Assembly: GCA_944349895.1 (NCBI GenBank) | Contig: CALVNQ010000004.1 | Location: 1 to 59,473 of the forward strand | DNA: 59,473 bases | Source: an uncultured Clostridia bacterium | GTDB taxonomy: Bacteria; Bacillota; Clostridia; Christensenellales; UBA1242 | Direction: 5' to 3' | Part shown: one piece after another, positions 1-59,473 of the stretch | Numbering within the stretch: the stretch's first letter is position 1 | Layout: each line of letters begins with the position of its first letter | Notes under the pieces: model-generated | Databases searched by the model: none | Told to the model about the DNA's origin: nothing | What the model saw: only the letters and a program-made list of their open reading frames with translations | Translations under genes and position numbers: made by a program

Positions 1-3000
1 CTGTATAATCCACAAAATAAACAACATTACTTGAATTAATAGAGAACACATAATCTAGATCGCCACCATAAATGTTTTGGTATTTCCTTGTAACAATAAC
101 TTTTACGTTGGATACATCAGCTCTATTAGTGAAAGTTATTATATCTCCTTCACAACTTACACTAAACCTTGAATCTGTTGGTTGAATTTGGGTTTCGCCC
201 AACCAAACTTCTTTTACTTCTAAAGAACGACCTTCTGTGATTTCGACTTCTGAATCGCCTATTATTAGTTTATCCGGCAAACGCACTTCACCATAATGTT
301 CAGTATCATATCCAAACAAAGCTTTCATATCAACCACTAATGACTTATTGTTCAATATTGTTAATATCTCCATAGATCCATCAAAAGGATAAACAACTTG
401 TGCAATTTGGGCATTTGGCAAAATGGAAATATTAAAATTATAACTTATGGTTTTGCCATCTCTTTGCGTAAATAAAATATAAACAGGTAATATTTCTTGT
501 TGCGCATTTTCTGAATAAATAACATCTTTAATTGTCAAAACATTATTGGTAATTGACATAACATTTGAGAATTGATTAGGCACCGAAAAACTTATTGATT
601 CAGAATCATTTTGGTTAAAATTTGTCAAATATTTAATCCCGTCAAATTCACTTAAATAATAACCATAGTAACTTTGTTTTACCGAATAACCATAATCAAC
701 ACTTTCTAATGTAATAGTTCCATCGATGCCTATTGTTCCTTTGCGAAGTGATAAAATATCTGAATCAATGGACTCAATATAATAAGTTTCACCAAGAAAT
801 TCAAAATATTGATTTTGAGATTTGTTTATATCAACATCATTTATAGTTTTTAATAAATTATTCGAAATAGAATATGAATAAATCTGACCATCTAATTCTA
901 TTTGCATATTTTGACCAACAACAGTTGCGCCGTTGAAAATAATCAGTTGACCTTGATCGTTGATAACATATGGACTTCCTAAAAGTTTATCTGGAGCTGT
1001 TAATTGATATGATTTTCCTGCTTCTATATTTATATCATAATTTTGCCCATCGATAACATTTTTTAAATCTTCACCATCATTGCCATAGGTTAAAAACTTG
1101 TCACCTACCGCCGAAATGAAAATAGGCATTTTTACAGCGGCAACATCACATTCAAGTCCAGCTGTTCCACCAGCATAATTAAAGAAAACATATAAATAGT
1201 AATTTTCTCCGACTGAATAATTTTGATCATTTTTAAAGCTTATTGTCTGTGGATTAAGTCCCGTTATTGAGTATGCCGCTGAATTTTGCGCTAAGGATAC
1301 TTTCAACCCAGAAGCATTATCGGTTTCTCCATAAGTTAATGAATTAAAGGTTAAGTTTCTTTCACTAATGAAAATCATATCTAGATCATTATATAAAACA
1401 TGATTGTTTAGCCACTCTCCACTATCTCCCAAATCAGTTAAACCAACAACAATTTTTAATTCACAAAAAGCCACAGCTTTATCATTCTTGATCAAAGATG
1501 CCTCAACAGTTTTTTCTGTTTCACCATAGTCCAAGAACATAGTGTTACCGTTGAATTTAAAATAATTATTTTCAATTTTAACGTAATTTTCTATACTGTA
1601 ACCATCAAAAGATAATTTATTGATGTCTTCTGTTTTAGTTTCATCCTTGGAAATACGTTTTATTTCTAAATGGTTACCCACGCTAATTTGATTTTCTCCA
1701 GAAATTGCGTACAAGGAAACAGGGGTGGCTGTTGGCAATAATTCAAAATTAGGACAAACTGTGATTGTGAGCTCTTTATTGTAAGCATATGGGTTTCCTA
1801 CCATATTGCCATTGCTTTCATATTCATAAGCATAGAGAGTAAATATGTAAGTGGTTTTTTCATAAACTTCGTTGAAAGTTATAACTCCATTATCTATAGA
1901 AGCGATAACTGTCCCACCGTTAATGTTATTATTAGTTAATTGATAATTTGCCCCACTCGGATAAACCTCTCTCCAATTCACTTGTGTAGCTTTTAAATAT
2001 GTTTCCAAATCGATATCAAATCCGGAATAAACATAAATCGCGCCCTCAGAAGAATTGTCACCAATATCTTGTTGCCTAACTCCAATGATATTCCCACCAT
2101 AGTCGACAGCATTTAAATTATTTAAATCATCGTATGCATATTTAGTAAAAGTTACACTTAATGTAAAATTTAAAGTTTTATTAGTATTGGAAGCTGTAAA
2201 TGGTATTGTAACATCTTGCCCAAAATTTTGATAAACTTCAACAGAGTCTATCTCTGTTTCAACACTAGGAATAAAGCCTTGCTCTTGACCATTTATTTTA
2301 AACATTTGCCAAAAACTCTCATTGACGGTTGTTAAGAAAGTTTCTGAAACTGTAATTTTATATTTGTCATTTTGATATTTATCACCATTCCCGACATAAA
2401 CACTTAATAGACCATTGTTTGATCCATCGTTTTTTAAAATAAAATTTTGACCTTTATTGCCAGAAACGCTGTATTTTGGGTTACCTAAATTTTCTTCTCC
2501 AACACTAGTGCCTTCAATTTCTATGTCAGTAACACCTATACTTTGAACATTAATTGTAAATTTGTAATATTGGGAACCAGCAGTGACAGTTACCATGATG
2601 CCGTTTTTGTTTCCATTCCCAAAGGTAATATTTTTTTCTGCGTCATTAACAATAACATAGTTCATGTCTGATGACGAAATATTATAATTACTATCAAATG
2701 TTCTGCCATAAGTATCTTTAATGACAGTGTCCTTTAACATTTGGTTGAATACCGAAATATTGTTTGTTTCAAATCCTCCAGCAACATTATCAGTAATTAA
2801 CAAAGAACCCGATCCATCAATATTTAAAGTTTGAATTGCATCAAATTCTTTATTTTCAAGTTGCTCATTTATAATTTGAGCTGGGGTTTGATTATAAATT
2901 TTAATAGCTCCGTAATAATCTTTACCGTCTTCTCCCACAGGAGTTGCCCACCAAGTATTGGTGGTAATTGTGTTATTATAAGCAACTTGTATATAAAAAT

Positions 3001-5161
3001 CTTGACCTTTTTCTTCTGTTATTTCAATCTGTTTAACATTAACAGGTATTAAAACTACCCTATCTTCCAACTGAGTTAAATCTGGATCACCAAAATCAAA
3101 AATATCATCTCTTCTTAACTTACCTTCATTGTCTTCACTTGCATAAAATTCAATTCTGTCAAGCTCACTTTCAAAAATGGCTTCATCTCCTTCTTTTAAA
3201 GTAAGCCTTAAAGTGATCGCACTATTTGTCCCCGTTGGCACAGCGAAAACATTACTTTCTGCAATCAAAAAATTCTCATCAATTATTAAGCCTACACCGT
3301 TCTCAACAAAACCTTGAAGAGTCTCCTTGACCGTCACAAAAATTACATTTGACATTTGTTCAATAATATAAGTATTAGACGCCGACATTATAGGATTACC
3401 ATAAGCATCAGTTCTTATAGTAGCAAACACTAAATTGCAATTTATAGATTTTTTAGCAATTAACTCTGTACCAATTAAAGGATACAAGGTCTTATTCTCT
3501 CCGTTAACTTGATAAATTCCCTTGCCTTCGTTTGTAACAGCGATATAATCACTAAGATCTCCCTGTAAAGCACCATCATAATAAACAAAAAACATTCTTT
3601 TTTGATATGTGTTAGTTTCTGGGACAAACGATACAGAAGTTAAATTGTCTTTATATTGTGATGAAACAACATTTCCATTATTATCATATATAATTGTCAT
3701 TGAAATATTGTCATCTATCAAATTTTCGTCCCAATAAACAGGCTGATCAACATTTTCAATGGATATAAAGTAAACTTGATCATCGCTTTCACTGTTATAA
3801 ATGAAAGTTTCTCCGTTTTCATTTTGTAATAAAAGCACAATTTCTGCAACTATGCTGTATTCTCCAGTTGTAGAAATTTCCCAATATGCATGGTTAAGAT
3901 TTTTTACATCAGAATTGATTAAAACATAATCTTTTCCATCAAAATTAAAAATTTCTCCACCTTTAACTACCACTACTCCAGATGATAAAGCGACCTGAGA
4001 ATTTGTAGCAGAGTCTGTAATTGATATGATTCTAAGTCCAACATTTTTTATCATAGAAGACAAATCGTTATCGTGAACATCTCTTATTCTGATATTCAAT
4101 TGACCATCTGATAAAGAACTGGTCCCAGCAGAAACTCTGAACAGCTTATTTGTAACCATGTTAAAAGGAGTGCCAGAAGTATCATTAATAGCAAAACTAC
4201 CAACATTTGCTTCAACTACATTAACCAAAATATTAGACTTTATCGAATTTTGTAAACTAGAAAGATATCTTATTGCTTCACTATATAAAGGCAATCCGGA
4301 AAGCTGATTATTTAGTTCCAAAAATTCTTGTTGCTGTGAAGCATCAGCGAAAACAAAAGCTTGAATTTCATTTAATGAAGAAGGCTCATCTCCTGCTATA
4401 AAATAAACATCGTTATCATTATATACAAATTCTATCCCACTTGCAGAAGTGCCTAAACTATAATAAACGTTTTTAACTCTTTTTAGATCTTGGGCAATCG
4501 CAGAATTTTTGTCGTCACTGAACAAATATTTGCTTTTTTCTGGATAAAACACTGGCTCAATAATAAAATTAGTTTTTTCAGCAACTTTGTTCCCATTTGT
4601 CATTAATTCGTCTCCAAGTTCATCGCCAGTAGTTGAATTATATATCTTTAAATCAATATCTTCAACGGGAACATCAACGGCTATTTTTACCACACTCGAA
4701 GAAAGTAAATTGTTTTGTGTTGTTATCACAAGCTCAGAAATCCCACCCTTATTGCTTCTGAAAATTTCTCCATCTTTATCATAATAATTTTCCGGGACAA
4801 GACTAACCGTAAATGTTTTTCCTAAAGTAACTTTTTCCGGCACAATAATTATTCCATCTGAAATTTTACCTTCCGATTTCTCAACTGAAATTCCTTGTTT
4901 AAAACTTAAAGTGACCTCTTTCTCTGTAACACTTTCAGTTGGCGAAGAAATAACCATCTCAAAATCTTCAACAGTTTCAAATTGATTAAGACTAGCATTG
5001 TATTTATCTTCGCTTTCAACTGTAATCTCTTGTGGCACCACCTTTTTAGCTTCAAAGCCTGTTGTTAAATAAACAGCTAAAAAAGAGCCTCCTATTGCCA
5101 AAACAAAGACTGAAATTAAAATAACAATAAGTTGCCAAGTTTTAGGTGCTTTAAGCTTCAT
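1..5161 (-). CDS. Giant membrane-anchored surface protein (>1720 aa, runs off the left end); beta-rich, probably tandem Ig-like domains
   Basis: Not in the ORF track, presumably because no stop lies in the window. ATG at 5161 with AGAGG RBS. Manual translation starts MKLKAPKTWQLIVILISVFVLAIGGSFLAVYL (basic N-terminus plus one TM) and is in the same frame at the window edge (..VYFVDYT). Rich in N/S/T/I/V/Y/E. Confidence 0.85.
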   Translation of the reverse strand, partial: MKLKAPKTWQLIVILISVFVLAIGGSFLAVYLTTGFEAKKVVPQEITVESEDKYNASLNQFETVEDFEMVISSPTESVTEKEVTLSFKQGISVEKSEGKISDGIIIVPEKVTLGKTFTVSLVPENYYDKDGEIFRSNKGGISELVITTQNNLLSSSVVKIAVDVPVEDIDLKIYNSTTGDELGDELMTNGNKVAEKTNFIIEPVFYPEKSKYLFSDDKNSAIAQDLKRVKNVYYSLGTSASGIEFVYNDNDVYFIAGDEPSSLNEIQAFVFADASQQQEFLELNNQLSGLPLYSEAIRYLSSLQNSIKSNILVNVVEANVGSFAINDTSGTPFNMVTNKLFRVSAGTSSLSDGQLNIRIRDVHDNDLSSMIKNVGLRIISITDSATNSQVALSSGVVVVKGGEIFNFDGKDYVLINSDVKNLNHAYWEISTTGEYSIVAEIVLLLQNENGETFIYNSESDDQVYFISIENVDQPVYWDENLIDDNISMTIIYDNNGNVVSSQYKDNLTSVSFVPETNTYQKRMFFVYYDGALQGDLSDYIAVTNEGKGIYQVNGENKTLYPLIGTELIAKKSINCNLVFATIRTDAYGNPIMSASNTYIIEQMSNVIFVTVKETLQGFVENGVGLIIDENFLIAESNVFAVPTGTNSAITLRLTLKEGDEAIFESELDRIEFYASEDNEGKLRRDDIFDFGDPDLTQLEDRVVLIPVNVKQIEITEEKGQDFYIQVAYNNTITTNTWWATPVGEDGKDYYGAIKIYNQTPAQIINEQLENKEFDAIQTLNIDGSGSLLITDNVAGGFETNNISVFNQMLKDTVIKDTYGRTFDSNYNISSSDMNYVIVNDAEKNITFGNGNKNGIMVTVTAGSQYYKFTINVQSIGVTDIEIEGTSVGEENLGNPKYSVSGNKGQNFILKNDGSNNGLLSVYVGNGDKYQNDKYKITVSETFLTTVNESFWQMFKINGQEQGFIPSVETEIDSVEVYQNFGQDVTIPFTASNTNKTLNFTLSVTFTKYAYDDLNNLNAVDYGGNIIGVRQQDIGDNSSEGAIYVYSGFDIDLETYLKATQVNWREVYPSGANYQLTNNNINGGTVIASIDNGVITFNEVYEKTTYIFTLYAYEYESNGNMVGNPYAYNKELTITVCPNFELLPTATPVSLYAISGENQISVGNHLEIKRISKDETKTEDINKLSFDGYSIENYVKIENNYFKFNGNTMFLDYGETEKTVEASLIKNDKAVAFCELKIVVGLTDLGDSGEWLNNHVLYNDLDMIFISERNLTFNSLTYGETDNASGLKVSLAQNSAAYSITGLNPQTISFKNDQNYSVGENYYLYVFFNYAGGTAGLECDVAAVKMPIFISAVGDKFLTYGNDGEDLKNVIDGQNYDINIEAGKSYQLTAPDKLLGSPYVINDQGQLIIFNGATVVGQNMQIELDGQIYSYSISNNLLKTINDVDINKSQNQYFEFLGETYYIESIDSDILSLRKGTIGIDGTITLESVDYGYSVKQSYYGYYLSEFDGIKYLTNFNQNDSESISFSVPNQFSNVMSITNNVLTIKDVIYSENAQQEILPVYILFTQRDGKTISYNFNISILPNAQIAQVVYPFDGSMEILTILNNKSLVVDMKALFGYDTEHYGEVRLPDKLIIGDSEVEITEGRSLEVKEVWLGETQIQPTDSRFSVSCEGDIITFTNRADVSNVKVIVTRKYQNIYGGDLDYVFSINSSNVVYFVDYT

Positions 5162-5376
5162 GACGTTAAACCTCTTATCAAAATTATTCTTTGCATATTA
5201 ACTCAATTTAATTATACTTTTTTTGACATTTTTTTCAAAGCAAAGTATAGAGAAAAATAAAATAATTTTTTTGTTATCTTTTGTGCTTTTATAATTAGAA
5301 AAGACAAAAAATATTATTTGACTTATTTTAAAAATTCTTTTATAATTTCAAAGAAAATAACATTAAAGGAAAATTT

Positions 5377-6957
5377 ATGATACAAGTAAATAATATATCG
5401 TTAGCTTTTGGGGGAAGAACTCTTTATAAAGATGTAAATTTAAAATTTACAAAAGGCAATTGTTATGGGATTATCGGAGCTAACGGCGCGGGGAAATCAA
5501 CTTTTTTAAAAATTTTAACAGGCGAGCTCGAACCAAGCACTGGTGATGTTTTCATTTCACCAGGCGAACGAATGAGCGTTTTACAACAAAATCAAAACGC
5601 TTTTGATAACGAAACAGTTTTGGATACAGTTTTGCTTGGGCACAAAAGATTAATGGAAATTCAGCATGAAAAAGATGCCCTTTATGCAAAAGAAGATTTT
5701 AATGAACAAGACGGAATTAAGGCAGGAGAGTTAGAAACAGAATTCGCAGAATTAGGTGGTTGGGAAGCTGAAAGTGATGCAAAAACACTTCTTCAAAATT
5801 TAGGCATTGTTGAAGATCTTTATTATGCTTCGATGAAAGATGTTGACCCAAAACTTAAAGTTAAAATTCTTTTAGCGCAGGCTTTGTTTGGGAATCCTGA
5901 CATTTTGGTTCTTGATGAACCAACAAATAACCTAGATTTTAAAACAGCTGTATGGCTTGAAAACTTTTTGCTAAATTTTGAAAACACAGTCATAATTGTT
6001 TCTCACAATAGGCACTTTTTGAACAAAGTTTGCACACATATTTGTGACGTTGATTTTGGCCAAATAAACATGTTTCTTGGGAACTATGACTTTTGGTATC
6101 AGTCAAGTCAGTTAATGGCCAGGCAGTTAAAAGACCAAAATAAAAAAGCAGAGCAAAGAGCAAAAGAGCTGAAAGAGTTTATAGCTAGATTCGCCGCAAA
6201 TGCTTCAAAATCTAAACAAGCTACAAGCAGAAAAAAAGAGCTTGAACGTTTAACAATTGAAGACATAAAACCATCATCTAGAAAATATCCTTTCATTGAT
6301 TTTAGATTTGATCAAGAAATTGGAAAAGAAATTTTAAAAGTTGAGAATTTAACTAAAAAAGGAATGTTTGAAAACCTTACCTTTAATATAGAAAAAGATC
6401 AAAAAGTTGCTTTTTTTGCAAAGAATAGTCAAATTATCACAACTTTATTTAACATATTAACAGGAAAAGAGCAACCTGATTCAGGTGTTATTCATTTTGG
6501 TAAAACAATTTCAGTGTCGTATTTGCCACAAGATAACAACGAATATTTTAATAACTGTTCATTATCAATAGTTGATTGGCTAAGACAATTCTCTAAGGAT
6601 CAAAATGAAACTTTTATCAGGAGTTGGCTTGGAAGAATGTTATTTACTGGGGAAGAAAATATGAAACCTGTAAACGTTTTATCAGGAGGAGAAAAAGTTC
6701 GATGTATGTTCGCTAAAATGATGTTGCAAGGTGCAAACCTAATAATCATGGACGAACCAACAAATCATCTTGACTTAGAAAGCATAACCTCTTTAAATAA
6801 CGGAATGAAAAACTTTAAAGGGCCACTACTTTTCACTTCTCATGACCAAGAAATCATAGAGACGGTTGCAAACAGAATTATAGAGTTTACTGATGATAAA
6901 AAATATATAGACTTCGTAGGCACTTACAATGAATATACTGAAAAATATTTCAATTAA
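5377..6957 (+). CDS. ABC-F family ribosome-associated ATPase (YbiT/YkpA-like)
   Basis: Two ABC domains (GANGAGKST, LDEPTNNLD, LSGGEK, MDEPTNHLD), linker containing ASKSKQATSRKK, no TM segments. Confidence 0.92.
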   Translation: MIQVNNISLAFGGRTLYKDVNLKFTKGNCYGIIGANGAGKSTFLKILTGELEPSTGDVFISPGERMSVLQQNQNAFDNETVLDTVLLGHKRLMEIQHEKDALYAKEDFNEQDGIKAGELETEFAELGGWEAESDAKTLLQNLGIVEDLYYASMKDVDPKLKVKILLAQALFGNPDILVLDEPTNNLDFKTAVWLENFLLNFENTVIIVSHNRHFLNKVCTHICDVDFGQINMFLGNYDFWYQSSQLMARQLKDQNKKAEQRAKELKEFIARFAANASKSKQATSRKKELERLTIEDIKPSSRKYPFIDFRFDQEIGKEILKVENLTKKGMFENLTFNIEKDQKVAFFAKNSQIITTLFNILTGKEQPDSGVIHFGKTISVSYLPQDNNEYFNNCSLSIVDWLRQFSKDQNETFIRSWLGRMLFTGEENMKPVNVLSGGEKVRCMFAKMMLQGANLIIMDEPTNHLDLESITSLNNGMKNFKGPLLFTSHDQEIIETVANRIIEFTDDKKYIDFVGTYNEYTEKYFN

Positions 6958-6986
6958 AAAAACCAAACTGTTAAGTTTGGTTTTTT
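6956..6986. terminator. Bidirectional intrinsic terminator
   Basis: AAAAAAACCAAACT-GTTA-AGTTTGGTTTTTT between convergent stop codons. Confidence 0.85.
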
Positions 6987-7173
6987 ATCTGCACAGCGCT
7001 TTTGCGTCTTCGTACTCTCTATCTCTTCTTTGGTCTGCCAATTTTGCTTTTTTATTTTTATATATCGAAGCTTCGCTCTGACAAAGTCTGTTTTTGTCTG
7101 GTGTCTCTAAACCGTCATAACGAGTCTTTGCACCATAACCTTCATTCTCAAATTTTTCTTTTCTATAACACAT
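6985..7173 (-). CDS. Small orphan protein (62 aa, highly charged)
   Basis: AAGGAG RBS, upstream TTGACA-17-TATTAT promoter with extended TG, and the stop falls in the shared terminator. Confidence 0.7.
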   Translation of the reverse strand: MCYRKEKFENEGYGAKTRYDGLETPDKNRLCQSEASIYKNKKAKLADQRRDREYEDAKALCR

Positions 7174-7272
7174 TTTTTTCTACTCCTTTGTAATAATATG
7201 CTATATAATAACATTTTGTTCATGCGATGTCAATACCAAAATGTCGAAAAATATAAATTTTTTACGAATAGC

Positions 7273-7301
7273 TTGACAATATTAGATTCTATTCATATAA
7301 T
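7273..7301 (+). promoter_or_regulatory. Sigma-A promoter of glyS
   Basis: Perfect TTGACA-17 bp-TATAAT. Confidence 0.85.
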
Positions 7302-7307
7302 TAGCAT

Positions 7308-7449
7308 ATGCAATGAAGGGGTTGGAATCCCTGAGCAAACGCTTGTCGGCGAAAAGACGTTAATAAGGCAGGTTTATGCAAAGTAGGGTGGAACAGCGAT
7401 TTAAAGTCGCCCCTATAGACAAAAGCATAGACTTTTTTATTATAAGGAG
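7308..7449 (+). promoter_or_regulatory. Glycyl T-box riboswitch, atypical (ultrashort Stem I)
   Basis: Antiterminator-type fold TAGGG-TGGAACA-GCGAT-ttaaa-GTCGC-CCCTA (7384-7415); TGGA pairs with the UCCA end of tRNA-Gly; k-turn TGC-AAT-GA...GA-GCA at 7309-7337. Confidence 0.85.
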
Positions 7450-7454
7450 ATTTT

Positions 7455-8837
7455 ATGAAAGCAAGTATGGAAAAAATTGTAAATCTTTGCAAATCTAGAG
7501 GGATAATCTTCCCAGGAAGTGAAATTTATGGGGGACTCGCCAATGCATGGGATTATGGTCCATTGGGAGTACTAATAAAAAACAACATAAAAAATGCATG
7601 GTGGAAAAAATTTGTTCAAGAAAGTAAATATAATGTCGGCCTTGATTGTTCAATATTAATGAACCCTACGGTGTGGCAAGCAAGTGGTCACCTTGGTGGT
7701 TTTTCAGATCCTCTTATGGATTGTAAAAATTGCAAGTCACGACACCGAGCTGATAATTTAGTTGAGGAATATTTAAAAAAGAAAGGCTTAGAAGAAAATA
7801 TCGCTGGATGGACAAATGAACAATTTGAAAAATATATAGAAGATAAAAAAATTACTTGTCCAATTTGTGGGAAATCAGACTTTACTCCAATAAGGAAATT
7901 TAATCTTATGTTTAAAACCTTTCAAGGTGTAACAGAAGATTCATCTAATATTGTATATTTGCGTCCCGAAACAGCCCAAGGCATATTTGTAAACTTTAAA
8001 AACGTACAAAGAGCAACAAGAAAACGTGTTCCTTTTGGAATAGCACAAATTGGCAAAAGTTTTAGAAATGAAATAACTCCTGGAAATTTCATATTTCGAG
8101 TGAGAGAGTTTGAACAAATGGAGTTAGAATTTTTTTGTGAGCCGGGCAGTGACTTAGAATGGTTCAAATATTGGAAAAATTTTTGTCATCAATGGCTTTT
8201 AGATATAGGAATCAAAGAAGAGAATTTAAAACTTAGAGATCATGAAAAAGAAGAATTGTGTTTTTATTCAAAAGCCACAACAGATTTTGAATTTAAATTT
8301 CCTTTTGGCTGGGGTGAGCTTTGGGGAATAGCCGACAGAACCGATTACGACTTAAGCCAGCATGCTAAATTTAGTGGAAAAGACATGTCATATCAAGATC
8401 CAATAACGAATGAAAAGTATGTTCCTTATGTTATAGAACCTTCTTTGGGAGTAGAAAGACTCATGCTAGCTTATTTATGCAATTCTTATGATGAAGAAGT
8501 GCTTGAAGGAGGAGAAACCCGAGTAGTTATGCACTTCCATCCTATTATCGCTCCTTATAAAGTTGCTTTGCTGCCACTACAAAAAAATCTTTCTGAAAAA
8601 GCAAAAGAAATATATGATGAATTGTCTAAATATTTTATGTGCGATTACGACGAATCAGGTTCAATAGGCAAAAGATATAGACGTCAAGATGAGATAGGTA
8701 CACCTGTTTGCATTACCATTGACTTCGACACTTTAGAAAACAATACGGTTACAGTAAGAGACAGAGATACAATGAAGCAAGATCGAATAATGATAAATGA
8801 ATTAAAGGAATATTTAAACTCTAAATTAGTATTTTAA
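7455..8837 (+). CDS. glyS: Glycine--tRNA ligase, homodimeric (alpha2) type
   Basis: Motifs [45 protein letters not shown]. Confidence 0.97.
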
Positions 8838-8864
8838 AAACGAACTTTACCGTTCGTTTTTTTT
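8836..8864. terminator. Bidirectional intrinsic terminator
   Basis: AAAAACGAAC-TTTACC-GTTCGTTTTTTT between convergent genes. Confidence 0.8.
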
Positions 8865-9588
8865 AATCTTTTCTTGACGAAGTCATAGACAAAGCTATCA
8901 AAACAATTCTTAAAAGAGATAGCAGACTGACAGCCAAAGATGCCACATAAGTGAGAGCGGCAGCATCCAAAACTTTTTTTGCATCAGACAATTCCTGATT
9001 TGTCATAATGTTAAGAGACTCAAGTTGTGATAAAGCTCTTCGAGAGGCATTAAGTTCAACGGGCAAAGTAATTAAATTAATCAAAGCTCCCAAAGAAAAA
9101 ATACCTACTGCCACCCAAATCAATACTTCACCAACAAAAGGAGTAGCTAAAGTAAAAAATAGAATTAATCCTAATAATATAAGAGGGGTAAATAAGGAAG
9201 AGGTAAAATTGCTTAATTTGATAACAGCTAATCTAACTTTCATAGGAAAATATTTTTTTGCATCTTGCAAAGCATGCCCTGTTTCGTGGGCTGCGACACC
9301 GATAGCTGAAATGGAGCAAGAATTCCACACAGGTTCTGAAAGATTGATTCTTTTAGTGATAGGATTATAGTTATCAGTGAGGGAACCTTTAGCTCTCATA
9401 ACTTGGACATCAAAGATACCGTTTTTATCAAGGAGCATTTTAGAGACTTGAGTTCCCGTTAAATTGCAAGAAGGGATTTGTTTAGAAAACTTAGAAAAAG
9501 TAGATTGTACTTTGTTCTGAGCGTACAAAGCGAAAATGATTCCTGGAAGCAACAAAATAGACAAGACGATATATTCCCAATAAAACAT
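8863..9588 (-). CDS. Membrane zinc metallopeptidase (YugP-like)
   Basis: LTDNYNP, VAAHETGHALQ, TLPVELNASRRAL, AAALTYVA motifs. Start moved to ATG 9588 (MFYWEY) behind AAGGAG. Confidence 0.9.
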   Translation of the reverse strand: MFYWEYIVLSILLLPGIIFALYAQNKVQSTFSKFSKQIPSCNLTGTQVSKMLLDKNGIFDVQVMRAKGSLTDNYNPITKRINLSEPVWNSCSISAIGVAAHETGHALQDAKKYFPMKVRLAVIKLSNFTSSLFTPLILLGLILFFTLATPFVGEVLIWVAVGIFSLGALINLITLPVELNASRRALSQLESLNIMTNQELSDAKKVLDAAALTYVASLAVSLLSLLRIVLIALSMTSSRKD

Positions 9589-9604
9589 AAATAACTCCTT
9601 TTTA

Positions 9605-10315
9605 TCAAAATAACTTAGTTTTTTTAACCAAACCACTCCAACCTAAAAGTAGTTTAATTAAATCGCTCCAATAAGTTAATCTAGCGCTTTTTAAAAACGA
9701 CTTAGCCTCTTTTAAAATATTATCTGGAATAAAATTATTTAAAATGGCGACAGCGCGTTTAGAGGCGTCTTTTTCGAAATAAATATTAAACATTTTAATA
9801 ATAATAGCAAAAATGAAAATAGCAACAGCGATAGAAGCTGACAAAATAGAATAAAAAACAAGATCAGGGAAAAAGAGCAATATTAAAGAGCAAATGATAG
9901 CTGGTAAAAACAGTTTACCTAATAAGAAACCAAAAAATTGGAAAATTTTCAAAACTTTTAATTTATTACTTGAAAAATCTTGCTGAGCATGGCCGAGTTC
10001 GTGAGCCACTATAGTGAAAGCTCCGATAGAATCAGAAGATATAGTTTTGTTAGTTAAAATTAAGGTTTTAGACTTTAAATTGTAAGCGTCCCCCATATAT
10101 TTATCAGTTTTAGCCACTCTAAGTTTACCGTTGAAATTAGAAAAATTTTGTTCATTAATCATTTCCAAGACAGACATATGTGCTTGAGATGGCAAAGAAA
10201 ACATTTTTTGATAAACATCTGCGAACTTTTCGTGAGCATAGTTTGCCACCGCAAGCATAGCACTTAAAACTGCTGTAACAAGAATTAAAATTAAAATAAT
10301 CCACCAAATATCCAT
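9605..10315 (-). CDS. Divergent paralogous membrane zinc metallopeptidase (YugP-like)
   Basis: IVAHELGHAQQ, EKDASKRA, SARLTY. No RBS; TTGATA-17-TATCAT ends 6 nt before the ATG. Confidence 0.85.
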   Translation of the reverse strand: MDIWWIILILILVTAVLSAMLAVANYAHEKFADVYQKMFSLPSQAHMSVLEMINEQNFSNFNGKLRVAKTDKYMGDAYNLKSKTLILTNKTISSDSIGAFTIVAHELGHAQQDFSSNKLKVLKIFQFFGFLLGKLFLPAIICSLILLFFPDLVFYSILSASIAVAIFIFAIIIKMFNIYFEKDASKRAVAILNNFIPDNILKEAKSFLKSARLTYWSDLIKLLLGWSGLVKKTKLF

Positions 10316-10346
10316 GAATATATGATACCATTAAATAACAATAATA

Positions 10347-12245
10347 TCAAGTGATTAAAACAATAGTATCTCCTTTTGCAATGTTAGAACCTGGTGGAGG
10401 TAATTGTTTTAAAATTGTTCCTCCATCGCCATCAATTTCGTAATAGAGACCTATTTTTGAAAGTTCTACCAAAGCATCAGCTAAAGATTTTCCAACTAAA
10501 TCAGGCATCTCGATAATTTCTATGACAGCAAGGTCATTTTGTTTAGGAATGCCGAGATAATTAAAAATTCCAGTAAAAATTTCTTTACCATAAGGAGCGG
10601 CGACAATGCTTCCATAATAAGCTCCGGCTCCAGGTTCATCAACCATAACCATAACAAGATATTCAGGATTGGAAGCCGGGAAAGTTCCGATAAAACTTGA
10701 GATATATTTACCTTGAGCTATATGCCCGGTTTCATCATATTTTTGAGCAGTACCTGTTTTTCCACCGACATCATAACCTTCAACGAAAGTATAGGGGGCC
10801 TGTTTATTGGTGGCCAAAGAGAGCATTTCGCAAACTTTTTGAGAAGTTTGATCGGAAATAACTTTTCTTATAGTTTCTGTCTCACAATCAAACAAACAGT
10901 TTCCGAAACAGTCTTCGATATGATCAATAATAGAAGGAATTTTCAAATTACCATTATTAACAATAGCACTGACTGCAGTGAGCAGTTGAAGTGGTGTAAC
11001 AGCCACGGCATGCCCGAATCCCATTCTTGCGAGATCGACATTTTTAACAAGCGACTTATCCATTAGAATTCCGGAAGCTTCACCTGAAAGGGAAATACCA
11101 GTTTTCTGCCCTAATCCGAATTTTTTCATATACTCATAAAACTTATCAACGCCGAGCCTTAAAGCAAGTTCCATAAAAACACAGTTACAAGAATTAGCAA
11201 GACCTTCTTGAAGAGTTTGACTACCATGGCCAATGCTTCTCCAACATTTAATTTTAACACCGTCGACAATTTTGGAACCACTGCAGTAAAATCTATCATT
11301 TTCATCAACCACTCCCTCTTCTAATGCAGCGGCGAGAGTTAAAATTTTAAAAGTTGACCCTGGCTCATAGACATCAGTTATAGCTTTAATTTTAGATTGA
11401 TCAAATAAGATTTCAAGATTGTCTCTAGGGATATCATTGAGATCGAAACTAGGCTTAGAAGACATAGCAATAACTTGTGCAGTCTTGGCATTCATGACAA
11501 TACCGGTAACATTTTTTGCTTTTTGTTCGAGCATAATTTTTTCAAGTGTTTGTTCTAAAATAAGTTGAATTTTAGAATCTATGCTAAGTGTAATGTCATC
11601 ACCTTTGGTGGCAGGAAAGTAATAACGAAGCGATCCACCAATTTCCTTTCCCTGCAAATCGCTTTGAGTGAAACTATAACCATCGATGCCTTTCAAATAA
11701 GAATCAAAATAAGCTTCAATACCACTTTGACCAATGTTATCAATACTAACGAAACCTAAAACTTGAGAAAGCAAATTACCATAGGTATAATAACGGCCAA
11801 CACTTTCAGCCAAGTAAACACCATTAAAATTTTTATTATAAATGAGCTCAGCGACATCAGCCGAAACCTGCATTTTAATTAAAACTTCGGAAATATTTTT
11901 CTTTAAAACCTTCTCATAGACATCAAGATAGTTTAAACCCAATATGTTAGCCAGAGATTTACTAACCTCTTCAGGTTGGTCAATCTCTCTGCCCCTGACA
12001 TAAACATTATAGGTGGTGTAACTGACAGCAAGCCTTGAACCTGTGGAATCATAGATATCTCCCCTTGGAGCAACGATAGCCAAATCTCTTGTCCATTGCG
12101 AAGTCGCCCTTAATTGCAAATCTTTACCATTAATAATTTGAATGACAAAAAGTCGAATAAAAAGAGCGCAAAAAAGAAAGGTTACAAGCAAAGTTAAAGC
12201 GAGTAACCTTTTTTTAAAAGAATGAAGAGAGAAAAATTTAATCAA
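10347..12245 (-). CDS. Class B penicillin-binding protein (SpoVD/FtsI family) with C-terminal PASTA domain
   Basis: N-terminal TM, PRGDIYD, EPGSTFK (SxxK), NSCN (SxN), GKTGTAQ (KTG), MPDLVG PASTA. TTG start with GGAGG. Confidence 0.93.
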   Translation of the reverse strand: MIKFFSLHSFKKRLLALTLLVTFLFCALFIRLFVIQIINGKDLQLRATSQWTRDLAIVAPRGDIYDSTGSRLAVSYTTYNVYVRGREIDQPEEVSKSLANILGLNYLDVYEKVLKKNISEVLIKMQVSADVAELIYNKNFNGVYLAESVGRYYTYGNLLSQVLGFVSIDNIGQSGIEAYFDSYLKGIDGYSFTQSDLQGKEIGGSLRYYFPATKGDDITLSIDSKIQLILEQTLEKIMLEQKAKNVTGIVMNAKTAQVIAMSSKPSFDLNDIPRDNLEILFDQSKIKAITDVYEPGSTFKILTLAAALEEGVVDENDRFYCSGSKIVDGVKIKCWRSIGHGSQTLQEGLANSCNCVFMELALRLGVDKFYEYMKKFGLGQKTGISLSGEASGILMDKSLVKNVDLARMGFGHAVAVTPLQLLTAVSAIVNNGNLKIPSIIDHIEDCFGNCLFDCETETIRKVISDQTSQKVCEMLSLATNKQAPYTFVEGYDVGGKTGTAQKYDETGHIAQGKYISSFIGTFPASNPEYLVMVMVDEPGAGAYYGSIVAAPYGKEIFTGIFNYLGIPKQNDLAVIEIIEMPDLVGKSLADALVELSKIGLYYEIDGDGGTILKQLPPPGSNIAKGDTIVLIT

Positions 12246-12248
12246 AGG

Positions 12249-12788
12249 CTATCCTCCAAATAACCCCGATAAGAAGTTGCAAAATCGATCGAACCAATTT
12301 GATTCTTTTTTTAAAGCCTCAGGTCGCAAAATTTCATCTGGAAAAGTTTCAACAAGTTCAGCTGTTTTATTTCCCGAATCAACCGAAGAAATATTTTTTA
12401 AAAGATTGGCAAGGTTGGCAGAATACTCTGTCTGAACAGCATTATAACCAGCGATTGAATTGGACAAATCAACAGCAGTAAAAACACCAAGCCCGATAGT
12501 TAATGCAACAGCAAACGCAATAGCGATTTTTTTAAGCAACGAAAATTTTTTAATAGGTTTTTGTTGTTCCACCTCTTTTTCAAGTTTCAAAATGATTTTC
12601 TTTTTTTCAGGTGGAGTTTCGGGAAGAAGATCATAGTTCGGGGTATCAATGATCACTTGCTCATTTTGAAGCGAATCAACATTAACTTGGGATTGCAAAG
12701 AGTCAAGGTTAATTTTACGTTTAGCCTTTTCAAGCTTTTGTTCCACCTTAACTTCTTTTTCAAGTAAAAGGACTTGCTTCTCTTCCAT
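12249..12788 (-). CDS. Bitopic membrane protein, possible diverged FtsL-like protein
   Basis: Start at ATG 12788 behind TAGGAG. Charged N-terminus, one TM, short coiled coil, amphipathic C-terminus WFDRFCNFLSGLFGG. Lies 3 nt before the PBP, in the ftsL position (synteny inference). Confidence 0.6.
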   Translation of the reverse strand: MEEKQVLLLEKEVKVEQKLEKAKRKINLDSLQSQVNVDSLQNEQVIIDTPNYDLLPETPPEKKKIILKLEKEVEQQKPIKKFSLLKKIAIAFAVALTIGLGVFTAVDLSNSIAGYNAVQTEYSANLANLLKNISSVDSGNKTAELVETFPDEILRPEALKKESNWFDRFCNFLSGLFGG

Positions 12789-12871
12789 ATATACTCCTAA
12801 AATATAAAATATATAACCACATATTAGCAATTTAAATAAGAAAAACCATAAACATAACTCACTATAATAAT

Positions 12872-13109
12872 GAGTGGCTAGGCGAAAGCCGTGCCCGCAA
12901 TTATACAATCTCTTCATTTACTTGCAAAACCTACTTCGAACGTCAGTCGCGGCAAAATGCCTTTGGCATTTTCGTTTGGCCGCGAGAAGAAAATTTCAAG
13001 CGTCAGGGCGCAGTTTTTCGGACAAAGTCCGAAAACAAGCAAACAGCGCAGAAATTTTCTTGGTTGTCCCCGCGATGTTTCAGTGCCACTCCGGTTCGCC
13101 CGGCCACTC
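12872..13109. mobile_element. MITE-like / REP-like GC-rich structured element
   Basis: Imperfect 15-bp terminal inverted repeats GAGTGGCTAGGCGAA / TTCGCCCGGCCACTC and two nested internal hairpins. No transposase or target-site duplication seen. Confidence 0.5.
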
Positions 13110-14894
13110 CACAGTTTCAAATAAACCTGCAATGGCAGTGTAAAAAGCATAATTTGTTGTTGTGTCCCCCGGCTGTTTCACAACATCAAAAGCAACTTCA
13201 AGATAGCTTCCTTCAATTCTGCTTTCATCTAAAACACCATATCCACCATAAGATTCACTTTCAATAACCTTGTAATATCTTCTCGCATCAGTGAAACCAT
13301 TGATTGGAATAACCCTCCCTTGCGTCAAAGGATTTGGAATGAGCGCTTCCGGACAGTTAAATTGTCCCACCTTGACAACCTCTCCAAATCCTCCTTCCGT
13401 CTCACTTAAATCGAGTTCAAATTCCAAGAAACTGCCTTCTGCTCCAAAGCTATACATTCCATCATAAATCCTGATGAATTTTGTCAAAACTTTGACAGGC
13501 GAACCGTCCCCTTTCTTCCAACGCACCGACACGTTAATATCAAGAAACTTGCTTTCATCATAAATCAGGTCTCCGTCCTTGCCGGCGTCATATTTAAAAT
13601 CCAACCAAATATCAGTGATTTCAGCTTCTTTGCTCGGCATAATCACAAAACTTTGATATTCATAAGGTCCACCAGTATATTGGAATGGATCTCCCTCAAA
13701 GCTTGAAAAGAAAGATGTGTATGGATAGGTCACAACTTCGGACGCAATGAAAGATTCTCCCACCGTTGTTTCGCCTTCGCCAGTGCTTTCACTTGCTTGG
13801 CCAATTGTTGTAAGTGTTCCGCTGTAATCTACGATTGCTGAAACGACATCTTCATAGTAAAGGTCGTAACTGTAAGGGCTTGGAAGCGACGGCATAACCT
13901 GTGCACTTTCACCAATAATTTCATCTAACACAAAATTTGTGATTGCAACTTTGTTTCTTTCGGTAAGCCCAACATAACTTCCCAGTTGATTGAACAGAAT
14001 TTTAACATCTTCCAAAGCCCTCTCGGCACTGGTTTGGTCTGCGGTGGCAGGATAACCTTCCACTGTTAAAACAGGCAAGCCCGAATCATAACTAACGCTC
14101 ATTTGGTTAGGTTGAAGCCCCAACACCAACGAATAAATTGCATAAGTTAAACCATTTTTATAATCTTCATTAACATAGGCAGTTTGAAAATCGGTAGGAA
14201 TAAAAGTGTGCTGAATATCTCCGCCTTCAACATAATAAAACTTAAAGCCAGCGTAAGAAAAAGAATAATTTCCGCTTTTTTCAAATGTTGTGGAAACCAT
14301 ATTTCCGTTTTGAGAACCCTTATAAGCCAATATCCAAGGTCTGTAATTAGTATTGCTTATTGGCAAACTCCAATTCCAAGCCTTAGAAGTGTCGGCTGTA
14401 ACAGTAACAGTGTCAGTTTTTTCTTGCACATCAGTAATTTGATATCTTATTGCATCATAGTAATACAAGAAACCATCTGGGTTTTCTTCAAATTGCTGGG
14501 CTAGTTCGCCAACTTGTTCGTTTTGAGTTTCGCTATTAATTTGTTGCAGAATATTATCGAACAACGGATTATTTTCTTCGTCAGTCGCAATGAAGGATGC
14601 GCTGTTAAAATTACCATAAATTGCAAATAACTGTGTTATGATATCATTGGATAGAACATAATAAAAATCAGTTTTACCCTCGTTTTCTGGCACACTTCCG
14701 TCAAAGTCATAGCCTTCAAGTGGCTTGCGCAGCACCTTTACGCCAGCAATATTTATGCCCCCAGTATCGGTGTCGGGATTGTCAGGGTCTGAACCCATGC
14801 AACCCGTAAGTGTGACACAAACAATTGCCACAAAAACAATTTGAAAAAATCTTAAAATTTTTGTTTTTAAATTTGATTTAACATTTGTTTTCAT
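13080..14894 (-). CDS. Acidic lipoprotein of unknown function (~604 aa)
   Basis: MKTNVKSNLKTKILRFFQIVFVAIVCVTLTG-C lipobox. Start at ATG 14894, 6 nt after TATACT. Confidence 0.85.
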   Translation of the reverse strand: MKTNVKSNLKTKILRFFQIVFVAIVCVTLTGCMGSDPDNPDTDTGGINIAGVKVLRKPLEGYDFDGSVPENEGKTDFYYVLSNDIITQLFAIYGNFNSASFIATDEENNPLFDNILQQINSETQNEQVGELAQQFEENPDGFLYYYDAIRYQITDVQEKTDTVTVTADTSKAWNWSLPISNTNYRPWILAYKGSQNGNMVSTTFEKSGNYSFSYAGFKFYYVEGGDIQHTFIPTDFQTAYVNEDYKNGLTYAIYSLVLGLQPNQMSVSYDSGLPVLTVEGYPATADQTSAERALEDVKILFNQLGSYVGLTERNKVAITNFVLDEIIGESAQVMPSLPSPYSYDLYYEDVVSAIVDYSGTLTTIGQASESTGEGETTVGESFIASEVVTYPYTSFFSSFEGDPFQYTGGPYEYQSFVIMPSKEAEITDIWLDFKYDAGKDGDLIYDESKFLDINVSVRWKKGDGSPVKVLTKFIRIYDGMYSFGAEGSFLEFELDLSETEGGFGEVVKVGQFNCPEALIPNPLTQGRVIPINGFTDARRYYKVIESESYGGYGVLDESRIEGSYLEVAFDVVKQPGDTTTNYAFYTAIAGLFETVEWPGEPEWH

Positions 14895-14956
14895 AGCCTT
14901 AGTATAACAAAACAATCAAAAAAAAACAAGAAATTAAACTGAAACTGCAAAAAAGT

Positions 14957-14986
14957 AAAAAAACTTGGGTAAACCCCAAGTTCTTT
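14957..14986 (-). terminator. Intrinsic terminator
   Basis: AAAAAAACTTGGG-TAAAC-CCCAAGTTCTTT (+ strand) at the stop of the 14985 gene. Confidence 0.75.
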
Positions 14987-16625
14987 ACATCGATAAACCT
15001 TCATTTTTCATTTCAACTGCTTTAACCAATTGGTTACTCATATTTTTTTCAATTGTAGTTCTATTTTGCAATGAACATCCACTCTCTCCTTCATTTAGAA
15101 CATGCTGATAAATCGCCTGAGTATCTCCTCTCTCATTGCTATAAACTGGGACTGTTACTCTTATCTCATCAATATTTATCCCGTCGTTAGTCCCGTAAAC
15201 AACAGAAATATTTATGATACTTATATATCCAGCATCAAAAACATGTCCTTGATCTATAATGGGCGCGCCCATATCACCAACATACGTTGAAATTATGTTT
15301 CCTTCCACTCCCATATCTTCCAACAGTGCTTCACCAAACGCGTTAGATGATGCTGGCAAAGATGCGTTTGTGTTTATGATTACAGTCCGCGAATCAAAAT
15401 TAGAATTATTAAGTTCGCCAACAGGTGAATTACTCCCTTTTTGTAAAGTATTTTTAAGTGCTTCAAATTTTTCTATAACTTCGTAATAGTTTTCAGAATT
15501 AGGCAAAACCGTTTCATAACTGTTATAAATTTCTTGTGAATAATTTCTGATACCTCCCACACTGTCTATTGATTTAAGTACATCTGTGTAAGAACAAATA
15601 TTAGATAAGTCACTATCATTATACTTATATTCCATAAATCTTGTTCTACCTAGCCCATCAACCGCTTCTGAATAAATTACGAATTCATTACCGCTAATTT
15701 CCACAGCAACAAGTTTTATCCCTGTCGCTCCATAATTTAATTTGTTGTTTAAATTTTCTAATTCTGTTTGTAATGTCGGCACCACAAATCCCTCGCCGAA
15801 AACTTGGTTATAGATGTCGTCAAATGAAACAGTCTCTTCCACTGGTGGTTCCTCGTAATTAGAACTTGGATCAAGTTCATTTTGAGAAATGATTTCATAA
15901 TCTCCTTGAGATATTGCTTCCCAAATTTCATTTGTTGTCATGTTTTCCACATCATTGATCTTAATAACCGATTCTGTGAGGTCTCCATTTTCATAAACAG
16001 TAAAGAGCACATTTGTTCCATCTTCACGAACTGGCGAAATGACAGAAAAAGTTTTGTCTAAATTTTCTTTACTTTCTCCGATTACATAATAATTTACTGT
16101 GCCTGTTGGCAATTCGGAAATTTTTCCAATTTGTGATTCTATGTAATCCAAAGCGCTGTTAATCTTGTCACGAACTTTTGCTTCTTCGTTCTCTTTAAAT
16201 TTTTGGTCTGATGTGTAACCTGCCTGACCAATTGCTGTTTCTTTGACATCATCTACCAAAAAGCCTGCTGTTTCTTTTGGAATGTCAACAACAACCGATG
16301 AAAGCTGGTCATCGGCATAAGCGATGACAACCAAATTTCCATTTTCGTCCAAGTCGGCAAACTTAACCTGTGCGCTTTCGCCAAAGGTTGTTGATGCGAT
16401 TTCTTCAGCTTCGTTTACGAGCAACTCATTTGTGTCTAATGAAAGATTGTTTTTGTCATAAATTTCCGAAACTGTTAAAGTTTCTTCTGACGAAGCCCCT
16501 TTGTTCGTTGTAACTTCTCCATTGCATGCTCCCAACAATGTTGCACCACTTGCCCAAGTTACAATAGCAACTACACCTTTAAGCAATCCTTTAAGCAATC
16601 CTTTATTTTTTTCATCTTTTCCCAT
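14985..16625 (-). CDS. Acidic lipoprotein of unknown function (~546 aa)
   Basis: Start ATG 16625 behind GAGGAG. MGKDEKNKGLLKGLLKGVVAIVTWASGATLLGA-C lipobox. Confidence 0.85.
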   Translation of the reverse strand: MGKDEKNKGLLKGLLKGVVAIVTWASGATLLGACNGEVTTNKGASSEETLTVSEIYDKNNLSLDTNELLVNEAEEIASTTFGESAQVKFADLDENGNLVVIAYADDQLSSVVVDIPKETAGFLVDDVKETAIGQAGYTSDQKFKENEEAKVRDKINSALDYIESQIGKISELPTGTVNYYVIGESKENLDKTFSVISPVREDGTNVLFTVYENGDLTESVIKINDVENMTTNEIWEAISQGDYEIISQNELDPSSNYEEPPVEETVSFDDIYNQVFGEGFVVPTLQTELENLNNKLNYGATGIKLVAVEISGNEFVIYSEAVDGLGRTRFMEYKYNDSDLSNICSYTDVLKSIDSVGGIRNYSQEIYNSYETVLPNSENYYEVIEKFEALKNTLQKGSNSPVGELNNSNFDSRTVIINTNASLPASSNAFGEALLEDMGVEGNIISTYVGDMGAPIIDQGHVFDAGYISIINISVVYGTNDGINIDEIRVTVPVYSNERGDTQAIYQHVLNEGESGCSLQNRTTIEKNMSNQLVKAVEMKNEGLSM

Positions 16626-16733
16626 AATAATCTCCTCATGGTGTTCTACTAGGAAAATTATAGCATCTTTTATATAAATTTTCAATATTTTTTTAAAATT
16701 TTTTAAAATTAGACAAAAAAGAATATAAAAAAC

Positions 16734-16766
16734 AAAAAAACTTGAGTTTTTTTCCCAAGTTTTTTA
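16734..16766 (-). terminator. Intrinsic terminator after rsmH
   Basis: AAAAAAACTTGAG...CCCAAGTTTTTT (+ strand); similar in sequence to the 14957 terminator. Confidence 0.7.
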
Positions 16767-16773
16767 AGTGTTC

Positions 16774-17709
16774 TTAAAATTTTTCAAACACACGCAATTT
16801 TGCCGAATGTGAACGTTGATTGATTTCAAGCTCTTTCTCTGACGGTGTTATTGGTTTTTTGTTGAATAATCTTCCTTGCGCATGATGACCACATATGCAG
16901 ATTGGAGTTTTGGGTGGACAAATGCAGTCAGTGGAAAGCTCTTTAAAAACATTTTTAACAATTCTATCTTCCAGGCTGTGAAAAGAGATTATTGCCAATC
17001 TCCCTTTGCTGTTCAGCAGTTCTGCAAAATCCCTGACAGATTTTTCCAAAATTTCAAGTTCGCCATTGACCTCAATTCTTATTGCTTGAAAAGTTTTTTT
17101 ACTGACACCACCCTTGCCAAAAATAATTTTCTTGGGAAAAGCGCTTTCGATGATTTCTTTCAATTCAAAAGTCGAGTCAATGGGTTTGTTTTTTCTTGCA
17201 GTGACAATTGCGTCGGCAATTTTAGGGGCAAATGGTTCTTCGCCATATTTAAAAATTATGTTTTTGAGTTGTTCCTTTGAATAATTATTGACCACATCAT
17301 AAGCAGAAAAAGGATTTTGTTGGTCCATTCTCATGTCGAGTTTTCCGTCATGCAAAAATGAAAATCCTCTTTCAGCAGTGTCAATTTGGTAGGAGCTAAC
17401 TCCTAGGTCTGCCAAAATCCCGTCCACTTTTGTTATCCCATTTTTGAACAAAACATCTTTTGCATTTTTGAAGTTTTCATTAAAAAATTTGACATTGGGA
17501 AAAGGTGCAAGCCTTTCCCTGCATGCCGAAATTGCGTCAAGATCTTGGTCAAAACAAATCAACTTGCCTGTTCCTTTAAGCCTTTTTGCAATTTCAGAGC
17601 TATGGCCTCCACCTCCACAAGTCATATCAACATAAATTCCATCTTGTTTAATATTTAATGCCTCAATTGACTCATTCAAGAGCACCGGCATATGTTTAAA
17701 CTCTGCCAA
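16774..17709 (-). CDS. rsmH: 16S rRNA m4C1402 methyltransferase
   Basis: HMPVLL, DMTCGGGGHS, DLGVSSYQ, LDMRMD, FQAIRIEVN, FHSLEDR, SAKLR. Confidence 0.97.
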   Translation of the reverse strand: MAEFKHMPVLLNESIEALNIKQDGIYVDMTCGGGGHSSEIAKRLKGTGKLICFDQDLDAISACRERLAPFPNVKFFNENFKNAKDVLFKNGITKVDGILADLGVSSYQIDTAERGFSFLHDGKLDMRMDQQNPFSAYDVVNNYSKEQLKNIIFKYGEEPFAPKIADAIVTARKNKPIDSTFELKEIIESAFPKKIIFGKGGVSKKTFQAIRIEVNGELEILEKSVRDFAELLNSKGRLAIISFHSLEDRIVKNVFKELSTDCICPPKTPICICGHHAQGRLFNKKPITPSEKELEINQRSHSAKLRVFEKF

Positions 17710-17711
17710 AA

Positions 17712-20513
17712 TTAAACTCCCAAAAGTTGTTTTAAATTATTTAAAATATCTTGGCTCACCGATAGCTGTTCCAATTTTTCTTGCACAGCTGTCTTAACTT
17801 CTTGTGTTAAATTCAGTTGTACAGGATATTGAACAACAATTTCTAACATAATTTCAGCAGTTTCCAAATTGTTCTCAACAGCATCTAAAAGAGCCATTAA
17901 ATTTTCCTGTTGTGTTGCCTTTTCAAAAACCACATTGGTAAATTCTTTTGCAAAATCATCAGCCCCATCTGCTAAAGAAAGTAATTCAAACATTCTGGTA
18001 AAATCTATTTTATTTACAGAAGAAACATTGAAGACTGATAAAAACTCAACATTATATTCGTTTTCTGCTTTTTCGATTAAAGCATCAAAGATCGCCCTCA
18101 TCACACCTTGTTCGATTTTTTCGTTTTCGGTTCTGTAAGCGTTTATTTTCATTGCCTCTAAGAATTGTCCAAGTTTAACAGAATCAACTTCTGAAAGATT
18201 TACAAAATCTTCGCCTTCAGAATAAATCGCTATAAAATTTTTTACTATATTTACAATTTCTTGAGTTTGATCTTCTTCTGAACCACTTTCAAAGGTCGCA
18301 GATGAAAATGACATCGTCAAAGTTTGATCGCCTGTTAAAGCTTTCATGGAATCTAATATTTCAATTTCCAATTTTTCTTTCAAAGGTTCGGTGCTTTTAG
18401 CTTGCAAAATTGCAGGAACTATCAAATCCACAGTCTGGTCATCAAGTTTTTTAATAGCTTCGTTGATATCTCCTCCATTAATCAAATATTGGAGCAAGCT
18501 TTGATTATCGGAATAATCGTGATTATATAATTCTGTTATAATCTGTGATAATAATGGCAAATCTTTTTGCCAATTTAAATATGATAACTCAAAATTATTT
18601 TCAACTTCCAAAAGAGAAAAGTCGACTATGTTTGTTTTGGCACTTTCGGTTATAATATCGTTTATAAATTTATCCCTAACAATTGTCATTTTATAAAGAG
18701 GTAAAATTATATCTGATAATAAACTAGAATATTCGATTTCTCCTTCAGCCTTTTCCATCTTTTCATTTGCTAATTTTTCTGCCACTTTCAACAATATCTC
18801 ATTAAAACTTCCATCATTTTTAAAAGTTTCATATAAATCAAGTTTTAATAACCTGTCAAAAGGTCCAGAAATATATTCAAATAATTCTTTATAGTTGTTT
18901 ATTTCTTCCCCGTTAACTTCTAATAAGTTTTCAATTCCAAAAGTTTCCAAAATTTGTGGGAAAATTTTAACATCCTGTTTATCGACAAAAATTTCCATAT
19001 TGTCTAACACATCTAAAAAATCGCCCAAATAAGATAGAATTGTCGGCACATTATCTTTAATTAACAAAATATTGATAGGTTCTGAAACTATACTTGCTAA
19101 ACTAACTTCTTGTTCTTTAATCAGCATGTTAGCCGAAGCAAAATTATTAATTGCATTTTTAAGATCCTCTTTAAAATTAGCCCACTTTGTTATTTCGGTG
19201 TTAGCGTCTTTAATAATTTCTCCTATTGTAGATCCAGAAAATGTTTCAATCACCATATCAAGCGTTGAAGAAAAAGAATCTTTAATTATGTTAATGTTTC
19301 CAATTCTATTTACAACATCTGTTAATATCGCAGGATACTTTACCGATAATGTAGTTAAAGCTTCACTAAAATCAAAATTTTCGGTAGATTGTGCTATAAC
19401 TTCGTCTAAATAACCTGACTTTGCTAAATTCCTAAATGAAAAATATAAATTATCCACATCACTTTTTAGATAGGCTGAAGTATTTTCTGCTTTGCTTAAA
19501 CCTGTTTTTACATCAGAAAATATTTGTTCATAACGTTCAAGTTCAGGAAATAGGGTTATCAAAGTGTTATATTCATCAATTAATTCTCCCGCAATTTCCA
19601 AAACCACGCCTTTGAATAAACCGCTGTCAGTCATGTTTGAATATATTTTATCAAGTTTATCCCAATCAATCTGTGCAAATTTGACAGAATTGAAATCATA
19701 TTTTGATAGTTCCTTATATGCGTCTATATAATTTACTATCTCTTTTCTAACTTGAACCTTTTCCCCATTTAATTCAAATTGAGATATGTTGTCAAAAATA
19801 AAATCATCTAACCCAACAGCTCCATCTAAAACCCCAAATGCACTTTTATTTAGTCCACTTATTATATTCTTCACAATTGGTGGCATAAACTCTGAAGCTT
19901 CTGAAATGAAATCGGAATTTGTGTTCTCGGCGCTTGTCGAAGCAGACACACTATTTTGTAAAAGATTTTGATCAACGAGTTTAACCATACTCATAAGAGG
20001 CATGCTGAAAGCTAATAAAAGCACAAACATTTTTAATGCTCCGATTACTCCACCAAACCATTTGTTTCTTTTTAATCCCTGCTCTTTTTCTTTCTTTTTT
20101 GACTTAAATACTATCACTTCAATAATTTTATAGAAAACATAAACTAAAATTCTCATTAACAAATTTAATATCAAAAAGATTACAGCACACATTAAAACAC
20201 TTGGTAAAAATTCCAGAAAACTTGCCAACGTTGGTGAATTTTCAACAAGTGAAGAATAGTTTGTATTATCTACTATATAACTAACAAAAAAAGATTGCAA
20301 TGAAGACGTCTCTCCATTAACTGTAATTTGAATGCCCAGTATCGCATTTGTAACAATTGGAGTGATAAATCCAACCACCAATATCCCCATGAAACTCAGG
20401 ATAAACTCAAGAAGAGATCTCTTAACCCCTCTCATAAAGCCAATAAAAAAACCTAAAATTAACAATAGAATAAAAACAACATCTACTATGGCTATCACTG
20501 CAGTTACAGACAT
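17712..20513 (-). CDS. CvpA-like membrane domain fused to a ~750-aa acidic helical region
   Basis: Four N-terminal hydrophobic segments with GFMRG and NKWFGGVIGALK (CvpA-like), then a long L/I/E/D/N-rich soluble region. GAGGAGG RBS. Confidence 0.75.
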   Translation of the reverse strand: MSVTAVIAIVDVVFILLLILGFFIGFMRGVKRSLLEFILSFMGILVVGFITPIVTNAILGIQITVNGETSSLQSFFVSYIVDNTNYSSLVENSPTLASFLEFLPSVLMCAVIFLILNLLMRILVYVFYKIIEVIVFKSKKKEKEQGLKRNKWFGGVIGALKMFVLLLAFSMPLMSMVKLVDQNLLQNSVSASTSAENTNSDFISEASEFMPPIVKNIISGLNKSAFGVLDGAVGLDDFIFDNISQFELNGEKVQVRKEIVNYIDAYKELSKYDFNSVKFAQIDWDKLDKIYSNMTDSGLFKGVVLEIAGELIDEYNTLITLFPELERYEQIFSDVKTGLSKAENTSAYLKSDVDNLYFSFRNLAKSGYLDEVIAQSTENFDFSEALTTLSVKYPAILTDVVNRIGNINIIKDSFSSTLDMVIETFSGSTIGEIIKDANTEITKWANFKEDLKNAINNFASANMLIKEQEVSLASIVSEPINILLIKDNVPTILSYLGDFLDVLDNMEIFVDKQDVKIFPQILETFGIENLLEVNGEEINNYKELFEYISGPFDRLLKLDLYETFKNDGSFNEILLKVAEKLANEKMEKAEGEIEYSSLLSDIILPLYKMTIVRDKFINDIITESAKTNIVDFSLLEVENNFELSYLNWQKDLPLLSQIITELYNHDYSDNQSLLQYLINGGDINEAIKKLDDQTVDLIVPAILQAKSTEPLKEKLEIEILDSMKALTGDQTLTMSFSSATFESGSEEDQTQEIVNIVKNFIAIYSEGEDFVNLSEVDSVKLGQFLEAMKINAYRTENEKIEQGVMRAIFDALIEKAENEYNVEFLSVFNVSSVNKIDFTRMFELLSLADGADDFAKEFTNVVFEKATQQENLMALLDAVENNLETAEIMLEIVVQYPVQLNLTQEVKTAVQEKLEQLSVSQDILNNLKQLLGV

Positions 20514-20611
20514 AATTTCCTCCTCGTTTTATTTTAAAACATTTTCTGTTTTTTAACAAGCAGATATATATATAAAAAAATTTCAACATTGTTTTTTAAT
20601 GTTGAAATCTT

Positions 20612-21112
20612 TCAATTGCCTCCCCAAATTTGATTACTCTTTTTAACTGTGCTAGAGCCGAAAACTTTTGAAAGTTTATTAAAAATTTCCTCTTGCTGTT
20701 CTTTTAGTAAACCATTATAACCTCTAGGCAAATCATCATCTCCATATAGAGTTGGTTCATGGGCAATAAATTTTAAGAAGTCGGTTATTGTTTCTATATC
20801 TTTTATCGCACTGAACTTAAACCCATAATGTCTTTGATTTTTTTTATCCCTTGTTTCTTCAAAGACCACACAAAAAGGATACTCAGTCGCTTTAAGTTTA
20901 TCATTCATGTGATTGTCAAAATCACTTTCAAAACACGTGTAATCATTAGACATTTCAACAGTTGAATCGTAAACGTCTTGTGAGGTAAAGCTTAAATTAT
21001 TTAAAATCTCAAAAAAAGAAATCGATTCATCTTTTGTTTTTGCTATTTTGCCGATTTCAATGAGCTTCTTAACAACAGTTGTTAAAACATATCCGTCCCA
21101 ATTGTTTTCCAT
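20612..21112 (-). CDS. Orphan hypothetical protein (166 aa)
   Basis: Own TTGACA-17-TATATT promoter, GGAGAG RBS, downstream hairpin TTTCAACATT...AATGTTGAAA. Confidence 0.75.
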   Translation of the reverse strand: MENNWDGYVLTTVVKKLIEIGKIAKTKDESISFFEILNNLSFTSQDVYDSTVEMSNDYTCFESDFDNHMNDKLKATEYPFCVVFEETRDKKNQRHYGFKFSAIKDIETITDFLKFIAHEPTLYGDDDLPRGYNGLLKEQQEEIFNKLSKVFGSSTVKKSNQIWGGN

Positions 21113-21206
21113 TTTTTCACTCTCCGAACTAAATATAACACAAAAAAGTTATCCTGTCAATGTCGAATTTTGAAAAATAATAGAGAAAATATGCTTTATC
21201 AAGATT

Positions 21207-21725
21207 TCATATTTCTTTCCCAATTAGATCTATCTTTTTATGTTTAGGATTTTTATAGACTCGAAAATCAAAGCTATGTTGATTTTCCATAATTTTAGGA
21301 CTAACATTTTTCAAAATGAAACCATGCTCTTCAATATTATTAATAAAAGTGTCGGCTGGTACAATTTCATCAATAAAAGTGATATATGCTGTTTCACAGT
21401 AATCCATTAATAAATTATATATTTGCGCTCCTCCACAAATAAAAACTTTATCATCATCAAATTTTTTAATTTCAGATAACAATTCTTTTAAATTTCTAAC
21501 AACAGTAACTCCCTTTGGATTGAAATTTAAGTCTGAACTTAGCACAATATTTACTCTATCTGGGAGAGGACGTTTTGGTAATGCAAAATAAGTTTTCTTG
21601 CCCATTACAACAACTTTGTTCAAAGTTTTTTCTTTAAAATATTTTAGATCTGTAGGTAAATGGAAAAGCATGTGGTTGTTTTTGCCAATACCAAAATTTT
21701 TTGAAACTGCAACTATTAAATTCAT
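21207..21725 (-). CDS. folA: Dihydrofolate reductase
   Basis: LIVAV, GIGKNN, DLKYFK, VVMGKKT, RPLPDRVNIVLS, ICGGAQIY. Start is ATG 21725 or GTG 21731. Confidence 0.95.
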   Translation of the reverse strand: MNLIVAVSKNFGIGKNNHMLFHLPTDLKYFKEKTLNKVVVMGKKTYFALPKRPLPDRVNIVLSSDLNFNPKGVTVVRNLKELLSEIKKFDDDKVFICGGAQIYNLLMDYCETAYITFIDEIVPADTFINNIEEHGFILKNVSPKIMENQHSFDFRVYKNPKHKKIDLIGKEI

Positions 21726-21872
21726 TTTCACCTCTTGGTTTAAAAAATTAATTTAAAACATTATAACATTGATCACTTATATTAAAAAAAATTTTTGATT
21801 TTTAACTTAAAATATTTAAAATTTTTAATAAAAAACGCATCAAAACTTTAATGATGCGTAATTTTTATTACC

Positions 21873-22550
21873 TTATTTTTTTTCTTTTTTAAAACACATA
21901 AACCAATCTAAGCAATATTGATCTTCATTTTTTGCATCCATACGTTCTTTAGCCACGCCACAGCTTCCTGCCGTTGGTATTATAACATCATCACCTGGTC
22001 TCCAATCTGCTGGTGTTGCAACGTTATCTTTATCTGCTTTTTGGAGAGCCAATATGATTCTCTTTATTTCATCGAAGTTTCTGCCCGTTGAAAGTGGATA
22101 ATATAAAATTGTTCTTATTTTTGCATTAGGATCAATGATGAAAACAGCTCTTACTGCTTGTGTGGTTGATTGCCCTGGTTGTATCATGCCATATGCTTTT
22201 GCAACTTCCATTTTTATATCTTCAATAAGAGGGAAAGTTACATTTATATTTTTTTTACCATTCCATTCAAGTTCTTGAATTTTTCTGAGCCAAGCGATGT
22301 GCGAGTAAAGTGAATCCACAGACAATCCAACGAGTTCTGTGTTCAAATTTTTAAATTCATTTATCATTGATCCAAAAGTCATAAATTCTGTTGTGCATAC
22401 CGGGGTAAAATCAGCAGGATGTGAAAATAAGATAACCCATTTCCCCGAAAAATCTTCTGGAAAATTTATTTCACCTTGAGTTGTTACTGCCTTAAAAGAA
22501 GGTGCTTGATCACCAATTAATGGCATTCTGTTGAATTCAGTTTCAGACAT
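21873..22550 (-). CDS. Peroxiredoxin (Prx6 subfamily)
   Basis: FSHPADFTPVCTTE peroxidatic motif, GRNFDEIKR, TPADW, C-terminal DWFMC. Confidence 0.93.
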   Translation of the reverse strand: MSETEFNRMPLIGDQAPSFKAVTTQGEINFPEDFSGKWVILFSHPADFTPVCTTEFMTFGSMINEFKNLNTELVGLSVDSLYSHIAWLRKIQELEWNGKKNINVTFPLIEDIKMEVAKAYGMIQPGQSTTQAVRAVFIIDPNAKIRTILYYPLSTGRNFDEIKRIILALQKADKDNVATPADWRPGDDVIIPTAGSCGVAKERMDAKNEDQYCLDWFMCFKKEKK

Positions 22551-22586
22551 AGTGTTTCTCTCCCTTTAGATTATTTATTAATATTC

Positions 22587-22677
22587 TGGCGGAGAAGGAG
22601 GGATTCGGACCCTCGCGACAGTTTCCCGTCCTACTCCCTTAGCAGGGGAGCCTCTTCGACCTCTTGAGTACTTCTCC
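22587..22677 (-). tRNA. tRNA-Ser(GCT)
   Basis: GGAGAAG...CTTCTCC-G-CCA acceptor stem, anticodon loop CTGCTAA, long variable arm. T-loop reads TCCGAAT. TTGACA-18-TAAAAT upstream. Confidence 0.93.
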
Positions 22678-22825
22678 ACCGTCGATTTTAATTTTAACAC
22701 AGACAATTTTATTTTGTCAATTATTTTTTTATTTTTACCAAACGATTGAGACAATTATAAAACTTTCTTTGGTTGTTTGAAAAATTAATTAAAATATATT
22801 ATAATCTAAACATAAGGAGAATGAT

Positions 22826-23332
22826 ATGAATAAAATATATTTTGCCAAAGTAAAAGAAGAAGCAATAATTCCTTCAAAGAGACCCGAAGATGCTGGTTTC
22901 GATTTTTATGCCTGTATAAAAGAAGATTACATAAAAATAAATCCGTTTGAAACAAAACTGATCCCGACAGGGATTGCATGCTCTTTTAACAAAAATTTTT
23001 ATATGCAAATTGAAGAAAGATCCTCCACTGGAATAAAAGGCTTAAAAAAAAGTGCTGGCGTTATAGATAGTGGATACAGAGGAGAAATTATGATAGCTCT
23101 TTATAATGCAAATGCAAATTCTATATATATTTCAAATATTCCTTATGAAGAAATCGAAAAAATAGAAAAAAAACCGTTTATATATTTTACCACTAAAAAG
23201 GCTATAGCTCAGGGAATATTACATAAAATTCCGAAATTCAAATCCTGTGAGCTCAGTTATAAAGTTTTGAAAAAAATCCCTTCAGTTCGAGGTGCGAAGG
23301 GATTCGGTTCAACCGATAAAAATAAAATTTAG
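22826..23332 (+). CDS. dut: dUTP diphosphatase
   Basis: DAGFDF, IPTGI, ERSS, GVIDSGYRGEI, RGAKGFGST. Confidence 0.95.
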   Translation: MNKIYFAKVKEEAIIPSKRPEDAGFDFYACIKEDYIKINPFETKLIPTGIACSFNKNFYMQIEERSSTGIKGLKKSAGVIDSGYRGEIMIALYNANANSIYISNIPYEEIEKIEKKPFIYFTTKKAIAQGILHKIPKFKSCELSYKVLKKIPSVRGAKGFGSTDKNKI

Positions 23333-24903
23333 TTGATTTCATCTAGTTCTTCAAGTTCTTTATTAATATCTAATCTAGGAAATAAAATTGGTAAAGGCAG
23401 AATTTTATCTGCTTTTATTTGATAGAAGCTTGAAACATCGTTTAAACTATATGGCTTTTCAATATTAAGGGCTTCTAAAACTTTAGAGGCAGAATCTGGT
23501 AAATATGGGAACAACAATGTGGTTCCGATCCTAATACATTCAAGAAGATTTCTCATAACAGAATTTAATCTTTCTTTTTTATTTTCATCTTTAGCAAGTT
23601 TAAATGGCTCAGTTTTTTCTATATAAGCATTAGCTTTTGAAAAAATGTTAAACACACGAGTCAAAGCTTTTGTTACATCAAAATCTTCCATTAGGCTGAC
23701 ACTTTTGTTTGCTTGATCTAAAACAAAATTAATTAATTCTTTATCTTCCTCACTCTCATCATTTGCTTGTGGAACGGCAGAGTCTAAATATTTTTTAAGC
23801 ATGGAAAATGTTCTTGAAACCAAATTACCGAAGTTATTACATAAATCACTGTTATATTTTAAAAGCAAATCTTCGGTAGAATAATTCCCATCTGAACCAA
23901 AAGATATTTCTTTAAGCAAATAATAACGAATTGCGTCTGCTGAATATCTTGGAACTAATATCCTTGGATCAGTGCATTCAACAGTTAAAGTCTTTTTGCT
24001 TTTTGATAATTTCTCTCCACCCAACAAAAGCCAACCGTGACCAAATATGCGTTTTGGCAAAGGTAAATCTAATGCCATTAAAATAGCCGGCCAAATAATA
24101 GAATGGAAACGAACAATATCCTTTCCAATGACATGGACATCTGCAGGCCAATATTTTTTAAACATACTTTCATCGTCGCTTAAATATCCTAAGCCTGTAA
24201 TGTAATTTGAAAGAGCATCAATCCAAACATAAATTGTATGTTTTGGATCAAACTCGACAGGTATCCCCCATTTTACACTCGTTCTTGTAACGCAAAGATC
24301 TTCCAGCCCAGGTTTTATAAAATTATTAACCATTTCGTTTACCCTGCTAGAAGGATATAAAAATTTCGGATTATCCTTATATAATTTTAATAACTTATCT
24401 GAGAATTCTGAAAGCTTAAAAAAGTAAGCTTCTTCTTGTTGTTCTTTAACAGGTCTTCCACAATCAGGACATTTTCCATCAACAAGCTGACTTTCGGTCC
24501 AAAATGCCTCACATGGCAGACAATAAAGACCTTTGTAAGTAGATTTATAGATATACCCTTTTTCATAAAGTTTATTAAAAATTTTTTTTACCGCTTCGAC
24601 ATGATAATCATCGGTTGTCCTTATAAATTTATCATAATCAACATTTAAAAGTTTCCAAAGACTTTTAGTGTCATCTACTATATCATCTAAATGTTGCATA
24701 ACCTCTTTCCCTTGTTTTTTTGCTGCCTCAAAAACTTTCTGGCCATGCTCATCGGTCCCAGTCATATAAAAAACATCCTTGCCGAGCATTTTTTGAAATC
24801 TAGCGATTGCATCACAAACTACTGTTGTATAACAGTTGCCAATAGTAAGTTTAGTGCTAGGGTAATAAATAGGTGTTGTTATATAAAATTTTTCCTTTTC
24901 CAC
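23329..24903 (-). CDS. metG: Methionine--tRNA ligase (short form, no C-terminal tRNA-binding domain)
   Basis: FYITTPIYY, TGTDEHGQK, CxxC/CPDC knuckle, YVWIDAL, GKDIVRFH, KLSKS. Confidence 0.96.
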   Translation of the reverse strand: MEKEKFYITTPIYYPSTKLTIGNCYTTVVCDAIARFQKMLGKDVFYMTGTDEHGQKVFEAAKKQGKEVMQHLDDIVDDTKSLWKLLNVDYDKFIRTTDDYHVEAVKKIFNKLYEKGYIYKSTYKGLYCLPCEAFWTESQLVDGKCPDCGRPVKEQQEEAYFFKLSEFSDKLLKLYKDNPKFLYPSSRVNEMVNNFIKPGLEDLCVTRTSVKWGIPVEFDPKHTIYVWIDALSNYITGLGYLSDDESMFKKYWPADVHVIGKDIVRFHSIIWPAILMALDLPLPKRIFGHGWLLLGGEKLSKSKKTLTVECTDPRILVPRYSADAIRYYLLKEISFGSDGNYSTEDLLLKYNSDLCNNFGNLVSRTFSMLKKYLDSAVPQANDESEEDKELINFVLDQANKSVSLMEDFDVTKALTRVFNIFSKANAYIEKTEPFKLAKDENKKERLNSVMRNLLECIRIGTTLLFPYLPDSASKVLEALNIEKPYSLNDVSSFYQIKADKILPLPILFPRLDINKELEELDEIN

Positions 24904-25009
24904 TTATGATATCCTTTTAAAAATTTAGTTTAAATTAATTTAACACTGTTTAACATTTTTTGTCAATCGTTTACTTTACAAACTCTATAATTAATGATAA
25001 AATTTGCAT

Positions 25010-25432
25010 ATGGCTTTATGGAAAAAACTATTAATTATATTTGGAATATTTGTCTGCATCAGTGTTGTTTTGATGTTAGTCTTATATTCAACACTTAAAG
25101 ATTTTTCTCCAACCACAATCCCTTCAGGAGAATATGTATTGACTAATATATCAAAAATAGAAGAAGGAGAGATAAAAGTGGTTGAAGAATTTTCAGATAA
25201 AACATACTATGTTTCTGTCGAAAACGGAGAATTAATAAGCCATTCAAAAGATAAAGGGATCATAGAAAATCCAGCAAATTATTTTGTGATTTTAATTGGA
25301 AAAGAGGTTGGTGTTTACAATAATGATGAAGAAGGCACCTTGGCCTACACAGGAAATTACTCTGATAAAACATTATATATTTATCAAACAATTGAAAATG
25401 TTTCTTATATTTTTGTTTACAAAGGAGAGTAA
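25010..25432 (+). CDS. Small exported / membrane-anchored beta-rich protein
   Basis: MALWKKLLIIFGIFVCISVVLMLVL anchor. TTTACA-17-TAAAAT ends 6 nt before the ATG. Lies 2 nt before nrdG. Confidence 0.75.
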   Translation: MALWKKLLIIFGIFVCISVVLMLVLYSTLKDFSPTTIPSGEYVLTNISKIEEGEIKVVEEFSDKTYYVSVENGELISHSKDKGIIENPANYFVILIGKEVGVYNNDEEGTLAYTGNYSDKTLYIYQTIENVSYIFVYKGE

Positions 25433-25434
25433 AG

Positions 25435-26121
25435 TTGAAAATTTACGGTTTTGAAAAACTTTCAATGGTAGATTTTGAGGGACACCTATGTGCAACCATT
25501 TTCACAGGTGGGTGCAATTTTAGATGTCCATTTTGTCAAAATTCCGATCTTGTTAATGTTATTAATCTTCAACTTTATAATGAAGATGAAATATTTGAGC
25601 ATTTAGAAAAAAGAAAAAATGTTTTAGACAGTGTTTGTATATCTGGTGGCGAGCCAACCTTACAACCTGATTTAAAAAATTTTATTTCTAAAATAAAAGC
25701 AATGGGTTTTTTGATTAAACTGGATACCAATGGGACCAAACCTAAAATATTAAAAGAATTAATCAAAGAAAAACTTATTGATTACGTAGCAATGGATATA
25801 AAAAATTCTTTAGACGCCTATCATAAAACCTCGGGAGCCATTGTAGATTTAGAATCGATAAAAGAAAGCGTGGAATTATTGAAAAGAAATTTGATCCCAT
25901 ACGAATTTCGCACCACTCTAATATTTGGGCATCATACTGAAGATAACATACAAAAAATGGGGGAATGGCTCGCTGGTTGTGAAAAAATTTATTTGCAGTG
26001 TTTTTTTGATAATGGTACATGTTTACAGCCTAATCTTAAAAAGATAGAACAAAATCAAGCAAATATTTTTAAGGATATTTTATCTAAATACGCTAAACAA
26101 GTTTACTTGCGAGGATACTAA
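25435..26121 (+). CDS. nrdG: Anaerobic ribonucleotide reductase activating enzyme (radical SAM)
   Basis: GCNFRCPFCQN (CX3CX2C), SGGEPT, KLDTNG, AMDIK, YEFRTT; near nrdD. Confidence 0.93.
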   Translation: MKIYGFEKLSMVDFEGHLCATIFTGGCNFRCPFCQNSDLVNVINLQLYNEDEIFEHLEKRKNVLDSVCISGGEPTLQPDLKNFISKIKAMGFLIKLDTNGTKPKILKELIKEKLIDYVAMDIKNSLDAYHKTSGAIVDLESIKESVELLKRNLIPYEFRTTLIFGHHTEDNIQKMGEWLAGCEKIYLQCFFDNGTCLQPNLKKIEQNQANIFKDILSKYAKQVYLRGY

Positions 26122-26149
26122 AAAAACTTCTTTATTAAAGAAGTTTTTT
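26120..26149. terminator. Bidirectional intrinsic terminator
   Basis: AAAAAAACTTCTTT-ATT-AAAGAAGTTTTTT between nrdG and trxB. Confidence 0.8.
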
Positions 26150-27053
26150 ATAGTTTTTCTATATAGTTACTTGCACTTGTCGCAGCAATAGCACCATCAG
26201 AACAAGCCGTGGTAAGCTGTCTAACTTTTTTAACCCTGCAATCACCAGCAACAAAAAGTCCTGGCGTTTTTGTGCTTAAATTCTCATCAGTAACTATATA
26301 ACCATCTTCTGAAAGATTAACTAGACTTGCATAGATATTATTATTTGGAATTTGACCAATAGCGACAAACAAAGCCTTTGTATCCAATTCAAAAGTTGTC
26401 CCATCACTTTTAACAAAAATTAATTTCTCAAGTTGTTCATCACCTATAAGTTTTGTTAATTTTGCATTGTGCGTCACAATGATATTTTCTCTTTTTGAAA
26501 CTGCTTCAATCAAATTTCCGTCTCCAAAAAACTTGTCAAACAAAGTAACAACATTCACACTTTTACAATATGAAGAAAGAAGTAATGCATATTGAAGAGC
26601 TGTATTACCGTCGCCCACTAAAGTTACATTTTCTCCCGAATAAAACGCTCCATCACATAACGCACAGTAACTTATTCCATGTCCTATTAATTTTTCTTCA
26701 TTTTCAAGATTTAATTTTCTATGTTCCACCCCACTGGCGACGATAACAGTTTTAGAACTTATCGTTTCAAATTCGGTTTCAACTTCGAAAGCATTATTGT
26801 TCTTAGTAATTTTTTTAACTTCTCCAAATTTAAATTCAGCTCCATGAGATGTTATCTGATCAAAAAGCTTGTCAGCAAAATCTTGACCTGAAATCTGCAT
26901 AATAGTGGGGAAATTCTCAACTCTTGGAGACTCAGAGATTTGCCCTCCTATATTATTTTTTTCAATAATAGTAACTTTTTTTCCATTTCTTAAAGCATAT
27001 AGCGCTGCCGTCATACCAGCAGCGCCTGCCCCTATTATAATAATATCCGTCAT
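26148..27053 (-). CDS. trxB: Thioredoxin reductase
   Basis: IIGAGAAG, GGQI, SYCALCDG (CxxC), FVAGDCR, QLTTA. ATGA overlap with the nrdD stop. Confidence 0.93.
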   Translation of the reverse strand: MTDIIIIGAGAAGMTAALYALRNGKKVTIIEKNNIGGQISESPRVENFPTIMQISGQDFADKLFDQITSHGAEFKFGEVKKITKNNNAFEVETEFETISSKTVIVASGVEHRKLNLENEEKLIGHGISYCALCDGAFYSGENVTLVGDGNTALQYALLLSSYCKSVNVVTLFDKFFGDGNLIEAVSKRENIIVTHNAKLTKLIGDEQLEKLIFVKSDGTTFELDTKALFVAIGQIPNNNIYASLVNLSEDGYIVTDENLSTKTPGLFVAGDCRVKKVRQLTTACSDGAIAATSASNYIEKL

Positions 27054-29425
27054 GCTCTTTTCTTTAACCCCTCAACAAACCTATTAATATCACTTGCATT
27101 TTCGAATCTAAGATAATGATCTCCATCAGGGACAAGCAATGTAGGGGCCTTTTTAACATTATATTTTAGTGTTAATTCTTTCTGTTCTTCTGCGTCAATA
27201 ACTGTATATTTAACTCCTGCACCATCTAATATTCTTTTAGCCATTTTGCAGTTTGGACAAGTTTTCGTAGCAAACAAAAGCAAATCAGACCCAAGGGGTT
27301 CCAAAGTGGCATCGCTAACTTTTTCTTCACATGCGCAACAAGATTTTTTCTTTATCACAGAGTGAGAGATATCATAAGTTACTCGGTCTTTAAATTCCTG
27401 AGCTTTACCATCATTCCAATTTTGAACAGGCCTATAATATCCAGTAATTCTACTATAAACTTCGGTTTTTTCTCCACAATCTGGGCAGGTATAAACTTCA
27501 CCTGTTATATAACCATGATTTCTACAAACCGAATAGGTCGGCGAAATAGTATAATAAGGAAGTCTATAGTTTTCTGCAATTTTTCTTACTAAATCTGCAG
27601 TTGTTTTCCAGTTATCAAGTTTTTGCCCTAAGAAAGCATGGAAAACAGTTCCTGAAGTATAAAGAGTTTGTAAATCATCTTGAATATCTAATGCCTCAAA
27701 TATATCAGCAGTGTAGCCAACAGGAAGGTGTGAGCTGTTGGTATAATAAGGAGTTTTACCTTCATTAGCTGTAATGATATCTGGATAGCGTTCTTTATCA
27801 TGTTTTGCAAGCCTATAAGAAGTGCTTTCGGCAGGAGTAGCTTCCAAATTATAAAGATCTCCATATTTTTCTTGATAATCAGAAAGTTTTTCTCGCATAT
27901 GATTCAAAACTTTCTTGGTAAATCTTTGAGCTTCGGTTTTAGTCATATCAGCTCTAACCCATTTTGCGTTTAAACAAGCTTCATTCATACCAACTAACCC
28001 TATAGTTGAGAAGTGATTAGCAAAAGTACCTAAATACCTTTTTGTGTAAGGATATAGTCCAGCTTCGAGAAGTCTTGTAATAGTTTCCCTCTTCATCTTT
28101 AATGATCTTGCTGACAAATCCATTATTTTGTCTAATTTATCAAAAAATTCTTCTTCTGTTTCTGAAAGGTAAGCAATTTTAGGCATGTTAATTGTAACAA
28201 CACCAACCGATCCAGTACTTTCTCCACTTCCAAAATATCCACCTGATTTTTTTCTTAATTCTCTCAAATCAAGTCTTAATCTACAACACATACTTCTGAC
28301 ATCGCTTGGCTCCATATCACTGTTAATATAGTTAGAGAAATAAGGAGTACCGTATTTAGTGGTCATTTCAAAAAGAAGCTTGTTGTTTTCGGTTTCAGAC
28401 CAGTCAAAATTTTTAGTTATCGAATAAGTAGGAATAGGATACTGGAATCCTCTGCCATTTGCATCACCTTCAATCATGATTTCAATGAATGCTTTATTAA
28501 CCATGTCCATTTCTTTTTTACAGTCTTTATATTTAAAGTTTTGTTCTTTACCTCCAACAATTGCAGGCAATTCGGCTAAATCTGCTGGAACAACCCAATC
28601 CAAAGTTATATTTGTAAAAGGCGCCTGAGTCCCCCATCTTGATGGAGTGTTAACACCGTAGACAAAAGACTGAATACACTGTTTTACTTCTTTATAAGTC
28701 AAATTATCAATTTTAACAAAAGGAGCAAGATAAGTATCGAAAGAGGAGAAAGCTTGTGCTCCTGCCCACTCATTTTGCATAATACCTAAAAAGTTAACCA
28801 TTTGGTTGCAAAGAGTAGAAAGATGGGCTGCCGGAGAAGAAGTTATTTTACCTGGCACACCACCTAAGCCTTCTTTAATGAGTTGTTTCAAAGACCAGCC
28901 TGCACAATATCCAGTTAACATGGAAAGATCATGTATATGGATATCACAATTTTTATGAGCGTCTGCAATATCCTTATCATAAACTTCGCTTAACCAATAG
29001 TTTGCAGTCATAGCTCCAGAGTTTGATAAAATAAGCCCTCCCACTGAATAAGTAACAGTTGAATTTTCTTTAACTCTCCAATCTGACAACTTCAAATACT
29101 TATCAATGGTGTTTTTATAATCCATAAGGGTTTCAGAAATGTTTCTCATTTTTTCATGATTCTTTCTGTATAAAATATAACATTTCGCTACGTTTTCAAA
29201 ACCGTTTTTCATCAAAACTTTTTCAACAGTGTCCTGAATATCTTCTACACTAGGAAGCTTGTTTTCAAAATTAGAAATAAGTTCAAGCTCTGTAATTTTG
29301 GCAAGTTTTTTAGCATCTCTAACATCGCCTTCTCCTAAAGATAACATTGCCTTTACAATAGCGTTTTCGATTTTAGACACATCATAATCTACTATCCTTC
29401 CATCTCTTTTAATAATCTTATCCAT
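27050..29425 (-). CDS. nrdD: Class III (anaerobic) ribonucleotide reductase with N-terminal ATP-cone and C-terminal glutaredoxin-like domain
   Basis: IIKRDG ATP-cone, HIHDL, SMCCRL finger loop, EATPAES, CPDCG, YSRITGYYRP glycyl-radical loop, terminal FATKTCPNCKMAK...KAPTLLV domain. Confidence 0.96.
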   Translation of the reverse strand: MDKIIKRDGRIVDYDVSKIENAIVKAMLSLGEGDVRDAKKLAKITELELISNFENKLPSVEDIQDTVEKVLMKNGFENVAKCYILYRKNHEKMRNISETLMDYKNTIDKYLKLSDWRVKENSTVTYSVGGLILSNSGAMTANYWLSEVYDKDIADAHKNCDIHIHDLSMLTGYCAGWSLKQLIKEGLGGVPGKITSSPAAHLSTLCNQMVNFLGIMQNEWAGAQAFSSFDTYLAPFVKIDNLTYKEVKQCIQSFVYGVNTPSRWGTQAPFTNITLDWVVPADLAELPAIVGGKEQNFKYKDCKKEMDMVNKAFIEIMIEGDANGRGFQYPIPTYSITKNFDWSETENNKLLFEMTTKYGTPYFSNYINSDMEPSDVRSMCCRLRLDLRELRKKSGGYFGSGESTGSVGVVTINMPKIAYLSETEEEFFDKLDKIMDLSARSLKMKRETITRLLEAGLYPYTKRYLGTFANHFSTIGLVGMNEACLNAKWVRADMTKTEAQRFTKKVLNHMREKLSDYQEKYGDLYNLEATPAESTSYRLAKHDKERYPDIITANEGKTPYYTNSSHLPVGYTADIFEALDIQDDLQTLYTSGTVFHAFLGQKLDNWKTTADLVRKIAENYRLPYYTISPTYSVCRNHGYITGEVYTCPDCGEKTEVYSRITGYYRPVQNWNDGKAQEFKDRVTYDISHSVIKKKSCCACEEKVSDATLEPLGSDLLLFATKTCPNCKMAKRILDGAGVKYTVIDAEEQKELTLKYNVKKAPTLLVPDGDHYLRFENASDINRFVEGLKKRA

Positions 29426-29477
29426 AACAGTAACTCCTTTTTTTGATTTTTTTCGACGTTATGAGAATGTTACCATA

Positions 29478-29525
29478 ATACTATATGTTGTGTCAAGCAT
29501 TTTTAACAATTTACATATATTGTGT
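29478..29525 (-). promoter_or_regulatory. Tandem NrdR boxes overlapping the nrdD promoter
   Basis: ACACAACATATAGTAT (29478-29493) and ACACAATATATGTAAA (29510-29525), offset by 32 bp, match acaCwAtATaTwGtgt. TTGACA-18-TAACAT overlaps the first box. Confidence 0.85.
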
Positions 29526-29682
29526 TTAGTCATTTTTTAACTATTTTTTATAGAGCTTGTTTTTAAAGTATAACAGTTCTATTTTAATAATAATCATAAA
29601 CTTAATTTTTAAAAAAAAATATAAAAAAGTATTGACAATTAAGCAATAAGTCTTTATTATAATCAGGTATATAGGAGAAAAA

Positions 29683-30045
29683 ATGAAAATAGATGGTTAT
29701 TATATAGGAAATGTGTGTAACAAAAAGAACAATGAAATATTAAGAAAAAATGTTATTTTGGCTTCAATAAAAAATACCTCGTATTTTATCTCTCTTGAAA
29801 CAATTTTTAATCAAGATGTCTTAAACGAAATAAGGTCAACTCTTTGCGAAGGAAATGGTCAAAACAATTTATTACTAACAATGGGGAAAGAGGCAGGATG
29901 TGGAGATTATTATGTACGCAATATTTCCCAGATAGAAAATTTAAACAAATTATCAGAAGATAAAATTAACCAATTAAAATTCTTTGAAAAATTCTTAAAA
30001 CCCAATGAACGATCTACTGTTTTTAAACAAGAAAGGATGAGATAG
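29683..30045 (+). CDS. Orphan hypothetical protein (120 aa)
   Basis: TTGACA-17-TATTAT promoter, AGGAG RBS, terminator at about 30061-30090. Confidence 0.75.
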   Translation: MKIDGYYIGNVCNKKNNEILRKNVILASIKNTSYFISLETIFNQDVLNEIRSTLCEGNGQNNLLLTMGKEAGCGDYYVRNISQIENLNKLSEDKINQLKFFEKFLKPNERSTVFKQERMR

Positions 30046-30161
30046 TTAAAATTTGAATACAAAAAAAGTTAGAAAATGTCTAACTTTTTATTTTTATGTC
30101 TTATTTTTACATAGTAGAATAATAAACTTCCTTTTACTCATTTTAACCAATGGAGGTTTTT

Positions 30162-30944
30162 ATGAGGAAATTGTATTTAAGTTTTTTTTGTTTTTTGCTT
30201 GCAACCACATTTATGATAGGTTATAACGTGGTAAATTCAAAAAGCGTGAATTTACATGCTTACAGTCCTGAATTAGAAAACACTTCAGAAGAATTAATAT
30301 ATGAAGAGGACCAAGGACAAAATCAGAATTTAGAAAATACAGATACAAGTGACATTCAAAAAATAATTGTGTATGGTGGAGGAAAGATATCTGTAACTCC
30401 TGATGTAGCATATGTCATGGTAGGTGTAGAAAGCTTAAACTCTGAATTACAAACAGCTGTCAAAGAAAATGACGAAATTGTTTCTTCCTTAATTAATTAT
30501 TTAAAGGAACAAGGTATAGATGAAAAGGATATTAAAACGAAATACTATTCTATATACCAAAAGCATGATTATACTGCCAGCCAAAGATTTTTAGGATATC
30601 AGGTAAGCAGCACTTTAGAATTTAAGTGTAAAGATATTGATAACTTAGAATCTTATATTTCTGAATTAACAAATCTTGGGGCTAACAAATTAGAAGGAAT
30701 AACATTCAACTGTGAAAATATTTCACAATATTATCAAGAAGCTCTTAAACTTGCAATTGAAGATGCAAAAAACAAAGCTGGTTGTTTGACAGATAAAACA
30801 CTAAGTATATACAAAGTAACCGAAGAAAGCATGTACACTTGTTTGCCATACAGAATTACCAACGAACTTCTTTATTCCTCGCCATCCATACTAAAAGGCA
30901 CGATGGAAGTTGAGGCTAAAATTAAAGTTATTTTTAAATCTTAA
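30162..30944 (+). CDS. SIMPL (DUF541) domain exported protein
   Basis: Signal-like N-terminus, IVYGGGKISVTPDVAYV, IKTKYYSIY, GYQVSS, ALKLAIEDAKNKA. Start ATG 30162 behind GGAGG. Confidence 0.85.
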   Translation: MRKLYLSFFCFLLATTFMIGYNVVNSKSVNLHAYSPELENTSEELIYEEDQGQNQNLENTDTSDIQKIIVYGGGKISVTPDVAYVMVGVESLNSELQTAVKENDEIVSSLINYLKEQGIDEKDIKTKYYSIYQKHDYTASQRFLGYQVSSTLEFKCKDIDNLESYISELTNLGANKLEGITFNCENISQYYQEALKLAIEDAKNKAGCLTDKTLSIYKVTEESMYTCLPYRITNELLYSSPSILKGTMEVEAKIKVIFKS

Positions 30945-31035
30945 AAATTAGACAAAATAAAACTCTCATTATTCATATAATTGATTGCTAAATCATAATA
31001 TAAGACATATAATCTAAAAAAGAAAGGAGGGTAAA

Positions 31036-31260
31036 ATGGTCAACACTTTTGATTCACTTCCAAAATGGTTAAAAATTGTTTTAGCACTTCCATTTTTGGA
31101 TATCGTTTGGGTGGTGTACAGATTATTCAAAAGCATCGCAAAAAATAACACATTAGGCATAGTACTTGCGATTTTATTAATAATAATTGGAATACCATTT
31201 TTATGGCTTGTAGACATAATCACATTAGCTATGCAAGACAAAGTTTTGTGGATAGATTAA
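31036..31260 (+). CDS. Small hypothetical membrane protein (74 aa)
   Basis: AAGGAGG RBS, hydrophobic helices, ends in the bidirectional terminator at about 31259-31285. Confidence 0.8.
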   Translation: MVNTFDSLPKWLKIVLALPFLDIVWVVYRLFKSIAKNNTLGIVLAILLIIIGIPFLWLVDIITLAMQDKVLWID

Positions 31261-31283
31261 AAAAATCTCTTTAAGAGATTTTT

Positions 31284-31994
31284 TTATTTTATGTATCTTT
31301 CTAATAAGTCTTGACCTTCCTTTTGAATAACTTGAACTTGTTTTTCGATTTGCTCCTGTCCAAAGTGAATCTTCAGAGCATAAATATTCCCTTCTTTTTT
31401 ATTTTTTTTTATTAACTTGACTTGCAGATCAAACTTTTCGATAGAACAGTTAAAAATGTTGAATCCGTCTATTATTAAACATTCTCGTGAATGTGGAAAA
31501 ATATAATGATTCCCAAAACGAAAGAAAAATTGTGAACCAAAAATTTTTTGTTCTGCCTCTCTCAGCCTCGTTGATTCAAAGTCAGCCATAATTAATATGT
31601 TATGGAGATCACTGTCATGGTCAAGTTCATGTGAAAAAATATTTAAAGGGCGCAATTTTTTTAATTTTTTTAAAAATATATGCGCCTTATTTTTTTCTGC
31701 GTCTAAAATCTTTTTAAAACAATCATAATTATATTCTATAGATTTAATGGTTTCGATATTTTCGCTAACCATTGCCCAACTAATCTTTTTATTTATTAAA
31801 CTTGATTTATAACTGACAATGTCGAAATGAATGTTTTCTTTTAAAACTCTATTCATAACTTTATTTAGTTTTGAATTATACTGATCTATCAAAATATCAA
31901 AGACTATAGAAGTATTCTTTATTTTTTTATTTAAAATAAAATATAACAATAAAGCTAATAAGAACAAACTTCCTATTATAATATAAAAATACAT
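31284..31994 (-). CDS. Hypothetical protein with N-terminal membrane anchor
   Basis: GGAGA RBS; MYFYIIIGSLFLLALLLYFIL followed by a basic patch. Confidence 0.7.
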   Translation of the reverse strand: MYFYIIIGSLFLLALLLYFILNKKIKNTSIVFDILIDQYNSKLNKVMNRVLKENIHFDIVSYKSSLINKKISWAMVSENIETIKSIEYNYDCFKKILDAEKNKAHIFLKKLKKLRPLNIFSHELDHDSDLHNILIMADFESTRLREAEQKIFGSQFFFRFGNHYIFPHSRECLIIDGFNIFNCSIEKFDLQVKLIKKNKKEGNIYALKIHFGQEQIEKQVQVIQKEGQDLLERYIK

Positions 31995-32042
31995 AATTTC
32001 TCCAAAACTTAAAAAGCCTTTTCATTTAGAAAAGGTCTTTTA

Positions 32043-32585
32043 TTAAAATTCTTCGTTGAAAAGTTGGAAATAAGCTTTTGGATGCTCACATACAGGGCAT
32101 TCTTCAGGAGCTTGATCTCCCACATAAATATGTCCACAGTTTCTGCAAATCCAAACTTTTTTATCTGTCTTTTTAAACACTTTGTTTTCTTTAACCAGCT
32201 CAGCTAATTTAAGGTATCTTTCCTCATGCCTTTTTTCAATAGCAGCCACACCAGAAAACTTGTCTGCTAAATCATCAAATCCCTCTTCCTTAGCCTCTTG
32301 TGCCATTCTTTCATACATATCAGTCCACTCACCGTGCTCCCCAGCAGCTGCATCTAAAAGGTTTTCTATCGTCTCTGGCACACTTCCTTCATGCAAAGCT
32401 TTGAACCATAATTTTGCATGTTCTTTCTCATTGTTCGCTGTTTCTTCGAAAATACTAGCTATTTGTTCGAAACCATCTTTTTTAGCTTTGGAAGCATAAT
32501 AAGAGTATTTATTGCGAGCTTGGCTTTCTCCCGCAAAAGCTTCCATAAGGTTTTTCTCTGTTTTTGTTCCTTTTATATTATTCAT
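32043..32585 (-). CDS. rbr: Rubrerythrin
   Basis: [24 protein letters not shown] diiron motifs, WICRNCGH...CPVC rubredoxin domain. Start ATG 32585 behind GGAGG. Confidence 0.95.
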
Positions 32586-32667
32586 AATTACCTCCGGAAA
32601 AGATTGTATCACAACTGAAAGAAAAATCAAAGCAATTTGATTTGATGTTTATGTGCAAAATTAAAAA

Positions 32668-32683
32668 TGTTTCATGTGAAACA
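32668..32683. promoter_or_regulatory. parS centromere site 1
   Basis: TGTTTCATGTGAAACA, one mismatch from the palindromic consensus, just downstream of parB. Confidence 0.9.
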
Positions 32684-32705
32684 TTTTTAAAAAAAGTTAT
32701 AAGAT

Positions 32706-32721
32706 TGTTTCACGTGAAACA
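32706..32721. promoter_or_regulatory. parS centromere site 2
   Basis: Perfect TGTTTCACGTGAAACA. Confidence 0.95.
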
Positions 32722-32784
32722 TTAATATTAAACAAGCAATAAAAAAGGAAGCGATACGGTGTTGTATCCCTTCCTTTGTTTAAT

Positions 32785-33729
32785 TTATTGATTTTGATGT
32801 CTCTTGTTATAATTTCTTAAATCTCCTAATGTTAGCTCCTTTTTCTTTAACAACTCCATTAAATCTGCTAACCTATCTAAATCATCTCTTGAATAATAAT
32901 CAATGTATATTCTTCCTTTACTATCATTTCCTATGGCAGAAACTTTTGTGGCGAATATTTTTTGCATATCGGTTATTAATTCTTTTAACTCTAACGATTG
33001 TTCAGATTTAGGCCTTGTTTTTGATTCTGGATGTAAATATCTTCTAACGGCTTTCTCCAAATCTCTTACATTCCATCTATCCTTAACTGCTTGATTGGCA
33101 AGCTTAATTTGAGTCATTTGATTATCAACAACAACTAATGCTCTGGCATGTCCTGCTGACAATTCCCCTTTTTCGATTAAATTAATAACTTCTGGATATA
33201 ATGTCAACAATCTTAGAGTATTTGCAATATTCGATCTGCTCTTACCAATTCTTTCAGAGACTGCTTCTTGAGTCAGCTTATATTCTTCCATAAGCTGTTT
33301 AATCGCTCTCGCAGCTTCGATTGGATTTAAATCCTCTCTTTGAAGATTCTCAATTATGGAAATTTCTTTTATTTGTTTATCTGTATAGTTTTTAATTATC
33401 GCTGGAACTTCCTTCAAACCTGCAATTATAGAAGCTCTATATCTTCTCTCTCCAGCGATAATCATATACGTCCCGTCTCCGTTATCGTTTATAACTATTG
33501 GTTGAATGACTCCGTGGATCTTAATTGAGGCAGCCAAATCATTTAAAGCATCTTGATCAAAATTTTTTCTAGGTTGATTTGGATTGGTCTTAATTAAATC
33601 AATAGAAATTGAATCGACTTCTTTTTTAGCTTTGCTGTTGCCTATTGAGATTTCTTTGTTTTCATTTTCCTGTTCATCATACATGGCAAACAAACTTTCT
33701 ATGCCTCTGCCTAATCCTTTTTTTATCAT
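32785..33729 (-). CDS. parB: Chromosome partitioning protein ParB/Spo0J
   Basis: GLGRGI, NPNQPRKNF, IAGERRYRA, IENLQREDLNPIE, SAGHARAL. Confidence 0.96.
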   Translation of the reverse strand: MIKKGLGRGIESLFAMYDEQENENKEISIGNSKAKKEVDSISIDLIKTNPNQPRKNFDQDALNDLAASIKIHGVIQPIVINDNGDGTYMIIAGERRYRASIIAGLKEVPAIIKNYTDKQIKEISIIENLQREDLNPIEAARAIKQLMEEYKLTQEAVSERIGKSRSNIANTLRLLTLYPEVINLIEKGELSAGHARALVVVDNQMTQIKLANQAVKDRWNVRDLEKAVRRYLHPESKTRPKSEQSLELKELITDMQKIFATKVSAIGNDSKGRIYIDYYSRDDLDRLADLMELLKKKELTLGDLRNYNKRHQNQ

Positions 33730-34547
33730 TGTTTCACCTCTCTTAACTTTATTTTGGTATGTTTGGTTATGTTTTTATACTTAATTTTGTTTCTGTTTAA
33801 AAATTCTTCAGCAAGAGATAAATAAGCCTCAGCGCCTTTTGAAGAAGGATCATATAAAACTATTGGCAAGCCATGGCTAGGGGCTTCAGCAAGCCTTATA
33901 TTTCTAGGTATATAAGTTTCGAAAACTTTGCTTTTAAAAACTTTAATGATTTCTTGACTAACTTGATTAATTAAATTTGACCTATTGTCTTTCATAGTTC
34001 TAACAACACCTTCTACATCTAAATTCGGATTCAAATGTAATTTAACAAGTCTAATCGTGTTCATAAGTTGAGTCAATCCATCTAAAGGATAGAATTCACA
34101 TTGCATAGGTATTAAAACGCTGTCAGACGACGTCAAAGCATTAACAGTGAGCAGACCTAAAGATGGTTGACAATCTATCATTATAAAGTCGTATGAATTT
34201 TTAATATTTTCTAAAATGTTTTTTAATATTTTTTCTCTGTTACTCATAGAAACAAGTGATATTTCTGCAGCTGCCAAATCAACGGTAGATGGTATAATGT
34301 CTAAACCATCAATTCTAGTCTCTACAATTACCTCGTCGATAGGACTTTCTCCATCAATTAAATCATAAATGGTTTTTAAATTTTTTCTTTTTTCAACTCC
34401 AACACCACTTGTTGCGTTTCCTTGAGGATCTAAATCTATAATTAAAACCTTTTGTCCCATAACAGCAAGATAAGCTGAAAGATTAACACAAGTAGTAGTT
34501 TTTCCAACTCCACCTTTTTGATTAGCAAATGAAATTATTTTTCCCAT
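33726..34547 (-). CDS. parA: Chromosome partitioning ATPase ParA/Soj
   Basis: NQKGGVGKTTT, DLDPQGNAT, IPRNIRLAEAPSHG. Start ATG 34547 behind GAGGT. Confidence 0.96.
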   Translation of the reverse strand: MGKIISFANQKGGVGKTTTCVNLSAYLAVMGQKVLIIDLDPQGNATSGVGVEKRKNLKTIYDLIDGESPIDEVIVETRIDGLDIIPSTVDLAAAEISLVSMSNREKILKNILENIKNSYDFIMIDCQPSLGLLTVNALTSSDSVLIPMQCEFYPLDGLTQLMNTIRLVKLHLNPNLDVEGVVRTMKDNRSNLINQVSQEIIKVFKSKVFETYIPRNIRLAEAPSHGLPIVLYDPSSKGAEAYLSLAEEFLNRNKIKYKNITKHTKIKLREVKQ

Positions 34548-34601
34548 AATTACCTCTTTCGTCAATTATTATAACATACATTTATTTTTATGAAAAGCAT
34601 A

Positions 34602-35288
34602 TCATAACGGTTTTTTTCTTGGCAAATTGCCTTTTCTTGGATAATTTCCAGGCGTTTTTCTAATTTTTCTTAAAATTATTAAGGCTCTGGAATTGTTTTC
34701 ATAATTATATCTTTGTATTTCTGATATTTGAGCGCCTAAAACACTTATAGCTTCTTGAGCTGATTCCAATTCTTCAAATATATCTGCGCCTTTATATATA
34801 ACAGCATTTCCACCTATTTTTAAAAAAGGAATTAAATACTCTGCCAAAGTGGATAAGTTGGCAACTGCTCGAGCTGTTACAACATCGTATTCTTCTTTTT
34901 TATTATAATCCTCGATTCTACAATGCACGGCTTCTACGTTTTTTAAATTCAAAATTTTTATTAATTCTGATAAAAAATTTATTCTTTTATTTAAACTATC
35001 TAATAACGTGATTTTTAGGTTAGGGTTTAAAACCGCTATTACAATACCAGGGAAACCAGCGCCTGATCCAACATCTAAAACTTTACCTTTGAAATTTTTA
35101 ATTGCTAAAGCAGAATCTAAAAAATGTTTGTAAACAACATCCTTAAAATCTGTTATTGCAGTTAAATTGAACTTGTTGTTCTCTTCTACCAAATATTTAT
35201 AATAAGTAAACAGTTGGCTTGCCGATTTGTCTGTGATATCCATTCCGTTTTCATGAAAAACTTTCTTAATAAGCTCTTCTTCGCTCAT
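34602..35288 (-). CDS. rsmG: 16S rRNA m7G527 methyltransferase (GidB)
   Basis: NLTAI, KHFLDS, DVGSGAGFPG, VTARAVA. Confidence 0.96.
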   Translation of the reverse strand: MSEEELIKKVFHENGMDITDKSASQLFTYYKYLVEENNKFNLTAITDFKDVVYKHFLDSALAIKNFKGKVLDVGSGAGFPGIVIAVLNPNLKITLLDSLNKRINFLSELIKILNLKNVEAVHCRIEDYNKKEEYDVVTARAVANLSTLAEYLIPFLKIGGNAVIYKGADIFEELESAQEAISVLGAQISEIQRYNYENNSRALIILRKIRKTPGNYPRKGNLPRKKPL

Positions 35289-37151
35289 TTACTTTTTCTC
35301 CTTAAATTTTTTAATAAGAACACTTAATACAGCTATGTCAGCAGGGGAAACTCCAGAAATTCTTGAAGCTTGTCCTAAATTAATAGGCTTAATTTTTGAT
35401 AGTTTTTGAATTGTTTCAATTTTTAGTCCTTTCTGGTTCTCATATGTAAAATTCTCTGGGATTTTTACATCTTCCATTTTTTTCATTTTTTGTATATCTT
35501 CTTCTTGTTGATTTAGATATCCATCGTATTTTGTAATTATGTTTAACTCATTTATAATTTCTTCATCAAAATCATTAAAAATTTGGTATTCCTGATTAAT
35601 TTTAAACGCATCTATATTTGGTCTTTTGACGGCCTCTCTGACAGTAATTGAATTTTTAGGTGGATTTTCATTATTGTTTTCAAAGAATAAAATCAACTTT
35701 TCATCAAGTTTTAATTTTTGGTTTAATAATTGAATAGCTTTATTTAAATTTTCTTTTTTTTCTAAAAATTTCTTGTATCTGATGTCATCTACTAAACCAA
35801 CTTCTCTTCCTTTTTCGGTTAGCCTCAAATCAGCATTGTCCTGTCTTAAAGAAAGCCTATATTCAGCTCTGCTAGTCATCATTCTATAAGGTTCTTCTGT
35901 TCCTTTAGTTACAATATCATCAATCAAAACTCCTATATATGCATCACTTCTTGATAAAATTAAAGGATTCTTATTTTCCAATTTTAATGCAGCATTTATT
36001 CCGGCCATCAGTCCTTGAGCAGCTGCTTCCTCGTAACCACTTGTTCCATTTATCTGTCCGGCAAAAAACAAACCTTCATGTATTTTACTTTCTAGTGAAG
36101 GTTTAAGTTGAATCGGATCTATACAGTCATATTCTATTGCATAAGCGTCTCTCATTATTTCAGCTTTTTCAAGTCCCTTAATGGAATGAATCATTTTATG
36201 TTGTATTTCTGCTGGCATAGAAGTAGAAAAACCTTGTATATATATTTCCGATGTTGAAAGCGCTTCAGGTTCTAAAAATAATTGATGCCTGTCTTTATCT
36301 GCGAACCTGACAATTTTGGTTTCTATTGAAGGGCAATATCTTGGCCCTATTCCTTTAATTTCTCCCGAAATTGCTGGAGCCTTGTCTAAATTCTCCAAAA
36401 TTATTTTATGTGTTTCTAAATTTGTATAAGTCAAATAACAAGAAGCGAGATCTTTCGGTTTTTCTTTTGTTAAAAAAGAAAAAGTTTGTATGTTTAAATC
36501 ACCATGTTGTTCTTCTAATTCAGAAAAATCGATGCTCCTACTATTTATTCTTGCTGGCGTTCCTGTTTTAAATCTTAAAAGTTTATAGCCTAAATTTGTT
36601 AGGGATGAAGAAAGCTTTTTTGCATTTTTAAAACCATTTGGACCTACATTTTCTGTATATTCACCAATTATAATTCTGCTATCCAAATAAACCCCTGTTG
36701 CAAAAACTACAACGTCACAGATAAACTCATCTCCAACAGCTGTCCTTATAATTTTTTTATTTTTTTCAATATGTATATCTATAACTTCAGCCTGTTTTAA
36801 GTATAAATTATCTGTATTTTCGATAACTTTTTTCATCTCTACATGATACTGAACTTTATCTGATTGTGCTCTTAAACTTTGAACTGCTGGGCCTCTACCT
36901 CGATTAAGCATTCTAATTTGTATCATAGTTTTGTCTGCTATGATTCCCATTTCGCCACCTAAAGCGTCTATTTCGCTTACCAGTTGACCTTTAGCAGTCC
37001 CTCCGATTGATGGATTACACGCTAAAAATGCAACGGCATCTAAACTTATAGTTAATAAAAGGGTTTTATGCCCTTTTTTTGCTAGCGCCAATCCCGCCTC
37101 GCAACCTGCATGGCCAGCTCCTATAACAATTGCTTCATAACTATCTTTCAT
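35289..37151 (-). CDS. mnmG: tRNA U34 modification FAD enzyme (GidA)
   Basis: VIGAGHAGCEA, CNPSIGG, GPRYCPSIE, AGQINGTSGYEEAAAQG, EPYRMMTSRAEYRL. Confidence 0.97.
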   Translation of the reverse strand: MKDSYEAIVIGAGHAGCEAGLALAKKGHKTLLLTISLDAVAFLACNPSIGGTAKGQLVSEIDALGGEMGIIADKTMIQIRMLNRGRGPAVQSLRAQSDKVQYHVEMKKVIENTDNLYLKQAEVIDIHIEKNKKIIRTAVGDEFICDVVVFATGVYLDSRIIIGEYTENVGPNGFKNAKKLSSSLTNLGYKLLRFKTGTPARINSRSIDFSELEEQHGDLNIQTFSFLTKEKPKDLASCYLTYTNLETHKIILENLDKAPAISGEIKGIGPRYCPSIETKIVRFADKDRHQLFLEPEALSTSEIYIQGFSTSMPAEIQHKMIHSIKGLEKAEIMRDAYAIEYDCIDPIQLKPSLESKIHEGLFFAGQINGTSGYEEAAAQGLMAGINAALKLENKNPLILSRSDAYIGVLIDDIVTKGTEEPYRMMTSRAEYRLSLRQDNADLRLTEKGREVGLVDDIRYKKFLEKKENLNKAIQLLNQKLKLDEKLILFFENNNENPPKNSITVREAVKRPNIDAFKINQEYQIFNDFDEEIINELNIITKYDGYLNQQEEDIQKMKKMEDVKIPENFTYENQKGLKIETIQKLSKIKPINLGQASRISGVSPADIAVLSVLIKKFKEKK

Positions 37152-37152
37152 A

Positions 37153-38475
37153 TTATTTACCTACACAAAATTTTGAAAATATTAACGAAATTATGTCCTC
37201 ATTTTCAGTCTCGCCGGTTATCTTACCAAGCTCTTTCCAAACTTTTTTAATCAACATAGATATTATTTCTAAACTTTCATTTTTAACACTAAAAATTTCA
37301 TCTATTTGTTTTTCAGCTTCTTTTAAATGATTAAGTTGTCTTTCATTTGTAACAACCAATCCATTAAAATTTATCTCATTTTTTATAATTGTATCATAAA
37401 TTTTTTGTTTTAATTGTTCGATATTACTTTCCAATTTTGCCGACACTGAAATTTCATTTTCTTGTTTTTTCATTTTTCTTTTCAAATCTTTTTTGTTTAT
37501 TACTGATATAAATGGTTTTTTAATAATCTTTAATATATCATTATCATTTTTTGTAAATTCTTCACTTCCATCATAAATTAATAAAACTAAATCACATTCT
37601 TCTAGCTTTTCTTTGCTCTTTTCTATGCCAATTTTTTCAATATCGTCATTACTATCTCTTATTCCTGCTGTATCAAAAAAGTTAAATCTAATTCCTTGGA
37701 AATCTACCTTTGCTTCTATTACATCTCTTGTAGTGCCCTCTGTCGATGTTACTATGGCTTTATTTTCACCAATTAATGCATTAAGCAAACTGCTTTTTCC
37801 AACGTTAGCTTTTCCTACCAAAGCAACATTGACTCCATTTCTTATATATCTTGCTGCGTCTGCATTTTTTAAAGTTTCTCTTAATGAAAGTTGAATAGCA
37901 TCTAATTTTTCAAAAATTTTATCTCTTACAACTTCATTTTCGTCTTCTTCTGGATAATCCATTGTAACTTCAATTTCAGCTAACAGCATTGTCAGATCAC
38001 TTTGAATATTTTTTATTTTATCTAATAATTTGCCAGAAGCTGAAGATAAAACACTTTTAAGCTCAGCTTCACTTTCACTGTTTATTTCACCAATAATGGA
38101 TTCAGCTTCGTCTAAAGAAATTTTACCGTTTTCAAATGCTCTTTTAGAAAATTCTCCTGGTTCTGCTAAAACTGCTCCTTCCTCTATCAATTTTTGCTGA
38201 ATCTTTCTCGCCAATATAATTCCACCATGAATATGAAACTCAACAATATCTTCTCCTGTGAAGGAATTAGGGCTTTTGAAATATACCATTAAACATTTTT
38301 CTGTAATTCCTTGTTCAATAATAAACTTACCAAGAATCATTTTTCTTGGTTCAATATTTTCTTTGCATAAAAAAACTTTTTTGGCAATAAATAAACTTTT
38401 ATCACCACTTAATCTAACAATTGAAATAGCTCCTTTACCCATTGGAGTTGAAATTGCAACTATAGTATTATTCAT
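37153..38475 (-). CDS. mnmE: tRNA modification GTPase (TrmE)
   Basis: MNNTIVAISTP, SFTGED, GKANVGKSS, GTTRD, DTAGIR, NKKD, FCVGK. Start moved to ATG 38475. Confidence 0.96.
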   Translation of the reverse strand: MNNTIVAISTPMGKGAISIVRLSGDKSLFIAKKVFLCKENIEPRKMILGKFIIEQGITEKCLMVYFKSPNSFTGEDIVEFHIHGGIILARKIQQKLIEEGAVLAEPGEFSKRAFENGKISLDEAESIIGEINSESEAELKSVLSSASGKLLDKIKNIQSDLTMLLAEIEVTMDYPEEDENEVVRDKIFEKLDAIQLSLRETLKNADAARYIRNGVNVALVGKANVGKSSLLNALIGENKAIVTSTEGTTRDVIEAKVDFQGIRFNFFDTAGIRDSNDDIEKIGIEKSKEKLEECDLVLLIYDGSEEFTKNDNDILKIIKKPFISVINKKDLKRKMKKQENEISVSAKLESNIEQLKQKIYDTIIKNEINFNGLVVTNERQLNHLKEAEKQIDEIFSVKNESLEIISMLIKKVWKELGKITGETENEDIISLIFSKFCVGK

Positions 38476-38523
38476 ATTTAAGTAGTATATCACACAAGCA
38501 GATATTTTCAATAACTTTTTTAT

Positions 38524-38546
38524 AAAAAAAGGTGCTTTTTGCACCT
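38524..38546 (-). terminator. Intrinsic terminator after jag
   Basis: Minus strand AGGTGC-AAAAA-GCACC-TTTTTTT. Confidence 0.8.
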
Positions 38547-39342
38547 ATTCTTTATATTCTCTAGGAAATATAATAACATATCTTTTTGGTTCTGTTCCTT
38601 TAGACATTGTTGTAACTTTATCATTATCTTGTAAAGCCATATGAATTTGTCGTCTTTCACTTGCATCCATAGGTTCTAATTTTGCATATCTTCCGGTTTT
38701 AGCAACTTTATTTGCCATTCTGTTTGCTAATGCTTTTAACGATTCAGCTCTTTTTTCTCTATAATCACAAATGTCTAAAACTTGTTTTTTATTTTCTCTT
38801 TTGCAAACCGTATTCATAATGTAAGATAAAGCAAACAAACATTCTCCTCTATAACCTATTAAATCATTAAGGCCTTCTCCATTTATTGCTATTTTTATTA
38901 CTTCATCTTCTTCTATTTGACTAACAACAGCTTCCTTACCATAAGCTTTAATTAATCCTTCAATAAAATCAACGGCTGAGGGTCTTGCTTCATTTTTGAT
39001 TTGATTCTTTTCTTGAATTATAATTTCATCAGACTTTTCATCTTCAATAATCTGATTTTTCTCAAAATTTTCTTCTTCATTAAAAATTTTTTTATCATTT
39101 TCAATCAAATCTACTTTTTCGGTATTGTTTTTAAAGCTTTCTTCTTCTTTTATTTTTTTTCTTTTATCATATTTTTCTACCGCATCTTCAGAAATTGAAA
39201 CAATAACTTTTGCTTTTTTAAATAATCCACCTTCGCTTAGAATTTCAATATCCACATCTTCTCGTGGAGCTTTAAGTTCAAACAGTGCATTTTCAATTGC
39301 TTGTTCAATATTCTTACCGGTCGCTTCAACGCTAGTTTTCAT
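38545..39342 (-). CDS. jag: Jag/EloR/KhpB RNA-binding protein
   Basis: Jag_N (VEATGKNIEQAIE), KH (LIGYRGE), R3H (ERRQIH) domains; follows yidC. Confidence 0.93.
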   Translation of the reverse strand: MKTSVEATGKNIEQAIENALFELKAPREDVDIEILSEGGLFKKAKVIVSISEDAVEKYDKRKKIKEEESFKNNTEKVDLIENDKKIFNEEENFEKNQIIEDEKSDEIIIQEKNQIKNEARPSAVDFIEGLIKAYGKEAVVSQIEEDEVIKIAINGEGLNDLIGYRGECLFALSYIMNTVCKRENKKQVLDICDYREKRAESLKALANRMANKVAKTGRYAKLEPMDASERRQIHMALQDNDKVTTMSKGTEPKRYVIIFPREYKE

Positions 39343-39366
39343 TTTTTTCCTCCTAATGAGATTATA

Positions 39367-40752
39367 TCATTTTCTTCGATAATCAACAACTAATTTATTC
39401 TTTTCTTCTTCTTTCTTTTCTTGATGAGCTTCCCATTTTTTTATTATCAAGTTTTCCAAAGGTGCTAAAGCAGCACTTATAGCTTGACTAACAACCATAT
39501 AAATAGCAAACACAGAGTTATAGAAGATAGCAAATATTCCCATTATCAAAGGCATAATAAGCATTAATATTTTTCCACCTGCAGGAGCTTGTGTTTTCTG
39601 CCCTTTCTGTTTGTTTCCAAGATTTGTTAAAAAAATTGCAAGAAAACTTATTCCTATACTGAGAATAGCCAAAATCAAATAACCATTAACTCTTCCAACT
39701 CTATTACTTAAAGAAGGCATGAAAGCATTGTAAATTGTGTTTTCATATTTTGAAACATTATTGGATCCTATTTCGTTTTTAAATTCCTCAAATGTCAGTA
39801 TAGATTTTGTAAATGGACTGTCTGCTACCCAATAATTTTCAATCCACAAAAAATTTGATTTTTCTGGACTGTTTTCATAACAATCTTGAATGTAATTTAA
39901 GCTAAAAAATTCTATTGCTTCTTTTAAAGTTACTTCTCTGTTTTCTTCAATTAATTCTCCTCCAACATAATTTGGATCATCAATCTTAGTCTCATCCTCA
40001 TTTGTTACTTGCCTCAAAGTTACAAATTTATAAATTAGTTGAGATATTGCTTCATCTGATGAAATAACCACTTCTTCTTGTATTATTTCTCCCGATTCAT
40101 TCTCTTTTTCAATTGTTGTTTTATAAGAAAAATCTGTTTTGAATTTTTCCCTTGCAATTTCAGTCTCCCCATTGTTAACAACAATCTTTTTAACAATTTG
40201 ATTTTTGCCATCAACAATTTCACTTTCTTCAATAATTTTAAAACTTATATTTTCATAATTTTTGAAAATTTCAAATTCATTACTTTCATATTTTTCATTG
40301 ACAACGTTTAATACATTTGCATAATTGTATTTCAAATAATCATATTGTTGACTTATTTTATAGTCAGCCATATTGTTTAATCCAGCAAACAAAGTAAAAA
40401 ATATTACCATGTTTAAAGCTAAAAAAACTAACATGAAAACACAACTTCCAGTCATAGAAAAATTATATCTTTTATATAGTTCCTGTGTTTTTTGATTTAA
40501 TAAATTTCTATCTGCTCCATATCTTGCCTTGATTTTTTCAAGTTCTGGTTGCATTTTCATTTGAATTCTTGTATTTTTTTTATTAATTTTTTTATTTATA
40601 GTATCAAGTGGTGCCCAAATTATTCTAATAACGAGTGTTAATAAAACAACAGCTAAAATATAACTTCCTACTCCTGATTCAAAAGCTTTTATTATTGTTT
40701 CCCAAACTCCATTTGGTTCTGACACTGATAACAGCATGTTTAAAACAGCCAT
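39367..40752 (-). CDS. yidC: Membrane protein insertase YidC with a large internal insertion
   Basis: [47 protein letters not shown]; lies between yidD and jag. Confidence 0.9.
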
Positions 40753-41006
40753 TTAGTTTCTCCTTTTATATTAATTGGGACAGGATCAAATCCTGAAAAT
40801 TTACTTCTTGGAGTACACTTACTTAATCTTTTAATACCTAAAAATGAACCTTTAAAAATTCCAAATTCTTGTATAGCTTTAATAAAATAGTTAGAACAGC
40901 TCGGATTAAATCTACAAACATGTGGGAGAATTGGAGAAATTAAAAATTTATAAAAGTAAATAGGCAAACAAAAGATGAATTTTATTGGAAAAGTTAAAAA
41001 TTTCAT
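40740..41006 (-). CDS. yidD: Membrane protein insertion efficiency factor
   Basis: [30 protein letters not shown]. Confidence 0.93.
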
Positions 41007-41314
41007 GATTCAAACAACTTATAAATTTGTTGTTTCAGCTCATCAAAACTTAAATCTGCTGATCCTGGATAAGCTAATAAAATATAATTAAAATAATTTT
41101 TTGGTAAATTATTTAATCTTACTATTTCCTTAAGTCTTCTTTTTAACTTATTTCTTTTGTTTGCCTTCCCAATTTTTTTTGAAATTGAATAACCTATTTT
41201 ATAATTTTTAAATTTACTTGGAACTGAAAAAAGTGTAAAATTTTGAGATGAAACTTTTTTACCCTTTCTATAAATATAAGCAAATTGTTTTGCTTTTTTC
41301 AGTCTGTGATCCAT
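41003..41314 (-). CDS. rnpA: Ribonuclease P protein component
   Basis: [33 protein letters not shown]; follows rpmH. Confidence 0.93.
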
Positions 41315-41323
41315 TTTTAATCC

Positions 41324-41458
41324 TTAAGCTGCAAGATTTTTTCTTCCACGAGCACGTCTTCTTTTTATAACATTTCTGCCACCGTTAGTGCGCATTCTTT
41401 CTCTAAAGCCATGAACTTTTTTTCTTTTAGCTTTTTTAGGTTGATAAGTTCTTTTCAT
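41324..41458 (-). CDS. rpmH: 50S ribosomal protein L34
   Basis: Not in the track. Manual translation [44 protein letters not shown]; AAGGAGG RBS. Confidence 0.97.
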
Positions 41459-41622
41459 GGTTTACCTCCTTAGGTTAATTTGTAACTCAATAAGTATAAA
41501 AGAAATTCATTTCTTTGTCAACTCAAAATTTATTTTTCTTTTTAATAATCCTGTTTAAATATATAATATTTTTACATATTTAAATAATTTGTAAAAAAAT
41601 GACTATTTTAAAAACAGTCATT

Positions 41623-42723
41623 TTAACCAAACATTCTAACCGGTAAAATTAAATATAAAAATTCATCTCCTTCTGTTGGAACAATAACACAAGGGTTAGA
41701 TGGTGTGTTCAGACAAAGTTTAACAAATTCATCTGAGTTTGCTTTTAAACTTTCTAGTATAAACCGTGGATTAAAAGCTATAGTAACATCCTTTCCATTT
41801 AAAACTGCTGATATTTTTTCTTTTATATTTCCTATTTCAGAATTTGAAGTAAGCAAAACACTTGATTCTTTAATATCAAACTTAACAAAATTATTTTGCC
41901 CTACTTTACTCAAAAGAGAAACCCTTTCAAGAGCATCTTCAATTTGGACTTTATTAACAATAACAAAGGTTTCATAATTCATTGGTATTATTTGTTTATA
42001 ATTAACAAAGTCTCCTTCAAGTAACCTAGAAATTATTTTTGTGTCTGTTGTATCTATCATGATTGCATTTGAATCCACATAAATATTTATTATTTCATCT
42101 TCGTCTTCTATTAATTTTGAAATTTCGTTTAAAGATCTTGCAGGTACAACTATTTGTTTTTTAAAATTAGAAGTAACTTTTTTCTTAACTCTGGATAATC
42201 TATAACCATCTAATGCAACAGCGTTTATTTCTTTTTGATCAATATCAAAAAGAACTCCTTTCAATATTGGTCTTGAATCATCTAGTGCAACTGAAAAAAT
42301 TGTTTTATTTATTATTGTTTTTAAATCTTTTTTACTTATTCCAAACCATTCTTCAGTGCTTATTTTTCTGAATCCTGGATATTCTACAGGATTATAGCAT
42401 TGAATAACACTTTCGTTTCCATCATACCTAATAAGCAACTGATTTTTTTCATTTACTTCAAGCTCTATGTCCGAATTAGATAATTTTTTAACAAACTCAG
42501 TTATAAATTTTCCTGGAACAACTGTTTCTCCTTCAATTTTAATGTCAGCTTTAATTTTCTTTTCTATAGATAAATCTGTGTCAGTAGCGCTTAAAGTTAG
42601 TTCGTTATCTTCAGCTGACAATTTAATTCCTTCTAAAATTGGATTTGTAACCTTATTTGAAATTGCTTTACTTACTCTTAAAAAAGCATCTGACAATTCT
42701 AATCCCATACAGTTTAATAACAT
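41623..42723 (-). CDS. dnaN: DNA polymerase III beta clamp
   Basis: PILEGI, ATDTDLSI, SRPILKGV, VALDGYRL, SRLLEGDF, LILPVR. Start ATG 42723 behind AAGGAG; terminator at about 41594-41624. Confidence 0.96.
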   Translation of the reverse strand: MLLNCMGLELSDAFLRVSKAISNKVTNPILEGIKLSAEDNELTLSATDTDLSIEKKIKADIKIEGETVVPGKFITEFVKKLSNSDIELEVNEKNQLLIRYDGNESVIQCYNPVEYPGFRKISTEEWFGISKKDLKTIINKTIFSVALDDSRPILKGVLFDIDQKEINAVALDGYRLSRVKKKVTSNFKKQIVVPARSLNEISKLIEDEDEIINIYVDSNAIMIDTTDTKIISRLLEGDFVNYKQIIPMNYETFVIVNKVQIEDALERVSLLSKVGQNNFVKFDIKESSVLLTSNSEIGNIKEKISAVLNGKDVTIAFNPRFILESLKANSDEFVKLCLNTPSNPCVIVPTEGDEFLYLILPVRMFG

Positions 42724-42759
42724 TTTTATTCTCCTTTTTTTGACTGCCGCCATTGTTTT

Positions 42760-42944
42760 ATTTATTTTATTTTTTTAATTATTAGTTTTATTATTAGTGA
42801 ATGTGTAAATGTGGATAAAAATTTTCTTTTACTATAATTTGTTTTTTTGATTGTAAATTTAAAAAGTTTTATACAATATATAGTTTTAATTTTTGTGGAT
42901 AAGTATGTTTATAAAATCGTACATTAAAAACCAATTTATCCACT
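42760..42944. other. Replication origin oriC (dnaA-dnaN intergenic region)
   Basis: DnaA boxes TGTGGATAA at 42810-42818 and 42894-42902, TTATCCACT at 42936-42944, degenerate TGTGTAAAT at 42802. Adjacent TAT-TAG-TTT-TAT-TAT-TAG trio-like run and AT-rich tract. Gene strand bias switches near here. Confidence 0.85.
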
Positions 42945-44300
42945 TGTCAACATTTTTTTAATTTCGCTAACAAAGGTTTGAGTTTTTCTATTAGTTTTAA
43001 GCTCTGTAGAAATTTTGTCTCTAGCATGCATTATTGTTGTATGGTCTCTTCCGCCAAAAATTTTTCCTATAGAAACTAATGGTAATTCAAGCATATCACT
43101 TATCATATATATAGCTATCATTCTTGGTTCCACGATATCTTTGCTCTTCTTTTTTCCAACAATATCATTTTTGGTAATATCAAAATATTCACAAACAGCA
43201 TTTATTATTTGATCAGCAGTTTTACCACCTTCATTTTTTTCTTCATATTTATCGCTAAAAGCTTCTTTTACATCGTTGATATCAGCCAATGTTTTTCCTA
43301 TGAGGTTTGATAAAAAGCAAACTTTTGAAAGCATTCCTTCAAGTTCACGAACATTAGAGTCTATTTTTTCAGCTATATAAGAAATAGCATCTTCGGAAAT
43401 AGAGTATTTTTCTATTTGACATTTTTTTCTTAATATAGCAACTCTGGTTTCAAAATCCGGAGATTGAAGATCTTGTATTAAACCCATAGTAAATCTCGAT
43501 CGTAATCTTTCTTCCAAAGTTTCTATTTCTTTAGGAGGTCTATCAGAAGAAATAATAATTTGTTTTCCAAATTGGTGTAAATCATTAAAAGTATTAAAAA
43601 ATTCTTCCTGAGTGCTTGTTTTTTTAGAAATAAATTGTATGTCATCCACCATTAAAACATCACATTTTCTATACTTATCTCTAAATTCAGAGTAAGTTTT
43701 TGTTTTACCTGCAGAACCAAGAGATTCTATATAATCATTAGTAAATTGTTCACAAGTGACATATTTAATTTTTAAATTAGGTTTTGATTCTCTTATAAAA
43801 TTGCCAATTGCATGAAGAAGATGTGTTTTTCCTAAGCCAACACCACCATAAATAAAGAGAGGGTTAAAACTTTTTCCAGGATTTTCTGCGACAGCCTTTG
43901 CTGCTGCATAGGCAGTTTGATTGCATTTACCAACAACAAAATTATTAAAAGTATATTTTGTATTAAATGGATTTTTAGAAGAATCTATTTCTTTTGAAAC
44001 AGATTTAGGTTTGTTTTTAGATATATATTCTTTTTCCTCAGAAGGATCAAAAATTTCAATTTCAATATTTTCACCGAACACTTCATCCACTGCTGATTTT
44101 AATTTATCAAAGTAATTTTTTAAAATTTGATTTTTAGCAAATGTTGACTTTGCACAAAGATAAAGAACGTTATTACTTGAAAAATCAACAACTTTTAAAG
44201 GATTAAACCACATAACAAAAGAAACGTTTGAAACCGAAAGTTCAAGCTTTTCTAAAACAATATTCCATAAATTATTTATTTCTTGCATTTGTACTTCCAC
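42936..44300 (-). CDS. dnaA: Chromosomal replication initiator
   Basis: YTFNNFVVG, NPLFIYGGVGLGKTHL, VDDIQF, NVRELEG, FGGRDHTTIMH. Start is GTG 44300 or ATG 44288. Confidence 0.97.
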   Translation of the reverse strand: MEVQMQEINNLWNIVLEKLELSVSNVSFVMWFNPLKVVDFSSNNVLYLCAKSTFAKNQILKNYFDKLKSAVDEVFGENIEIEIFDPSEEKEYISKNKPKSVSKEIDSSKNPFNTKYTFNNFVVGKCNQTAYAAAKAVAENPGKSFNPLFIYGGVGLGKTHLLHAIGNFIRESKPNLKIKYVTCEQFTNDYIESLGSAGKTKTYSEFRDKYRKCDVLMVDDIQFISKKTSTQEEFFNTFNDLHQFGKQIIISSDRPPKEIETLEERLRSRFTMGLIQDLQSPDFETRVAILRKKCQIEKYSISEDAISYIAEKIDSNVRELEGMLSKVCFLSNLIGKTLADINDVKEAFSDKYEEKNEGGKTADQIINAVCEYFDITKNDIVGKKKSKDIVEPRMIAIYMISDMLELPLVSIGKIFGGRDHTTIMHARDKISTELKTNRKTQTFVSEIKKMLTSG

Positions 44301-44435
44301 AATCCTAAATTAAAATATATAACAATTTTACACATAAGAAAAAAATAAGTCAAGTGGGGAAAAGATTTTACAAAAACTTTTATAAAAAAATACAAATTGT
44401 GTTAAATATTTAATCAAATATGATATAATCAAATT

Positions 44436-45497
44436 GTGAAAATTAATGAACTCATACTTAAAAATTTTAGAAACTATAAAGATTTAAAAATTTCTTTTTC
44501 AGAAGATTGTAATTGTTTAGTGGGGAAAAATGCTCAAGGTAAAACCAATCTAATTGAAGCAATTTTTTTTGCATGTCTGGGTAAAAGTTTTAGATGTAAT
44601 AAGGAAAAAGAATTAATAAATTGGAATGAAGAAAAATCTAAAATAATATTAAAGGCAAGTAATGATTTTCGAGAAAAAAAGATTGAAATAGTTTTGCAAA
44701 ATAGACAAAAAAAGAGTGTTAAAATGGACGGAATACCTATAAAAAGAATAGGTGAAGTCTTAGGAGAAATTCCAATTGTATTTTTTTCGCCGGATGAGTT
44801 AAAGTTAGTTAAAGACAGTCCTGAAGAAAGAAGAAGATTTATGAATATTGATCTGTCTCAAACAAACAAAAAATATTTTTATCTTTTGTCGCGTTATGAA
44901 AAAATTTTAGATAATAGAAACAAATTGTTAAAATCAACGAATAACAAAGATGTTATTTTAGATACAATAGATATTTGGAATAAAGCTTTATCAAACATAG
45001 GGTTGAAAATTTTTAAAGAAAGAGAAAATTTTATAAAAAAGATTTCGCCATATGTTGAAAAAGCAAACGAGTTTATTTCTTGTGGTGAAAAACTTACAGT
45101 TGAATATAAAGGAATAGATGTTAATAATGAAGAAGAATACATTAAAAGATTGGAAAAAAATTTTGAGAAAGATTTTAAATTAGGTTATACAACATTTGGT
45201 CCTCACAGAGACGATATTAATATTTATTTAAATGGGGTGGAAGTCAAATCTTTTGGATCCCAAGGTCAACAAAGAACAGCAGCACTTTCATTAAAACTTG
45301 CAGAATTAGAAATAATTAAAGAAAGGGTGGGTGAGTATCCGATATTAATTTTAGATGATGTTTTTTCAGAATTGGATGAGATCAGAAGAGAAAGACTTTT
45401 AAAATTTACAAAAAGATGTCAAACATTTATATCTACAACCGATGAAAAATTTTGTTGTGGAAAAATAATAAGAATAGATAATGGCAAAGTTGTTTAA
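44436..45497 (+). CDS. recF: DNA replication/repair protein RecF
   Basis: NFRNY, GKNAQGKTN, PEERRRF, GPHRDD, GSQGQQRT, LILDDVFSELD. Confidence 0.96.
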   Translation: MKINELILKNFRNYKDLKISFSEDCNCLVGKNAQGKTNLIEAIFFACLGKSFRCNKEKELINWNEEKSKIILKASNDFREKKIEIVLQNRQKKSVKMDGIPIKRIGEVLGEIPIVFFSPDELKLVKDSPEERRRFMNIDLSQTNKKYFYLLSRYEKILDNRNKLLKSTNNKDVILDTIDIWNKALSNIGLKIFKERENFIKKISPYVEKANEFISCGEKLTVEYKGIDVNNEEEYIKRLEKNFEKDFKLGYTTFGPHRDDINIYLNGVEVKSFGSQGQQRTAALSLKLAELEIIKERVGEYPILILDDVFSELDEIRRERLLKFTKRCQTFISTTDEKFCCGKIIRIDNGKVV

Positions 45498-45540
45498 CTG
45501 CTTGACAAATGAAAAACAGACTTATATAATTTGTGTGTTA

Positions 45541-45764
45541 AACGCTATAAGGAAAAAAGAGTATGTTTTTTAAGCGGCTTAAAGTGAGACGGGACAGTGA
45601 AAACCGTTAGTGACTAGCAAAAAACAGAAGACAGTTTTCCAAGTTTAATCGGGATAGCCCGTTAAAGCATAACAACTAAGTGGCTCTTTTTTTTGAGCAA
45701 GTTAGGTGGCACCGCGGAGAATTTTCGTCCTAACGCTTTATTTTTCAGAGCGTTAGTTTTTTTT
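45541..45764 (+). promoter_or_regulatory. Aspartyl T-box riboswitch (canonical, transcriptional)
   Basis: Promoter TTGACA-17-TATAAT (45502-45530). Stem I GGAAAA...TTTTCC with AGTA bulge and GAC specifier (45630-45632), T-box AGGTGGCACCGCG, terminator CTAACGCT...AGCGTTAG plus T-run. Confidence 0.92.
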
Positions 45765-45777
45765 ATAAGGAGAAAAG

Positions 45778-47526
45778 ATGAAAGAAAACATATATAGAAC
45801 TAATAATTGTGGAGAGTTAAGAATAGAAGACGTTGGAAAAAAAGTTAGACTTTCGGGTTGGGTTAACTCTATTAGAAACCTCGGAGGAATAAATTTTTTG
45901 ACATTAAGAGATAATTTTGGAATAACACAACTTTTAATAAGGCAAGACTCTTTATTAAAAGAAGTAACTAAAGAAACAGTAATAAGGATTGAAGGTAAAG
46001 TTGTTGAAAGAGAAAGTAAAAATCCAAGAATGGCGACTGGAGATATTGAAGTCGAAGTTGAAATATTAGATATTTTGGGAAGATGTAAAAATATTTTACC
46101 ATTTGAAATATCAGATGCACCTTCTACTAAAGAAGAATTAAGATTAAAATATAGATTCTTAGATTTGAGAAATCCGGAATTACATGAAAGAATTTTAAAA
46201 AGAGCTAAAATTTTAAAATTTGTTAGAGATAAATTAACTGAATTAGGTTTTACAGAATTTCAAACCCCTATTTTAGCAAACACTTCCCCTGAAGGAGCTA
46301 GAGATTTTATAGTGCCAACGATTTTAGCTCCGGGCGAGTTTTATGCGTTGCCACAATCACCACAACAATTTAAACAACTTTTAATGGTAAGTGGTTTTGA
46401 CAAATATTTTCAAATAGCTCCATGCTTCAGAAATGAAGCAGCACGTGCTGATAGAACTCCGGGGGAATTTTATCAAATAGACATGGAGATGGCTTTTGCA
46501 ACCCAAGAAGATGTTTTTGAAGTTTGTGAAATTTTGGCAACGGAAATATTTAAAAACTTTACAAAATTAGATGTTTGCGAAAAACCATTTAAAAGAATTA
46601 AATGGCGAGAGGCCATTGACCTTTATTGTTCTGATAAGCCAGATTTAAGAAATCCATTAATAGTAAAAGATGTTACAGAAATATTTAAAAACAGTGAGAT
46701 TTCCTTTTTGAAAGAAAAGACGGTAAAAGCTATAAAAATTGATGCTTCACAAAAGTCTAGAAAGTTTTTTGATGAGTTAAGTCAATTTATAGTTTCTATA
46801 GAAGGAAAAGGTGTTGCATGGATAAAAATAAATGAAGGTCAATTAACAGGTTCTATATCAAAAATTTTATCAGAAAGAGAAAAAGATTATTTGATGAATT
46901 CATTTAACTTAAAAGAAGGAGAAGCTGTAGTATTCATTGGAGATGAAGAAGAAAAGGCAATTTATTTGGCAGGAGCTTTAAGAAATGAGTTAGGACAAAA
47001 ATTAGAAATTATTGATAAAAATAAAGTAGAGTTCTGTTGGATAGTTGATTTTCCTTTCTACGAAAAAAACGAAGAGACAGGGAAACCTGATTTTGCACAT
47101 AATCCATTTTCAATGCCTCAGGGAGAAATGAAAGCTCTTAAAGAACAAAACCCTTATGAAATAGTGGCTTATCAATATGATTTAGTTTGCAATGGATACG
47201 AAATGCTTTCGGGTGCAATAAGAAATCATGATCCAGAAATAATGATCAAAGCATTTGAGATAGCTGGATATGATAAAGAAGTTGTAGAGAATAAATTTCC
47301 CGCTTTATATAATGCATTCCAATATGGAGCGCCTCCTCATGCCGGATGTGCGTTTGGGTTTGACAGAATGCTCATGCCGATAATGAACCAGGAGAGCATG
47401 CGAGAGGTAATTGCGTTCCCTTTAAATAAAAACGGAAGAGATTTGTTGATGGGTTCTCCTTCACGACCTTTTGATCAACAACTTAAAGATGTTCATATAA
47501 AATTAGATTTAGAGGAAAGAAAATGA
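45778..47526 (+). CDS. aspS: Aspartate--tRNA ligase
   Basis: [49 protein letters not shown]. Confidence 0.97.
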
Positions 47527-48911
47527 AAAGAGTAGAATTAAAAGATTTACAAAAAGATTTTATTAAATATGATGGTAAAATAATTAAAGTATGTGGTTGG
47601 ACAAGAACAATTAGAGACTCAAAAAACATAGGCTTTATAGAGCTTAATGATGGAGCGTTTAAAAGTGTTCAAGTGGTTGTAGAAAGAGCAAAACTTGAAA
47701 ATTACGACTATATTGTAAAACAAAATGTGGGAGCTGCTTTTGAAATTTTGGGCAAAGTAATTATAACACCACAATCAAAACAACCTTTTGAAATAAATGC
47801 CGAAAAGGTTGATGTTCTAGGAGAAAGCGCGACAGACTATCCTCTACAGAAAAAAGGACATACTATTGAGTTTTTGAGATCAATCCCTTTTATAAGACCA
47901 AGGGGAAATTTATTTAACGCTGTTTTTAGAATACGTTCAGTTGCTGCTTTCGCGATTCATAAATATTTTAATGAAAGGAATTTTGTATATGTTCACACTC
48001 CAATAATCACAGGCAATGATTGTGAAGGAGCCGGAGAAATGTTCCAAGTTACAACACTTGATTTAGAAAATTTGCCAAAAAAGAATGGAGAGATAGACTA
48101 TAAAAAGGATTTTTTTGGTAAAAAGGTTTCATTAACTGTTTCTGGACAACTGCATGAGGAATGTTTAACTCATGCTTTTGGTAAAACATACACATTTGGG
48201 CCAACTTTTAGGGCGGAAAATTCTAACACGACAAGACATGCAGCTGAATTTTGGATGATGGAACCTGAAATGTGTTTTTGTGATCTTAATGAATTGATGG
48301 ATGTTGAAGAAGAAATGGTAAAATATATTATTTCTTATGTTTTAGAAAATTGTAAAGATGAAATAGAATTTTTGAATAAATTTGTTGATACAGGACTAAT
48401 TGATAGATTAAATAATATAGTTGAAAACAATTTTGAGCGATTGGATTACAGTAAAGCTATCGAAATATTGTTGAATTCAAACAAGAAATTTGTATTTCCA
48501 GTTAAATGGGGGCTTGATTTACAGTCTGAGCATGAAAGATATTTAACCGAGGAAGTGTATAAAAAGCCGGTGTTTTTAATAAATTATCCTAAAGAAATCA
48601 AAGCGTTCTACATGAGGTTAAACGATGATAATAAAACCGTTGCAGCTGTTGATCTTTTGGTGCCTGGAATAGGAGAATTAATTGGTGGAAGTCAAAGAGA
48701 AGAAAGACTTGATGTTTTAAAACAAAGAATGAAAGAAAAAAATCTGAAAGAAGAAGATTATCAATGGTATATCGATACAAGAAGATATGGTACTAACAAA
48801 CATTCTGGTTTTGGTTTGGGTTTTGAAAGAATGGTTATGTATCTAACCGGGATATCTAACATACGCGATGTTGAGATTATGCCTAGAACGGTTGGTTCTT
48901 TAGAAGGATAA
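47523..48911 (+). CDS. asnS: Asparagine--tRNA ligase
   Basis: [64 protein letters not shown]. Confidence 0.97.
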
Positions 48912-48974
48912 ATTTTGGAAGAAAGATATATAGAAAACACAAAAGGATTTTGGTTTTTCTTTAAAAAAGTAATA

Positions 48975-48999
48975 AAAGATCAGGCATAAGCCTGATTTT
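48975..48999. terminator. Bidirectional intrinsic terminator
   Basis: AAAAGATCAGGC-ATAA-GCCTGATTTTT between asnS and the convergent orphan. Confidence 0.8.
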
Positions 49000-49010
49000 T
49001 ATTGTTGTTA

Positions 49011-49802
49011 TTATCTTGTCAGGGTAGGTTTTTTCTTGTTTTTAGGTGTCTTTTCTGTTTTTCCAGATGTATCACCTGCAGTATTGGTTGATGAAGTTGC
49101 GTCTTTTGGAACAGGCGTTTCTGTAATGTCAGTAGTTAAGTTTGTTTCATCGGTTGTAACTTCAGGATTTACGGTTGGTTCGTATGCATCTGTGACTAAA
49201 GCTGTTGAATTTGTAGGCGATGGGACAAATTTGTTAATTTCTTGCTGATATTCGTATTTCGGATGCGTTTTATCATAAACATCACTTATATTTTTGTTAA
49301 AGTTATCCACCATTTCCTGTTTTTTGTTCGTATATTTTGAGTTCAGTTTTTCCTTATATCGTTTTATTTTTGCCTTTATTTCATCACTATTATATTTATT
49401 TTTTTCCAGTAATTTCATATTTTTTTTATCTACTAAAATATTAATTAAATTTTGTTGCTTTTCTTTTATTTGTTTAACTCGAAAAAATCCGGCAGGTAGT
49501 TTTCTTAAAAAAGTTTTAATTTTTATTGTACTATCTTTATAGTTTTTTTCAATTTCTTCCATAATATTGTATACAGTAACTGCAAGTTTTTTAAATTCTT
49601 CTTCGTATAACTTACTAAAAGAGACATCACGTCGCTCATTGTTAAAAATATATTTTGCTCGTGGTCTATGTGTAATTATTTTAAAATAGCCAAAAGGACG
49701 CACATAAACATCGGCGCTCCAAGTTTTTTTCTTGTTTTTCCCTTGTTCGTCGCTCCTGTTTTCTGTTTGATCGTCAATTCCGGATTTATATTTATATTTC
49801 AT
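49011..49802 (-). CDS. Orphan protein: Lys-rich N-terminal part, Thr/Pro-rich low-complexity segment, basic tail
   Basis: 263-aa ORF, TTGACA-17-TAAACT promoter, GAGAGGA RBS, no signal peptide. Confidence 0.75.
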   Translation of the reverse strand: MKYKYKSGIDDQTENRSDEQGKNKKKTWSADVYVRPFGYFKIITHRPRAKYIFNNERRDVSFSKLYEEEFKKLAVTVYNIMEEIEKNYKDSTIKIKTFLRKLPAGFFRVKQIKEKQQNLINILVDKKNMKLLEKNKYNSDEIKAKIKRYKEKLNSKYTNKKQEMVDNFNKNISDVYDKTHPKYEYQQEINKFVPSPTNSTALVTDAYEPTVNPEVTTDETNLTTDITETPVPKDATSSTNTAGDTSGKTEKTPKNKKKPTLTR

Positions 49803-49905
49803 ATCAGTCCTCTCTTAGAGAGGAGTTTAACATACTTTTATAAATCTGTCAATATTGAAAATTAAAGACAAACAAAAAAAACGTGCCAAATTAAACACGT
49901 TTTTT

Positions 49906-49930
49906 TGGCGCCCCCTGTAGGATTCGAACC
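49906..49930 (-). repeat. Exact duplicate of the 3' 25 nt of tRNA-Asn (att-like)
   Basis: TGGCGCCCCCTGTAGGATTCGAACC at 49906-49930 equals 50034-50058. Confidence 0.92.
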
Positions 49931-50033
49931 AAGTGCGAACCTATAAAAAGCCAACTTGGAAGAAAGCGTGCTTTTTAGAAGGTCGCACGTTCTCATAAAA
50001 ACAAAAAAAGTGTATTAAAGGAATACACTTTTT

Positions 50034-50108
<75 letters not shown>

Positions 50109-50240
50109 ATGAAAGCTTTCAAGTTTGCGAAAAGCCATCAGGCTAATCGCAATTTATGCTTTGCAACACAGTTAGGGAGGGAGAAAAACTGTTTTGCGTA
50201 AGTAATAATATCACTCCTAAAAATAAAAGTCAATTATTTT

Positions 50241-50972
50241 ATGAAAAAAAATAATAATAAAGGCAAAAAAAGTTATATGAATGCTTTATTAATAAGTTTG
50301 CTTGGCATATTTTCTGTGAGAGGGTTATTTAAGGGTTTTGTAAAAAGTTTTTTTTCTCTGTTTGCTTTTTTGTTAGCCCTTGTTCTTTCTTTTTTTGTGG
50401 CTAATTATATAAAGAACGTTCTTGTGGAAAATCAAGTCTTTTATGGAGAGATTTATAATTTTATATGTGACAAAATTATAAACATAGATGAAGAGTTGTC
50501 GGCAAATCAGTTTGATTCAAAAGAAGAAATGATAAAAGAAATTGAAGATTGTAATATTTCGGAATACAAAAAGTTTTTATTAAGAGCTATTCTTGAAAAA
50601 GTTAATTTTAATAAATCCATGACAATGTCTCAAGCATTGATATTTCCCGTTTACAGTTTGATAATCACTCTCTTATGTTGGTTGGTTTTATTCGTAGTTT
50701 TATATGTTTTAATAAAAATTATCGAATATTATTTTCTGAGATTAGTTAGTCTAAAATATTTTAAAATGACAGATAGAACTTTGGGCTTTTTGTTTGGTAT
50801 AATTTTTGCCATGATAATTTATGTTGTTATTATCATTTTGCTAATTTTATTAAGTCATTTAATGTTTTCAGACTATATTTTAACAAAGATAAACGAAGGA
50901 TATCTATCTTCGATTATATACAATAAATACCAACAAAGAATTTTAGATTTATTTTATTCATTGATTTCTTAA
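50241..50972 (+). CDS. CvpA-family membrane protein
   Basis: SVRGLFKGFVKS, TDRTLGFLFG and four TM segments. Start uncertain (50241 or 50277). Confidence 0.75.
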   Translation: MKKNNNKGKKSYMNALLISLLGIFSVRGLFKGFVKSFFSLFAFLLALVLSFFVANYIKNVLVENQVFYGEIYNFICDKIINIDEELSANQFDSKEEMIKEIEDCNISEYKKFLLRAILEKVNFNKSMTMSQALIFPVYSLIITLLCWLVLFVVLYVLIKIIEYYFLRLVSLKYFKMTDRTLGFLFGIIFAMIIYVVIIILLILLSHLMFSDYILTKINEGYLSSIIYNKYQQRILDLFYSLIS

Positions 50973-51136
50973 GCATTTATAATTTCTTCTATTTCTTGAT
51001 TATCATTTTGAAGCTCTTCGGTTTTATCACGATAAGTTGAAGCCAATATACTCATAGCTATGATACCGATAAAAACCAATGCAATAAAACAATATAATAA
51101 TATTTTTAAAAGTTTATTTCTTTTTCCTTTTTCCAT
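50969..51136 (-). CDS. Short DivIC/FtsB-like septum formation protein (55 aa)
   Basis: Not in the track. MEKGKRNKLLKILLYCFIALVFIGIIAMSILASTYRDKTEELQNDNQEIEEIINA: basic N-terminus, TM, coiled coil; yabP-yabQ-divIC synteny. Confidence 0.65.
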   Translation of the reverse strand: MEKGKRNKLLKILLYCFIALVFIGIIAMSILASTYRDKTEELQNDNQEIEEIINA

Positions 51137-51449
51137 ATTTGACATTATAGCATTTTTTTAAAATAAAATCAAAAAATTTAGTTAATGAAAGTTGTTCCAA
51201 AATCAAAGCTATAAGAAAAGTTAAAATTGTGAAAAATCTGAAAGAACCGTAATTTAAAATAAGATTTAAGATATAAAAAATTAAAAAACACATAACTGTT
51301 GAGAAAAAGTAAAGGAATTGCTTAAGAACCTTATTTTTTTTAAAGTAACTTGCAACATATCTTGAGAAATCAAAAAACAGACCGCTCAAAAAACCTGATA
51401 TGAACAGTATAATAAAAATTAAAGGTTGTGAAAAAGTGCTGTATAGCAC
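51114..51449 (-). CDS. yabQ: Spore cortex protein YabQ-like
   Basis: SGFLSGLFFDFSR, LNYGSFRFF, hydrophobic; overlaps the yabP stop. Confidence 0.75.
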   Translation of the reverse strand: MLYSTFSQPLIFIILFISGFLSGLFFDFSRYVASYFKKNKVLKQFLYFFSTVMCFLIFYILNLILNYGSFRFFTILTFLIALILEQLSLTKFFDFILKKCYNVKYGKRKKK

Positions 51450-51700
51450 TATTTAAAAATCCTTTTTAATAGTGGTAGTTTTTGCGAATTATCACTAAAT
51501 TTTATGTTTGTTATCTTACCAGAAAAAGAAACCTCTTTATTGTCTAAATCTAATTTTTTTACTTCTAAATCAGAGCCAGATATAATTATGGAAGTTTCTT
51601 CACTTTCAACGACAGCTTGGTTTTGTGTTGAGGAAACCACCTTTGTTGCTCCGTTTATATTAATATTGTTTTGATTTTCTATAGATATAAAATTACTCAT
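51449..51700 (-). CDS. yabP: Sporulation protein YabP-like
   Basis: Start ATG 51700 behind GGAGG. INGATKVVS, IISGSDLEVKKLDL, SGKITNIKF, LLKRIFK. Upstream CATATT-13-CATATTAT resembles a sigma-E promoter. Confidence 0.85.
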   Translation of the reverse strand: MSNFISIENQNNININGATKVVSSTQNQAVVESEETSIIISGSDLEVKKLDLDNKEVSFSGKITNIKFSDNSQKLPLLKRIFK

Positions 51701-51791
51701 TATTCCTCCATAAAAAATATATATTTTATTCTCAGAAATAATATGCAACAAAAATAAAAATATGTTATAATATTTATGGAGAAATAAAAAT

Positions 51792-52619
51792 ATGCAAAAA
51801 TTCATAATAAAAATCGAAAAAAATCAAAAAATTCGTGATTTTTTATTAAATTATGGTTTTTCAAAAAAAGAAACAAATAAAATATTGAAAAATAAAGACG
51901 TAAAAATAAATGATATTAGAATTAATCAAAATGACTATGTTTTTGCTGGACAGGAAATTGTTGTTTACGCAAACGAGGATCCAAAAGAAAAATTTAAAAC
52001 AGTTTATGAAGATGAAAATGTCATAGTCTTAAATAAAAACAGCGGTGTGGAGGTCCAAGGTGAAAACGGATTGGAAGGATTAATTACAAATTCAATAGCT
52101 GTTCACAGATTAGACAGAAATACATGTGGGTTGTTAATAATGGCTAAAAATCAAAGCTCTGAAATAGCTTTAAAAAAAGCTTTTTTAGAAAAAAACATTG
52201 AAAAAAAATATATTTGCGAGGTTTATGGCCAAACAAATTTTAAAGGAGAAGTTTTTAAGGCTTTTTTAGTTAAAGATCAACTAAGAAGCGAAGTTAAAAT
52301 TTATTCAAAATATGTAAAAAATGCAGTAGAAATTCAAACAAAGTTTTTAACTGTCAAAAATAGTTCTGAAACTAGTCTAGTCATAGCAGAACTTTTGACA
52401 GGAAAAACCCATCAAATAAGAGCTCATTTGGCTTTTCTGGGACACCCGATTATAGGAGATGGAAAATATGGGAAAAATTCGATAAATAAAAAATTTAAAG
52501 AAAAATATCAAAAATTATATTGTTTTTCTTTAAAAATTAATAAAATTGATGAAAATTTTAAATATTTATTAAAAAAAGAATTTATTTCAAAGCCAGATTG
52601 GGCGAAAAAATATATTTAA
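51792..52619 (+). CDS. RluA/RluD-family 23S rRNA pseudouridine synthase with S4-like N-terminus
   Basis: VYEDENVIVLNK, VHRLDRNTCGL, LLTGKTHQIRAHL, GHPIIGDGKYG. Confidence 0.93.
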   Translation: MQKFIIKIEKNQKIRDFLLNYGFSKKETNKILKNKDVKINDIRINQNDYVFAGQEIVVYANEDPKEKFKTVYEDENVIVLNKNSGVEVQGENGLEGLITNSIAVHRLDRNTCGLLIMAKNQSSEIALKKAFLEKNIEKKYICEVYGQTNFKGEVFKAFLVKDQLRSEVKIYSKYVKNAVEIQTKFLTVKNSSETSLVIAELLTGKTHQIRAHLAFLGHPIIGDGKYGKNSINKKFKEKYQKLYCFSLKINKIDENFKYLLKKEFISKPDWAKKYI

Positions 52620-52766
52620 ATTTTACTATTTTTGTATATTTTTTAAAAAAACTTAACAAATAATTTAGCAAATAAATATTTTTGTTTTTAAAAAATATTT
52701 TATTATATATTATTTTATTATTTATTTTATTTGATAAATTAATTAAAAAAGTGTTAAAATAAACAC

Positions 52767-55700
52767 GTGAGAACACGAACGAAAAATTTTAGAACAATAA
52801 TTATGTTTATTTTTGCGATCATTTTGTCGCTTCCTTTATTTTGTTTTGTAGGATGTGCTTCTCAATTTTCTTTTTTTGGAAATTTTTCACAGGAAAGTGT
52901 TACTTTGAAGGTAGGAGAAAGTTTTGAACCTGAAAAATTTTTTGAGAGCGAAAAGTTTGTTTATTTCGAAAGTGAAAACGATAGTATAATTTCTAAAACC
53001 GAGAGCAATACTTTTGTGGCAAACAAAAATGGGGAAACAGTTATCAAAGCTTTAAACAACGGACTTTTAATTGATGTTTTGAAAGTTTACGTTAAAGAAA
53101 TGTTTAACACGCCGACAAATTTACATATTTCAAATGATGGACTTATAACATGGGATGATTGTTCGATAATATTAAATGGTCAAACTTATAAACCTGAATA
53201 TACGGTTAAATTAAAAAATCAAGATGGAGAAGTTTTATATAAAGTCAAATCAAATTCATTTCAACTTGTAGATAGTGGCCAATATGAAATTTCAATAAGG
53301 GCTGAAGGCAATGATACGGTAGAAGGCTCAGATTATTCTAAAACAGAGACTTTTAAATTTTCAATGGTCGATCAAGCTGTTGATTTTGTTTTTAATAGTG
53401 AAAAAATTTTTGGCTCCCAAAACGGTAATTTTACTTGGAAGGGATCTTCTTATGGTGAAATTATAATTGACGGAATTTCTAAAGATGTTTGGGGAAACAT
53501 TGGCTCTATTAATTTCGAAAGTTATCCTGAATTGAGCCAAATAGATGTGGACATTATATTAAGAAATTCTACATTGGGAGAAAGTAAAACAGTTAGCACA
53601 ATTATCAAAAAGTTATACACCCCGAATTTATTAATTCATGACAACTTAATTTCGTGGGATATGGCCGAAGGAATGGAATCTTTAATGATTCATTATGATT
53701 CATTAAAGTCTGCGTCTGTTAGCGGCGAGATCACAGTTAATTCTAATTCTACCATTTTGAATGGACTGGCAGAGGGGATTTATACTCTTTCTTATCAAGC
53801 TATGGGGAAAAGTAATTTTGCTAATGGCAATAAAAAGACTACTTCAAATTTGGTAGGGAAAATTTCTAATGTCAATACTCAATGTGAGATTGTTGGTAAT
53901 GAATTAGTGGTTAAATTTTCTACAACATCTGAATATAATAAAAAATTTATTGTTTGTCACAATTCTAACAAATACCAATTTGAATTTGCTTCTGAAAAAG
54001 AGGGTGAAGAATATGTGTTAACTCAAAGTTTTGAGCTTGAAGAAGGAGAAAATCTTTTTTCAGTTCAAGCATTGCCCACACTTGTCGATGGAGTTTTTAA
54101 TTATGATGGTATTGTAACTTCTAATGTGCTTATGAGTGATGAAAAACTCTTTATTAGTGTTTATAATTTAGATCAAGTTAAAAATTTAATTCATAGTCTT
54201 GATGAAAACGGGAGCTCAATTTTACAATTTGATGAAGTCCAATTTGCTGATAAGTATAATATTTTAGTTAATGACATTATTGTTGAAAATGCTGAGTTTG
54301 TTAAGGAAAATAATGTCGTAAAAGCAAACATAGGGATAATAAGTAAAGAAAAATATGGTGATGTTGATATCTTTGAAATTAAGATTATAGCGACAAAGGA
54401 AGAGATCCCTGATCAGGCAGTAATAGATAGCGAAACCATAAAATCTCTATATATGCTTTCTTCTCCAACACTGAACTCATTAAATGGAGGGCAATCAGTT
54501 GGTAACCTCTATATTTGGCAAGCTGTAGAAAATGCTGAATATGAATGCAAATTATATATAACTGACAGTAGTTTTGATATTCAAAATGTGGAAGCATCGG
54601 TGATATCTGTTAGCGAGCCTTATCTTCAGTTTAATGATGCGAATTATTATGTTTTACAAGTAAGATCTTATCCTGTTGATGAGAATAATTATTTGCCTAG
54701 TGATGAATATAGTTATGATTATTTCTTCATAGCGAAAAATTTAAATTCCCCTCAGTTAAGACTTGATTTCGATGAAGATGTTTCACAAAATTTAAACTTT
54801 TCGGGATATGTTTTAAAAATCAAGACGGTCGAGAACGGTTATAAGTATGATGTTTACTTAAACGATCAATTACAAGGCAGCGTTTTTAATGAAAACTTTG
54901 ATAAGGATATTCTATCTTTTAATTTTGACAAACAGATCATTTTTAGTGATGTTAATCAACCGTATGATATCAAGGTAATAGTTTCAGCAAAAGATACCGA
55001 ATCTCAGTTAATACACCTTAATGCTACTGCCAATTTAGAGGTTAATAGGTTAGCACCTCCTAGCAACTGTTCGGTTGATGATGAAACTAAAAGTATTGCG
55101 ACTTTTATAAATGGTATTGACGAAAGTGTGCTGGTGGTTTATAAAGATGGAACGGAACTTGACAGAAGTAAACAGCCTGGTGCAAACGTATCTGTTTCTA
55201 TTTCCAACTTTGATGGAGATTTTGTATTAAAAGCGCAGTTATTGGGTTTTGATGAATTTAATAATTATTCGAGTAATGGTGTTACATATTTGTCAAGCGA
55301 ATATTATACTTTTAACTTTCATAGAAGTACCACTCCTTATGACTTAAATTATTCGAACGAAGTTATAAGTTTTGTGCATAATGATAGAGTGGAAAATTAT
55401 GTTGTTAAAATTAATGTGACATCAGCTAATGGAAATATCACCAGAGAAATTTATACTGACAAAAAATCTTTTAATTTAGAAAATGAGCTTGCACAGTTGA
55501 GAGAAACAGATGAAATTTTTGACAGCTACTTTACTCAAAAAACAGAAGTTATAATACAGGTTTATGCAGACATTAATCAACTAGAAGAAAATATTTATTA
55601 CCTACCTTCCAAAAATGCTACATTGAAGTACGATACAACAAGCACAGATTTGGTAATTAAAAAGCTTGATGAGGTGGTTTTAGATTTTGATGAAGAAAGT

Positions 55701-58700
55701 CAAAAAATAGTTTGGCAAAAAGTTGAAGGCGATAATGTAAGATATGAAGTTTATTATAACGGACTTTTACAAACCACAATAAATAATCCTTCTCTTTCGA
55801 GTTATGAATACGATGTTTCATCTTATAATTTTGCAATGCCAGGAGATTATGATTTTTACATAATCGCAAAGAGCGATAATTCATTACCTTCTGATAAGTC
55901 TAAAAATATTACTTTCTATAAGCTTTCTAACGTCGGAAGTTTGAATGTTTTTGAAGTGAACGGTGTTTATAAAGCTTCTTTCGTCCTATCTAATGATGAA
56001 TTAGATTATATTTCTGAAATAATTGTTAATGATGAAAGTATAGGAAGTGTGCCCGAATTTACTTTAGATGATGAGGTAATCTCGGTTTATGTTAAGGGAA
56101 AAAATTATATAGAAAATGGTAATAAAGTTTTCTTCATTTCCAGTGATAAAAGTAATTTCAATATAATTAAATTAGTAGCAAATGAAAATTATTTAGCGAA
56201 TGTCGAAATAACAGGACATAAACTTTCTTGGGCAGATTATGCTACTTTATATGTAAATAATTGGATTTTATCAGGCACTAGTCAAAATTTAAAATATAAA
56301 ATTAACATATATGATCAGGAAAATCAATTCATACAAAGTATTTCCAACATTTCTTCAACACAAATTAGCCTTACTATTGAAATTTTCCAAAATTTAAGTG
56401 ATGGGGTATATAATTTATCTTTACTTGCTTATATCAGTGAATATACAATTCTTGATAGTGGTAAAGGTTATTATGGAGAAATATTATTAGAAAAAGACAT
56501 AAGTCTTAAAAAGTTGAATCAAGTCACAAATCTTAAGGCATCAATAGACAACAGCAAGGTCTCAATTGATGAAGAGATGTCAAAATATGTCAACCTATCT
56601 TGGGAGTTTAATGATGTCGCAACTTCTGATGTGAATTTCGAAATTTATTTAAATGATTCGTTAATCGCTACTACAAAAAATAATAATACTTTTATTGTTC
56701 AATCTATGTTTGATAAAAACGAAAATATTGTATCGGTCAGAGCGATATCTTCAACTGATGTATATTCTGATTTTGTCACCACCACAGTCTTTAAATTTAA
56801 TGCACCTAAGATTTCGATTAGTGATGAGGCTGTTTTAAGTATCTCTGTTCAAGATACTTATTCGGTGAGCGAGGGTTTTGTAATAGAGCTGGAAATTGAA
56901 AATAAGGTTCAAACTATACATACTCTTGCACAACAAATTGATTTAAATAAGTTTATTAATGCTATGAGTGGTACTTATGTAGTAAGAGTTATTCAAAAAG
57001 CTACTTCACAAATTACGTTGCCAAATCAAAGAATAGCTTCAATAAACGGTATTGTGCTCAAGAAACCGAAAGTTGTTCAAGATGAAACAGGATTAACTTT
57101 TTCCACTTCAGATTTCGGAGTAAAATACTATTTGCGATCAGAAGATTTAGGTGTTGATGATTGTTTGTTAGAAGGAAACCGTTTTGATTTCCCAGATACT
57201 TGGCTTTCAGGACAATATGACATGCTGGTTTATGCTGTCAAAGCAGGTTGTATCAATTCTTGGACAGGAGCAGAAGCACAGTTTACAATCAATATTCAGA
57301 GAATTACAAATGTGCCTTATATTACTTCTACCAGAAATGAAGATTATACTGATTTTAATTTGAGTTGGGATAGCATAGATAATGCTGTGGCTTATAGAAT
57401 AGAAATTTATCAAGAAAATAAAAATATTGGTTCTTTAGATATAAAATCTGGAAATAATATATTGTTATCAAATTTAAAGAAACTTGTTGAAACAATTACA
57501 CATGGAGAATATCTATTTGTTTTTAGAACTTTAACAGATTATAATTCAACCGGGCTGACTAATTCATTGCCTTATAGTTTCAATGTTTCAATTTTAGAAA
57601 ACACCGTGGAAAATTTAACAACTAACGATGTTGGAATTTTGAAGTTCGATGCACAAAACAACGGTCCAGGATTTTTTGCAATGGCAGAGAATGCTTCCAC
57701 TAACGAAAAGATCACTACAATTTTAAATGCTACTCAAAAATCTTGGTTAATTGAAAATATTTCTGGGAAATTAGAAATTACAGTTGTTCAACTTGCCGGC
57801 AATGAAGCTGTTCAGGTTTCTAATGATGGTTTGTCTTTCGATGCAGAACCTCAAAAAATTGTTTTATACAAACTTAAAGACATACTTTCCATAGAAAATC
57901 AAGCTGAAAGCGGGAAATTATTCATAACTGTAGAAAATGAGAGCGAGGGACTTTTCAGGACATTCTATGTTAAAACTGTTATAAATGGGGAAACTTATGT
58001 AGCTTCTTTGCCTTATAACAAAATAAGCGATACAAATTACGAAGTTTTAGCTATTGAAATCGCAAAACTTTTTCCTATTAGTCAAGAAGGGATATTTAAC
58101 TTTTCAATTTACTCTGTGGCGCCTGGGACTTTAAGAAGCGAAGAATTTGATTATAGTTTTGAGTTTAAATTTAGCAACGATTCTGTCCAATCAAAAAAGT
58201 CGAATGAATTTTTGGACTATATAGTTTTGTCGACAGATCAAGCAAGTGATGTATCGAAAATACATTTATTAATTCTAGAACCATATACTAACAAATATTT
58301 AGATGTGTCTGGTTTTATTGAAAAAGGTTGGTGGACAAAACATAATTACTATGAAAATGGTCAACTGAAAACAGAAGAATTCTTCTCTGATACTGACATG
58401 ACTACTGTTGGGTCAGAGAGTGAGTATATTAGTGAAGAATGTTATGCAATTAATATGACTCAATTATTCTTGGAAGAATTTGCGAGATTTAGTGGTAATA
58501 TAAGTTTGCAAATAGGGTATATAACTTCTCCTTTTATAGTAAATTATTTTAGCGAGGTGTTTAATTATACTAAATTGTCTTCTGTTTCGAATCTCAAAAT
58601 AGATCTTGGTAATTTAAAGTGGGATAATAGTAACACTTCTAATACCGGTTTTATACTTTATTTCGAAAATGAAGAGGGAATTGACACGCAAATAATAACT

Positions 58701-59473
58701 TCGGCTGACATTACTTATCTTTTAGGAGAAAAAGTTAACAAATTCGGAACCTTTAAAATAGCAATACAGGCGATATCAAATAAACTTCAAGTTATTCCTT
58801 CGGAAAAAAATTATATGCCTGAAGAAGTAACCAAACTAAAAACTATTGATAATGCTATGGCTATGGAAAATGGAGTTATCACTCTTAATTTTGATGACGA
58901 AAGAGCTCCTGAAGATAGAAATTTAGACAGTGTTGAAGACATGTTAGAAAACAAAGCTGATGGTAGCTTGTGGAGCAGTTTGAGTAATTTTGCATCAATT
59001 CTTTTAAGCAAACAATTAAATCAGCCTTTTAGTTATGTGCTCGAAGACATATCAGATTTAAAATTTAATCTTAAGTTTGTTAGAAAAGATTCGCAAAATG
59101 AAGGATCAACATATTTAACCACAGTAAATGCTGTTGATATTTTGTCAAGACTTGACCAGCAAACCATTAATCAATTATCTGAATTAGCTAGTGGTGGTCA
59201 AATAACAGACAGAACTTTAATCAATAGGATTTCTACGGTAGTCGATGTTTTACAAGATGAGAACTTATTTAATGGTGTTGCCTCTTCTTATTTGCTTTTC
59301 GATGAGATAGGTCAAAATGAAAATGGCGTTTATGGAAAATTTAGCGCAGAAAAAATTCCTGCAGGCGTTTATGACATCTACATTCAGCAACAAGGGGCAA
59401 GCGAGACAAAGACTTTAAGCTCAGATTATTCTCTTAAACTTGAAAATAAAGTTGTCGTTGATTCACCAATGAC
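52767..59473 (+). CDS. Giant lipoprotein (>2230 aa, runs off the right end) with tandem FN3/Ig-like repeats
   Basis: Not in the track (no stop in window). GTG 52767 gives MRTRTKNFRTIIMFIFAIILSLPLFCFVG-C (lipobox). Recurring pattern such as TPTNLHISNDGLITWD, QVTNLKAS..LSWE, SVSNLKIDLGNLKWD. Same frame at the window edge (..VVVDSPM). Confidence 0.88.
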   Translation, partial: MRTRTKNFRTIIMFIFAIILSLPLFCFVGCASQFSFFGNFSQESVTLKVGESFEPEKFFESEKFVYFESENDSIISKTESNTFVANKNGETVIKALNNGLLIDVLKVYVKEMFNTPTNLHISNDGLITWDDCSIILNGQTYKPEYTVKLKNQDGEVLYKVKSNSFQLVDSGQYEISIRAEGNDTVEGSDYSKTETFKFSMVDQAVDFVFNSEKIFGSQNGNFTWKGSSYGEIIIDGISKDVWGNIGSINFESYPELSQIDVDIILRNSTLGESKTVSTIIKKLYTPNLLIHDNLISWDMAEGMESLMIHYDSLKSASVSGEITVNSNSTILNGLAEGIYTLSYQAMGKSNFANGNKKTTSNLVGKISNVNTQCEIVGNELVVKFSTTSEYNKKFIVCHNSNKYQFEFASEKEGEEYVLTQSFELEEGENLFSVQALPTLVDGVFNYDGIVTSNVLMSDEKLFISVYNLDQVKNLIHSLDENGSSILQFDEVQFADKYNILVNDIIVENAEFVKENNVVKANIGIISKEKYGDVDIFEIKIIATKEEIPDQAVIDSETIKSLYMLSSPTLNSLNGGQSVGNLYIWQAVENAEYECKLYITDSSFDIQNVEASVISVSEPYLQFNDANYYVLQVRSYPVDENNYLPSDEYSYDYFFIAKNLNSPQLRLDFDEDVSQNLNFSGYVLKIKTVENGYKYDVYLNDQLQGSVFNENFDKDILSFNFDKQIIFSDVNQPYDIKVIVSAKDTESQLIHLNATANLEVNRLAPPSNCSVDDETKSIATFINGIDESVLVVYKDGTELDRSKQPGANVSVSISNFDGDFVLKAQLLGFDEFNNYSSNGVTYLSSEYYTFNFHRSTTPYDLNYSNEVISFVHNDRVENYVVKINVTSANGNITREIYTDKKSFNLENELAQLRETDEIFDSYFTQKTEVIIQVYADINQLEENIYYLPSKNATLKYDTTSTDLVIKKLDEVVLDFDEESQKIVWQKVEGDNVRYEVYYNGLLQTTINNPSLSSYEYDVSSYNFAMPGDYDFYIIAKSDNSLPSDKSKNITFYKLSNVGSLNVFEVNGVYKASFVLSNDELDYISEIIVNDESIGSVPEFTLDDEVISVYVKGKNYIENGNKVFFISSDKSNFNIIKLVANENYLANVEITGHKLSWADYATLYVNNWILSGTSQNLKYKINIYDQENQFIQSISNISSTQISLTIEIFQNLSDGVYNLSLLAYISEYTILDSGKGYYGEILLEKDISLKKLNQVTNLKASIDNSKVSIDEEMSKYVNLSWEFNDVATSDVNFEIYLNDSLIATTKNNNTFIVQSMFDKNENIVSVRAISSTDVYSDFVTTTVFKFNAPKISISDEAVLSISVQDTYSVSEGFVIELEIENKVQTIHTLAQQIDLNKFINAMSGTYVVRVIQKATSQITLPNQRIASINGIVLKKPKVVQDETGLTFSTSDFGVKYYLRSEDLGVDDCLLEGNRFDFPDTWLSGQYDMLVYAVKAGCINSWTGAEAQFTINIQRITNVPYITSTRNEDYTDFNLSWDSIDNAVAYRIEIYQENKNIGSLDIKSGNNILLSNLKKLVETITHGEYLFVFRTLTDYNSTGLTNSLPYSFNVSILENTVENLTTNDVGILKFDAQNNGPGFFAMAENASTNEKITTILNATQKSWLIENISGKLEITVVQLAGNEAVQVSNDGLSFDAEPQKIVLYKLKDILSIENQAESGKLFITVENESEGLFRTFYVKTVINGETYVASLPYNKISDTNYEVLAIEIAKLFPISQEGIFNFSIYSVAPGTLRSEEFDYSFEFKFSNDSVQSKKSNEFLDYIVLSTDQASDVSKIHLLILEPYTNKYLDVSGFIEKGWWTKHNYYENGQLKTEEFFSDTDMTTVGSESEYISEECYAINMTQLFLEEFARFSGNISLQIGYITSPFIVNYFSEVFNYTKLSSVSNLKIDLGNLKWDNSNTSNTGFILYFENEEGIDTQIITSADITYLLGEKVNKFGTFKIAIQAISNKLQVIPSEKNYMPEEVTKLKTIDNAMAMENGVITLNFDDERAPEDRNLDSVEDMLENKADGSLWSSLSNFASILLSKQLNQPFSYVLEDISDLKFNLKFVRKDSQNEGSTYLTTVNAVDILSRLDQQTINQLSELASGGQITDRTLINRISTVVDVLQDENLFNGVASSYLLFDEIGQNENGVYGKFSAEKIPAGVYDIYIQQQGASETKTLSSDYSLKLENKVVVDSPM

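Follow-up and report, generated by a model that had tools for sequence, protein, structure and literature searches.

The window analysed here, a stretch of 59,473 nt from an uncultured Clostridia bacterium (contig CALVNQ010000004.1), carries glyS behind a short structured leader. Promoter, K-turn, Stem I, pseudoknot, Stem III, T-box core, an AU-rich spacer with a T-run, the Shine-Dalgarno sequence (SD) and the ATG follow one another in this order (Table 1). The genome (G000; 834 kb, 100% complete) is the smallest of its genus, which comprises 154 species representatives. A gene for an ABC-F family ATPase lies upstream (5377-6957, forward strand; NF011646, 632 bits, under the cut-off of 762), and a 257-aa ORF on the reverse strand downstream (8863-9636) is without an NCBIfam match. 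According to their records, the DNA runs containing positions 7200-8200 come mostly from chicken-gut or gut metagenomes (X1-X20, 13 studies); none of the runs listed is an RNA run.

Table 1. Features of the glyS locus, numbered from the first letter of the window
Feature	Positions	Strand	Basis and details
Sigma-70 promoter	7273-7301	+	TTGACA 7273-7278, 17-nt spacer, TATAAT 7296-7301; 12/12 consensus matches; predicted +1 near 7308
K-turn and ultrashort 29-nt Stem I	7309-7337	+	Rfam K-turn alignment; covariation
Specifier GGA (Gly), followed by purine A7327	7324-7326	+	Loop conservation; glyS downstream; tRNA-Gly UCC present
Stem IIA/B-type H pseudoknot	7340-7358	+	IIA CGC 7340-7342/GCG 7349-7351; IIB GTC 7345-7347/GAC 7356-7358
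Stem III with purine-rich flanks	7362-7382	+	Helix 7368-7370/7377-7379, 3 bp
Antiterminator	7385-7414	+	Helix A1 7385-7388/7411-7414; helix A2 7396-7400/7406-7410; Rfam alignment PP near 1
Candidate SD-sequestering fold	7411-7447	+	MFE of 7406-7450, -4.4 kcal/mol
Intrinsic terminator remnant	7413-7438	+	5-bp bulged hairpin 7413-7418/7426-7430, AC, T-run 7433-7438
Shine-Dalgarno AAGGAG	7444-7449	+	Sequence reading; ATG (7455) 5 nt further on
glyS, dimeric (alpha2) glycine--tRNA ligase, 460 aa	7455-8837	+	NCBIfam NF003211, 702 bits vs cut-off 312

Up to the end of the antiterminator the leader measures about 105 nt. Its K-turn is made of a C-stem (7309-7311/7335-7337), the bulge AAT (7312-7314) and tandem GA/GA (7315-7316 and 7333-7334), and leads into a 5-bp Stem I helix (A7317-G7321 with T7328-T7332) capped by the apical loop TTGGAA (7322-7327). 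Across the whole class, Stem I consists of the K-turn, 3-4 pairs and a 6-9-nt loop. The pseudoknot motif that follows, CGC-UU-GUC-G-GCG-AAAA-GAC (7340-7358), is similar in sequence to the IIA/B elements of ordinary T-boxes from the same taxonomic order. Since only 2-4 nt separate K-turn and pseudoknot in the 52 leaders described below, there is no Stem II. Stem III is flanked by AAUAAG before and AAA after, and the T-box core reads AGGG-UGGAACA-GCGAU...GUCGC-CCCU (7385-7414), with the bulge TGGAACA at 7389-7395, its UGGA at 7389-7392, and an antiterminator energy of -8.1 kcal/mol.

At the gathering threshold Rfam reports no T-box anywhere in the window. A tRNA gene at 50037-50108 on the reverse strand (67.9 bits) is the sole match in the window at that threshold. 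In E-value mode RF00230 aligned end to end with 7304-7417 (35.2 bits, E=2e-6 for the local stretch); the Infernal check thus returned a T-box, but at a score under the gathering score of 93, and it is because of this gap, 35 bits versus 93, that standard annotation misses the leader. The RF00230 columns that align to the leader are those of the K-turn, IIA/B, Stem III and the T-box, while 6 nt take the place of 76 Stem I model positions, and the Stem II of the model has no counterpart in the leader.

We gathered the regions upstream of glyS with a GlyRS probe from 36 genomes of the genus and 24 genomes of other families of the order. The short leader is present in 32 genus genomes, that of the window included. 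In three others (G002, G009, G019) glyS stands without it, and glyS was not found in 2 genus genomes among those probed with GlyRS. In a MAFFT alignment of the 32 leaders (alignment A1, window included, structure drawn by hand) 90.7% of cells are paired, against 34-47% with slid partners; 17/28 pairs changed on both sides, and 0/500 shuffles attained the covariation score. A covariance model, R1, was built from these 32 rows, the window itself being a training row, and 52 leaders were aligned to it (alignment A2). Here, too, 17/28 pairs are two-sided; 92.7% of cells are paired (slid controls, 35-47%) and 0/500 shuffles score as high. The 52 leaders are kin, so that the shuffle statistics overstate support and the slid controls are the fairer comparison.

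Support is spread over the elements of the leader. In the C-stem and Stem I all 8 pairs show two-sided changes among related leaders, including all 4 C-stem pairs. IIA is 99.4% and IIB 98.7% paired in the 52 leaders; the IIB helix lies outside the covariance model, so its pairing count was not fitted, and two of its three pairs have two-sided changes (G-C to C-G or A-U; U-A to C-G), in only 5 cells in total. All 5 modelled pairs of Stem III covary in relatives, and the window retains 3 of them. The antiterminator helices A1 and A2 are invariant in the 52 leaders. The first A2 pair of T-boxes is usually a G.U 'steric sensor'. It is G-C, not G.U, in 52/52 genus leaders (columns 169/188 of alignment A2; G7396-C7410 in the window), a replacement also reported for S. 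pneumoniae glyQS in PMC11404447.

The specifier loop is UUGGCAA, with GGC-A, in 45/52 leaders, and one base shorter, UUGGAA, with GGA-A, in the other 7/52, the window among them; GGC-A turned to GGA-A because one base was deleted from the loop. A reduced tRNA-Gly set was considered as the reason for the GGA specifier and rejected, as G000 has tRNA-Gly genes with UCC, GCC and CCC anticodons. All three encode U73-CCA at their end, which fits the UGGA of the T-box bulge. Judged by its alignment and covariation, the stretch 7309-7414 that precedes glyS is a true T-box leader with glycine specificity. The original prediction therefore holds for the glycyl T-box with ultrashort Stem I and GGA in its apical loop (coordinates included), for a Stem I without AG bulge or distal platform, and for the match of TGGA to tRNA-Gly UCCA. 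It had also placed one further hairpin at about 7335-7379; what lies there is instead the H-type pseudoknot and the 3-bp Stem III.

The leader is widespread in the genus. At E<=1e-8, R1 found it in 137/151 genus genomes and in 99/102 of those at least 90% complete; the window leader itself scores 102 bits, with the window in the training set. Genus matches of 160-172 nt were considered as forms with a longer Stem I and rejected, as the 45-54 extra nt sit in Stem III: the five leaders L228-L232 (G198, G225, G278, G237, G295) carry them in the Stem III loop, and their Stem I is still ultrashort. Most R1 matches of 30-50 bits in other families of the order did not hold up as further short T-boxes either. 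They are ordinary long-Stem-I leaders of thrS, pheS, metS and aspS, to which R1 aligns only at IIA/B, Stem III and the antiterminator, and second R1 matches near 51 bits in 3 genus genomes are likewise of the ordinary kind.

Short glycyl T-boxes also occur beyond the genus. In the same order, G166 (L071) and G122 (L076) have glyS leaders with a K-turn, an apical-loop Stem I, an adjoining promoter and a terminator, without the pseudoknot, and the glycyl leader of G073 (L081) is of the conventional long type. A pattern scan over one genome per species, which shows presence and not prevalence, gave at least 121 stretches, of which 80 were examined. Among the matches listed, 24/80 loci are ultrashort glycyl T-boxes by a strict rule; the pseudoknot is present in 11 of these 24, each from a MAG with Clostridia, Clostridiales or Eubacteriales in its title, and absent from the other 13. 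Six further loci were judged ultrashort by eye (L122, L125, L129, L148, L161, L166), 11/80 are chance matches by rule, and the remainder are long-Stem-I leaders, again among the matches listed. The Ktedonobacteraceae loci L157 and L160 were rejected as short forms because a long Stem I lies upstream.

The pseudoknot-free form precedes glyQ (PF02091) in Acidaminococcus intestini DSM 21505 and A. massiliensis (L123, L153), and dimeric glyS in MAGs titled Bacilli, Clostridiales and others (blastp against the window GlyRS, 45-74% identity). In the two cultured Negativicutes, promoter, pseudoknot-free ultrashort T-box, terminator and glyQ follow each other, which makes them a tractable system for the class. 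Pseudoknot-free ultrashort GGC T-boxes at L180:401-486 and L122:401-494 precede a serine hydroxymethyltransferase gene (PF00464); these leaders would place glyA under glycine-tRNA control in lineages seldom linked with T-boxes. Their hosts are one Patescibacteria-titled MAG and one titled Gammaproteobacteria, and several such MAG labels look doubtful. Terminators are present in the pseudoknot-free leaders where inspected. Rfam scores of 13 other ultrashort leaders lie between 33 and 51 bits, so that, with the cut-off at 93, they would all go unannotated. The minimal glycyl T-box is thus broader than first supposed, and the accompanying claim of a long Stem I in Firmicute glycyl T-boxes was too general, since short ones occur in several Firmicute lineages.

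We compared the expression platform of the window with those of its relatives. In 50/51 relatives the antiterminator CCCC strand doubles as the 5' arm of a terminator hairpin, which stops no more than 3 nt from a T-run of four or longer; the energies of these hairpins run from -9.2 to -22.1 kcal/mol, with a median of -15.5. In the one remaining relative a -20.8 hairpin is followed by an interrupted T-run. Because 50/51 relatives carry a strong terminator, we take the leader class to be a transcription attenuator. The window copy is the single outlier among the 52 leaders. A pattern scan of 7150-7500 found 0 terminator-like sites, and the best hairpin ending at the window T-run reaches -2.2 kcal/mol, so the absence of a strong terminator noted in the original prediction is borne out. 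What is left is homologous to CCCCTATG..CATGGGGC+T5 of G187, the nearest relative, which shares 77% nt identity with the window across the leader and the 5' part of glyS. At the terminator site G187 reads CCCCTATGTCAA-TTTT-TTGGCATGGGGC-TTTTT versus CCCCTATAGACAAAAGCATAGAC-TTTTTT in the window: the G-rich 3' arm is absent from the window, and T-run, SD and spacing are as in G187. The loss is not an assembly error, since contigs of three other studies (X6, X9, X10) covering 7300-7460 show no differences to the window.

Rfam gives 5 further T-box matches in G000 (66-121 bits). Those of pheS, aspS, thrS and tyrS combine a long Stem I with terminator hairpins of -7.9 to -11.9 kcal/mol. The aspS T-box is the internal contrast that had been pointed out at 45541: it occupies 45538-45735 of the window (forward strand, 89.3 bits, just below 93), with a long Stem I, GAA-GAC-A in the specifier region and a -10.9 kcal/mol terminator. 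The gene behind it (45778-47526) is aspS, encoding a class II D/K/N synthetase that includes a GAD domain. The ileS leader, outside the window (G000:C1:199938-200159, reverse strand, 65.9 bits), has a 3' end that looks atypical, and no T-run-linked hairpin was found in the range scanned by script.

Several explanations of the locus have to be weighed. One is that the leader is a conventional T-box with its specifier at the GGC of 7348 or 7367, the two sites named as alternatives alongside the original prediction, or a chance likeness without T-box function. The Rfam score of 35.2, far under 93, speaks for it. However, the promoter lies directly before the K-turn, at the same distance in relatives as in the window, and leaves no room for a long Stem I; G7348 is variable (G/A/T) and is a linker base of the covarying pseudoknot; 7367-7369, which belong to the flank and the opening pair of Stem III, also vary (GGC, GGT, GAT, GAC). 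GGC or GGA is retained in the loop of 52/52 leaders, and covariation favours the short fold. We consider this explanation extremely improbable. The best explanation, which we hold to be probable, is a glycyl T-box of an architecture outside the four published classes, belonging to a transcriptional class, of which the window copy is a decayed member that is read through constitutively or is very leaky.

For the window copy itself, constitutive read-through is most likely, and at best it would be a very leaky attenuator. Read-through would be the default because the antiterminator (-8.1 kcal/mol) beats any competing fold (-4.4) without tRNA; the energy rules behind these values are only rough for AU-rich RNA, and weak hairpins might terminate with the help of factors. 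The whole-leader MFE (-37.1 kcal/mol), whose long-range pairing breaks up Stem I, was set aside as an artefact of AU-rich folding without co-transcriptional order. Factor-stimulated weak terminators are known in Bacillus, and the copy might still be a tRNA-dependent attenuator in which a weak hairpin (the 5-bp 7413-7418/7426-7430, or the A-tract/U-tract 7421-7425/7432-7436) and the T-run terminate with the help of NusA or NusG unless antiterminator and tRNA prevent it. The T-run is retained at the homologous position, the sensing domain is intact by its R1 score, and other terminators of the AT-rich G000 are weak too, down to -7.9 kcal/mol. Against this stand the -2.2 kcal/mol of the T-run hairpin, the empty pattern scan, a default state that would be ON, and the position of the window as sole outlier among 52 leaders; we regard a functioning attenuator as unlikely. 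Still less likely, and unsupported by the window sequence and by the relatives, is the translational switch of the original prediction, in which, after loss of the terminator, the CCCCU strand of A1 (7411-7418) pairs with the SD region (7440-7447) and uncharged tRNA-Gly would lock an antisequestrator and free the SD. In translational T-boxes this antiterminator strand does serve as anti-SD, which makes the proposal reasonable as a mechanism. The predicted pairing of CCTATAG..AAAAG with CTTTT..TTATAAGG exists and is the MFE of 7406-7450 (C7411-G7447, C7412-G7446, 7414-7418/7440-7444, 7421-7425/7432-7436); it excludes A1 and masks A7444, G7446 and G7447 within the SD. But it is at chance level: when the CCCC strand and the SD were kept fixed and the 29 intervening bases shuffled, 494/2000 sequences were at least as stable with the SD GG paired to the same strand, and 1228/2000 paired the SD GG to the CCCC strand regardless of energy. 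The CCCCU strand thus meets AAGGAG by composition alone. A functioning T-box has the OFF fold as the more stable of the two; with -4.4 for the sequestering fold and -8.1 for the antiterminator, the window shows the opposite order. Moreover, the arrangement is absent from relatives, 50/51 of which, G187 included, have terminators, and the spacing from SD to T-run is ancestral. An alternative hairpin, 7426-7457, covers SD and AUG; being compatible with the antiterminator, it cannot switch. In favour of translational control are the short Stem I, similar to that of translational classes, an intact aptamer beside a lost terminator, which needs an explanation, and the same logic in actinobacterial ileS T-boxes (PMC7583486, PMC10482949).

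From conservation, we infer that the class as a whole is functional; tRNA binding, a two-point mode of tRNA recognition and the regulatory outcome are predictions. tRNA-Gly would be gripped at two points only, the anticodon by the specifier in the loop and the uncharged UCCA end by the UGGA of the T-box bulge. The latter contact would stabilise the antiterminator over the far stronger terminator and let RNA polymerase enter glyS; charged tRNA would be incapable of it, and transcription would stop at the T-run. In the window copy the 3' arm of the terminator has eroded, with the sensing part left in place. The simplest reading of this copy is regulatory decay, in a genus with at least three species without the leader; as glyS without the leader in G002, G009 and G019 indicates, loss of T-box control of glyS is tolerated there. 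The sensing part is fully intact; a long-past loss of regulation would not lead one to expect this, and some residual or altered regulation may persist.

A leader without elbow platform and Stem II S-turn that is conserved, with a strong terminator, in well over 100 species and in several other lineages would show that two contacts suffice for tRNA-Gly. If this is true, it would be the smallest natural T-box, at about 105 nt, for structural work and for engineered tRNA sensors. T-box regulation is under-annotated in small-genome gut Clostridia and in Bacilli-type and Patescibacteria-titled MAGs, and the window copy is a natural case of a riboswitch with a decayed expression platform and an intact sensor.

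Sherwood, in 2015, is said to have described class III, the ultrashort Stem I ileS T-boxes of Mycobacterium and Nocardia. Four classes are distinguished in PMC10482949: class I has a long Stem I with IDTM and a Stem II; class II, the glyQS type, is glycine-specific and has a long Stem I with IDTM and a linker for Stem II; class III has a short Stem I, carries its specifier in an apical loop of 5-6 nt and requires Stem II; class IV has an intermediate Stem I. According to the same text, classes I and II generally act on the termination of transcription, classes III and IV mostly on the initiation of translation, and what strengthens the three-base-pair hold on the tRNA anticodon is the IDTM, the Stem II S-turn or both. 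PMC7583486 states that transcriptional T-boxes generally need the IDTM, an elbow platform, for fast tRNA capture, that truncated Stem I's without Stem II hardly bind tRNA, and that glycine T-boxes are spared Stem II since GGC:GCC is a strong duplex. We found no short-Stem-I transcriptional glycyl T-box in full-text literature searches, whose coverage of key T-box papers is incomplete, so that some beyond their reach may mention one; the leader class is probably undescribed, in line with what the original prediction had thought possible. We would put at slightly less than even the chances of a wider proposal, that the genus leader and its pseudoknot-free cousins (Acidaminococcus, Bacilli-type, Patescibacteria-titled MAGs) form an undescribed functional fifth T-box architecture, which would act co-transcriptionally and recognise tRNA-Gly by anticodon and NCCA end alone, without elbow platform or Stem II, with the window copy caught after terminator loss, en route to constitutive or translational control.

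With class II (B. subtilis and G. kaustophilus glyQS), as portrayed in PMC10482949 and PMC7583486, the leader shares glycine, GGC or GGA followed by a purine, the K-turn, the absence of Stem II, a Stem III with purine flanks, UGGA for U73-CCA and the gene for glycyl-tRNA synthetase, and its relatives share the competition of antiterminator and terminator. It departs from class II in several respects: Stem I has 29 nt versus about 90 and presents the specifier in an apical loop in place of an internal one; AG bulge and distal loop (IDTM) are missing, and with them the elbow contact; the IIA/B-type pseudoknot of the genus form occupies the site of the single-stranded linker of class II; and the first A2 pair is G-C and not G.U in all 52 genus leaders. 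With class III it has in common a short Stem I without IDTM, a small apical specifier loop followed by a purine, the K-turn and the IIA/B pseudoknot. However, class III needs the Stem II S-turn, which holds the codon-anticodon duplex, is isoleucine-specific, is found in Actinobacteria and is translational, whereas the leader class has no Stem II, is glycine-specific, occurs in Clostridia and other lineages and has a terminator in 50/51 relatives. Overall, the architecture matches none of the four published classes: it combines a class III-like Stem I, a class II-like absence of Stem II and a class I/II terminator, and has neither augmenting device.
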